DNA of 64,000 nucleotides from Takakia lepidozioides (lineage: Eukaryota; Plantae; Bryophyta), in NCBI GenBank assembly GCA_030704615.1, contig CM060731.1, positions 15,314,001 through 15,378,000 on the forward strand, read 5' to 3'. A program made the translations under genes and the position numbers. Each line of letters starts with the position of its first letter. Position 1 is the stretch's first letter. This document shows positions 1 through 64,000 of this stretch, piece after piece. The notes beneath the pieces are model-generated. The model searched no databases and was not told where the DNA came from. It worked only from the letters and a program-made list of their open reading frames with translations.

Positions 1-23
1 TCTTTGATGACCTTCTTAAATAA

Positions 24-848
24 ATGTGTATCACAGATGAAGATGAAGCTGCAATTGTGTCATCCCCAGAACATGGTCCTCAAAATGAAGTTGGGGTCGA
101 CCCTCGCCCCCCACTACACACTGAAGCCACCGGTAGTGCCCCAATGGAGCTTAGGGGTGATGTACTTCCAGGACCGATCGACATACGCAACCCTGTTTAT
201 ACAAACGATGGTGTCGAACCCATTGTATAGTCGACGGGACGGGATCATGCCTCACCGATACGACCAGCTCCACCACAATGTCAAAACCGATCCAGCTCCC
301 CATCAACACAGCGGGCATTAAGGAGCAATAGGCTTGATCTGTTTTCCACACGTACGCATCATTCTGTTGCATTGGATCGGGCGGAAGTTGAAGCCTCGGA
401 TGATGACAATCTGTCACTACAATTCCACCTTAACTGACGTGTTGTGCAGCAGACCCGTGGTTCCTCACATGCTGGACCATCTAATGCCGGTCCATCTCGG
501 GCAAACCCCCCTCCGATACCTCCTTCGAGACCATCTTCGATTGCGTCCCAAGTCCATAAACGACAGAGAATAGTCCAACCTTTTGTAGGCGATCGGCCCA
601 CAAACAGGCCAGATACCATGGATGGTATTCAAGACCGGAGTGGGAGTCGACCTCAAAGAGAACTAAATGTGATTCAAGGTCGCTTGCAGATTCAAAGACC
701 TGGACATATGAGGTCGGATAGGGAGGACGATTCCAGCATTGATCATGGCAATGGTGGTGAAGTCGAGGGTGACCCTGATTTTCAACCCATCGGAGCATTA
801 TGATTAGGATTTTCTTCGTCCCGCCGTCGAAGCAGTAGAAGGAATTGA
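24..848 (+). pseudogene. 3' end of a degenerate element-borne ORF (disordered Pro/Ser/Arg-rich tail)
   Basis: ORFs 24-230 and 444-803 are in one frame and read through isolated stops to TGA 846-848. AATAAA follows at ~974. No recognisable domain. Confidence 0.5.
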
Positions 849-1107
849 AGTAAAACAGTTGTAGGCATACATCAGCACATTTTAGTGGACATGTTTATAT
901 TTCTGTAGTGAAGTAATACCAGTGTAATCATTGTCACTATGAGTATTTGTATTGTTGTTGTGTATGTGTTGAAAAATAAAAGATGTTGCCCATGTGTATA
1001 CCAGCCAAAATGTCGGCCAAAGGCACCGTCACTTGTGTTCGCTGATTTGCTTGTGGAATTGATAACAATTGTGTCATGCTTCCAACTGTGCATTCATTTT
1101 TATTTAA

Positions 1108-2670
1108 ATGGAGCGATCGCCAAGGTGGCGGTCATTTCTACGAGGTTTGCCCTACGCGTGGAGCGAAGAATGAGGGGGCGTCATATTACATGGCGGTCGC
1201 TTTTATTTTATTTTATTTTGGAAAATGAAGCGACCGCCATTACTGGCGGTCGCTTTTATTTTGAATTATTTTGGAAATGAAGCGACCGCCGTTACTGGCG
1301 GTCGTTTTTTTGTTTTTTGGAGGAAAATGGAGCGACCGCCATTAGGGGCGGTCGCCGCTTTTGTTGTTTTTTGTAATTGCAGCAATGGCGGTTGCTTTTA
1401 TTTAAATTTGGTTGGAAATGGAGGAACCGCCATTTGTGGCGGTCGCTTTTATTTTCATTGTTTTGAAAATGAAAATGGAGCGACCGCCAAGGTGGCGGTC
1501 ACTTCTACGAAGTGTGCCCTGCGCATGGAGCGAGGAGTGAGGCGGGGGGAGGGGGGCATATAAGCGACTCATTCTCCATTACAGGCGGTCGCTTGAATTT
1601 ATTTTTGTTTTTATAAATGCAGCGACTGCCATTATTGGGGGTCGCTATAATTGTTATTTTTTTAAAATGCAGCGACCGCCATTACTGGCGGTTTTTTTTT
1701 TTTTTTTTTTTTTGGCGAAATGGAGCGACCGCCATTTGTGGCGGTCATTTTTTTTTGTTTTTAAATGGAGCGACTGCCAAGGTGGCGGTCGCTTCTACGA
1801 GGTCTGCCTTGCGTGTGCAGCGAGGAATGGGGGGGGGGCATATAAGCTCCTCCCCTCACTTCCATTACTGGCACTTTTTGTTTTTACAAAATGCAGCAAC
1901 CGCCATTACTGACGTTCGCTTTTATTTTTTTATTTTTGGAAATGAGGCGACCGCCATTACTGGCATGGGTCGTTTTTATTTTAATTATTTTGGAAATGAA
2001 GCGCCGTCACTACTGGCGGTCGCTTTTATTTTAATTATTTTGGAAATGAAGCAACCGCCGATACTGGCGGTCGTTTTTTTTTTTTTTTTGGAGGAAAATG
2101 GAGCGACCGCCATTAGGGGCGGTCGCTGCTATTGTTGTTTTTGGTAATTGCAGCAACCGCCATTAGTGGCGGTCGCTTTTATTTAAATTTGGTTGGAAAT
2201 GAAGCGACCGCCATTTGTGACGGTCGTTTTTATTTTAATTGTTTTGAAAATAAAAATGAAGCGACCACCATTACTGACGGTCGCTTTTATTGAAATATTT
2301 TTGAAAATGAAGCGACCGCCATTACGGGCGGTCGCCGCAATTGTTTTGTTTTTTGTAGTGGCAGTCGCTTTTATTAAAAATTTGTTGGAAATGGAGCGAC
2401 CGCCATGACTGGCGGTCGCTTTTATTTTATTATGAAGCAACCGCTATTACTGGCAGTCGTCTCAATTCTTAATGTCTCCGTAAATGTAGCGATTGCCTAT
2501 GTTGGCGGTTGCTTATTTATTCCATTTTCGGAAAATGGAGCGACCGCCAAGTTGGCGGTCGCTTCTAGAAGATTCGCCTTGCACGTGGCCCGAGGAATGA
2601 GGGGGGGGGGAGATATAAGCCAAGGGAGGCTCATTCTCCCCTCACTTCCTCTCCACACAACTTCTGTGTG
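1108..2670. repeat. Array of GCGACCGCC-N(3-7)-GGCGGTCGC palindromes with A/T-tract spacers, plus four copies of a promoter-like module
   Basis: Roughly 30 palindromes about every 40-50 bp. Module GGTGGCGGTCGCTTCTA..GCC.TGCG.GTGGAGCGAGGAATGAGGGGG..TATAAGC..CTCATTCTCC at ~1123, 1491, 1781 and 2551; the last copy lies just upstream of the RING gene. Confidence 0.9.
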
Positions 2671-2933
2671 CGTGACATTTCATTACTCCACGGCACGTAG
2701 TCACGTGGAGAAGGAGACCATTGGTTGGGTGTGGGATATTTTTTTGCCGCGATTTATGTGAGGTCGTTGCAGAATGCTCCTATAGGCCCTCCTCTGGATT
2801 CTAGGATCATTTTATTCTACAAGATTAGCTTTTAGGAACTATTTTGACACCTACTCAAACTAGTTTAGGGTGAAGGGTTTAGAGTTACATCTTATTAGTA
2901 AACCTCATTTAGTGTTGCTCCGATTGTTGCAGA

Positions 2934-5261
2934 ATGGCAGAGGGCCAGGACGATGACCGTCAAGGAAGATATGACCCCAATGAACATGGACCGCCCCCTA
3001 AGAAAATCAAATGGCAAGGCAAGACTTGAATTGGGGAGTATATGATGACCCTAGTATACTAGCAGAAGAGGGTTGGGATGATGTTTCGGAAGAGTTCAGG
3101 TGGCATGTAAAAAATTCGTGAAATGGTACCACATCAATCGATCGTGGCCTTTGGATAGGCATGACGTGCAAACCCGAAACAATTACGCAGAGTCCAGGTC
3201 TTGCACGAACTTGCATTTCCAGCATAGGACGAATGAGGTGCATTGCACATTGTGGGGTCAACCTCTCTTAAAGGGCCAAATCCCGTACACTTTGGCAGTC
3301 ATGTTGTACGTGGAGATCATACTCTTGCGTCCAGTGAATTGGCAAACTGCTAGTAGGAGGAACGCAAGGTTACTATACGATTTGGAGTACATCCCAGACA
3401 CGTTCGGAATACAACCGGCCACAACATTAGAGGAACAATTGGCGGAAAGAGACCAGCGAATCAGGACCCTGCAGGACCGACTAGACTGGCAAATACTCCG
3501 CATAGCCGAGTTGGAAGCTAGATTGCAAGACATGCCTCCAAACAATGAAGGCATTGTTGTCCACAATGAGGATCGAACAAACGTCGTGGATATGCACGCG
3601 GAGTTTGCGATGCCCGATCGCAGTATTGACCTCATCATTCACGAAATTACGGACGTCATTGACCCTGTGGCCGATGAAACCATGGTTGAGGAACAGCGAA
3701 TTGTGGATGAGAGAAGGAGGAAAGAAAAAAAAACCAGTACTGGAAACCGGGGAATGCTCGAGGGTCGTCATTCAATCCGAGATGAAACCGATATTAGATG
3801 TCGACCGCGTTACAAAAGAGCGGGACATTGCCATGACAATTGCATGGCGCTTGTCCAAAACGCTGGAGATTCGAGCATGGGTCCCATTGAATGACGATTG
3901 GGAGAATTGGGTACAATGGGCGACCCATTTGGCCTCCAGAGAAGCATGGGTAGAGTGGGCACTGTCAGGCTTGCAACGTGTCGCACGCATGTCGAACCGT
4001 AGCGTGGATAACATTTATGTCAACTGCAAAGGTATAACGATCTCCGTATCGCATCAAGCGTGTTCGCCGGGTATACCAATTGGGCAGATGTGGATTCTAT
4101 GTTCGATCGATGTGAGCACATAATTTCGGGGTCGAACAGAAACATAAACTGGGAATTGGAGATAAAGGAAGAGTGGGACACCACAACAAGGATGACCAGC
4201 CACATCAAACCGGCCCAGAGGGAGGAGATACCACGAGATGTTTTGCCGTCATGGATATCAGATGACACAGTTTGTTCAATGTGTAGGAATCCATATGGCC
4301 CAGAGGGATGTCATGTGCTTGGATCATGTGGACATATGTTCCATCTTACATGTCTTATCCCGCAAGCCTTGCGGACGAGCGCTTGCCTAGAATGTCGTAC
4401 ACCAATCCATCGCCGTTTCTATGAGCTGGTGGGCTTGGAGGATCGGATGCCCATAGGTTTTGAATACAATCGACACAACCTCCCATTGGATGGGCTACCA
4501 TACACATTTCTGAATTGTGTGCATTGGGGCAAGAACTTGGTATGGGATGCAGACAGAGAGATGCATGACATACATGTCGGAAACCCGGCATACATCAAAG
4601 ATCCCCAGTATTTATGGGTCACATCTGACTGGGAGTTAACCATACGTACGGGAGACATTCGAGATTGATGGGAGAGAGAGCAGTTTTGCCACAATCTGGG
4701 AGGGCATTGGAGTCAATGAATGTCCAGGTTTATCCGGCTCCCACAGGTTCCATGGGTGCCGGAGGAGAACGAATTGTATGACCGACAACCGATTGGGAGA
4801 CATTTGTTGCTGTCCGAACTGGAAGATGTTATAATATGTCAACGCCGAATGAATGATGCGTACGAGGCGGCTTATTGTCAAAACGACACAATGATTAGGC
4901 ACAGGACCCGCAAAAGGCAGTTGAAAAGTTTCAAACGTACCATCAAGGCAGTTGTAGAGAAATGGAGGCGACTATGGACAGACCGTTATCATCGTGTTTC
5001 GGGGGCTCTATTGCCGGATGTGGACGGCCTTGTTGCCGATTTGCATGCAGCCCGAGCACTTGCTCTCGATCCACCTCCGCACGTCGTGAGAGTGAAGAAG
5101 AAAGTCAACTTTCACCGCGAAGTAGGCGGATGCAGGCCAGAATTGATCACATGTCATTAGGCCCCTCATTGACCATGAGATCACGGTCGCAAGCTCTGGC
5201 AATTAGCAGTGCAAATCAGGCCACAACATCAAATTCTTTGTCCTCGGACAGTGACGACTAG
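2934..5261 (+). pseudogene. Element-borne RING-H2 zinc-finger protein (putative E3 ligase), frameshifted
   Basis: CSMC-x14-CGHMFHLTC-x10-CLEC (C3H2C3) at ~4273-4395. Coiled coil LEEQLAERDQRIRTLQDRL at ~3430-3530. Coding signal continues over ORFs 3100-3894, 3545-4123, 4060-4668, 4720-5160 and 4962-5261 via frameshifts and stops. Candidate ATG at 2934 after a TTGCAG acceptor-like site. Confidence 0.75.
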
Positions 5262-5709
5262 GCTTTTAATGACTGGCAGTGTAGTACATATACAGTATGC
5301 ATTTTTGTTGTACCTTGAATATTGTTGGAAAACACAGTGATGGCATTCCGCCAATTTTGTATATCACCAATTTTGTTAATACACAATGCACATGTGCGGC
5401 ACCTGCCAATTTCAATTGCATGAGCAGCGTTTTTTTCACATTTACACTCGTGTGATGGGGAAGAAGTAGTTCACCCTGTAAACAAATTTACAATGGTGTC
5501 ATATTTGGTCATGACGTGTATATGGGTATTTGCAATGAACTCCGAAAGCTGGAGAACAAAGAAAATTGATGTTAAGCAATAAGTTATAACGAGTTACGAA
5601 CGGTCATCTTCCAAACAAATTTCGCCTGGTCCCTGCGTATTTCATAATCATTTCGCAAAATCTATGATCTTTCTACGAACATACCCACAAAGTTCTCAAA
5701 GCACAAAAT

Positions 5710-7130
5710 AATTTCGATTGATCTTATGTTACACTGGGACGTATCAAATGGTACATTGCACACACTGGCCAGGTTTCAAAGCAAACGAAAATCATTTCGA
5801 TGGGCAACCATCCGTTGGCCTATTGAACGAATTTCAATTGATCTCATAATACTCTGGGGCCTCTTACATGGCACATTGAACATAGTGGCCAAGTCTCAAA
5901 GCGAACCAAAATCATTTCGATGGCCAACCATCCGCTGAGCCATCGAATGAATTTCGATTGATCTCATATTAGTCCGGGACCTGTGAGATGGTGTCTTAAA
6001 TGTACTGGCAAAGTTTGGAAACAAACAAAAATGATTTGGATGAGCAACCCATTGAATGTATTCCGTTGGATCTACTATTGCTTTGGGACCTGTTGGCCTA
6101 TGTTTCGCGTGCTCATGATTTTTTTTTTCATTCTGTTTTTGAATGGGGTGTGTAGTGTAGCCATATGCAACGTGCGTGCCAAATTTGGGAGCGATCAAAA
6201 ATTCATTTGGACCCAAAACCACAGTTTCTTCCCTGTTTTGCACTCCAAACTTGATTTGTGTTCTATTTCATGCGCTCTTCATAGAGAGTTCTGCAATAGT
6301 GAGTGAAGAGAACATTTTTTTTTGGGGGCATTTTTTGTTGGTCCAAATTTTGGCGGGGAAGTAGCGGTGGGATGCTGGAAGCCGCAGAACAAAATTGAAC
6401 CAAAAACAAAATCGATACGTGTCAGAAATCCCCAATGAAAGGCAGTGCAAACCTATTTATTGGCTTAAAATAAATTTAAGTTCAATTAAATTGTCGAATG
6501 GCTTGAGGGGGGAGCGCATCGATGGGGAGGCAAATGATTTATTTGTCTGTTGTGTCTCTGCACATGTGTCGCACACATGTTCAAGCACATGCGGGCAAAA
6601 GAGGGGCTTCAACCACATCCGTTCAATGGGTGCAATAGCCGTGCACGCATTGTAGGATTTTTTTTTCGCATTGAACAAAAACCAGATGACAAGTGAACGC
6701 CTCATTGGACAATTGAATGAATTTTGATTGATCTCGTATTACTCTGGGACGTATCAGAGGATACATTGAACACACTGGCCAAGTCTCAAAGCGAACGAAA
6801 ATCATTTGGATGGGCAACCATCCGTTGGCCCATTGAACGAATTTCGATTGATCTCATATTACTTTGGGGCCTCTTACGTGGCACATTGAACGTGGCCAAC
6901 TCTCAAAGCGAACCAAAATCATTTTGATGGCCAACCATCCGTTGAACAATTGAATGAATTTCGATTGATCTCATAGTAGTCATGGACCCGATACATGGTA
7001 TGTTGAACATAGTGGCAAGATTGAAAGCAAACGAAAATCATTTGGATGGGCAACCATTCAATCGCCCATTGAATGAATGGGGTTTCGTGACTCGTCTTCG
7101 ATTATACTGGGACCTGTTACATGGTATGCC
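5710..7130. repeat. ~120-bp tandem repeats in two blocks of three (5710-6070 and 6720-7130)
   Basis: Unit AATTTCGATTGATCTCATATTAC..GGGAC..GGCACATTGAAC..TGGCCAAGTCTCAAAGCGAAC.AAAATCATTT.GATGG.CAACCATCCGTTGGCCCATTGAACG recurs at ~5710, 5830, 5950, 6720, 6840 and 6957. Confidence 0.85.
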
Positions 7131-7132
7131 CT

Positions 7133-8925
7133 TTGAAGCTCTTTTTGTAGTGTCTCGTGCCTCGTAATGCGGTGCTTCTCCATGTCCACTTTATCCAATA
7201 TGTTGATATTCTCCACCTAGAACAGATCCACACATGTGTGCAGAAATCCTTAAAAAGCAAATGACCATCTCCACTTTTGTAAGCCTCATCCCCAGCTTCC
7301 AGTTTTGATGGTCATTTGGTTTTTTAAGTCTTTATATACGTGGATATGTGGATATGTTCCAAATGGAAGATATTAATATTGGAAAAATAAGAGTTGGAGA
7401 AGCACCTCATTACGAAGCAAGAGACATTACAGAAGACCTCAACATGTTGAACATCTGGATGAAGAACCTTGCCCATCGTCGCTTCAAAGTTCTAGCGCTT
7501 CTGAAATGATCACATGTTTGTTGGTGGAAGCAGATCTCGTAGGCCACATTGATCTCGTACCCATCGAAGACTCCCGTAGGCCACATGGAACGATTCATGT
7601 GATACATTTTCACAAATGCGATGTGATACATTTGTGAAATGGTATCACATCAACTGTTTAATGTGGCCAATACACCTCTTCCGCACCATGGCGGAAATCT
7701 TCGCCACTTGAAATGGTCCCGATACCAGTATTGCGGTGAGTTCATGGCGATTGGAGGTAGGTATGAGTATATGTTAGTGCAGCTAGTTATACCCTGTACT
7801 ATAATTTGGTTAATTCAAGGCTCCACGTTGCAATTTAGACTTCATTTGTTGTTTCGTGCTACTTTAGGTTACCTTTGCCTAGTGTTTCACGGCTTGGATT
7901 AAAATTAGCTATGTGCTAAATGACATTTATTTCTATGTATGGTGAGATGTAGAAATAATCCGTGCAAACAATCTCAAGAATCATATGTACTGCAAGGTGT
8001 TTCATACTGCCGATGTTCATGTAGCTGAATTCTTTAGGAATCGTTTTGCTACTCCCATGCCAACAACATCAGGTCCACTGTGACTGTCATATTCCGAATT
8101 CCGTATCAGCCACCACGGACATGAAACCAGGAACTTCGCACGGGCCATGGCTGCAGCCTGCAAGCTGGCCGGGGTGGCTGATACGTCCGTTTGAACATGA
8201 CAGTTTCAGAGGACGTTGGCATGGGAATAGCAAAAAGAGTACTACAGAATTCAGCTAGAGGAACAACAATAGCATGAAACACCTTACCGTAAATATGATT
8301 GTTAACATTGGTTGTGACAACTCTAATCAATAGAGAACTCGCACCATCAGTTGCGCTCCAGCAGCAGTACCGGTCCCCCGAGTAAATAAAATTCTGTTGT
8401 AAATAATAAATTGCATACGCTCGAACCTCACAAATGTCATTTCACCAAACCGGCCATGTATTATGGCACTGTTTGTAACTTCGAATGTTTCAATGTTTCT
8501 GACAGGGTACTGAAAAAATGATATATTGGCTCCATATGAGTTAGACAACAACTATTTCATATCTCATTCAACTGTGCGACACTATCATGAGTGACATGGA
8601 TCAAAAAGTAATAGGTGTACATGCGACCTCCGCACGTTCAAGTAGACCATTTGCTGGACCTAGTATCAAACGTTCGGATGTCGCATGTGTACCTATTACT
8701 TTTCGATCCATGTCTCTCATGGTAGTGTCGCACAGTTGAATGAGATGTGAGACGTTTATTGTCTAACTCCTACGGAACTAATACATCGTTTTCTCATAAC
8801 CCTATCCAAAACCTTGGAACATTACAAATATAAACAGTGAGCCAGTACACAAACCATTTATGTTGCAATGACATGTGTCAGGGTCGAGCATATGCAATGT
8901 AGTATTTACAATGGGACTTTATTTA
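7133..8925. ncRNA. Cluster of long imperfect fold-back hairpins (candidate polycistronic pre-miRNA/hpRNA locus)
   Basis: Inverted repeats at 7133-7442 (~135-bp arms), 7579-7668, 7771-7925 (weak), 7979-8300 (~140-bp arms) and 8383-8925 (~255-bp arms, ~30-nt loop), plus a possible weak stem at 7670-7763. The arms are unrelated to each other. The structure is directly visible; RNA expression is not shown. Confidence 0.55.
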
Positions 8926-9001
8926 TTACATGCACGATCAAAATTGAGTTATATCTTCATAAAAGAACCCTTGTACCGCCACAAATCTCATATCTACGAG
9001 A

Positions 9002-10469
9002 CTATGGTCTACTCCGTCCTATATACGTCGTTGGCTCAGGCCAATTGAATGGCTTGCCCATGAACCAAAATACTACATGGGCTAATGTGACTCTCTCATT
9101 CTTGTTGTTGTCGTACAACCTTTGTAACATTGAATGCCAACAACCTCCCGTAAATTGGTCCTCGAACATACTTTGATCATAATAAGCGCCGCCATTTATT
9201 TGTACCGCTATCTTCCCAACAGCAAAGGCCTCCGACGTCATGTCCTGGGAGGGGGGCATGGCATTCGCATTGAAAACCGATGCAATATCTTTTTCCACCC
9301 ACCATCTTTTCGCGAGTTCCTGGTCCAGCTTGTCCTGATTTTCAAACTGGTACGGCGAGGCTTTGCGTATGCCCAATGGGGTGGCTAAGCCCCAATCACA
9401 CACCCCAATCTTGATCTCCTCGGTGCCATCTGGAAAATGCAACAAGATGTTGTCGGGGGACAAGTCGTTGTGTATGACACCATTTTTGTGGACATCATCC
9501 ACGATGCACACCAGTGCCCATGCAAGTTTACTGCGCACTTTCCGGAAATGAAGCAAACGAGCGCATTCCTGGAACTCTGCTTCCGTTCCCATTTGTTCCA
9601 AAATCACTCTGTTGTCCGAATCGTTGCTTCATTTTCTGTCAAGGTTCTTCATGTCGCGTATTGTCCCCCCCATTCCACCATCGAGTGTAACCCTCTACCT
9701 CACGTGCATTCACAGCAAAATATGAGATAACACCCGGATGCTGGAACTTCACTGCCAAACACTCGTCGATATGTTGTCTCAACGCCTTTTCTGGATTTTT
9801 GGACTTGGGTTTTTTTCCCGCTAGCTCCCAACGCTCCAGTATTCTAGAATCGTCAACAATCCTACACTGACGGTCCTTAGCATACCCTCCTTCTTTGTAA
9901 AGACCAATCTCTACCACCTTCGCAGTAGAGTTCAGGTAATAAAGACCAGTTGTGCCTCCCCCGCCCGATAACCCCGCCTTCCAAGGGACAATCCTAGTCC
10001 GACGATGTGAATTCTGACTTGTCGAGCAAGCCCAATACTCAACACGCCGCATTAACTCAGCTTCGGCGGAAGGCACTCGACCATTGGTTGCTCTACCCTT
10101 CCATGTCTTCATTAGCTGCCTCAAATTCCACGTGGCGTTTTTCGCCTTGCTTTGGATCCACCGATTGAACTTTGGCTTGTCCCTGTCCGCCGTCCACTTA
10201 GCCCCCGCCAAAGCGTTTATCATTTTCCTCTCCATATTTTGCTGGAAAATCTGAAACCCCTCCCATCCATGCCTGATATAAGCACTCTCCAGCCTCATCA
10301 TGTTCCTACCCTTGAAATAATCCACTACCACTTCTTTCACCCTATCCAAGGCATCCAGTCCCGGGTAGTCTGACTTGTTGACCTGGCTATCCCGCTCGTG
10401 GGCACGTTTTCTCTTCCTCCGACCCCCATATGACCTTGCCCCAACACTTGAATTCACAACCCTCGACAT
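9002..10469 (-). pseudogene. Element-borne protein kinase (eukaryotic protein kinase fold), frameshifted
   Basis: N-lobe GLYKEGGYA..LAGKK..DECL..HPGVI in ORF 9639-10469. Catalytic loop HNDLSPDNIL and DWGLA (DFG equivalent) in ORF 9002-9607. The two join via a 1-bp loss in the G-run at ~9665 and one stop. N-terminal RKRKR NLS-like patch. Confidence 0.8.
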
Positions 10470-10789
10470 TGTATAAACCTTTGCCCACTACAGGGTCCAA
10501 AACCTCAGAAAACGGCAATGAATGCGTGTGGATGGTGTCTTCGTAGTTTATTGCAAAAAAACAGGCCGCCGGAGATCCGAAAACGGCAAAATGGTAATAC
10601 GATGATTGAACCGTGAACAAGTGTATAGGACTGACCAATACAAAACCGACAAAACCTCCCCCCCCCCAAATAATCACCTTTGCACCTCCCGTTGGCAGTG
10701 CCAAGCAACGAAGTCCGAAAGGACTACCGGATGCCAAGGAACCGCACCACAAGAGGGGCAAAAGTGATCAGAAAAGGAGGGGGGAATGG

Positions 10790-10797
10790 TTTATATA
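10790..10797 (-). promoter_or_regulatory. TATA box of the kinase gene
   Basis: GCCTATATAAACC on the minus strand ~320 bp upstream of the ATG at 10469 and downstream of the palindrome array. Confidence 0.5.
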
Positions 10798-11059
10798 GGC
10801 GCCCACCAGACCCCCCCCAAAAAAAAAAAAGGGCATTATGCTTGAAAAGGCGCGACAGGCCAGTGGCGCCTCGCCACGCGCACCCACATGGGAGAGGTCA
10901 AAGGTTTAAAACCACCTCCCCCCATCCCATTTGTTTCGTTTTTCCTGACCCGTGGCACCTCGCCATGTGGCTAGCCAGACGCCGCTTCATGATTAAAAAA
11001 TTAAAAACGAAACGCCACACGGCGGGTCCCTGGATTTCTAAGAAAAAAAAAACACGCGA

Positions 11060-11620
11060 CTGCCACATGGCGGTCGCTATATTTATAAAAACAAGAAGAG
11101 CGACCGCCAAATGGCGGTCACCGCTTTTTTTTTAAAAAAAATATTAAATAAGCGACCGCCTACTGGCGGTCGCTTAATTTGGCGATTCAAAATATAAATA
11201 AGCGACCGCCGCTAAATGGCGGTCGCTTCATTTTGAGAAATATATTACGTAAGTGACCGCCAAACGGCGGTCGCTTAATTTAAGAATGAAAATCAAATCG
11301 AGCGACCGCCTCCAAATGGCGGTCGCTGCATTTTTCAAAAATTAACTGAAGAAGCGACCGCCAAACGGCGTTCGCTTTATTCAAGAATAAAAATAAAAAT
11401 AAGCGACCGCTGCTAAATGGCCGTCGCTAAATTGAAAATATATATATAGCAGAATATATCAAAGATATTATAATAATAATATAATAAAGTGCGAGCGACC
11501 GCCAATCTGGGCGGTCGTTTCATTTAAAACATCATAAACTTCAACCGACCGCCAATATAGGCGGTTGCTTTTATTTTTAAAATAATAAATTATATGCGAC
11601 CGCCAATATAGGCAGACACA
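11060..11620. repeat. Subterminal GCGACCGCC palindrome array
   Basis: About a dozen palindromes separated by A/T tracts between the kinase promoter and the right TIR. Confidence 0.9.
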
Positions 11621-12519
11621 TTTCTTTAAAAAAATTAAGAAATATTAATAATTGGCCACGCCTGTATTACACCGTGGCTGCCATGTCATTACAAAGGGTA
11701 GAAGTAAATCGTAAAAATCAAATGTAAAAAAAAATTACATGGGTAACCATCCGGATTCGACGTGACGTGACGCATGTCATACGTGACGGCCGACGTGTCA
11801 GCGCCACATCACGTCAGGAATGATAACTAGGATTAGAGCAACGTGACAATTTCTACCTGATACGTTGCGAGACCATTGTCAACCGTGTCATTTAAAGCAC
11901 AGCCCATAGGGCGTTTTCTTCTTAAGGCCAAGCACTCCTTGCTTGGCTTCACTTTGAATAGCGATCGGATGTTGAGGTGAGGAACAGGCAGACCGTTGTC
12001 TGCAGTCATTTAATCGGCCCCTAGATGTTCGAACGGACGACTGGAATCGCACGTCTTCGACTGCTGCTCCTTGTAGGTGCCCTAGTCGTATAAACTCCTG
12101 AGCGGTTTGGCTTCATGGACGGCGCAGACTCTTCCATTTGCGGGCCATACCAGTAGCTGTGCCGATGTTTTGTCATTTCTGCTTGGCAGTGGATTTTCCT
12201 CTAAGACCACAATACATACTTGTATTTCTGTAGAATGTGTGGAGGATTATATAATTCGTTGTTATATGGTTCACAAATAACCAAATAATTATAGATATAT
12301 CTCTTTATTTCTATTATATATTATATTTATTCATATATCTTATATTATTTCTGGACCAAACAAAAATCCAGAATTGGTTAAAATAGTTTTTGTCCCAAAC
12401 CACGGGGCCCCAGCCTTGGTGCTTGGTACCATTGGAAAACCCTCGGTGAGGAGGGGTGCACGGGCTCGGTCTCATGATTTTTAGACCTGCGGTGTGGAAG
12501 ATGTCAAATTTCAAGTATT

Positions 12520-12604
12520 TGTCGTGCACCTAAGCATCGTGCCACAACATACATCACTGTCCACCATACATTCTAAGCAGACAATCCTAGAAAGCTATGC
12601 CACA
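12520..12604. repeat. 85-bp TG...CA element (mini-LTR-like), copy 1
   Basis: TGTCGTGCACC...GCTATGCCACA, near-identical (about 3 mismatches) to 20060-20144. Confidence 0.65.
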
Positions 12605-12606
12605 AT

Positions 12607-14108
12607 TACCAATCTGGTCTTCCCTAGGCATAAAAGGTTGTGCAGGTGGGGTTTGAACCTCAAGCCTTGGAGCTGGCGCAACATGAGTAGTGGCCATGGC
12701 AGCAAGACGTTGCTCTAGCTGGGCAAGTCTATCCACCATGCCTTGGTCATGACCTTGACCCTGACCCTGTGCTCCTTGGTTTTGGTTACGTCCTCCACCC
12801 CGACCTCTGCCTCCTCTACCTCTCTGGACTACATTGCCTCGTCTTCGGCCACCATTGTTCCGTTGGAACTGGCCTGGCTGTAGCTCAGGATGCAAGTCAT
12901 AACAATGGGTCTCTTCATGCCCACATTGTAGTCGTGTAGGTTGTTCCTGTGCCGGCCCTTTGCGTCTCTCCGGGCAATCTCTCTTAACATGGGGTCCTTC
13001 ACAATCCCAACATGTCACACCCGACTGTTGTTGGCCTGAGAATGAAGGAAAAGACCTCTGCATCTGAGATCCTCTCTGTCCTTCCCTCGGCTTCACCTGA
13101 GCCCCCTTGTTGCCTTGAACACGTTGGGGTAGTGGTTGTTGTTGGCTAGGAGCCCCACTTCGTTTGTGTCTCCTTGCCAAACCCCATCATAACCACTCGC
13201 TCCTCCACCATATTGAGCTCTATCCGCTCTGCTAGCAAAAACACATTTGCTAGGATGGGTTGGTCCACTTGTAGGAGAATTGCATCTCGCACCCTTCTCC
13301 TCAGCTCCTTGTCCAATATCTCATACCAAAGTTGGACTGCCTGAGCTTCCGTAACCCCTTGGGTTACATTTATCAAGCGCCTCATGCGGGTGTAAGCCTC
13401 CCTCAAACTCTCAGTAGACCTTCGTTGGAACTCTTGCAAGCTCCGCAACTTCTCTGTTCTTATCCCTTGGTAGTTTCTCTTCAACTCCTCGAAGAACTCC
13501 ACAACTGGGTTAAAGGCAGGCACGGGTGTTGGTGCTGCAGCAGGAGCTTGAGTGGATTTCCCAGCTCCTGTACCACTTGTCCCACTACTAGTGCTTGCAG
13601 TTGGAGATGTTTGTGTAGCTGCTAGTGTCGCCGCTGCCCTTGTGCTTCTAGTGATGGAGACATAGTTAGGTGACCAATACTCTCGCCACTCCTCAATCTC
13701 CACCGCATGTCCCCATCTAAATTCATGGTAATCATCCATGGGCGGCCCCTCAAGGTGCTGAAACAACCCCTTCCACGCCATAAAAGGCGTAAACAGTTGT
13801 GGATTGCGCATCTGCTGCAAATCACACCAACTATCAAACTCTTGTATGAAATCATCAAGCTCGATGGTGCCCACAGCTCCAGAGTACCGACGTGGCCCCT
13901 TGGTAGCTCCATACATTTCCTCCATCGTATCCCACAACAATGGCACGGAAATGACTTGCACCCTCGGCGAGAATCCTCCTAACTCTGAGTCTGAACCTTC
14001 CTCAGAAGACACTGAAGGTGAAGGTGGCCTAAACCGCACACCTCGTCTTGTATACCCACTAGTATTGCTGGTGCTCGTACCGGCACTCTCCTCAACAACT
14101 GGTGGCAC
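12607..14108 (-). pseudogene. gag: LTR-retrotransposon gag with zinc knuckle (frameshifted, 3'-truncated)
   Basis: Gag core FFEELKRNYQG..LQEFQRRSTESLREAYTRMRRL in ORF 13146-14108. CWDCEGPHVKRDC knuckle and RGG-rich tail in ORF 12587-13180. Confidence 0.8.
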
Positions 14109-14190
14109 CCTCGTGATGAAAACTCACAACCACACATGTTGTAAACTTGTCTGTAATCCCCCTTTCCACAAGGTAACCGGGTAGAGAACC

Positions 14191-15149
14191 TGTTGCAGCT
14201 TATGGCTTAGACTACTAGGTTCGTAACATAAACCTATACCTGCATTTACCGCAAGCACTCATATGGTCTGCTGGTCATCAACCCAGTCTCACCATAAGAT
14301 AAACAATGATGGTCTGATTGGTCATCACCCCAGCCTCACCACCGATAGCATGCTCTAGGATTGGCCGGTGATCAAATCCGGACCAACCTCCTATGAAAAC
14401 AAGCGCCCACACAAAACTGACATGACGCACAGTCAAGCATGCAAGTGTGGGGGGGCTCCAAACACAAGAAAATCAAGACAGTAACTCCCCCACACAAAAA
14501 AAAACACTCCACAGTGTCGCTCCTGCAAGGACACCCCAACCCAAACCCGGACTGACTCTTGCCTCCACCTACGGAAAGGTTTTGGCCTACATAGAGGGTG
14601 GAAGACTACGGGGAAGAGAGACTAAAGAAATTCCTAATCCCAGATTGCTCTCATCCCACTAGTCTCCCCCTATCTCTAAACGCTCTTGTTCATGACCAAC
14701 AAACAGAACTACCTTCCAAGGTCTCTCAAATAATCTCACTAAGGCTCTCGCCAAATATTGGTCTTCAAAGACCCCCAATAGTCCTCCAAACAGTCATCCA
14801 AACACCCCTTCAAGAGCTCTTCAAGTGTCTTACAAAAGCTCCTCAAAGGAACCCCCAAAGATCCTCCAAAGGCAATACTCCTCCAGATACACCCTAGATG
14901 GCATACACTTTTAATGAAAACGTATGGTAGGCAAAGTCTCTCCACTTGTATCCATACCTTGTTCACAAAATTGTATGGTGGGGCAGAGGGAGCCCATACA
15001 CTATATACGTTGGGCAGAGGGGGCCCATACACTGTTCACAAAAGTGTATGATGGGCAGAGGGAGCCCATACACAGTTTCTTGAAGAGTATGGAGACTAGG
15101 GTTTGTAGAGTATAGTAAGAAACACCTTCTTCATGATATCTTCCCCCCT
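14191..15149 (-). mobile_element. Probable LTR (~950 bp) preceded by a polypurine tract
   Basis: Minus strand AGGGGGGAAGA (15139-15149), then TATCATG (degenerate TGTCATG)...GCAACA at 14191. Internal GGGCAGAGGGAGCCCATACAC repeats. Boundaries approximate. Confidence 0.4.
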
Positions 15150-16525
15150 AACATGCATGCAAGATTGCATTATCTCTACTTTGCAATGCATTCATCCCAA
15201 ATTGACAAGTTTCTCTTGATCTCCTTGGAACTCATAGCAAGCTAATGTGCCCAATGACAAGCACCAAGCCTTGCTTGAAATTTGAATTTGGTATGCCATC
15301 TTCCATGTGCTTTCCCTTGCATGGGCTAGTCACACACACTTCCACCTCTTGACCTAGGTGTTGTCTTCATTCATCATAATGTGTATCCACACCTCTATTC
15401 AAGAGCTCATCTTCTAAAACTTGAAGTCACAAGCCCTAAAGAGCATGCTCCACATAAGCATCATCCACCACAAAACTTAAGCAAAAAGGGAATGAATACA
15501 TTAGCTTCACCTTCCCTTCCTTGTCTTGTCACATGCTAATGTATGGTTGAAGTTGCTATGCATGCCGTGAGCCACAATCTCCTTTCTTCATGAAGACCAC
15601 CTCCAATGAACTCCCACATGTGCTCCAAGCTCTTCAATACTCTAGGCTTGGTTTCACATCATCATGGATAGAATTCTCACCCACAAGCTTCCTTTTGGAG
15701 TCATCTTGAGCTTCTTGATGCTCTCCAAGTGGTTGCTTTTGTTGTCTTCAAGCCCTAGCCTATGTAGCTCCTTGGCTTTTCTTCCACAACATGCACCACC
15801 TCATGCACAAGGAATGAACTTGCTCACTTCACCTTCTAGCTCTCCTCAAGCTTGAATTGGAAGCCACACTTGGAAAGCATGCTCCACACATGCGCCACTT
15901 GCTTGGTCAATCACTTGCTTCACCAAGAGCAATCCTTGAACTCATAGAACTAGCAAAAACACTCTCTTCTAGCGCCGCCTTCGCTTGCTTGTTTATCAAC
16001 CAAATGAAACCCCACTTGGCTTCATTTCACCATGGATAGAACAACCACTTCTTAGCTTCTCTTGAGCTACTCAATGCTCCTCAAGCTACCCTTGTTGTAC
16101 TCCTTCTATGGTGTTTCCAATCCAAACATGTGCCGCTCTTTGGCTTCTCTTTCACACCATGAACAAGTACTAGAGCTTGTTCTTGAAACCTTGTGTTTAT
16201 CTTCTCCACACACAAGACGCTTCTCTTGTGATGCAAGAGCTCTTTTCCAAGCTCTCAAACCCTTAGTGCACACACACTTACCTTGCAAAACCATGCAAGC
16301 TTTGTGATACAATAGCTCTCTCCTTAAGCTCTCCACCTCTGCAAAGTCTTGTAACTCAAGAGCTCTATCCTTGAGCTCTCCACCTCTTTTATGCAATGCA
16401 GAAACACTCCTCCTTGTAGCACCTTGCAAGCCTTGTGAGATACTTGAGCTTTCCTAGCTCTCTCACTCCTTGGTGTACACCAACACAAGTGCTAAAACTA
16501 ATCCTTACACTCCGCACTCACAAGC
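15150..16525 (-). mobile_element. Degenerate LTR-element internal region with a coiled-coil ORF remnant
   Basis: Strand-skewed sequence upstream of the PPT. ORF 16106-16429 contains ELKDRALELQDFAEVESLRRELL. 16480-16525 resembles 18745-18790. Confidence 0.4.
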
Positions 16526-16529
16526 ATAA

Positions 16530-18351
16530 GGTGCGGTCTTGGATTGGATCGGCAGTGCTATTGGATGTAGCAGCGGTGGGATCACGAGCTCATCGACCTC
16601 GATTGTGGTGGACCAATCTTGCACCACCAAAGCTGCTCAAGAGAGCATACGATTCCATTCAATGGCCACCCAATCTCACAGTTGAGGGCATTTTGGACCA
16701 AGGGAGGCAACCATAGAGGGTGCGACATGATGACCGTCCACCTCTAGCAGTGGTAAATCGAGTGGGGCAGCCACGTGCGGCCTTGCCTAAGCTCATGAGC
16801 TTTCCCTCGTCTCATGCTTTTCGAGACAATGGTCCTGGGTTGATTTGGGACAGTGTGCTACAGCAATTGGTGGAGCCCAATGCAGATGAGCGAGAGCGGG
16901 CAATGGGATTTGCCACGGGCACTACAGCTGTGCCAGCTCTGTTAGAGGCATCACGCCGACATGTGTTGGGTCAAGCAATGGATCTAAATTGCTTGACATG
17001 GGTCATTGGCTTGTGCATGGTTGAGCAACGGAGGTTGCAGACAGTGGTGGCTACTTCTGCATTCCCATTTGGTATTGTATCCTCTCTGCCAACCGGGACG
17101 GTTGAGGCAGTGAGTGGGGGCGAGCACAATATCATGGGGTGCAAACACCCATGGCAGATGTGGGATGAGATGCGGAAAGAGAGAGTCTTTGGATCTCTCA
17201 AGCAGCAATATGAGGAGTGGGGAGAGCCATACACTGAGGATCAGTTGGAGGCCAAGGTGGCCAATGTTTTTGAAGAGGTTGAAAATGTTTCTTCCCCAGA
17301 GGATGTTCTCAAGGTGGTTATGGCAGAGCAAGTGGAGGCTACGCCACAGTCAGATTGGGCGGACAAGGCCCAAGAGGTTGTTATCTAGCAACCAAAGGAT
17401 TCGTCTCCTACCTCCAAGCCTAATGTATCCAAGGTTGCAATCACTGAGGACAATTGGGAACCAGATGTTGGACCTACAGTCACCGGAGGAGAGAGACGGA
17501 GCATCCAGCGATTTTTAAGGGCTTATAGAAATTGCTTTGCCTTCTGTTTGGAGGATTTGGGGAGTTTGAAGGGTCAGGAGATTCGTATTGATTTGGCAAG
17601 TGACACGCCAATCTTTCGAAGGCCCTACCGGTATAGTGACATGGAGAGGTCATTGATCCAGTCACGGACTATGGAGTTGTTCGAAGCTGGATTGGTGGAG
17701 TTGTCAGGCGGGGAGTATGCCTCGGCAACGGTGATGCCAGCTAAGAAGGATATCTATGGCAATTGGACAGAAAGAAGGATGTGTGGGGACTATCGTCATG
17801 TGAACCGTCAGACTAAGTCCGATAGATATGCCATGCCAACTCCAGAGGAAATCTTAGATGCCATTGGGCATGCGAAGGTGTTTAGTACATTGGACTTGCG
17901 ATCCGGTTACCACCAGTTGCCAATCAAAGAGGCTGACAAGCAAAAGACGGCATTCTGGGGGATTGACCAACATGAGAAGGATTGCTTGTACCAATGGCGC
18001 TTCCTACCGTTTGGGTTGAAGAATGCTCCTGCAGAGTTTCAGAGGGTTATGGATAGGATTCTCGCGGGGCTAGACTTTGCCCGGTGTTACTTTGATGACA
18101 TCATCGTCTTTAGTGCTACGGTTGAGGAGCATGAGAGACACCTTCAGGTGGTGTTTGAGCGCTTGAGAGCGCATGGGTTGAAATTGCACCCTGGGAAATG
18201 CAAGTTCTTCCACAACCAGATTGAGTATCTGGGCCACATGATATACCCTGGAGGATTGGGTGTTCAAAAGACGAAGGTGGAGGCCATTGCATGCATTCCA
18301 CGCCCCATAGATGTTAGCAGAGTTCGTGCTTTCATGGGGTTGACAAACTAC
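16530..18351 (+). mobile_element. pol: Ty3/Gypsy-type pol fragment: C-terminal half of a C5 DNA methyltransferase in frame with reverse transcriptase
   Basis: MTase motif VIII (DVAAVGSRAHRPRLWWTNL), IX (ERERAMGFATGTT) and X (RRHVLGQAMD). RT motifs RMCGDYR, LDLRSGYHQ, PFGLKNAP, YFDD and IEYLGH. ORFs 16435, 16720 and 17548 share one frame broken only by TAG at 16714 and 17386. Truncated after FMGLTNY. Confidence 0.9.
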
Positions 18352-18789
18352 CCTGCACTTGCCACTTCCATAGACATGCTCCTTCCAAGCTTGAGATTGA
18401 AACCCCAACTCAAAGCATGCTCTACAAATGCACTATCTTGCGCCAAAGAGAAATCAGATCTCTACCTTCACTCCTAGCTCTCCTAAGCTTGAAGTTGAAG
18501 ATCCCCACAAGCTGAAACCATGCTCCACACATGCACCGCTTGCTTGATTAACACCCGAGCTCTTCTAGAACTCCTAAAACCCTGCAACAACTTGCAGAAC
18601 AAGAACTATCGTCTCTAGCTCTCAAACTTTGCACTAGGGCCCTCCTTGAAAACCTCCACCTATGCATAAACACCACAAAGGACTTTCTTTGCAAACCCTA
18701 CAACACTTGTAACACAGAAGCTCTCTACCAAGCTCTCTTTAACACACAAGTGTTACCTATCCTAACACCTTGCACTCATAGATGTAAGC

Positions 18790-20057
18790 AGGTCTTCTTC
18801 TAGTGATACGGAAATGGTGAAAAGAGGTTAACCCACTCTATCACGTTATATAAGTCAAGCCAATGGCACTTTTGCTAAAAGACTCCACCATACAGACCTC
18901 CCCTATTCTCCATCTCAAGTACTAGAGCTATGGCGGCGAGAGAGGCCTCGGAAGGCTCGACTAGAAGAAGACGAGCCTTCCTACACATCACGTGGAGATA
19001 AGCCTCTCCACATCCTAAGTAAGATTCGCCACCTCACTTGGCACATGGAACCAAATGAAATCCCAATGCCAACTAAATACAAATATAAATGTATAAAGTC
19101 CTAATTAGCTAGAAATAATTATTTCTAACTAATCACAAACAAAACCATGACAAAGGTTCAGCAGTGAGTATCTCATCTTCACTGAGTATGCAAAAAAAAA
19201 AAAACGCAGTGAATCCATCCAGCTCCGTCCTCCCAGGTCGAACTTCATGTCTGCTAAGGGGTGAGAAATGAACCAGGGAAAAGACAAGTGTTGGGCCCAT
19301 TGCAAATCACGACTCCTCAGGAGGATTGGGTTGACGTTCCATTTTTTGTCGATGACGTCTCTGATTAACAAGGAATGTTTATCCACATCAATCATACATT
19401 GTAGTTTCAGATTACCTTCAGTAAAATCCATGCCCATAGGGTAAATGCATAGATGGGTGGATCAAAAACTATGTAGCATGCAGATCTTGCAGGTGACCTC
19501 CCTCCATGGTTTTACCCATATTTGTCCAACAACTCAATATTTCATCTAAATTTATATGTGATAGGGTTTCTAACTACAACTAGGGTAGCATGTGCCGTTG
19601 GCCCAAGTGTCCAGGGTCATATAAGCCCAAGTGCAATCTCCTATGCATTCAAGTGCGTCTCCTATGTCTAGGCCCAAGTATGACCTCTAGGGTAGCCTGT
19701 GCCGTTGGCCCAAATGTCCAATGTCATCTAAGTCATCCAAGTCTAATCATTTCTTTTCTACGGAATCTACGACCTGATTTGAACCGGAGACCTTTTCCTT
19801 GATATCTCTCCCGTCGAGGCTCCGATCATTGTGCCAGGAAAGCCCACTTTCATATTTTTTGCGACTACAAGAAGATGAGCCCTCCTCAACACTCACAAAG
19901 GGATAACCCATCCCCATGTCCCAAGTGAGGTTTGACACCTCACTTGGCATGTGAGACCAAATGAAGTCCCAACACACAAAATACAAATATAAATATCCAA
20001 AATGTCCTAGTTAACTAGAGTAGGTAATTCTAGTTAACCATGACTAAAACCATGACA
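18790..20057 (-). mobile_element. Two related LTR-like segments (~18790-19151 and ~19480-20057)
   Basis: Both end AAAACCATGACA on + (TGTCATGG.. on -) and share ~190 bp of similar sequence (..CACCTCACTTGGCA..ACCAAATGAA.TCCCAA..AATACAAATATAAAT..). Confidence 0.5.
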
Positions 20058-20059
20058 GC

Positions 20060-20156
20060 TGTCGTGCACCTAAGCATCGTGCCACAACATACATCAGTAT
20101 CCACCATACATTCTAAGCACACAATCCTAGAAAGCTATGCCACAATCGTCCCCCTT
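20060..20156 (-). repeat. 85-bp mini-LTR-like element, copy 2, with adjacent PPT-like tract
   Basis: Copy of 12520-12604; on the minus strand it is preceded by AAGGGGGACGAT (20145-20156). Confidence 0.6.
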
Positions 20157-20158
20157 GC

Positions 20159-20940
20159 TGTAACACCGGATAGCGCAAACCCTAGCTTGTGAACACGTGG
20201 GAACATTTGGGAACTCGTGGGAACGCATGGGAACATTGCCCCAGGGTTGGCAGCAGCACCATTGAGCCATTGGATGAAAGTCGGTGCTCCTGGATGAGAA
20301 TCGGTTGCAGTGAATGAAACTGCACCAGTGGATGAAATCGTGGCAGCAGATGAACTATCGCGTCATCGGATGAAATATCGCAGCAACGAATGAAATATTG
20401 GACCTGTGGATGAAATATCGCAGTTTTGGATGACATTTGGTCAGCAATGGATGAAAAATTGACTGCCAATGGATATTTTTGGAGCCTTTTGGGGGTTTGT
20501 TTGAAGGACTATTTGGGGTCTATTGAGGCCAATATCTAGCAGGTATTGGGGCCTGCTTTGAGGACTATTTGGGGTCTATTGAGGTCAATATCTAACAGGT
20601 ATTGGGGCCTGCTTTGAGGACTATTTGGGGTCTGTTGAGGCCAATATCTAACAGGTATTAGGGCCTGCTTTGAGGACTATTTGGGGTCTGTTGAGGTCAA
20701 TATCTAACAGGTATTGGGGCTTGCTTTGAGGACTATTTGGGGTCTATTGAGGCCAATATCTTGCAGGCTTGTGGAGCCTTCTTGGGGCTGTTTGAAGGAC
20801 TATTTGGGGTCCTTTGAGGCCAATGTTTTGCAGGCCTGTGGAGCCTTGTGAGGGCTGGTTGGAGGTCGATTGGAGGTCCTTAGAGGGCAGACTTGTGGAG
20901 CTTTTTGAGAGGCGGTTCAAAGAAGGCGCAAGGGATTACA
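20159..20940. mobile_element. LTR-like segment with internal ~52-bp tandem repeats
   Basis: Starts TGTAACA and ends ATTACA. GAGGACTATTTGGGGTCTRTTGAGGYCAATATCT..CAGGTATTGGGGCCTGCTTT repeats about 6 times (20505-20830). No matching TSD seen. Confidence 0.5.
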
Positions 20941-21163
20941 AGCTCTTCATTCGATTGCAGCCAAATCATCCTACGGATGGCTCAGTCATGAGAGCTAAAA
21001 CCATTGTTACGGACACAATGTCCTATGATGTGCTTGTTGGTGGGGCTGTGTTATATGCCATGGGATTTACTCTGGACTTTTGGGAGGAAACGACATCCTA
21101 CAGGCCGGAATGGCAGTCAGGGGATGGCCGACGTGCACTGCTCGCAGTGCAGTTTATTGGGAA
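20941..21163 (+). pseudogene. Retropepsin (aspartic protease) C-terminal fragment of pol
   Basis: AKTIVTDTMSYDVLVGGAVLYAMGFTLDF matches the retropepsin C-terminal D-hydrophobic-hydrophobic-x-G segment. Same strand as, and upstream of, the MTase N-terminus. Confidence 0.55.
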
Positions 21164-21701
21164 TGTAACGGTGGATTATAGTCTTACATTCCTAAGTCTT
21201 TTAGTTCCTACAGGCTCAAATAACCCTTCATAGTTCGATTTCTTTCTCTTCTTTGCACACCGTCTGTCTCCAGCTAATTCTCGGCCCACTCAACAATGTA
21301 AAAGCTCATAGACTCTGGGCAGATTATCACACAGTGCCAAGTAGAGCCCGCAGTGGCTCTTGCCATATTCCTGTCACACACTTGGTGCTCACAATGCATT
21401 TCATTCCAGTCATGTACAATTACATGATAGCACCTCACGCCAAACATCCGCTCGAGTCCCAGCAATCTAAAACTCCCTGGACAGGTACAATATGAATTCA
21501 CAATGATGACACATGGTACTGGAATATATCCAGTCCTCCTACCATGCACAATTCTCCCCCGTTCCAGTTCTGTTCTTCAATCTTACGACACTTTCTCAAT
21601 GCCTTTTCTTTATCCTTGTTCACAGCTCGTATCTGCAACTTTTCACACCAGGGAGAGAGAGAGAGAATCCTTAATCTTTTCTATATCACATCCTATTCAC
21701 A

Positions 21702-22115
21702 TGTAACCATGATCACATAGAGCCTGCCACCTCCTGCTTTATCATATGACACCCCCATTCTTCTCGCTAGACAGTTGTTGAACCGAGATGAACGCTTCAA
21801 CGCCTCGCTAAACCTGTCACAGGTTCGAGTTCCCAGAAATGTTATACATAGGAACATGATGACTACATTGGCTGCATTCTCAAGGGTGGTGGCTTGGGGT
21901 GGTGAGCTCTTGGAAGGCAATAGCCCCATGCAGATGATAGGCCACCACCTGATGAGGACAAACAATTGGTATACAAGGCTGATTTGCTTCCTCATGTGCC
22001 CGTGCATATTCCACTGTGAGGTACGGTTGGGAATTTGCATCGAGTAGCAGGCGAGTGTGTGCACCAAACATGGCAGAAGGCCTTTTCATTAGTGAGTGAT
22101 GGGAGTTCAGTTACA
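21702..22115. mobile_element. Solo LTR
   Basis: TGTAAC...GTTACA termini; flanks TCACA/TCACC (4/5 TSD match). Nested in another insert that starts TGTAACGG at 21164. Confidence 0.6.
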
Positions 22116-22475
22116 TCACCTGGACCTCCTTAGTTGACTCATTTGGACACAGTGCCCATTACCTGACAACTAACTGACTCAGGGATTTGTTTGCTAGACC
22201 CGTTTGGAGGCATGAGCACTGGGCTTGTAGGAGTGTTGCAAGCATGGATTAAAGTACGCAAGTACTTGTATGTGGAGAAGGATGAGATAACTTGGCGTAT
22301 TTCTATGCGCCACATTGCCTTGCTCATACAATGGTATCATGAATTGTTGTTTCTCTCAGCAATTCAAGGGTACCAAAAGGCCTTGGCAGCAGACATCACC
22401 TTGCAGGGGGCGGATGTTTTGGACCGGCATGGTTTCATTGACTTGGTGATAGCCGGATGGCCTTGCCAATAACAC

Positions 22476-25400
22476 CCCGGTTATCAGCGTCACGTTCATC
22501 AGTCAGCGTCAGGTCACGTCAGACCTGATGCTGACGAGACCTCCGTCACGTCAGGTTCCGGGAATATTAGTAAAAAACGTACCAGGTAAAATATTGCCAC
22601 TGAAGCAGCCACGTCGCCGACACGGTGGCGGTGACAAATACATTTTGGAAAATAATAAAATGAAAGCGACCGCCAATTCTGGCGGTCGCTTTACATTTCG
22701 GAAATTTAGAAATAAGAGCGACTGCCAATTCTGGCGGTCGCTTCATATTTCGGAATTTAAGAAATAAAAGCGACCGCCAACATGACGTTCGCTTAAAAAA
22801 AATTTATAAAAAAAAAAAAAATTGGCGGGCGGTCGTCTAATGAAAAAAAAAAAACCAGCAACCTCCGTATTGGTGGTCCCATAATTTTGAAAATATATAA
22901 AAAACAAGCGACCGCCAGAATTGGCAGTCACTTGTTTTGAATAATACATAAAAAGCAAGCGACCGCCATAATATGGCGGTCGCTTTATCTTATAAATACA
23001 TTAAAAAAACCAGTGACCACCATTATATGACGATCGCTTTATTTTAAAAATATCTTAGAAAAAACCAGTGACTGCATAATATGGCGGTCGCTATATTTTA
23101 AATATATTAAAAAAACCAGCGACCGCCATAGTATGGCGGTCGCTTTAATTTAAAAAAAATACAAAACAGCGACTCCCATAATATGGCGGTCGCTTTATTT
23201 TTGAAATAATATATTATAAAAAAAATATTATTAATTTCAGAAAACGTAGCGACTGCCAGTAATGTCGGTCGCATATAAGAAAAAAAAAAAAAAAAAACGA
23301 CTGCCATTATTGGCAGTCGCCTATGTTTTTTTATTTTATTTTATTTTTATTTTTTTAAAGAAATGCGAGGCCCTGAAAATTTAAAATAGAGTGACCGCCA
23401 TTACTGGCGGTCGCTTGTATATTTTTAATTTCTGAAAATACAACGACCGCCAGTAATGACGATCGCTTTTATTTTTTATTTATTTAAATAGAGCGACCGC
23501 CATTATTGCTGGTCATTTCTTAAAAAGCAAAATAGAGGGGAGGCTCAAAGGAGGTTCATTCTCCCCTCACTTCCTCTCCACACAACTTATGTGCGACCGC
23601 CATTATTGACGGTCGATTTTGTTTATTTATTTATTTTTAAATAGAGTGACGGCCATTCTCTTGTATATTTTTAATTTTTGAAAATGCTGCGACCGTTATG
23701 ACAGTCGTTTTTTTTTTAAATTAAAAAAAAAATAGAGCGACCGCCATTACTGGTGGTAGCTTGCATATTTTTAATTTCTGAAAATGTTGCGACTGCCAGT
23801 AATGACGGTCGCTTTTATTTTTTTTTGTTTTTTTAATAGAACGACTATCGTTACTGGCGGTCGCTGCTTTGTTGTTTTTTTAAAAATGTAGCGACCGTCA
23901 TGGTGGCGGTCGCTTCTAGAAAGTGTGCCTTACGCGTGGACCGAGGAATGAGAGAGGGGGAGCAGATAAGCCAATGAAAGGTTATTCTCCCCTCACTTCC
24001 TTTCCACACAACTTATGTGCGACCGCCATTATTGGCGGCCATTTTTATTTTTTTATTTTTTTAAACAGAGCGACCGTCATTACTGGGGGTCGCTTGTATA
24101 TTTTTATTTTATGAAAATGTTACGACAGCTAGTAATGGCGGTCGCTTTTATTTTTTTTGAGTTTTTTAATAGAGCAACTGTCGTTACTGGTGGTCGCTTT
24201 TATTGTTTAATGTTTCAAATAGAGCGACCGCCGGTAATGGCGGTCGCCTTTTTGTTATATTTTTAAAATGTAGCGACCGCCATGGTGGCGGTCGCTTCTA
24301 GAAGGTGTGCCTTACGCGTGGACCGATGAATGAGGGGGGCGCCAGATAAGCCAATGGAGGCTCATTCTCCCCTCACTTCCTCTCCATACAACTTATGTGC
24401 GACCGCCATTATTGGCGGTCGCTTTTGGTTTTTATTTATTTATAAATAGAGCGACGGCCATTACTGGCGGTCACTTATATATTTTTAATTTCTGAAAATG
24501 CTGTGACCGCCAGTTATGGCGGTCGTTTTTATTTATTTTTTCTTAAATAGAGCGACCGCCATTACTGGTGGTCGCTTGTATATTTTTAATTTCTGAAAAT
24601 GTTGCGACTGCCAGTGATGGCGGTCGCTTTTATTTTTTTGTTTTTTTTAAATAGAGCGACTGTCGTTACTGGCGGTAGAATTTATTGTTTAATTTTTTAA
24701 ATAGTGCGACCGCCATTACCGGCGGTCGCTTTATTGTTTTTTTTTAAAATGTAGCGACCGCCATGGTGGCGGTCGCTTCTAGAAGTTGTGCCTTAGTAGT
24801 GGACCGATGAATGAGGAAGGGGGGAAGGGGGGGTGGGGGGGGGCAGATAAGCCAAGGGAGGCTCACTCTCCCCTCACTTCCTCTCCACACAACTTATGTG
24901 CGACCGCCATTATTGGCGGTCGCTTTTGTTTTTTATTTATTTTTAAATATAGCGACGGCCATTACTGGCGGTCGCTTGTATATTTTTTAATTTCTGAAAA
25001 ATAGTGCGACCGCCAGTTATGTCGGTCGCTTTTATTGTTTAATTTTTTAAATAGAGCGACCGCCATTACTAGCGGTTGTTTTTTTGTTGTTTATTTTAAA
25101 TGTAACGACTGCCATAGGATGGTCGCTTCACTTTCTAGAAAAACTTAACATAGCGACCGACGTAGTGGCGGTTGCTTCATTTAAGAGAAAAACAAATTAA
25201 AAAATTTGAAAAAAAATGTAAACGAGCGACCGCCGAATTGGCGGTTGCTTTAGTTTCTTAAAAAGTGAAGAAGAGTATGGCGGTCGCTTTATTTTTAAAA
25301 TAAATAAATGAAAATGAGCTACCACTGTAGTTGCGGTCGCTTCATTTAAAAAATAAAATAAAATAACAACTGCCATATTGGCGGTCGCTTCATTATTTTA

Positions 25401-26103
25401 AATAAACAAAAAAGAGTGCCGTATTGGCGGTTGCTTCATATACTTTAAAAAAAAAAAACGACTGCCGTAGTTGCAGTCGTTTCATTTAAATTTCTTAAAA
25501 AAAAGAGCCATTGCCGCTAAATGTTGGCTGCTAAATTTTAAAAAATAAAAATAAAAATATGCAATGGCCGGCGAATGGCGGTCGCTGTGTTTTTTTAAAT
25601 ATTTTTTAAACTGTGAGCGACTGCCAATCTGGGCGGTCGCTTAATTTTTAAAACTAATAATTTTGAAGGACTGCCAATATAGGCCGTCGCTTAATTTAAA
25701 ATATAATAAATTGCAAACGACCGCCAATATGGGCGGTCGCTCCATTTAAAACTTCATAAATTGTCGGCAACTGCCAATATAGGTGGTCGTTTAATTTAAT
25801 AAAATATTAAATTAGAAGCGACCGCCAATATGGGTGGTCGCTTTGATTTAAAAAATAATAACTTTTAAGCGTCCGTATTTTTGGGCGTCCGTATTTTTTT
25901 AAATAAATTAATAAATTTTAATAATTGGCCATGTCTGTTATACACCGCGGTTGCCATGTCATTACAAAGGGTAGAAGTAAATAGTAAAAGTCAAATATAA
26001 AAAAAATTACTTGGATAAACGTCGGGATTCGACGTGACGTGACGCACATCCGACGTGACGTCTGACGTGTCCGGGCCACGTTACGTTAGGAATGATAACT
26101 AGG
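22476..26103. mobile_element. Non-autonomous 3.6-kb TIR element with 8-bp TSD
   Basis: TIR CCCGGTTATCA / TGATAACTAGG. TSD AATAACAC (22468-22475) / AATGACAC (26104-26111). TGACGT-rich subtermini; interior is almost all GCGACCGCC palindromes plus four copies of the promoter-like module. Excision restores the MTase frame. Confidence 0.9.
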
Positions 26104-26326
26104 AATGACACTCTCCCGCAGGTCATGAGAATAACTTGCATGATGCACGATCGCATTTGTTTTGGGATTTGCTGCGAGTGTTATATGACTTGCAGACAAG
26201 AAAAGTGCAACCTCTAGCCTATATCTTGGAGAATGTTCATCTTATGGGGGATTCTCGAGCTAGGGTTATGGCCAGTGTGCATCAGGTGCGGTCTTGGATT
26301 GGATCGACGGTGCTATTGGATGCAGC

Positions 26327-26882
26327 TGTCAAGTACGAGAACATGACTGAACACAAACAAGAGATCAGACTAGAGGTACAAGACTAAACAAAAAGTCAAG
26401 GTCGGCGTGGCCGAATGCATGGTGGGTAAACATGAATCAAGATGATATTTATAACAATGGACAAGAGTACTGGACTATAGTAATGGAAGCTGGACTGGAG
26501 TACTGGGACTGGGAACAAGAGTAGCTTGAACTTGTGTCGGCGAGACTGAAGAGTGTCCAGTCTCGCCTCCTATATATACTGGCTACTAAGAAGTTTCCTA
26601 GAAAGCTTCCCCTATAGAGGTTTCTTGATGGAGAAGCTTCCGTAAACAAATGAGGTATCTGGATGGAGAAGTTTCCTCCTAAAGAAGCTTCCTGAGCAGT
26701 TTCCCAAGTTACTCTTGGTAATTTGATAAACTCCCGGTAACTTGATAACTAATGGTAAATCATGATAGATCATGGTAAATCACGGTAAATCACGGTAAAC
26801 CATGGTAATTTCCGGTAACATGATAACTTGATAACTTCTGGTATTTACTCCTAGTAAGTTCCTCTGGGCTATGTCCGCGACA
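26327..26882. mobile_element. Solo LTR (556 bp)
   Basis: TGTC...GACA termini; perfect 5-bp TSD GCAGC (26322-26326 / 26883-26887). Excision restores MTase LLDAAAVGSRAHRP. Confidence 0.85.
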
Positions 26883-26929
26883 GCAGCAGCGGTGGGATCA
26901 CGCGCACATCGACCTCAATTCTTGATGCT

Positions 26930-27656
26930 TCTCAATTTTCTTCCTAGTCAGACTCGAAGTTCCTGCCCAATTTGAGCATGTCTTAGAGTTCATACATTGT
27001 GGAACTTGTGGAAGACTAGGTGTGCTTGGGTTTATGAGGGCAAACCCCCCAAGGGCAGGTCGGTGTTGTTTTCACATATACCACGATCTGTTAATTGAAG
27101 GGAGGATTAAAGCTTGGGGCCACAAAAACAACGCTGGAAGAAGCTGCTCCAAGATTTCGAGTAGTCATAGGGCAAAAACAACATGCTCGGCACCCATCTT
27201 CCCAACTTGTATTTTCACTGACAAGACTCCATCCCCCCTCAATGGGAAGTACCTTGGTGAAGGGGAGGATGGAGAGTTCGATTAGCGTCACAAAAGAGCT
27301 CGGGATCCCAAGTTTAGAACCCAGTTGAAAAGTTTGAAACCTATGATCCATCTTTGAATGATGCTAAGTACGTGCTCTTACTTCTCAATTTAGATTCTTT
27401 CTGTTGAGATTGCTACCTGGATTCTACCCCCACTCTCTGCCACTACCAGCTCTAGATTACTTCTGATTTCAGGAAGCCCTGGAATATTCTTTTGCACTTC
27501 ACCTGACCACTGTCTTTTTTCGGTTTTGCGTTTTGTTGGCTAGTTTGCTAAGGTCACGGGGAGGCTTCCCTTCTGTAAGCTTGCATGGCCCTTGGGTGGT
27601 TATTTTTTCCACCCTCTGTGATTTTTTTATTTTTTTTCACTTTATTTGATAAAAAA
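26930..27656 (+). mobile_element. Possible LINE 3'-end remnant
   Basis: LRVHTLWNLWKTR..VYEG resembles the W-x-x-W-K-x-R-N C-terminus of plant L1 ORF2; ends in a T-rich tract and TTGATAAAAAA. Confidence 0.35.
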
Positions 27657-28038
27657 TGCCAATGTCCCACTTTCTTTAATTTTCTTTTTTGAAAATCTAT
27701 ACGAAGGCAGTATCACTACTGGTCTGGTATCAAAATATTACTTGTGCACTTAATCAGAAATCATTGAATGAATATAGTAACAAGCATATGGAGGCTCTTT
27801 GATGGCTAACTAAACTCAAACCGCCAACATTGAAAGCCCGACATCACATCACAACAACCCCACCAGAACCTGATTTCTACCTTCGCTTATTGAAAGTGTC
27901 GCATCCATCCATATTGTGCCGCGTACATTATCGATACTCATAACTTTACTAGGTTGTTAGGATATCGCTTGGCCCAGAGTATTAGTTGTCATGCACATAT
28001 ATATCGTTACACAACTACATCGTTGTCCAATCTACTCA

Positions 28039-28045
<7 letters not shown>

Positions 28046-28083
<38 letters not shown>
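28046..28083. repeat. (CA)n microsatellite
   Basis: About 19 consecutive CA units. Confidence 0.95.
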
Positions 28084-28086
<3 letters not shown>

Positions 28087-28167
28087 CATAAACTAGTCTG
28101 CCACAAGCCTGACGCGGGGAGGTTCAACTCGAGAAATCTGAGCCTTACCGCGTCTGTCGTGAAGATA

Positions 28168-29327
28168 CACTACAGTAAATGGGGGGGTTAGCGACGTCAT
28201 CCGCGCCCCCACGTCCCGCACGGCGCTGAGCCGCGACGTCGAACCCGCGGCATTTTTTTGTGACGCTCCTGCGTCGCAATCCCCCGCTGCGACGCCCAGC
28301 CATCGCAAGGTGCATCGCCGCGGGGTCTTCTGCCATATTTCTTTTTCTTGCGACGCCCCGGCGTCGCAATACCCCAAAAAAATAAAAATAAAATAAAAAA
28401 ATGTTTTTTTTTGGCGTTGTGATGCCCCAGCCTTTGCGACGCCGGGGCGTCGCATTGGCGTCGCAACAGTGGTTTGTTTGTTTGTTTGTTTTTTTTGTTT
28501 TTTGTTTTTTGTTTTTCGGCTTTGTGACCATCAACGTCACAAAAGCGTCGCTGGGGGCGCCCAGCGCTGCGACGCCCAATGCTGCGACGCCAGGGGGTTG
28601 CAATGGTGTTGTAGTCTGCTTAGGTCATCACAAGGACGTCACTTGGACGCCTAGCGCTGGGGCTGCAACAAGGACGACGACGCTGGGCTGGGCACTAAGG
28701 CTGTGGAGGTTACAATTCCCCGGCGTAACAAGAAGACCCCCTTAGAAGGAACTTGAAAGAAATCTTCATCTGTATATATATATATATTTAGATTGCTTTT
28801 GTAATATATAGATGTATCGTAGGTGTGTTGGTTAGTCTGTAGTGTCTTGGAAATATTATAACATGGAGGTCCTAGGTTCAAGTATACATTGCCTAATATA
28901 TGAACATTGAACATATCGCCATTGGACAGAACGGAAGTCAATGGTCAACGCCGGAATCAATGGTCAACAAGTTTTTGAAATTCAAATTTCAAATTCAAAT
29001 TTTCCTACCTAAATTCAAATGTACCCCCCAAAACTGCGACGTCCGGGCGTCGCAAAGTGCAACGCCCGGACGTCGCTAATTCGGCATTGCAGAGTAGGAT
29101 TATTTATTTATTTATTCGCCGGGGCGTTGCAAGTCGCGCCGGCATCGCAGTCGCGGTGGCGTGGCATTGCGACCCCCATCCGTTGCAAAATTGCGACGTT
29201 TTTTCAGCGACGCCTTTGGGACGGGGCTGCAACGTCCGGACGTCGCCAAAATGGCCCCTCCCCTCTGCCCGAAAAGGGCTGTTTAGCGACGCCGCGGCGT
29301 TGGAAACCTCCCCCTTTTCATATAGTG
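28168..29327. mobile_element. Non-autonomous CACTA (En/Spm) element
   Basis: CACTACAGTAAATGGGGG... / ...CCCCTTTTCATATAGTG termini, 3-bp TSD ATA on both sides, subterminal GCGACGCC/GGCGTCGC repeats. Confidence 0.85.
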
Positions 29328-32300
29328 ATAAACCCCCATGGCCCAATATTGATTTTTGAGCCCTGGTTTGACACTTGGGCCAAACCCAAATGTCAATATG
29401 TAGAAACTAAATATTTCATAGCTGGTTTCACACTAGTAGATCACACCTATTTTCACAATAATTAATAAATTAACAAGTTTCACTTAACTAATGAACTAGT
29501 TAATTAACAAGTTTCAATTAACTAGTGAACTAGTTAATTAACAAGTTTCAATTGACATAGTAAACACGCAAACACAATATCGGACCAATACAGGTATATG
29601 CTAAGTAATGGCGCATTTGGTATGTCATACCAAGGTATATACCATGATCGATACCAGTTTTTTATTTGTATACTAGTCCAACCTTGGATTAAACCCCAAA
29701 CCACAACATTTTCATTCATTGCACCCAGCCACCAGATTACTAGTTGTTTTCCACTTTCAATCTTTTAACTTGCAAATGTCGAAGCAGCCATCCAGTGGCA
29801 TCATGGTTTCACTTCAAGACAAAATTTCCGGCGGAATCTTAACTGAATCCAAAGCTGCAACATGCAACATTTGTAGGAAGATTTGCTCTACCATAATGTC
29901 TACTCCGATGCAAACGACTATTTGGCAAGTGAGAGGGATGAAGGCGAGAAATGTAAGGTTTCTTGCATGGAATGAGGTGGCATATTGGATAAGCCTTGAG
30001 AAACAATGGGCCAGTGTAAGGTAAACCGATTACATGGATGGATTTAATCAAAAATTCATGAGTACCTTTACGACTTGATTGAGAATATTGGCAAAAAAAA
30101 GGTGGCAAATGCTGAAAATGCAATGTGTGGATTCCCCTTCGGATCACTACAAAGGAGGTATACCCAAAACTTGTTTAAAAAATCTGACAACTTAAGAAGC
30201 TGGCCAACATCATGAGGAAACATCACCCCAGACCAACCGGTCATGAAACTAATCATACCCATAGGACATAATCAATCCCAAATATGCCACACGATGAATG
30301 GTCAGTTTGTTGCATGACATCAAAATAGATGTAATTGAGGTTGGTACGACGAGGTGGTCCCCCCGGGACAGGGGACCCCTCACCTTACCGAGGGGGGTGA
30401 TTAGTGCTCGGGCTGAGACACCTCCTCCCCAAATAGACAAAAAAAAACCTTCATCTTTTTTGTTGGATTCGTCTTTGCAAATTCTCTCACAATCCAGTCT
30501 TCCAAGCTTATCCGAGTTGGTTACAATCCAGTCTTGAAAGCTCCGAGACAGAAGTGATGAAGTTGGAGTAGAGTGTTTTGACATTCTGAGTGGAAGATTG
30601 AGAGCTTTAATTTGTGAGCATGCTCAACAATAGACTACGACACTTTGGTCTCGTGGTGTTGAGAGGAGCAGTTCTCGTTGGTTTGTTGATACAGTTGATA
30701 AAGATGATCTAGGGAGTCATCGTAGCTCTCACCTTTTGAACATCAAACTGTCTTTGTTGGGCCTGCATCATTCCTAAAAATGATCTGAAATGACTATAGT
30801 GGAAAGGAAATTTCATTTTGGTCTTGATGAAGAGTATATTTCAAAGGGTGATACCTACGTTTTATGTTAGCTTGCAGTTCATGAGAAACAACAGGAAGAC
30901 AAGTTCAGGTTGAACGGAGGCAACTTGTCACCTCGCAGAGTTTTGACTCTAATTCAAGAGGACGATGATTGACAGAAGGAACCCCACCCCCACTATACAA
31001 TTCTTTCAATAAGTGTATTACAGGACAAGCACAACATGGAGTTTCTGGAGCATCCCAATAGCCTACAATTGACGTGAAAAGATTTGTTTTTGGCCAAGAG
31101 AAAAGAGCTTGCATTCTTTATGGGGTTGGTCTTTCACTCCTGTCTCTTTCGGGCAGGCAACAACCAATCAGCTCCCTGAAGAAACAACTTGAGTCGACTT
31201 CACTTCATCTTGCTAGGTTTCAATCAATTGCAACCTTGTAATAGTGGTGTGTAGTTAGTCTTATGTATTGGTTATGGCTGTGCTGGGTGATCTGCCTTAA
31301 CCCCTAATGGACGAGGTAGTTTTTGGTGGGCCCCCTCCAAAACAGGACATAACCTCACGGATGAGGGTATATCTCTCAGGAAACTAACATCCACAGGGAT
31401 GAACCGTATGAATGGGAGGCTACCTACTTCATCCAGCTTCTGTGAAAATTTCAGCTCATTCCACCGTGTCGTTTGGAAGATTATAAGAAATTTGCAAGCC
31501 CAAAATTTGGGGTGCACTCCAAATTTAGAGTGGGAAAATGGTTTGACCAGGAAATTGGATCGACAAAATATTATTTCCTCACAAGACCCCATCCAGATTC
31601 CAAGTATGTGGCACCTGAAGCATGTTGCCCCAAAATTTCAAAGCATAATTCCAAAATCTCGATAAGGTTGTTTTGTATGGAAAAACAAGGGGGTCAAAAT
31701 ACACCATGAAGCTCAAATGACATGTAATTCAGGCTTAGGGGTTCGAAATTTCCTTGGAATCACAATTGCTGCGGTGAAAGTGTTCCTTGAATGATGAACT
31801 ACTACCTCCAAAAAGAAATTCAGAATTCCAGCAAAACTTCAGGCACAGATTTGCATTTGTTTCCATTTGTATTTTTGCCTTGTTGTCATCCCTTCAGCCT
31901 GCCACGTCGGTAAGTCAAAGCTGCTGGACAACCAATTTTGGGCACCCGTGCACACTAAAAAAATTACTGACGGCACGGCTTTTATTATTTTAGGGTGCCA
32001 TAAAGACGGGCAGGTGCATGACATCAAGGCGCACAACTTTCGTTCAGAAGTTTTTTCATCCAAGTCATCCAACAATTTGCCATCGTGGATGATTTCTGAC
32101 GTGACCCTGATACAACCCGAAACGGGTCGCCTCATCCATTAGGGGTTAAGGATGTAATTGGGCAGAAATGTCCAATCATCAATTACATGGGTTTGGGATT
32201 GGTATTACCACACATTTTAGCTATTGTTGATTTAGCATAAGAAAGATTGATATAAACAGGCAAAAAACTGCAGGAGGGCCTTTTTAGCAGTTGTCACATG

Positions 32301-32485
32301 ATCTGAGGTGGAATCTTAGTACAATTAGGGTCTGATAGAGTGACTGGTCACATTTTCCAAAGCACTTGTGTACTTGATGAGTTTCAGGGCCAATGGACTG
32401 GTCCCATTAATACAACAATACCATTTGCCATGCAATGATATGAAGTCGTGGGGTAACCTGTTTGATGAGAAGTAGTCGGTAGATG

Positions 32486-34300
32486 TCAATGGCATCGACA
32501 AATTCCTGACATTCCGGCCTTGTTTCCTGTTAGATTGCTGCAAGGGTAGGGGGAGTTGGAAGATATGGCTAATGATTTCTCTGTCTCCAAATTCATTGCA
32601 AGCAATCTATTGTACAAGCTTCGGGTTCGTACCACAAGCAAACCCTTCCATCTCTGCTGCACGTAGACCATGGCTGCAAGAGTCAATGCCAACACCAGAA
32701 TCACAATATCACCAGCTTTGGAATAAAAATCCATGGTTGGGTTTGCATATATATAATCGCTGAAGTATGGTAGGGAGGTGTATTTAGTACATGACATGAA
32801 GGGGTTCCCTTTTCATAACCCACAGAGCTGAACCCACAACCTGCGGCAGCAGGACCAGGTCCTCCACCAGTCCCCAATACTCATTTACTTCCTTCTGCAG
32901 GACATCAGTCCAGGACATTTGCAAGTCATTGACTTCCTTGGTCAATGCTGTTTGGTCATGGTTAGTCCTAGCAACATGAACAGCAAGCACCACCAGGAAA
33001 TTCACAACCTGGGTGATCCCACAGACCAAAATTACGTTGCTTTCTCTCGGGAGTTCCACTGCAGCTGATTTGAGCTCTGCCTGAGAGGCAGCTATCATAC
33101 GTTCCTTCCACACCTTCTTGGCAAGGCGGATGATCAGAAGGAAAGCTACCAGCGTGAGGGATTTCACAAGAAACATGATGCTTTGGGTCCACTGGCCCAC
33201 CCTTAGCGGGTTATATCCAATGTCAACTTCTGTGTCTGAATTCATCCGTGCAAACAACACATCCGCCCGTCACAACAGCAGGCAGTTGAAATAACTCATT
33301 GACGAACCAGTGTGAGATAACATGCAAATCTAGCCAAATATGTGAATGTACTAGAAAATCACATTCTGCCCCAAGAATCGGCCCACTGGAAGGTGGAGGA
33401 AGAAGTCTCTTCAGCCAAAGGTTGCTGGGCCACCCCTAGTTCAGAGTAAGTGTGACAAAGGGATGGAAAAGATGGAAGCTGCAGCTTAAATAACATGGTG
33501 ATTGTCAAGATGATCTACTCAATTTTGCTAGAAATTCACACCTTCAGCTTACCACACATGATTGTTAAAACCCCGTGAATGCACTTACATGTTCCTACAT
33601 TGCTGATCCAGTATGAAAAGATTCAGAATGCAATTGCTGTCGAAGAGGCTCTCAGAAGTAGTTGCTACCCTCATGAGGTAGGAATTGAAGTTACTCATGT
33701 TCAGTACAGATTCCACATGACAATCCGGGCATATTAGCTTGCTAGATACTCTTCAGGAACATTGCTAATTCATAAAAACTTGCTATTCCATTTGGAGCCA
33801 GTATTGAGAACAGAAGTACATCAGAAGAGAGAAATCCTTGAACAAAAGGGCAGAGATCTTAGGTATCAGCCAGCTACTAACCTGTGATAAGAGGAATTAT
33901 GTAGCCCACAGCCTGCATGCCAAGCATCCCAAGCGAGATGTAGGGCGTCGACTCCGGATGGCGCTTGACATGTGACGACTGGGCACCAATACATAGCAGC
34001 ATCAGAGTTAGGGTTGCCACACTCCACGACCCTTCCAGACTCTTCCGAGAAATGATCTCATCCCGCTGTCGCTTGTAAGTGATCGGGAAAGTCTCAAGAT
34101 TCATCGGTTTGAAGTAGAGAGGTTCGTCCATATTCCGCCAGCTGGTGATGTCTATCTTCACAGTTGGTCTTGTCAGCCACGTAGCAACTATTGAGGGCTA
34201 CTCCAGAACAATGTCAAGGGAACAGTCAAGCCCATCATCTAAGGAATCTGCATTGTCCTGGAGCAGCGTCCAATTGGCAAGATTCTAACAAGATCTTCTC
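32486..34300 (-). pseudogene. DUF2921-family multi-pass membrane protein pseudogene (3' part)
   Basis: Fragments DDGLDCSLDIVLE*P..W..PTVKIDITSWRN.DEPLYF, HVKRHPESTPYISLGMLGMQAVGYIIPLITG, EYWGLVEDLVLLPQVVG and YANPTMDFYSKAGD..YVQQRW, with stops and frameshifts. The 5' part is absent where the PPR gene ends. Confidence 0.75.
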
Positions 34301-34308
34301 ATGCACAA

Positions 34309-37300
34309 TCAATTGCATACAGCGCTCATCAATTCATCAGTATTCCCACAAGAACAAACTGCATCTTGGAAATGGTGAAAATGGTTTGCATCCCGTAAAA
34401 CAATTGCTCGCCCGACAATCTTTGAAATAAACTTCGTGGCTGTGTGGCAATCACCACACACCTCAAGGTCCTTAATGACATGGAGAGGTGTCCCAGGGGC
34501 CGTGCTAATCAGCCCAAAAGCAATGGCCAGCTTCTCACTGTGGGGGCAAAGAAAGAATTCCTTTAGCTCCTCGTCCCACTCATGCAATACAAAGCGCATG
34601 TCAGGCACATACCCTGCCTTCTTCATTTGCCCTGACAATCTTCTCAGCTCAGCATGGATTTCCTCAATCTGTGGATGCAAGTTGTCATCTACTACAAATT
34701 TGTGCACCCTGTCACCAACCTTAATGTAGGAACGACCTGAATCCTTTCTAACACCTCTGACTTTCATCATATTCATTACCTTCGCAGTATCATTCCACCG
34801 GCCAGCCGCGGCATAGATATTTGAAAGCAATACATAAGTTGAAGCATCCTGTGGATCCCATTTGAAAATAGATTTTACAGCACGCTCTCCCACCTCTACA
34901 TTGCCATAAATTCTGCAGGCACCAAGCAAGGCTTTCCACACCGCAGCATCCGGTACGATGGACATTTTGCTAATGAAGTCTTCTGCCTCATCCAATCGCC
35001 CCGCTCGACCAAGAAGGTCCACCATGCAGCCAAAGTGCTCCACTGTAGTAGTGAGGTCATGATTCTGACTCAGGGAATCAAAGTAGTGTCTGCCTTCATC
35101 CACTAGGCCCCCATGGCTGCATGCAGCAAGAACACATGTAAAGGTGATAGTGTTTGGCTTCAAGCCTTCCTTCTGCATTCCTTCAAATAGTTGCAGGGCC
35201 TCCCTACCATAACCATGCTGAGCATATCCTGCGATCATTGCACTCCATGACACCACATCTCGTTCAGCCATAGTGTCAAACACTACCTTTGCATCCTTGA
35301 TGCTACCACATTTGGCATACATGTCCACAAGAGCGTTGGCCAGAATGGTATTTGGTACAATTCCAATTTTCGCGATATCAGCATGGACCTCTTTACCCTT
35401 GTCCAGAGCTGCCAGGCTGGCACACGCATTGCAAACACAAACGAACGTGACCAAGTCAGGTTTCACCCCTTCCTGCATCATTTGCTCATACGTCTCCAAA
35501 GCCTCCATCCCACACCCATGCTGGGCATATGTTGTGATCATCGTACTCCATGACACCACATCTCTCTCAACCATATTGTCAAACACTCCCTTTGCGTCCT
35601 CCATGCTCCCACATTTGGCATACATGTTGACCAGGGTGGTGTCCAAGATAATATTTGGTACAATACCGGATTTCACGATGTCAGCATGGACATGTTTGCC
35701 CTCTTCCAGGGCTGCTAGGCGGGCACACGCATTGCAGACACACACAAACGTGACCTGGTCAGGCTTCACCTCTTCCCCCATCATTTGCTTATAGGTCTCC
35801 AAAGCCTCCATCCCACACCCGTGCTGGCCATATCCTGCAATCATCGCATTCCATGACACCACATCTCTTTCAGCCATACTATCAAACACTCCCTTCGCAT
35901 CGTCCATGCTCCCACATTTGGCATACATGTCTACAATTGTATTGTCCAGAATGATATCTGGTATAATTCCAACTTTCATGATGTCAGCATGGACCTCTTT
36001 GGCTTTTTCCAGGGCAGCCAGGCTGGCACACGCATTGCAAATGCCAATGAATGTGACTTGGTCGGGCTTCACCCTATCCTGCATCATTTTCTCATAGGTC
36101 TTCAGAGCCTCCACCCCACACCCACGCTGGGCATATCCTGCAATCATCACATTCCATGAGACCACATCTCGTTTAGCCATATTGTCAAATAGTTCCTTTG
36201 CATCATTGATGCTCCCACACTTGGCATACATGTCCACAAGGGTATTGTTCAAGTTAATATCTGGTACAATTTCAGCTTCCTTGACGTCAGCATGGATCTC
36301 TCTGGCCTTTGCCAGAGTGGCCAGGCTTGCACATGCCTTGCAAATGCAAACAAACGTGATTTGGTTGGGTTTCACCCCTTCTCGTCTCATCTGATGATAG
36401 GTCCCCAAAGCCTCCATCCCACACCCTTGCTGGGCATATCCTGCAATCATCGCATTCCATGAGACCACATCTCGTTCAGCCATATTGTCAAACACTCCAT
36501 TTGCGTCCTTGATGCTCCTGCATTTGGCATACATGTCGACGAGGGTAGTTTCCAAGATGATATTTGGCACAATTCCAGCTTTCACAATGTCAGAATGGAT
36601 GAGTTTGCCCTTCTCCAGATCTGCCAGGCTCGCACAAGCCTTGAGTATACAAACGAATGTGACTTGGTTGGGCATAACCCCTTCCTGCCTCATTTGCTTA
36701 TAGGTGTCAAATGCCTCCCTACAATATCCCTGCTTGGCATATGCTGCTATCATGATGTTCCACGTAGTCAAGCCTCGTTCAGGCATTTTGTCAAAAACTA
36801 AGCGTGCATCCACAGCGCTCCCGCACTTGGCATGCATGTTGACGAGGGTGTTGTGTAGAAAGATGTCAGGCTGGATTCCACTTTGGATGATGTGGGCATG
36901 CACCTGCTTTCCCTCGGCTAAGTCTTTCCTCTTGATGCACTCTTGCAAGAGACAAACATAAGTTTTAGAGTCTGCCAAAATGCCTCGTTGGTTCAAAATC
37001 TGTAACACTGCTTTCAGGTTTCCTGCCGTACACAGTGCCCTCACATCCCCACATATTCCAAAAGAGGCGGTTATGGCAGGGGTGCCTAACTCACATGACT
37101 GTGCTGCTGTTGCTTCGGGTTGGCCATCAACCCATAGAGGCTTCTTGTAGCTATCAATCCATAGTTGCTCATTGGCATTCTTGTTCTTGAAATCGAGTCC
37201 TCCGGTATGGATGTTTTTGGCTCGTTTGTCCAATGGATTTGAGTTTGCATACATGTCCGCAAGGGTCTGGTCCAGAGTGATATCTGGTACAATTCGACCT

Positions 37301-38048
37301 TTCCTGATGTCAACATGGACCTGTGTGCCTTTTTCCAGGTCTGCCAGACTGGCACGTGCATTGCAAACACAGAGGAGCGTGATCTGGTCAGGCTTCACTC
37401 CTTCCTGCATCTTTTGATCATAGGGCACCAAAGCCTGAATCCCACACCCATGCTGCGAATATCCTGCCATCATTGCACACCAAGAGACCAGATCTGGTTC
37501 AGTCATATTCTCAAACACTCCCATTGCGTTGGCAATGCTCCCACAGTTGGCATACATGTTGACTAAGGTAGTGTTTAGAATGACATCTGGTACAAATTCC
37601 AGATTTCGTGATCTGAGCATGGACTTCTTTGCCCTTTTCCAGGTCTGCCAGGCTCGCACAAGCCTTGAGATCACACACAGATGTGATCTGGTTGTGTATC
37701 ACGAAGGCCTCCTTATATTGCTCATTCCCCTGCCAATGAACTTGGTCCTCCTCAACTAGTCTACATAGGCCCGAAATCCGCTTGAAACTGTTTGAAGAAA
37801 CCTTAATTCAATGCGGTTCGAAAAATGCCCAGGGGCACAGTGCAGTTTTTACAGCCCACACATATTTGAAGCAGTCAGAGCAGTACCAGTCTTGCCAGCA
37901 GCGTCGCCTCGGGGACGCTTGTGAGCGCAGCCACATGTGGAGGATGTCCCGCGTACAATACGCATTGTACGCGCTGCCATGGCTGCTCATCCTCGAAATC
38001 CTACAGCCTGCGCTGCTGCTGGCGGTTTGAAGCAGGTCCCTTCGCATG
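34309..38048 (-). CDS. PLS-class PPR protein with E/DYW deaminase domain (organellar RNA-editing factor), apparently decaying
   Basis: Intronless 1121-aa ORF 34309-37674 with repeated MYAKCGS..A..VFD.M.ERDVVSWN.MI.GY motifs, E domain, HSEKLAIAFGL and CGDCH. An upstream extension from ATG 38048 has a TGA at 37808 and a +1 frameshift at ~37595. Terminal DYW is replaced by NTDELMSAVCN. Confidence 0.9.
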
Positions 38049-38821
38049 AGCGTCTCTCTCTCTCTCTCAAGCTGGTTGGCAGGGGTACCAAATTGCAAAA
38101 TGCAGGGAGATTGACTAGAGAGGGTAAAACCCTAGTAAGCCCTAAGGAAGATTGATGGCATGGAAATGAACCGATCGGACTTGTACCACCTCACCATCAA
38201 AACACACAGGAAAAACAGGCCTGTTCTTCACAGTTTGTAAGTACAAAGCAATTTCTAACTTGCCCTTGCTCCCAAAATTGTCTTAGACTTACATACAAAG
38301 AGGTTTTTTTTTTTTTTTTTTTTTTCCCTCGCTCCACATAGCATCAAACAGTGTAAAAATCCAGATAATAAGCATTTAATGTTAAGCAATTTTTCTAAGT
38401 TGTTTCTTCTCTGGACGTTCTTTTTCTTAATTTTTTTTCTGGACGTTACATCAGAATTTGCAGGGTCGGAATTTGGTGACCGGCCGTGGGCAGTCGCCGA
38501 ACGGCCAGCTGAAGCCAGTGCAATCTCGGGAGACCTGTTACATCCGGTCGTGGGGGCTGGGGACCATCTGGAGGCAGTCACGTATGGCAGCTGCAGAGGA
38601 GACAAAGCTCAACTGTGGGTCCCCCGGGTAACGGGTTGCAGTCTCCTCCTTTTCGACGCTTCCCTTGTGGATTCTCCGCTGCTTTGTCACAGACCTAGTC
38701 CAGGCATACGAGGCTGGAATCTCATCTGGAAGCGTGGGAGAAGTGTTTTTTTTGCTGTTGAAGCTGTGCAGACGACGGTGTGCAGCAGACGTTTGGGAGG
38801 GAGGGAGGGAGAACGACGAAG

Positions 38822-41800
38822 ATGGGGAGAGATGGAGGAAGGGGATGGGTATGGTTGACTGCATTGGCCTTGGTATGCACTACAGTGCTGCACGGCGTGT
38901 CGGCGTTCGATGTGCACACACTCGAAACTGGTGGGTTTGTCACTCTTCTCCTCTCTCTTTCTTTACGAACTCGTGTTTTTGTCGGGTTTCTTAGGCCTTT
39001 CGGAGGGGTAGAATTGGATGGTTTCAATATAGTACTGAGATTTCTCTTAGAGCACGAGCGGTTGCGTGGAAAGACCTGAGACTAAGCGGTTAAGTGATGT
39101 GATCGCAACTGCCACTTGACTATACTGAGTTCGTTTCCAGAAATTCACGCCATTTTCTTCAGATGTTTTGGCAATTGATTCCAATTCTACTCTCTGGGAC
39201 ATCTTCGGTCTTTTGGGGTTGAATTACTTTACTGACGTATGCTATGACGTCAACTTCCTGCCTGAAAGCGACACTTTAACAACCACTGGACCGTGTGTTC
39301 ATACCCGTTTGAAGGCAAAGATCTACCGCAGGAACATCTTACTCTTTATTATTATGCCAATTCCAGCTCTCAGGTTAAGACCCAAATGACCCTTGCCACC
39401 TGAAGGGGCTGTATGGGAATGTATATGGGCCGATTTTCCTCCCTTGGAGCGTGATAATTAAGGACGCCCCTGGATAGCAATTTTCCTTTGCGGAACAACT
39501 CCTTAAGGGCATGCCATACCCAGGGCTCACAAGGAATGGAAAACTACAGAAATGTCTCTCTCTTTATGAAAAAGCCAGCCTTGTTTTTCTTCATTCTATT
39601 GGCTAGCATATATTACCCAGCAAGTCTCACTGGGATGTTATCTACACCAGGTAAAAACTACATGGTGATATAAATTCAACCCTGGCTATCATCATTTCCT
39701 CCAGTTTCTCCATTGTTCTGAGAACGTGCACTTGAATCTCACTTCCCAGGTGCACTTTTTGAGGATGTCACTTATATGTTGGACGCAGCCATTTGCATTA
39801 GGTGAAATGGGCTAGTAACCACTGATTTCAGAGGAAAAGGAGCAGGAGTATGTCAGATGAGTATTACACTTAATGATCTGTTCAGCAAGGTGCTATGCAA
39901 TTGTTGGTTTGTCACGGCTGGGAAGATAATGTAAAGCAAATCTTGTGAGTTGTTTGATGCAGAGTGGTCCTCTTTAGAGAAGATGGAAAAAGTCCTGCAA
40001 ACAGCAATGTTCCTCCCCCTTCATTCACAGAAAACAATATTGAGAGGGATTGGAGATGCCATGGTAGGGCTTGGTGAAGGGCAATGCAATATTTTCGGAG
40101 GCCAATCCTCATGTGTTCCCATCCCCTCCGACTCTGACTATGGGAAACTATGCCCACTAGCCAACAAGAATGTGGATTGCGGATTTCAAATGGAAGCACT
40201 TGAACACATTGCCAAGGATCCTGAGACTCATTTCCGTGAGAAGCTTTCAGCAGAAGGTATGTTTTAAGAGGTGCAGCACCTGTCTTTGATATCGATTGAG
40301 TGGTTTGGAAGGATGTAATGTGGTAATGTTTTGCTTCTCAGGAATTGGAGATGTGATTTGGCTTTGCATCGTACTGTCGAAAAATAGCTCAATTGTAGAT
40401 GCATCCATTGTGAGACAGGTGATTTTACATTTTGGAATGTAGCACTAGTGCTGGAGGAAATGTACCATTTCCTCTCAAAACTTCAGAACGATTTGACAGT
40501 TTTATGTGTCAATCATTGGTGCGAAGGTGTGTGCCTTCTTGTAGTACTGGTTATTGCTGGGAGCCGTTGCTGTTCCTTTCAGTTTCCTGGGCAACTTGAA
40601 ATAATTTACCTCCTTTCCTGGCCTTTCTCAGTCCCCTTCTCTCTTTCCCTCTCTCTGTGTGCCTGTACCTCTGTTTAACAACTTTGAAAATCTTGAGGCT
40701 GAGCCAAAAGCCCAGGCCCTTTTGGGGTCTAGCTATTGGGCAAATCACACACATCAGATTGATGCTTGTGTGAAGGGATTTCTGGAGGATACCTGGAAAT
40801 CTCGGATCAACTGTTTATTCCAAGGTAAATCATACTACCGGCGTCAGCCCCTGACAAAGGTAGTTTCTGTCCCTTTATGTTCCGTTCAAACTGCGGGGTC
40901 AATGGCCACAAGGCTACGGCAAACAATGTCTTATGAGTACAATCTCTCTGTCCTTTGTTCCGCCAAAACTGGGCGTGGGGTCCGTGGCCACAAGGCTACA
41001 GCATACAATGTCTTATGAGTAAATGTCTCTGTCCTTCTCTCATCATCTTTGGAATAAGGATGAAAAGTTGGATATTTGACCCTGGGAAACAAGGCAGTGC
41101 TAAGCTTGGCTATGTTTCTCTTCCCCAGGATATCCGGAATGCAAGCAATGCTATTCAACCCTTCAGCACCTTTGGTGTGCACAAACTGTTCCAACATGTG
41201 GCACGTTTGACAGAGTCATTGATGAGATTTTGGTAGGTTCTTTTCCCCTCCTCTATATTAAAACAGATGGTCTAGTACTAGTGTTTCAATGTGCACTTTT
41301 TTGCCTAACTTGACCTAGCTAAGTGTCGAAGAACATTCATCTTTTTCTTAGTGAATCAGGTGTAGAATCTTCAATATACTTGTTTAATATGCATCTAAGA
41401 AGTGTGCTAGAGTAGGGAATGGTCCAGGCTTAAACTTGAATCCCAAATAAGTTGGCTGCTTCTGTGGGCCTGAGATGTGAGAGGTGTAGTCATGGTGATT
41501 TCCCCACATGAGGAGCTGATGTTTCTGATTTTGTCATGTGCAGCCTCTGGTAACGATGGTGGCGCTAAAGAAAGAGAAACCTTCAGTGGCGCTGCAACAG
41601 GCAGTGCCACGAATGCTGCAGGCAGCCAGTCTGGGCCTCCCTTGCAGAAAGATGTGTGAGGCTATTACTGAGACTTGTGGCTGTGGGCAGCCCACCACTT
41701 TCGGGGAGGTGACTCTCTGTTGACATCCCATTCACTAAGAGTCTCTGTGTGGGAGCGACTGTGCGCAGCGTATTCAAACAGTAGTGTTATTTTTTTGCTT

Positions 41801-42967
41801 CTGGCTCTAAGAAGACCTTGGCAACATTGACATAATTACACCTGATGTGAACTCTCTTGCCACCCTGGGGAAAGTGCAATAAAACAGCACTCCTCTGTGC
41901 TTTCATCCAACGTTAGAGATGGTGGTACAGTGGATGGAGTAGTAATGGGTTGACAACCCCCCACCCAAGTAAGAGAATTTGCATCTTGTGTAAGTAATCA
42001 GCTTATTGAGGAGTTTGTGCAAGAAAAGGTAGCCATGTCTGGAAACCTCTATCAAATCCAATCAGACGTGCGAGGCCTGCTTATTGAAAATGTGAAATGC
42101 AAAAAGTTTGATGGGTTGTAACTGTCCCACTCAACAGGTGATGACAGCTCTCCAAACTGGCAAGCATAGAGAGGCCTACAATACAAACATGTCACTGTCA
42201 ACGGCAAAGGACATATTCCAGATGGTGTGGGACAAGCCTGTTTGTGACCTGTTTGCAGAGTCAAACATGCCTGGATTTGTGGGTGTGTGCACTTTGCCTG
42301 AGTCCAGCATTAGCTGCTCTTGGTGCAAAGGAAAATCTGCCCGGCCAAAGGTTGTCCATGAGCAAGTTGTGGCGCAAATGGCCCAGACCCTGTCAGGCTT
42401 GATGCAGGTACAGTGACTCCACGCTCTTCTTGTTCCCGAGTGAGGGAATTGATACTTGTTTCCTTACAGAATAGTGCAACTGTCTACATCTGATCCAGGT
42501 ATGAGTGTGAATACATTGTCAACTCTTCTAGAAATTTGTGATTTTGTTTGGTGTGTCTACCATTTCCTCTCCTCGGCAACTGATTGGATACACAATGTAA
42601 TGAGTTCTTTGGAGGTGCTGCCTGCTATTCATTGAGATGCATTCAGTTATTTTTCTCCAGAACTCGTCCGGTGACTGACTCATCGTGGCATAAACTGCTT
42701 GGGTTTCAGGGTGGGCTGGAGAAGGTTTTGACGTCGGCAGCAGGCGACAAGGCTAAGAAAGCAGTGGCAGCTTGGAACTGGAATCAAAACGAGGCAGCCA
42801 ACAAGAAGAGACGCAGTGGTCATTCAGGGGTGGTGGTGGTACTCGTGATACTGGTGTTTGTAGCTTCGGGGGCGTTTCTGGCTGCAGTTAGGCTTCACCG
42901 CAGCGGTCATCACCCATCACAATATGTTGATCTTAATAGCATGGGATATACACCCCCTATCCTGTAG
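38822..42967 (+). CDS. Multi-exon uncharacterised cysteine-rich type-I membrane protein
   Basis: Signal peptide MGRDGGRGWVWLTALALVCTTVLHGVSA. GT-AG exons at about 39163-39373, 39963-40256, 40342-40398, 40660-40860, 41130-41233, 41544-41708, 42138-42407 and 42710-42967. C-terminal TM GVVVVLVILVFVASGAFLAAV followed by a short tail. Exon limits approximate. Confidence 0.7.
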
Positions 42968-44141
42968 GGCTCACTTTTGCTTGGTGGTAGTGGTTCTGTG
43001 GGGAAAGGAGGGGAGGGCGTTTGTGTGCCGAGCAAGTTCAATCACTCTATCTCTTATCAAGGTGAACAACAATCGAGCCTCCAAAAAAGTATACTGTGTC
43101 AATCAGGAGAGCGAATTGTACAATTCTAGGTCAAAATGGAGGGTGTGGAGAAGAGGAGGTGCAGAAAGTTGTAATAATATTCAGGGCAGAACAATTGCAT
43201 GCCATTTCAGTCTCTAAATCACTATAACTAGGTCTTCCTACCATTTCCTTTTGTAGTTATAGCTAGATCCTCCTCTGACCCTGTATACCAAAGATCTATT
43301 GTCAGTTTCTTCTTTTAAGAGAAAGCAGCATGGGATTCGGGAGAGGTGTTCCGAGTTTACAGCTATGACATGCTTTGCTTGTGCACATCGTTAGGCTTTT
43401 TTTTCACTCTTTGATTGATCTAGGTGCGTGCAAGTAGTAGCTGAACCTTCATATCATATGAACAGGCAGATACATGATGATTGAAGTAAGCTCCACTTTT
43501 GCATGTGGTGTGTCCCAAGTCGATAGCATACAGCACAAGGATGTTGGCATGTGGAACATTGGGGATGACCGTTTTAAGCCCAATGCACTAGCTGTGAAGG
43601 AGTATTTTTTTCTTTGGCAAGCTACTTGTAACTTCTCATGTGGGGTCTCGAAGGAGCAAAGAGAAGACCACAAGTTGCGTGAACGTTGTTTTCCACATAG
43701 GAGTCAATGAGCTTTTCCTACGCAACCACAAACTGAAGTGCTTATCAAAAGCAGCAGTGTGTACCACATACATTGACTTGTGAAAGTTGGCTCCAGGCAC
43801 CTAAGAGCTTGAACCATTGCCCTGGTTTGAGGCACACTGAAGAATGAGCTGTTCTTAAGAAGGTGCTTCTTGCGGTATCCAAGAAGGTCATGGTTTCCAC
43901 ACGGGCATTCACTATTCATGACCAAATCTATATGTGGGACTCTTCCAAGTTCTCATATTTTCATAGAGAGAGACTAGGAACACAGTTTCTTGAGCATAAA
44001 GGTCCAGATGAGGACGGAGAGAGAGATGACGTGAAGGCGCTATATGCATCTAATATTAGTTACACGAAATTAATTTCTTGAAATTCAAATTTCGTTGACC
44101 TGTCATCCAACCTACGGTAGAGCACATTGGGCCCGCGATAT

Positions 44142-44175
44142 ATCACCGGCCGGGTTGACCTACCCGGCCGGTGAT
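44142..44175. promoter_or_regulatory. Perfect 14-bp GC-rich inverted repeat in the putative CAP-H2 promoter
   Basis: ATCACCGGCCGGGT-TGACCT-ACCCGGCCGGTGAT, next to a TGGGCCC site-II-like motif. Confidence 0.45.
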
Positions 44176-45022
44176 CGCACGTCGTCTCTTTGCGCGCTCT
44201 TTCCTGGTTTGAGTTGTGGTCTGAGAGTTTTCATGGCAGCGTTGGTTTGGAAGATTGGAGGGAGCTCAAGGCACTGCTGAAGCTACGAAATTTTCCTGAC
44301 AACGCGTGTTTGTGAAGGAGCGATGATGCGTTGCTGTCTGTGGAAGTTATATGCTTTTTTATCTTCTGGCTGTGGAGCTTGGGAAGGTTTTGGCTCCGTT
44401 CGGATGGATATGACAGTTATCAGCTCTGAATAGAGTGTATCTCGTAAAAGCTTTGAATGATAAGCTTCAATGCAGTCCGTTCTGAACATAGAAATTAGTA
44501 TTTGGTAAACGTCAGCTTCCAAGAAGGTTTCATGTTGGTGGAGCAATGATGCTCCGCCTTGAAGCTCGCTGGTTCTAGAGTCGAAACCAACTATGAAGCA
44601 CAGGATGATTCTCACTATATCTTCTCTACTTTAATCTTCCTCTTCTAATATCCTATGGTTTCAACCTTCTCATATTTCATTTGGATCTAGATATGAATGC
44701 CATACAGAGCACCGTCCGCCATGGCAGGTCAGATAGCACAAAGCTGGGTTTACGGGGTTCTGCGTTTGTAAACTAGCTATTTTTAACAGTCCAAATGATC
44801 AGAAGAGGCAGCATGCGGTGTCTTCCAAACTAGTTGTTCCCTTGAACTTTAACTTATGCACTGAGTGTCGGTCTCGGTCTCTCTATACCCACTTTTTGGT
44901 TGCACAGCTTTGCCATGGAGGAAGAAGATATATTAGTTATTACCTGCACACCGACGTTGTGGGGAGAAGGAGCCCCGTGCACAAGAATGCTGGCAGGTAA
45001 TTGAGAGACTAAGGCCGCGATC

Positions 45023-48000
45023 ATGACAGGGACGGAAAGGGAGGTGGATGAGAGAGAATCGCGGTTTGTGCATCTGCTGCAACCAAATCGAGATCTAGCA
45101 AGCAACTGGGCTGTGGATGTGGCGCAGGCACTGGAAGGCTACTTGGCCGAGCTTTCTCTCACTTCTTTGTTTGATGATTCTGGCCACAGTGCGCTGAACT
45201 TTGCCGAAGGTACTTAAAGTGGATTTGCGGCAGCATTTCCAGACGCCATCCTCCCTTTTCTGCCTCCCATCTACTCCATGCTTCAAATGCGCGGTGCCCA
45301 ATGGCACTTCGTATGTTACTGACCGAACGTAGGGACCTGGCTAAAGATTGACCCGTAAGCCTGATTTGGCGGGCAGTGTTGGATGAACCAATGGGCTTTA
45401 TGTGTCTCTGGAGAAAATCGTGCCAGCATAGTATATGTCATGCTTCTTTATTCTCTATTTCTGTGGCTTGTTTTGACCAGCATCAGAATGTTACAGCCTT
45501 AGTGTTGAACGTTTGATGTGTGCAGCGGCACTTTTGATCCAAGGCTCAACACAGGTGTACAGCAGAAAGGTGGAATATCTGTATGCACTGGTTTTTCAGG
45601 CACTTGAGTTATTCGCCCAAAACAAGTAATACTTTCCCTCCAGCACTTGTGTTTGTGAAAGTTCATTTTCCTTTTTATCCCGATGGTTGTTGCCACAGTT
45701 TGGCAAGAGCAAGTGTAAAATCATCTCTTTGATTACCGGGTCAGATGCTGCCCAGAGACAGCTAAATCCTTGCAAAGGAATTTCTTGCTTTGAATGCTTA
45801 TACTTGCATTTGAACCAATGCTTGACACCTGCCAACACTTCAACCAACTGCCGTGGAGCATAATCCCATAGCTGCAGTAGATAGACTCTTTTGTGCTAAC
45901 TTCTTGTTGTGTTACTTCAGTTCCTTCTGAGAGGCAAGGGAGATAATGGTGAAAGAGTCAATCATTGAGGTTGGGCTGGCCACAGAAATAATGATGCTGA
46001 ACAGGGCAGGGATGGTGGCATGAAACCATGTGGCATGACAGACAAGGGCAGGCAGATGATGCAACGGCACAAGGGGGTAGTCAGGATGTGGTTGAGGAGG
46101 AGGAGGAAGAAGAACAGTTTCTCAATTTGGATGATGTTCCAGGTATGAATTTCTTTGCTCTCCTTCCAACTATTGTCGGAAGGTAACTTAATGAGCTCTT
46201 TTATAAAGCAAGTGGTCAATCCATATAGGGACAGTGAGCTACACGTAAGGTGTGCGGATTCCTCCCCTTTTAGCCAGGTGTTTCTCCCATAACATAGAAC
46301 GAATATCAAAATAGCAATGACTAATGCTGTACATGCCATACAAATTCCATGCCTTCCTTGCAAAACTTTGCAGTTTTCTCAGTTCCAGGGAGCTCTTGTG
46401 CTGATGCCACTCCTATTTTTTCCAGAGGAGCCAAGCATTGACCTGGATGTGGAGCCGAGTGGAGGGGCTTCTGCGACCCCAGCAATCAAGCGGCCCTCCA
46501 GCCTCCTTGTGGATGAGGGAGATGCAAAAGATCTATCTGGCGATACCATGGATTTGACAAAATTTCAGGTTGGTTGTGGTCTGATCGTTCAATTGGTTTT
46601 CCTCTTCTGTCCAGTGCTGAGTACTGTCTCATCTTCCTTCTGTCCTGCACATTGCATCTGGGGAGCTTATCTGTCTGCTCTCTGTCATGGGTACTTTCAC
46701 TACTTCCTTAGTGTGCACAAACTCCTAGCAGACATTGGGCAAGAGTCGGCCATGTGTATCAGCTGATCCAGCTGTGACTCCCAGATGAACAGCAAATATT
46801 AGTAACAAAATAGATATGTTTATGTATGAAAATATGTGAATGCAGATTGCCACCAGCATTATGTACAAGGGTTTCCTGCTGCTTGACCCTTGTGATGCCG
46901 ACACTGTGGATGCGTACTTGAGTACCGACGGTGGAAACACGATGGCTGGAAAGGCCACTCCATGCCCTCCCCCAACTGCATCCCACCTCAAACATCACAA
47001 TGGCATTTTACAAACACCAGGTGTCACCGTGCATGAAACAGGTGAGTGCCAGGATCTGCCTATCACAATGTATGGAATGGGTTGTATTCAAGAACCAAGG
47101 GTTGTGGAAGTAGTTTGACCAATCATGCCACACCGTCTGCTGTGGCAACCTCTTGCCAACTATGCATTTTGCTAAATAATTGGAAGCCAAGTTCGAGAAC
47201 TTGTCTTCCCTGTTTCTTATCAATACACCTCCCTTCCCAAGGTTCATTTACAGATGTGCATCCCCAAGCTATTGATCTAAGTCCAGGATGTGGGATAGAT
47301 TTGGCCTAAGCCCACTTCTAGTGCTAAAGGAAATCGCTCCTCTCTATTCTGTGTCAGAACACTGAATCTACCTGGAAAAATCCACCAGAGGTAAGAGACT
47401 GGATAGGCATATTTTCAAGGCTACAGCAATGTGGTTTACAGGAGGTGGAATGGGACCTGGCAGCACTGCAAGAGAGCATGAGTTTTGTGGACCCGAGGCG
47501 GGCGACGACGATGACTGTCAAGAAGGGGCTGGTGGTGGGGGTGTGTGGGAGGAGCCATATGTCGCAGAGGGTGCAACTGGCAGCCACCATGAGGGCTTGA
47601 GGGAAAACAACAGGGATGGAGGATTAGGTGAAAATGTAACGACTCCTCATGAAAAGCATACCCGTGAGGAAGACGAAGATTTAGACCCGTGGGCACCTTT
47701 GAATCCACATGAGCCTGGGACTCTGCCTATCAAGCCCTATCAGCGAGGTAAACAGTTCATTCAAGATTGCCAGTGAAATTGTCAACAAATACTTGAGTAT
47801 GCAATAGAACGCTGCTGATTCGAAGTTCTTCCACCCTTCATTTCGTTTCCAAGTAGTTGATGGGTAAGAGGCTTCAATTGAATGTTGTGAACAAGCAGAT
47901 GTTGAACATTATTTGACTTTATCTGCCTTGTTGGCTGGACAGGGCAGGCAACAAGGAAGCCAAAAGTGAGAAACCAACGATCTGCAGGCCACACTCTGGA

Positions 48001-51000
48001 GTTTCCAATGGCCTCTAGAAATGGGGTCTCTTTTCCAGAATTTTCGAAGGCTCTACAAGCTCGAGAAAGGGGTCTTAGGGCAACCAGGCGTGCAAATAGG
48101 AGCTCCCACACACCACTGCCCTATGAAGAGGTCCTCAAATGAACTCCTTTCTTCTTTAAAGCCTCTTTGTTATGTGGGTTTGAGAACATTTCCACTCTCC
48201 TATAACCCAGCGCCCCTTTTCTTGTTCATCTGGAATTCTGCTGCTTTCTGGTTTAGATCTGCAAATATGGGGGTTTCATTGCCAGCATCATCTGTTTCTT
48301 AAATAGCAGGTACAGGGCTATGCAAGTTAGGATTATAGATATCATGCTGGATTTTACAGACAGGGTTTCTCTTGAGAATCCAGGTATTGTAAACATGCCT
48401 TTGCTGGCCTTAGCAGGAGCCCCCTTTAACTGTAGAAGCATTTGTGCAGCTACGGAGTGCATTTCGAACTGGGCCATCTGAAGACATGGATTTGAACCCT
48501 CAGAACGAGTTTGAAGGTTTTGGGACCCATGATGAATCTGATGGAGAGGGCATGGGAGGATTCAATGAAGATCATGGAGGAGCTGATGCTAATTTTGGGC
48601 AGGCTGATTATCTATCCGACACACTAGAGGTAGGAAGAAACAGAGTTTATCAGATTGTTCAATCAGCTTGTACAACCAGTTGTAAGTAATTGATCTTCAA
48701 ATGGTGTACAAGCTGATTGAACAAACCATCCAGTCATTTTGTGGTAAGAAACCAATGGAAAATTTGAGCAAATCGTGATTTTGTTATACAATTTTGACAA
48801 GATAGTCTAGACCACAGACAACAAATAGTGTTTGAAATTGTAACTTTTCTTCCAGTCAAACCTGTTTCGAATAATGTCCTGTGGGGAATGTAGTGGCTTC
48901 ATAGTTACTCCCACAGTTGCACTGTAAACTGCCATCTGTCGATTGGGTATGTCTGCACTCTAGCTTGTTCTCATTGCAGGAAAGGCCCCATTCAGAGAAA
49001 TTGAAGCTAAATCAGGGTAACATTAATGCAAAGCTGATGTATTTCCTGTCTTTACAGGGGAAGGCAGATGAGCGTTCTAATGACAATGCGCACCATGATG
49101 CCTTTGAATTTGAGCCCGGCATGCATGATGCCAAAAGCTTTGAAGAGCTCTGCCAGGCTCACATAGTAACTTTTTTGGCCTTCTCCTGCTAATTTTTTGA
49201 CAAGATATTTTTTGAGTTGAAGAATGATCTGCTATTTTGACTACCACCTAGGCCAACCATCTTGCTCACGCCAGTATTCATGTTTCGAGCTAAGTAGATC
49301 CACACTAATGATTGGTACAGGATGAAAGGTCAACTAGCACTTCGACCAAAGTCTGGTCCATGCTATATTGTGGATTTGGTCTTGGATTAGTCGCTTGTCC
49401 ATCACTGGGTATGTATCCAAGGGCTTCCTTTCCAGCACAGATGGCAATGGTAATCCATTGTTCAGGCCATAAGTCAGTCCCATCCACTCTAACAAGTCAA
49501 ATGTGATAATTATTATGCAGGATCAAATGTTGCAGAAGCTGGCTGAGTCAGAAGTGCGGACAGAGCTTTCCTCACGTGTTTCTAAGTGGGAACAAAGTAT
49601 TGGTGTTAATCTTCAAGCAGAGGTAGATTGGTGCCTCTACCATAATGTTGTAGTGGAATCTCATAATCTGTCTCGAAAGTGGAAAAGTTAGTTTTGCATT
49701 GTGATCTGCTATTGTCTTCCCTACTCCTATACTGCCTTTCCCAAGTTGTGTATGTGTCTGTGGCCTGTGCATTGATTGGTTTCTCTCGTTTTCCCTCTTC
49801 TCCCTTCCTTTTCCCTTTGTTTTCTCCAACAAGAGTTCTCTAGGGTCTCTTGATGGAAGGACAACATTTGTGTTGTGTACCTCCATGGGTTGCACATTGC
49901 ACGTTGACTAAGTAGTCACCTTTGTGTCATTGTCTGTCACTCGCTATCTAATGCTCACAAAATAATGTAGGTCTCACATGACTGATCTCCTTCTGTAAGT
50001 TCTGCTGAGACTTGGCCTTGACTCTGCCTTCTAAATACTGCACAGGATGCTCGCCCCCCATTCGACATTGACGTCTATGGTGGGCAACTCCTTCAAAATC
50101 TTTGCGCTTCATCTGGGAATGGAGAAGACTGCCAAGGGCAGAAGTCCTTTGCGACTTTGGTGCAGGGCCAGCAGAAGTCTGAGGTCTGCAGGTCGCTCTC
50201 TGCACTACTGCAGCTGGTACTACCCTGATCCCTTTACTTCTAAGATCCTTCCGACAAACTCCAAACATTCTCTTGACCGAAACTGGTTCATCCTACAGAT
50301 AACCCACATCGTGAGGGTATAGTGACCACTTTGTAAGTGGTCTGTCGATTCAAATTGTATAAGTGCATTCTGAACTTGTTAAAAACAAGACTCCCACACA
50401 ACTATCCAAATCGCACAATGATTTGCTTGTATTTCTTTTCTCAAGCACTTGAATGTATCATTAATTACAATTGATGTAATTCTTCCAGGTGAATGATGGG
50501 AATGTTACAATGGAGCGAGGTGACCAGCCCAATGCCTCCGAGTGCTTCACCAAAGAGAGAACCTTCTCTGTAAAACTTCTGAATGCCCGGAGACGACATG
50601 AGGATGTCATGAATTATGCGGCCCCGTCTCAAGCTGCCAATGCTACTGCTCAGCTAAAAAATCCACGGAGGGGCAAGAAGAATGTAGCTACTGAGCGGTT
50701 GGCAACACCGGATGTTGGATTATCTGATGCAGGTGAAGGCACTCCAGTGCCTGCGAGGGTAGGCATTTCATCAAATCTAAGAAACTCACAGTCCAAGTTG
50801 GGAACCTGCACACCCGTATGGACATCACCATCACCTGTGAAGAAAACGACCAGCAAGCGCCAACCCCCTGGGTTGTCAAGAGTAGGAACATTTGATTCAG
50901 AGAATAGAGGCCAGACTGGCACTGGAAAACTTAACCCATCCAAAGGTACACCGTCAAAAATTACTCCAGAAGGTAAGAAGCGGCGAAAGAGGCCACCTCT

Positions 51001-51034
51001 CCGATCTATCCAAGGTCAAATATCAGATCGATAA
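45023..51034 (+). CDS. CAPH2: Condensin II complex subunit H2 (kleisin beta)
   Basis: N-terminus [33 protein letters not shown]|[20 protein letters not shown]. Middle [16 protein letters not shown]-terminus [33 protein letters not shown]|VNDGNV. About 12 GT-AG exons. Confidence 0.93.
48655..48724. other. Intronic hairpin with a perfect 20-bp stem
   Basis: TTGTTCAATCAGCTTGTACA ... TGTACAAGCTGATTGAACAA, ~25 nt after a CAP-H2 splice donor. Confidence 0.7.
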
Positions 51035-51815
51035 CAAAATGGCCTCGTACATAGGTAGTTGTAACTTTGTAGTCAGCTCTTACAGATTTCAGCTCTACTG
51101 TTTCATATTTGTCCTTGTATATTATGCTCACTTGGCCTTGCTGTTGGAACACTCACACTTAACCAGTTAATGCTTCACCCTTGTATGAGCTGACCAAACT
51201 CTGCAAAATGTCTTGCTCAAATTGGCCACAGGCTCTCTGTCTGTGTTGCTTACTAGATTGGAACAAGACTTGATTCATCTGCCGAGTATAAGTCACCCAT
51301 GTAAACGTCCTTCCGCTTTTTATTGCTCATCCTGGACCTAGCCTCATTACTTTTCCTTTTCCATTGAGCTATCAAATTGCTAGTTCATTAGAATCCATGA
51401 TTCTGCTGCTGAAACATGAAGAAGATTTTGTGAGTTTTCTCCTCCATGAAATCATGAAGTCCCCTACTGTCAAGCTCTTGTTTTGCTTGAACCCCCTCGT
51501 CTCTGATCACTTGTCCTGGAGATGAAGTAACTAGGAAGAGAAAGAAGATAATGTAATACTCGGGAAGCAGGATTTGAACCCAGATCCCCCGGGTGGCACT
51601 CAGTGCACTATCCAACTGGTGGTCGGAGTAACGAATTGTCGTCGTTTGACCTTTCATCGTCCTGCAACACGAGTGCTGTAGTGTATATACATTCATCCGT
51701 CCACAGTAGAACGGCCTGGTGCGTTCCCAACGTGTTCGAAAAGAGGAGCGGGGACCCGGGATCGGGAGGAGGCCCTAAACAGCCCCGCCCATCTTGTTGG
51801 AGGCAGAGGAGGGCT

Positions 51816-54800
51816 ATGGATGCCGGTGCGCAGCACAATCCCGCAATGCAGCGGGGCGTCATGGAGCAGCAGCCGGGCAATTCCTGGTATGGAGGACAGC
51901 AGCAGTACGCGGCTCCGCCGTTGCAGTGGCAGCAGGGACCTGAGATGCATTACACGCAGCAGGATCAAGCTTCTTACCCGCAGCCCCCGCAGCAGCCCGC
52001 ATACCATTTGCAGGGCGAGTATTATGCACAGCATTCCTATTATGGTCCCCCTCAACAAACAGTCCCGCCCCCGCCCCCCCCCCTTCCCCAGCAACCACAA
52101 CAGCATGCCCTAATGTATGGGCAGCAAGATCAGGTGTGTGGCTTGATCAACTTTGCTGGCCAGAACGTCATTGGTTTGCATTAGAAGGACGGATGTTGTG
52201 AGCGGGAAGCAGACTATGGTAGTATCTTGTTTGATGCGTGGTAGTATTAATTCAGGAAGTAACGGTGTACACTATGTTATCGAGCAACATGTGTTGCGTT
52301 CAAAGATTTTCTGGTGTTTGTAAGTATGTCAAGAAGGGGAAGAAATGAAATGGTAATTTGTCCAGGGTTTGGATTATTTTTCACAGCGAAGTTTTGATTT
52401 TGTTTTCTTCGTAGTTTCTGAACTAGTGGTATTGGATTTTGGTTGGGGAAAGGCATATTCAACCAAAGGAATAACATACTGATGTTTGTGTTTTCAAAAG
52501 TGACCAATTATATGGATCGCAACTCTTTTTGCCCTTAGGCAGGTGGTAATCCAAAGGTCATCTTCTGGTGTAGGGCGGGAAACAAATTATTTAAAAATTG
52601 GGCAGTCTGTGTAGAGACATACTACATACTTCTTTCTTTTTGCAGTAGTAAATGTAGCAGAGAACCACTTAAAAGTACGTTAATGTCACATATGACAACA
52701 CTGAACGCATCCCATGTGGCTTTGGCCAAATGTGAACAGAAACGCAGGACTCACTACTGGTTTACTGTGTGTCATAACTCATTTAGGTCGAGCAGACAGT
52801 GATATATATATGTGTTGCAATTACTTGAGTTTTGGCCAAATCCTGTGTACAGTCGGTTGCAGATTGAAACACCAAAAGTTTTTTGTGGGTGGTAGATTCG
52901 ATTGCTAGAGTCCTGACCGAATCAAGCAAAGAGTTGGTTGAAGGTGGAAATAGCAGAAGCTCTTTGTGGTCAGTCGATGTGACATCATGGTTGAATAGCT
53001 CAACACTGACTTTACCCAAGAGTACTAGGCTCAACCTATTAATAAGCAGGGTGGCTTGCGGCAATTTATCCGCAGTTTGGAGGGCTGACATAGCTCAGAG
53101 TTCATCTTTGGTCTGAAAATATTTTGGGCAGTAGCAAGCTTAAGAGGCCATAGCCCTCTCCAATACCATAACTTGCTGCTTGAGTTTGGTTCATTAGAGA
53201 CCTGGGATTTGATTGAGAGAAGCTAATCTTGTGTATCATATGCTGCACTGTTGGCTTACAGGTTTGGCCAGCAAGCAATGGATGGAGTCATCAGCAATGG
53301 CCGTATCCAGGTAGAATCTGCCACTCTCTAGACCATGTTACGCTGTAAACATCATGATTTATTTTTATAATGTCATTGTGGTTAGAGTTCTTAGTCTTTC
53401 GTGGATGCCCAGACCATGTGTACTCTGGACTGGTGGTAGCAAGGGGATAGATGTACCATCTGGGGTTGAGACAGACAGTGATACACCTATGTTAAAACTC
53501 CGTCAGGTTTTTGGAAATGTGTTCCACCAAAAGCCTGGGTGAACTTTGGTAGGGTATTTTAACACGCTAGTTTATGTTTATGAAAGGGTGTGAAGCAGCC
53601 GAGTCTACAGTTTAGGGACTTAAAACTTGTGTGCACAGTTGGAGTAACATTTCCTCCACACCCTTCGTCTGTGATGGCAATCTTTTCCCCTGTGATGGGA
53701 ATGATTTTATGATTTTGCTAATATGTCTGGTCGGTGGCTGGCAGAGGCTCTTTGCCAAAGTCCTTGCATTGAGTTTCAAGTTTGTTTCTCATACCTTGTT
53801 AGTGATTGTCAGCAGTTTTGTAGGCTTGCGTATATTGTCACATTTTTAATTTGTTTCATTTCTCATTCTAATGGTCTCATTGAGATTGACAGGTAACCAT
53901 AGCGCGGAGCCTGCTCGAGAGGAAGATTGGGCAGCTAAGGCAAGAGCTTGGAGAGAAGCTCAAGAAGCTCAGCAACAAGCTCAATTACAAGTGCAGTTGC
54001 AAGCACAGAACTCCATAGCCGCGGAACAAACTTATTCAGACTATTCACAGCAGCCACTGCCCCCGCCTCGACCACCAGAACTTCCTCAGCAACTTTCTTA
54101 CCTACCGCCTAGCCAGGAAGCTGGTCCCCCAGCCTATGGACATGATGCGCCTTCTGTCTATGTCCATGATGGGCCATCCAGCTTCGGTCAACCTGCTCCA
54201 CCCCAGTTCTCACAAGAGACTCCGTCAGTCTTCCGGGAGGAAGAAGCAGGATCCTCGGCTCAAGATGGGTCAACCTCAAGCTTTGGCCTGACAGCTGCCC
54301 CTGCCCCGCCTCTGCCCCCACCCCCACCCCCGCCGAGTCTTGCACAGGTTGTTCCTAGCAGCTATTCACAAGATATGTCGTCAAGTTATGGTCAGGATGC
54401 TTCCTCAACAGGTAGGCTGAGTGTTTTTCTGCCCCTCCTCTGTCCATCCTGCTTGGTAGCTTCATGAGATAATCAATCGACTAGTAGTAAATGGCATCCT
54501 AACAATTTTGGGGTGCGGCTGCTGGTGTTCAACTTCGCCGGTTTTTGTTCAAGGTCCTGCTCTGGTATTGGCTACCTGCGCTGGTGCTTATGACTTTCAG
54601 TCAAGTGGTTCCTGCTTTATATCTTGGTATACTGTTGAGTATAGTGGAGTATTCAGTTTGACGTCAGCAGGGAATGTGATTTCTTATAAGAAATAGTCTT
54701 CCTACAATCTAGAATCTGTGGACAATAATGTTAGCTATTAAATTCTAGTGGGAAAGGCTTAGACTCAGGTTGTCACATCAGCATTCATTTTCCAGAATCA

Positions 54801-57800
54801 TCTTCCTGGGTGTGTACATTATTGTAGTCTTGTAGCCAGTAGGCTGATGATGTATCCATGGAAAGCTCCAGGCATTGCTGCAGAGAACTTGTCAATGGGT
54901 AGATCTGGGAGTGGGGTAGAAATATCTAACTTCTCACTTTGAAGTCAAATTGAGAGTGGCAAGGTCTGAGCCTTGCTCCTTAACTGTGTAAATTTGAGTC
55001 TTTGACTTCAGGGTTGTTTACTTTATCAATTAAAAAATTGCAGCCCCACCAGGTATGGAGCAGCAGGAGCAGCCCCAACCCCAGCCCCCACCTCCTCCTC
55101 CCCTTGCCCACCTGCCCCATCCGCAGCAGCAGCCACCACAACATTCGCCACATCAACCACAAGCCCAGTCGCAAGCACACATACCACCCCAACAGTTTTC
55201 ATTCGGAGATCCAGTTGTTCCTCCTTCGTATGACTTCCACCAGAATTCACAGTTCGATTACCAGCAGCCTCCCTCTCAAGACTACCAACAGCAACCGCCA
55301 TCTCAGTTTATGCCACCCATGGGTATGGAGGGGCCTGATATGGGTGGGTATGGTGGGCCCCCACCTTCACAAGGTTGGCCTCCTGTTGGACCTGGTATGC
55401 CTTTTCCTCCTGCTACCATGGGGCCAGGAATGGGCGGTCCTGGGCCAGGCCCTCAGGTACATTACCACTTTTACTTGTCTCATTTTGATCGAATATAGGA
55501 TAATTAATTTCCGAGCAGGCTTGTACTCAAGCATTTGAGTTTGAGAGATGTCTTTTGCAATGCAAATGAGGTTGGCTGAGCTGGTTGCCAGTTTGCAAGC
55601 ATATTACATAATAGCTGTGAATGTTTCATTGCAGCTGATAACTTTTGAAAGAAGGGATTTTTTCGAAATGTAAATGGGCTGCATAGATCATGTATCAGCT
55701 CTATTATAACTGGGGATTGATTCGTTGTCTCTGTTTTTGTGGGTGGATTGACAGTTTGATTTTGACAACATTCACCATGGTCACCATCCCCATGCCCAGC
55801 AAATGCAAGGACTTAACATGTTTGGTCGCCCTCTGCATGGGCCAGGCTTTCGGCCAGGTGGCCCTCCTCTTGGTGGGCTTTTTGGGTTCAGTGGAAACCC
55901 CAATTTGGGACCAGGTCCTGGTGCAGGGATGGATTTTCCTATGTTCATGGATAATGGCAATGGGCATATGGGTGGGCCAGAGCGCCCCAAGAAGGTAGTT
56001 GATTTCTTTTTCTTTATGCTTTGGACTCGTGCACAGTGGGGCTTACGTGGTTTTCAGCTGGCAATGACTTTGAGAGGTAGGCGTTGCCATCTGGGTTACT
56101 AAAGGTGGTCTTGTTGACAGCTCATGGGGAGACTTCTGACAAGACTCTTTGTTGTTTGCAGGCATCAGTGCCTTCATGGCTGAAGGAGGAACTGTTGAAA
56201 AAGAAGTCAGCTGCTGCAACAGGTGGCTCGACTATGTCAGAAGACGCTGTGCGTGCCAATGGAGGTGACTCTGGAGCCTCTACCCGCGATAAGCTTGGAT
56301 TTTCGGATAGAACAAGAAGTGATGTATCCAGAATGAGCGATACAGAGGACGATGATGACGAGGTCAGTACCTTCAGTTTTGGAAGCCAGTGGTAGCTAAC
56401 CACACGTGAAACGAGAGACATCCTTCTACAGGTCTCAGAGCCCAAGCCCGGGTCATTCAGAGTACTGGATCGTAGAACCAAATATCGTCAGCTGTTTTTA
56501 TGTTCCCCTCTTCTGAAACTGTATTCCTTACTCCCTGCCGCACTCACTCTTTCTGTCAGAGGTTGTGGCTGATGGGATGGTGTTGGGGTTGCTTATGCAG
56601 GATGATGTGGAGGCAGCCAAGACAGCAGCAATGAATCAAGAGATAAAGCGTGTCCTCACTGAAGTACTATTGAAGGTAGAGTGTCCCAGCTAACCTTGTT
56701 TTTAATGGGCAGAAACTAACTGTGGCCATTCTTCTCTTGCTGTTGTTTGGTTGCGTTAATCCACTAGGCCCCCATGGCTGCATGCTTAGAGAACACATAC
56801 AAAGGTGCTGCTGTTTGTTCCTTTGCATTCCTTCGCATAGTTTCAGGACCACCCTACAACAACCATGCGGTGCACATCCTGGATCTTGCACTCATGTCAC
56901 CCCACCTCGAGTGGCCATATCTTCTAATTGATTGGTTGCTAAGCATGTCAGGCTACTAATATGCCTCCTGTTGTGTGGACCATCCATGATACAGGTGACA
57001 GATGACCTATTTGACGAGATCGCACAAGAAGTCATGGATGAGGATGAGCAACATCTGCTGGAGGGTGTGGCTCCCTAGTTATCTTAAAATGAAGCTTGAG
57101 TCATGAATCTAGCTAGGAAAGAGAAATCATCAAAGAGACAAGAGAAAGTGGATTTGCTTTTATGTGTGCTTGAAATGTCCCTCCTACCTATTAGGACATG
57201 GAGTAATTTTAATTTGACAGTACCTCCTGTGTGAACTTTAGAGACTAAAACATTAAAGACCAACCTGTGAGTGACGTTAGTGTCTTTGTGTCTGTTTCCT
57301 GCTTGTTTTTTCATGTACATTTGGGCAAGTCTCACATGAGGTTTTGGTTAACTGTGATAGAGCCAGGAAGCAAATCGGCAGTGGCAGATGCAACAGACGT
57401 TGGTGCAGCACGGCACAAGCTATCTTCTCCATCTTCTCCTGCAGCTGCACCTGCCAGAGTGCTGGTGGCCCCTGCCGTCAAGCAAAGCGAGCCCAGCAGT
57501 GATGATGATAGTGAGAGCTTGAGCTCCGGCCCTCCAGCTGGTAACTTACTAGGTCTTGCAAATTATGCCTCAGATGATGAGGATGGGGGCCGGAGCAGCA
57601 GGCAAACAAAAGAGAATGAACAAATCGAGGAGGATGGTGACAAAGAAATAGGTGGGAGGAATGCTGGGGTGGAGAGGGCCAAGGAGGGGATGAAGGTCAG
57701 GGAAAAGGAGAGAGAGAGGAATGAGGCACATAAGATTGAAGTGGATAAAGTTACAGACGTAGAGAAAGAAGTAGAACCCCGAAAAGAGGCAAAAGGGAGG

Positions 57801-60800
57801 AAGCGATTGAATGAAGAAAGCAGCACTGATCATGAGGCAAGAAGCCCGAGGCGGGCCCGGCACCTTGAGCAGGTACATATTGAACCTGGTCAAGGTGGTG
57901 GTGCAGATATGTCAGAGGGGACTGACAGACAAACCAGAATTGGGGTTACATCTGCCAGCAGCAGGGAGGCAAGAGGAGAGAATCACAATCATGTGGGTGG
58001 AAAGTCTTCAGACGCAGGCACATTAGAGGTACCAATTGTGGTTGAAGCTGCTGAAGGCGACAAGGTCAGTCATAGCATTGCCTCCAATGATGTGGGGACC
58101 AAAGAGCAGAGGAAAGTGGGATCTAAGAATGAGAATGAGCGGGGAAACAGAGACAGCAAAGGAAAAGTTAATGAGGCCGGCACAAAGAAAGGGTGGGTAG
58201 AAAGCGGGGATACCAATGCTAATAAGAAGAAAGATGAAGGCAAGGGGGAGGGAGAGAGTGGGCATAGGGGTCATCACGAGTCACATGGGAGGCGGGGAGG
58301 CAAGGAGCCTGAAACTGATCGTGATGACAAGAACAGCAAGAAGCGAGAGAAAGAAAAAGGTCGGGATAAGGAACATGAAAGAGAGCTGAACAAGGAAAAA
58401 TCAAGAGACGTTGAGCGGAGATCAGATCGATTGAAAGAGAAAGGGAGCAAAGGGAGGGGACGAGGTGTGGAAAGAGATAGGCGAAAATTGGATACAGACA
58501 AACAGGAACGGAAAAGCAAGGAGAAGCACAAGGAGGGGAGAGAATCTAAGAGGAGTCAAAAGAAGCGCTCATCGTCATCCAGTAGTCGAGGACGCAGCCA
58601 CAGCCGAAGTGTCTCATATGGCAGCCGTAGCAGTAGTCCCAGTCCTGTGAAGAGTGGGAGTCCAAGACGAAGGTAAACTGTGACTTTCCTTTCTATACAC
58701 TGTTGGGCCTTTTTCATGTGTGTCTGTTGAAGTTTGAATGATATGACCAACCCACAAAGTGTTTTTCTTATTCACAATGGTTGGTACAGAAAGCAGCAGT
58801 CAGGAAGATCAACCAAGCACTCTAGTGTACCTTCACCCCCGGTGAGATCCAGAAGAAGGTGTGTTCCAAATACCCTGGCCCTCCTTGGACTATGGAAGAA
58901 GCACTTGAACGGTTTCTGGTATTTGACTTAACAATTTGGGTGCACAGTTGTACCCTCTGCTTGAACTGCTGCTCTCTAATTTGTGGTGTACAAACAAATT
59001 TACAGCTTGAGATACAAGAATCAAATTATCCGTGTAAGTAAAGACTCTGCAAATGTCGGGGGGTTTCTTGCAAACTGTTTGGAACAGGCAGTGAAGAAAG
59101 AAACACATAGGGTGGTAACGAGTGTTGGGAGGATACCCTTTTTCTGCCATTATACCCTGAGGGTAAAACCCAATAAGGGTATATGGATATACCCTACCCT
59201 GGAAATTCCAAAATACCCTTACCCTACCCTTGTCAGGGGTAATTATTTTTGTTATACCCTTAATGGATTATACCCTTGGGTTTTGAAATTTCGAAGGATA
59301 CCCTTACCCTGAGGGAAATCTGTTCAATGGCCGGGTAATAGGGAAGGGTGTAATAATTTGATTACTAGGGGTTTAGGTTTAGGTGTGGTATTTGCTAGTA
59401 GAGAGGCCGAACACTAGCATGTTTTTTTTTTTTCCCCCCACCCCCCCCCCCCCTTCGTTGGTCTTCTTCTTCGCAGCCTGTGCTCCAAGACCGGTCCATG
59501 CCACTCTCTCCTTGGAAAAAGCGCGTGTGCTAGTGGCGGTCCCTGCCACTCTCTCCTCGGAAAAAGCGTGTGCTAGGGGCGGTCCCCGCCATTGCCGCAA
59601 TCTCTTTCCTGGCACCCGCCATTCTCTTATGTATCGTGCAAAGCCACCTCATTATGATCAAATGTGTTGTTTTGTTATTATATTTTAGGGCCATTAGAGG
59701 AGCATAATCAGAGGAGCATAATTGAGGGCTAAAATTTTGCTATTCATAAGGCACATAAAAAACAAACAAAAATATTTTATTTTTTCAAAATAAAAGACAT
59801 ATCCCGTTAAATTCTATATAACGGGGATGTTGTACAGTTGAAATGCTTCGTCTTGGTTAGGCCCTCTGGCAATCCTCCCTCCCCCTACTGAGGTTGTGGT
59901 TCTTAGTTAACTCCTGCTTTCCCTCAACTCCCTACCAGTGCTGGGTGTTCCCCATGTGGTACGCCTTCGCCGTTCCTTAGGAGTTTATTTTTTCCTCCTC
60001 ATTTTACCGCACCAAAAAGGTTTTGCAGGGCCTCTGTCCCTTTTATTAAAAAATATATATTTATTCTTAGTATTTAATAAAATTCACAAATTAAATTTAA
60101 ATAATAATAATTTACCCTTTATAATTACCCTGGGATATCCTGAGGATATAAAATGGTACCATTATCCTGCAATTACCCTTACCCTCATGGTGTATGTGGC
60201 ACCCAATACCCTTACCCTGAGGGTAAATGTTTATTAAAACTTTATATATACCCTTACCCGGAGGGTAAATGTTTTCAAAAAATAGATTATACCCTTACCC
60301 GGAGGATAAGTTTGACCCCCAAAATCATGTATACCCTTACCCTGAGGGTAGAAAAAATCAAATATACCCTCTCATCACTGGTGGTAACCTTAGGAAGGAT
60401 TATCTCCCAATTCCCTATGCACTCCTTGGTTGCTGACATTTTGTCATCTTTACATTTGTTAGCACATGGCCTGGATGCTTTAGTGTAACAATGAGGCGAA
60501 TAACAACAGCCAAATAGTGACAGGGAATGTGCCCGGGATACCATGTGATGGGTTACGGTGACAGACCCAGTAGAAGTGCAAAGTGTTAAGGGTTGTGGGA
60601 AGTCTGTAGTTGGTATGTGGATTCAGTCCTGGGGGATATCAGCTGAAGCTAGCTGTCTCCAGTTATTTCTCTCAGCATTCTTGACTGGCTGCCTGGCCAA
60701 TCTGAGTTAAGATTCTGAATCTATTTAGCAGATCTTAACAGGTTGGGCATAGGCTGAACTGGTTTACCCCAGATAGCAGTGCAAAGGTCACAATTGCAGG

Positions 60801-61270
60801 CTTAAACTTTCCTTACTGTGGCTATATACTGGATCGTGGGAAGGGAGCCTTAGTCGTTCTATGGAGATACTAAGGTGGTGGCCCATGGATGCTTAGACTC
60901 GGCAATACAAGTACCTCATTGGCTACTGTTGTGTCAAATCAAGAATCTATGTCCAATCAGCCTGCCAAGGGTCTAATACCTTCTGGGTCATGAGGGTTTA
61001 TTAAAAAGTATAACTGCAGAATTTCGTGGTCCCAAGTTTTTGTTGTGCAGGTGCCCTGGCTAGGGCAGGAAAGAAGAATACACTCTGAGAGGGTCAGCTG
61101 AGAGAGGGGGAGGGGAGAGATAAAATGGTTTTGGTGTGACTTACATGGCAAGTTATGATGATGATGTGTTTATCTCTAGACGAACCTCGCGCTCTCGTTC
61201 ACGCTCAGTGCCACATAGCAAGCATTCTCATCGCAGGCATTCCCCTTCTCCTTCCCGTGAGAAGGATAGG
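51816..61270 (+). CDS. PNISR: PNISR/SFRS18-like arginine/serine-rich splicing protein (3' end may extend further)
   Basis: Exon motifs EEDWAAKARAW, ASVPSWLKEELLKKK, NQEIKRVLTEVLLK|VTDDLFDEIA and LLGLANYASDDED, followed by a K/E/R-rich and RS-rich C-terminus (58400-58672, 61180-61268); Q/P-rich N-terminus. Confidence 0.8.
59120..60380. mobile_element. Non-autonomous hAT element in a PNISR intron
   Basis: Perfect 8-bp TSD GTGGTAAC (59112-59119 / 60381-60388). TIR GAGTGTTGGGAGGATA / TACCCTCTCATCACTG. Subterminal TACCCTTACCC repeats at both ends. Confidence 0.85.
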
Positions 61271-64000
61271 TACGATGCGCCACCCACTTCCCCCCACCCC
61301 TTGTCGGGATTCAACTGTTTGAATTTTCAAGTCAAATACACGTGCGTGTCCTGATGACTTAAAAAGATACGAAGTCCATACATGTGCTGTATCCATCTCT
61401 CCACATCGCAATTCAAAGGTCCAACTTTTTGCATTAAGATGGATATGGTGTTGAACTGTCAGCATCTTTAGTCCATTGTTGTCATGTGTAAAGTCAAAAG
61501 AGGTGGTTGTACGAGTTGCCAGTGAGTTCAGCGACCCCCTCGGAACATGAGCCTTCTAGGGTTTGCGTCTGTCACTTGGTCTCGTGTGGAGCTATCATTT
61601 GTTGATGTGTCAGATGTTATGAGTTTTGACCGTGGCCCACTAATCAGGGCATAGTGCCTGCTGCCCAAAGCTGGTAGTGGGTCTAGAGGAAGAAAGTAGA
61701 AAAAGAGAATTATTACTTCCAGGCATAGATGTAAAGTTGACTTGATGTGTAGCTACTGACCCTTTCTTGGGCTCCATCATATGCAGTAAAGAACCTTGAG
61801 GGGGTCAATATGTGAGATGTGATTGCTGACCACCAGAATATGGGTGAAAATGATGTATGGGGAAAATAGGCACAGGCGGTCAAGGTCAACCTCACCAACA
61901 TACAAGCGGAGGCGGAGCTGATGGAGTCACACGGAGATGTTCTTTGTCCTCATTGCTTTTCTCTTTTCCTCTCTCACTGTTCTACGTGACAGTGTGGGTT
62001 AGTCCCATGGGTAAGGTCCAGAATGCATCTACACAAAGCTTGGCTGGCATGATTATAAGACTTCTGGTAGGATACTCAGGTAAGTTCCAACCGTGCCCAC
62101 TGTATCCTACATGTGGAATGTAAAGTCTGAATGTTGATGGTCATTATTGGCTCAAAATTATGAGAATATTAGCATTTTGTTGAGTGATTGTTCCAATCGA
62201 CAAAGAGCTTTGTTGGTAACATGTAGTGGTAGTCTGTACAGAATCCCATGGCACTTTTGATGTAAGAAGTTAAAAGAGCAGTAGCTCACATTTTAAATGG
62301 AAAACTGTGTGTGTCATGCATTGTTGTGAGGTTCTCAGGGCTAGTATTTCAACAAATCTGGTGGTGACCTGCACACTGAGCACTGCTGCTTGGTGGAAAA
62401 CTATGCATCCTGTCAGCCTTTTGTTGTTGTGCAGGGCGTCTTCCGTCCTCCTGCTCAGAACACCAGTTTATATATCTTTTATACTCATAATTGAACAGAA
62501 TTACGAATATATCGAGCTTCTTAGTCATCTTGAGTTGAGGTAGTAGTCTTTGTAAATTTGTGAAGCTCCAGGCAGAGAAGTGGTCGTGACCTGGGATGGC
62601 CTAGGCTGATGGTGGGAGCCCAGGGCCGTTCGCTGGAGGGGGCCGGAGCCTCTCAACTCCACATTAAGTTCTGCACTCTCTACACTGACAATTCATAATC
62701 CTTAGGACCATGCCAGACGCTCCTGAAGGTGGAACAGAGAGTAGGTTGTCAGCCTTTGTATAGTAGGATGAAGCCAGCTGGGAAAAAAGGAACCCGTTTT
62801 CCCCATCTGTGGGAATAAAAGTGAGGACACATTTCTGATGGGGTTGAATTGCTACTCTTCTGAATATCTGAGTCAACTCCGCGACGAATGAAAGTCGAAG
62901 ATTCAGCCATTGGCACACTTGAAGAGGGCCCTACTGGCACTGAAGAGTAATAGTGCAATCAGATGAGACTGACTACCAACATCAACCTACGTTGGTGGAA
63001 AAAAGATGATTCAATGGGAGGCTCGGCCCAGGAAAATGCACTGTACAATCACATGCCTACCACCTCTGGAGTGCACTTGGTGTGTGCTCTATTTGGCTAT
63101 GATCTACGGACATTTTCGCTAGGGGGATATCATCAGCTCAGTGCAGTATGAGTACAACTGGAGGAAGAAACAGTGTGGGGAAAAGCTTCATGTGACAAAA
63201 GACATTTTCCACATTATGATTTGCAAGTGATTGCAGTTTCCCACCCTTCAGTTGTACTTCTCAACAGCATCAGGTCCAAGCATCATGCCATATCAAGAGC
63301 ATAAAGAGAAATGTATTTACATAGAGCCTCAGAAGTCTGATGCATCCACTGCAGGACAGGTTTTCTCTGCGAGGCCTGAAAATTGAAGGGTTATTTGGCC
63401 GCAGGGGCGTGAAAGGTTGACTAGTGGGCTGGGGAAGGTATATGGGAATTTCCTTGCTGCATGATGTCAAGATGTAATGTATAGGCAGTGAGTGGAGGGC
63501 ATTCCCGGATTTAAGGGCCTGACGCCGAGTGCGGTTGCCCCAGGGGAAGGCCGGAAAATCCGGGAATGCCCCCACACAAGGGGTACCCTGCGTACAGAAA
63601 TGCCAATTTAAAAAACTAATGTCTGGTGCATTCTGCATTACGGAATGCACTCGATGGAGCTGATGGGGTGCAACCCCATGAATTTTGCGTTTTAATGGCA
63701 CGATAAATGCAAACAATTTTTTTTTGCAGTGCTTTACAGCAAGATGTATTTTTACCATTTGTTCATGAAAATTGTGTCATTCATCATGGGCCGTAGGATT
63801 AATGATAATATATGACTTATAATGTTGTATAATTCATGGATTTCTTGGCAGATCACTATTGCTTTGTTGGCGTGCCCAAAGGCAGAGACTATGGGTTCTC
63901 CCTATTGTCATGGGACCAGCTTTTCACGGGACCAATCTTTGTTGGATGAAATACATTATCAATTTATGGGTGAAATACAATTAAAATTGGATGAGTTTTT

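Follow-up and report, generated by a model that had tools for sequence, protein, structure and literature searches.

Four hairpins in the spacer of a hAT-type transposon, one copied from the element's own exon, form a candidate self-silencing cluster

Why would a DNA transposon carry a series of long hairpins between its genes, and from what were they made? The question is raised by a cluster at positions 7133–8925 of a 64-kb window, the whole stretch of DNA analysed here. A sequence-only reading had described 1.8 kb tiled by six separate fold-backs and interpreted them as a polycistronic miRNA cassette carried by a DNA transposon, aimed possibly at host silencing or defence genes or at regulation of the element itself.

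RNA folding showed that four of the six proposed fold-backs are real, local features, and no shuffled sequence matched the native fold of any of these four. Hairpin 1 (7133–7442, 310 nt) has an MFE of −131.6 kcal/mol (z −13.1 against dinucleotide shuffles), and its DNA arms, 7143–7269 and 7307–7434, are 75% identical and separated by a loop of 37 nt. Hairpin 2 (7579–7668, 90 nt; MFE −43.2 kcal/mol, z −7.8) consists of arms at 7579–7618 and 7629–7668 around a 10-nt loop; with a clean 35-bp stem and an MFEI of 1.2, it alone among the four has the size of a pre-miRNA. Hairpin 3, folded at 7979–8300, reaches −152.5 kcal/mol (z −13.0), and its DNA arms (7965–8121 and 8166–8314, 75% identity, 44-nt loop) span 350 nt at 7965–8314. 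Hairpin 4, the largest (8383–8925, 543 nt), folds at −268.5 kcal/mol (z −23.4), its arms at 8383–8638 and 8669–8925 being 78% identical across a loop of 30 nt. The stems of hairpins 1, 3 and 4 thus measure 127, 157 and 256 bp at 75–78% DNA identity. A repeat search recovered the identical arms at the DNA level, with arm identities of 75–83% across the four hairpins, and the description of imperfect stems with short loops (37, 10, 44 and 30 nt) holds. The tiling itself stands only in part. The two remaining proposals, at 7670–7763 (z −1.8) and 7771–7925 (z −1.7), are not significant hairpins, as 14 and 11 of 200 shuffles, respectively, fold equally well. Both lie in the spacer at 7669–7964, together with a piece that varies among copies (7714–7952). 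Like the four hairpins, this spacer is given no strand.

In the remaining 52 kb (12–64 kb of the window), no unique local inverted repeat of comparable class was found, and the inverted repeats there are only palindromic arrays of transposon ends. No second copy of the cluster was found within the window. Sequence comparison within the window also revealed no resemblance between the arms of different hairpins, as had been claimed for them. The mismatches between paired arms, in contrast to the earlier description, are not mostly transitions: we counted 55 transitions versus 63 transversions, and 53:52 and 43:37 with other gap settings, which is a ratio of about 1:1 under all three. The caution of the sequence-only reading about the strand was justified. 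Each of the four hairpins folds a little better on the minus strand, and the G:U pairs number 39 versus 27, a difference that is not significant; the transcribed strand cannot be called from the fold or from G:U asymmetry.

The right end of the host element lies at 11831 (...TGATAACTAGG), where a right terminal inverted repeat occupies 11821–11831 on the minus strand (CCTAGTTATCA); the left end is outside the window. The same right terminus recurs at 26093–26103 in a sister element of 3.6 kb (22476–26103), which has the partner end CCCGGTTATCA at 22476–22486 and an 8-bp TSD (AATAACAC/AATGACAC). An 8-bp TSD is a signature of hAT transposons. Because the sister element combines such a TSD with short terminal inverted repeats and shares its right end with 11821–11831, we assign the host element to the hAT type, and the hairpins lie within a decayed copy of it. 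The right end at 11831 and the TSD-flanked sister element bear out the proposal that a DNA transposon carries the hairpins. We rejected an assignment to CACTA, since the host element shows no CACTA termini and the 8-bp TSD and hAT-like ends were found instead. Arrays of a ~50-bp unit with the palindrome GCGACCGCC..GGCGGTCGC are present at 1185–2345 and 11099–11633. Elsewhere in the same window, an intact PPR-DYW ORF at 34309–37674 shows that the genome is that of a land plant.

Two accessory genes converge on a 3.3-kb non-coding stretch that holds tandem repeats and then the hairpins. On the plus strand, a decayed RING-type accessory gene region comprises ORFs 3100–3894 and 4060–4668, and its zf-RING matches (E 1.4e-4) are below the Pfam cut-off. 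On the minus strand, a kinase-like accessory gene occupies 9002–10469 (Pkinase, E 7.9e-8), and tblastx indicated that its two ORFs, 9639–10469 and 9002–9607, are one gene. The tandem repeat, detected with TRF and nhmmer on the plus strand, has units of 117–120 bp in two blocks (5707–6093 and 6706–7127) with a 612-bp spacer between them. The second block is directly upstream of hairpin 1, and its last 117-bp unit breaks off at ~7127. At the other side of the cluster, the kinase stop codon (9002–9004) is located 77 nt from hairpin 4, and two AATAAA motifs on the minus strand (8918–8927) fall within the outer stem of this hairpin.

A protein search identified kinase homologues at 33–51% identity (best, 51%), and four kinase homologues are encoded on ENA metagenome contigs (L001 and L017–L019). 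A 2OG-Fe(II) oxygenase-like gene adjoins the kinase homologue in three of the four contigs. The hairpin cluster is absent from all four, which makes it a lineage-specific feature and not an ancient conserved module.

The public runs compared with the stretch consist of short contigs, and the copy-number and context tests are therefore soft. Summed over the contigs of run X1 (organism A), depth was 11k–82k over 7057–9019 and 22k–46k over the kinase gene. Depth over most of the tandem repeat was 0.6–1.9 million, exceeding that of the hairpins and the kinase gene by a factor of ~10–60. No hairpin stood far above its flanking depth, and the share of contigs entering unlike sequence was close to zero, as far as contigs this short can tell. 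Since the hairpins have a depth similar to that of the kinase gene and few contigs lead into unlike sequence, they were probably inherited with the family and not separately amplified as MITEs, the latter being one of the outcomes by which the sequence-only reading would have been refuted. The data fit a cluster inherited as part of a high-copy hAT family.

Contigs from X4, an independent sample labelled plant metagenome, cover hairpins 1–3 and part of hairpin 4. They differ from the window at 10 of 267 letters over 7162–7429, at 3 of 233 over 7443–7675, at 5 letters plus gaps over 8033–8323 and at 9 of 279 over 8749–9027. The spacer piece is less stable in its placement: some contigs of other copies skip 7714–7952 and have ACACAAACAC in its place, and one X4 contig carries 7713–7957 between unlike flanks. 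A metagenome scan with the core pattern of hairpin 4 yielded 15 loci, all of them chance matches without blastn similarity.

Differences between copies show a transition:transversion ratio of ~2.5. Read from the window copy to the others, A>G (63) and T>C (71) exceed G>A (36) and C>T (26), and this excess of A/T here where other copies have G/C is what a silenced copy undergoing deamination shows. At five positions left unpaired in the window copy, its letter is A and that of nearly all other copies is G. We refolded hairpins 1 and 4 with majority letters. Nine letters from other copies shifted hairpin 1 from −131.6 to −141.5 kcal/mol and hairpin 4 from −268.5 to −288.2 kcal/mol, and these better folds indicate that part of the mismatch is private decay of the window copy. 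The ratio of ~1 between arms, against ~2.5 between copies, further indicates that the stems either had mismatches in the ancestor already or long predate the burst of the family.

A source for one hairpin was found inside the element. When 21-mers from the four hairpins were compared with all other parts of the window, a single target emerged, at 3114–3138, and it came from hairpin 2. Local alignment to 3105–3143 matched the right arm at 28 of 33 positions and the reverse complement of the left arm at 24 of 30. With blastn-short, hairpin 2 scored 35.3 bits against the window, whereas ten shuffled sets reached at most 31.5. A three-way alignment placed both 40-nt arms on 3106–3150, including a common GTGGCC end, and the arms have derived states in common relative to the exon, namely two sites with T for exon C and an insertion of 3 nt. 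A degenerate pattern made from the arms matches only the two arms themselves and 3114–3140 (expected number 0.00, 100 shuffles); the match at 3114–3140 contains two mismatches, each an exon C versus an arm T.

The source segment of hairpin 2 (3097–3150, plus strand) is a piece of coding exon (..CKKFVKWYHINRSWP..) at the start of ORF 3100–3894, upstream of the RING ORF. This ORF matches positions 13577–14530 on the minus strand of the distant metagenome contig L001 (BLASTP E 7e-12), with CKKFVKWYHINRSWP aligned against CKKYVKMKHLMKLWP, and the matching gene adjoins the kinase homologue of that contig. By this comparison, the source exon is both coding and conserved. The alignments identify hairpin 2 as an inverted duplication of ~46 nt of an exon from the element's own RING-gene region, and not as a foreign insertion. 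The self-derived origin of hairpin 2 from a conserved exon of its host element is new. Whichever strand is transcribed, one arm of hairpin 2 is antisense to the RING-gene mRNA. The suggestion that the cluster regulates the element itself has thus gained one lead, the arms of hairpin 2 as inverted copies of an exon in the RING-gene region.

Searches at the DNA and translated levels detected no similarity of hairpins 1, 3 and 4 to other parts of the window or to the loci of the four relatives, and the 21-mer scan gave them no target elsewhere in the window. Ten stop-free frames in the arms returned no credible Pfam match, and the frame in the left arm of hairpin 4 returned no protein homologue. 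An exhaustive protein search with a 111-aa frame over hairpin 3 produced a single match, the bacterial tandem-repeat protein P0009, which we judged spurious because its score was summed over repeats. These three hairpins may derive from the transposase end of the element, outside the window.

How, then, might the cluster have arisen, and what might it do? The account on which we stand about evenly divided holds that the four hairpins are in-element inverted duplications in the central spacer that, if transcribed by read-through, would give rise to hp-siRNAs against the family, with hairpin 2 directed against the RING exon. The cluster would be a fixed non-coding part of a high-copy hAT family, placed between two convergent accessory genes, and its hairpins would be old inverted duplications made inside the element, likely by fold-back or template-switch repair synthesis. 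Such synthesis is known to occur when the gap repair of cut-and-paste elements is aborted. The loops of only 10–44 nt fit fold-back synthesis, and the lack of TSDs at hairpins 2–4 counts for an in-element origin. Hairpins 1, 3 and 4 would share this origin, with a source that lies outside the window or has changed beyond recognition. If transcription of either flanking gene ran on into the cluster, it would then produce long double-stranded RNA, which plant Dicer-like enzymes would cut into heterogeneous 21–24-nt siRNAs. These would act in trans on all family copies, and hairpin 2 would supply siRNAs antisense to the mRNA of the RING gene. Such a cluster would be a built-in trigger, of the Mu-killer type, by which the element silences or limits itself, and would make no precisely processed miRNAs.

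Several observations count against this reading. The AATAAA motifs at 8918–8927 could end the kinase mRNA before it reaches the hairpins, which speaks against read-through. An in-element source was found for one of the four hairpins only, which weakens a self-derived reading of the whole cluster, and the arm-to-arm ratio of ~1 versus ~2.5 between copies also counts against it. A high copy number despite an own silencing trigger is a paradox. Finally, depth over 7057–7811 is zero in runs X6 and X7, whose identification as RNA is a guess; they contain nothing of hairpins 1 and 2, which counts against transcribed hairpins. Pieces of hairpins 3 and 4 are present in these runs (8070–8141, 8279–8362 and 8527–8712), and they are short, diverged and mostly located in contigs that continue unlike the window.

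The alternatives differ from this account in origin, in activity or in product. A difference in product is what the miRNA reading asserts. By the plant MIRNA criteria that Axtell and Meyers are said to have set out in 2018, a foldback should not exceed ~300 nt, its duplex should be free of large bulges, and a precise miRNA/miRNA* duplex with 2-nt 3' overhangs is also required. Hairpin 2 (90 nt) is within the length limit, and hairpins 1 (310 nt), 3 (350 nt) and 4 (543 nt) are over it. The near-perfect intramolecular stem of >100 bp by which hp-siRNA loci are recognised is present in hairpins 1, 3 and 4; loci of this type yield heterogeneous 21–24-nt reads from both arms and from one strand. 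The best Rfam match, MIR7533, scored 65.2 bits on the plus strand and 61.4 bits on the minus strand against a gathering score of 230, and near-equal scores on both strands point to a generic long hairpin, not to family membership. A search for host-gene targets found none, and neither Pfam nor protein searches returned a homologue for any arm. A polycistronic cassette with precise DCL1 processing and targets among host silencing or defence genes, similar to miR820, is consequently unsupported and, in our judgement, barely credible. It can draw on the pre-miRNA dimensions, clean stem and MFEI of hairpin 2 and on the precedent of miR820, which resides in CACTA elements and targets OsDRM2 (PMC3459959). 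However, no Rfam family was matched at threshold, three stems of 310–543 nt are of hp-siRNA size, the hairpins are missing from distant relatives, and the sole target found for any arm is the element's own gene.

A different origin is asserted by the reading of the hairpins as nested MITE or foldback insertions, separate palindromic transposons that landed in the dispensable middle of the element before the family amplified. We consider this improbable. Their sizes (90–543 bp) and whole-length inverted repeats are MITE-like, and hairpin 1 starts exactly at the break of the 117-bp unit with TTGAA on both sides, a weak and ambiguous TSD-like signal. The 12 nt past hairpin 1 resemble a continuation of the tandem unit in a pairwise alignment, which is suggestive, but nhmmer gives no support for the unit resuming there. 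The neighbouring segment 7714–7952 does behave as a separate unit, missing in some copies and found elsewhere in other context. Against this stand the lack of TSDs at hairpins 2, 3 and 4, the depth of the hairpins, none of which outnumbers its flanks, the near absence of X1 contigs, short as they are, that lead into unlike sequence, and the construction of hairpin 2 from the element's own exon. The flanks of the largest stem, cccccgag and ttacatgc, confirm the earlier remark that it has no TSD, and the wider argument against MITEs also survives, both through the missing TSDs at hairpins 2–4 and through the lack of separate amplification in X1 contigs, the latter being a soft test. Alternatively, the hairpins could share the in-element origin and be inert repair scars that never form stable double-stranded RNA and affect neither the element nor the host. 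This is rather doubtful in our view, although it accommodates the absence of hairpins 1 and 2 from the possible RNA of X6 and X7, the poly(A) motifs right after the kinase stop, the free decay of the arms in the window copy (17–25% mismatch), the lack of strand bias in G:U pairs, and the distant kinase relatives without the cluster, which speak against an old conserved module. However, read-through transcripts of convergent genes can hardly avoid long inverted repeats that lie between them, transcribed inverted repeats are generally diced in plants, and fragments of hairpins 3 and 4 occur in possible RNA contigs. At the opposite extreme, a selected autoregulatory module, in which hairpin 2 is a proto-miRNA against the RING gene and the long stems tune expression via siRNAs or as Dicer/Argonaute decoys, is very unlikely; it would allow the family to keep amplifying without triggering full host silencing.

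What is at stake depends on whether the cluster is active. Under the preferred reading of in-element duplications that silence their own family, if the hairpins are transcribed and diced, each copy of an abundant hAT family would carry its own RNA-silencing trigger, and one stem would be aimed at the unusual RING-type accessory gene of the family. This would be a natural example of a Mu-killer-like hairpin built into the element, as opposed to a rare rearranged derivative, and would be relevant to the question of how large, multi-gene DNA transposons become tamed in land plants, or do so by themselves. Should the hairpins be silent, they would be ordinary repair scars of relevance only for annotation. 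Silent hairpins of this kind are also likely false positives for miRNA predictors.

Among known systems, plant MITE-derived hairpins can give both siRNAs and miRNAs, according to PMC3086885 and PMC9641971. They resemble the present hairpins in being fold-backs of a few hundred bp with a transposon origin, and differ in that the MITE hallmarks, TSDs and independent amplification, were not found here and one hairpin consists of the element's own exon. As MITEs, the hairpins fail on TSDs, apart from the ambiguous TTGAA at hairpin 1, and, as far as short contigs can tell, on independent copies. The miR820 family lies within rice CACTA transposons and targets the host de novo methyltransferase OsDRM2 (PMC3459959). 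The cluster has in common with it a candidate small-RNA precursor hairpin that sits inside a DNA transposon and is multiplied with the element. In contrast to the defined 21/24-nt species and validated host target of miR820, the small RNAs of the cluster are hypothetical, no host target was found, and the only target identified belongs to the element itself.

On paper, the cluster would work like Mu killer and like young MIRNA and inverted-repeat loci. Mu killer (Muk) of maize is an inverted duplication of part of MuDR, and its hairpin RNA silences the family. Similarly, hairpin 2 appears to be an inverted duplication of the transposon's own transcribed sequence, from which siRNAs against the family mRNA would be expected (for Mu killer, see also bioRxiv 10.1101/2020.01.09.900282). 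Arms homologous to an own gene, as in Mu killer, were found in hairpin 2, and those of hairpins 1, 3 and 4 are unmatched within the window. Muk, a single locus, is a rearranged derivative and acts in trans, whereas the hairpins here sit in apparently standard family copies; the self-derived stem is only ~40 bp, a source is known for one of four hairpins, and the silencing is putative.

Young MIRNA genes reportedly arise by inverted duplication of their target genes, a model attributed to Allen et al. in 2004, and the Arabidopsis loci IR71 and IR2039 are inverted-repeat loci that produce hp-siRNAs. The cluster resembles these loci in its long, near-perfect inverted repeats. As in young MIRNA loci, the similarity of the hairpin 2 arms to their presumed target extends beyond a 21-nt site, a signature of recent inverted duplication. 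Unlike young MIRNA and hp-siRNA loci, which are host loci derived from and acting on host genes, the cluster unites a hairpin and its putative target in one mobile element.

The spacer within the hairpin cluster, in which the sequence-only reading had placed two weak hairpins, contains a 239-bp piece (7714–7952) that is missing from some contigs of other copies, where ACACAAACAC is present instead. The same piece was also found with unlike flanks in a 576-nt contig from run X4, an independent sample labelled plant metagenome. The stretch 7714–7952 is a separately variable or mobile unit.

Upstream of the hairpins, a 117–120-bp tandem repeat forms two blocks (5707–6093 and 6706–7127) separated by a 612-bp spacer (6094–6705). 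In the public DNA run X1, summed contig depth over the blocks within 5707–7127 was ~10–60 times as high as over the remainder of the hAT element. The repeat also had good contig coverage in both of the possible RNA runs, the RNA nature of which is a guess. The repeat embedded in the hAT element is therefore a far commoner sequence, being either satellite-like or part of another element.

The same hAT family has a non-autonomous relative of 3.6 kb at 22476–26103. Arrays of the GCGACCGCC..GGCGGTCGC palindrome make up nearly all of this relative, which has CCCGGTTATCA and CCTAGTTATCA as TIRs and is flanked by an 8-bp TSD (AATAACAC/AATGACAC). Retrotransposon pieces lie within 13146–18477 of the window, with a gag-like ORF on the minus strand (13146–14108) and a reverse transcriptase on the plus strand (17548–18477; RVT_1, E 3e-34). 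An intact PPR protein of 1121 aa with an E motif and a DYW deaminase domain, of the organelle RNA-editing factor type, is encoded on the minus strand at 34309–37674 and marks a land-plant genome.

Two overlapping AATAAA motifs (8918–8927, minus strand) are located ~80 nt 3′ of the kinase-like gene's stop codon, in the outer stem of hairpin 4, the largest fold-back. A mature kinase mRNA ending through use of these motifs would stop short of the hairpins. On three ENA metagenome contigs (L001, L017 and L018), a 2OG-FeII_Oxy_6 gene comes after a distant homologue of the kinase-like gene (~40–50% identity), and L001 additionally carries a convergent homologue of the accessory-region ORF 3100–3894 (13577–14530, minus strand). 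No hairpins were found at these three loci, which look like related, hairpin-free multi-gene units carrying other cargo.
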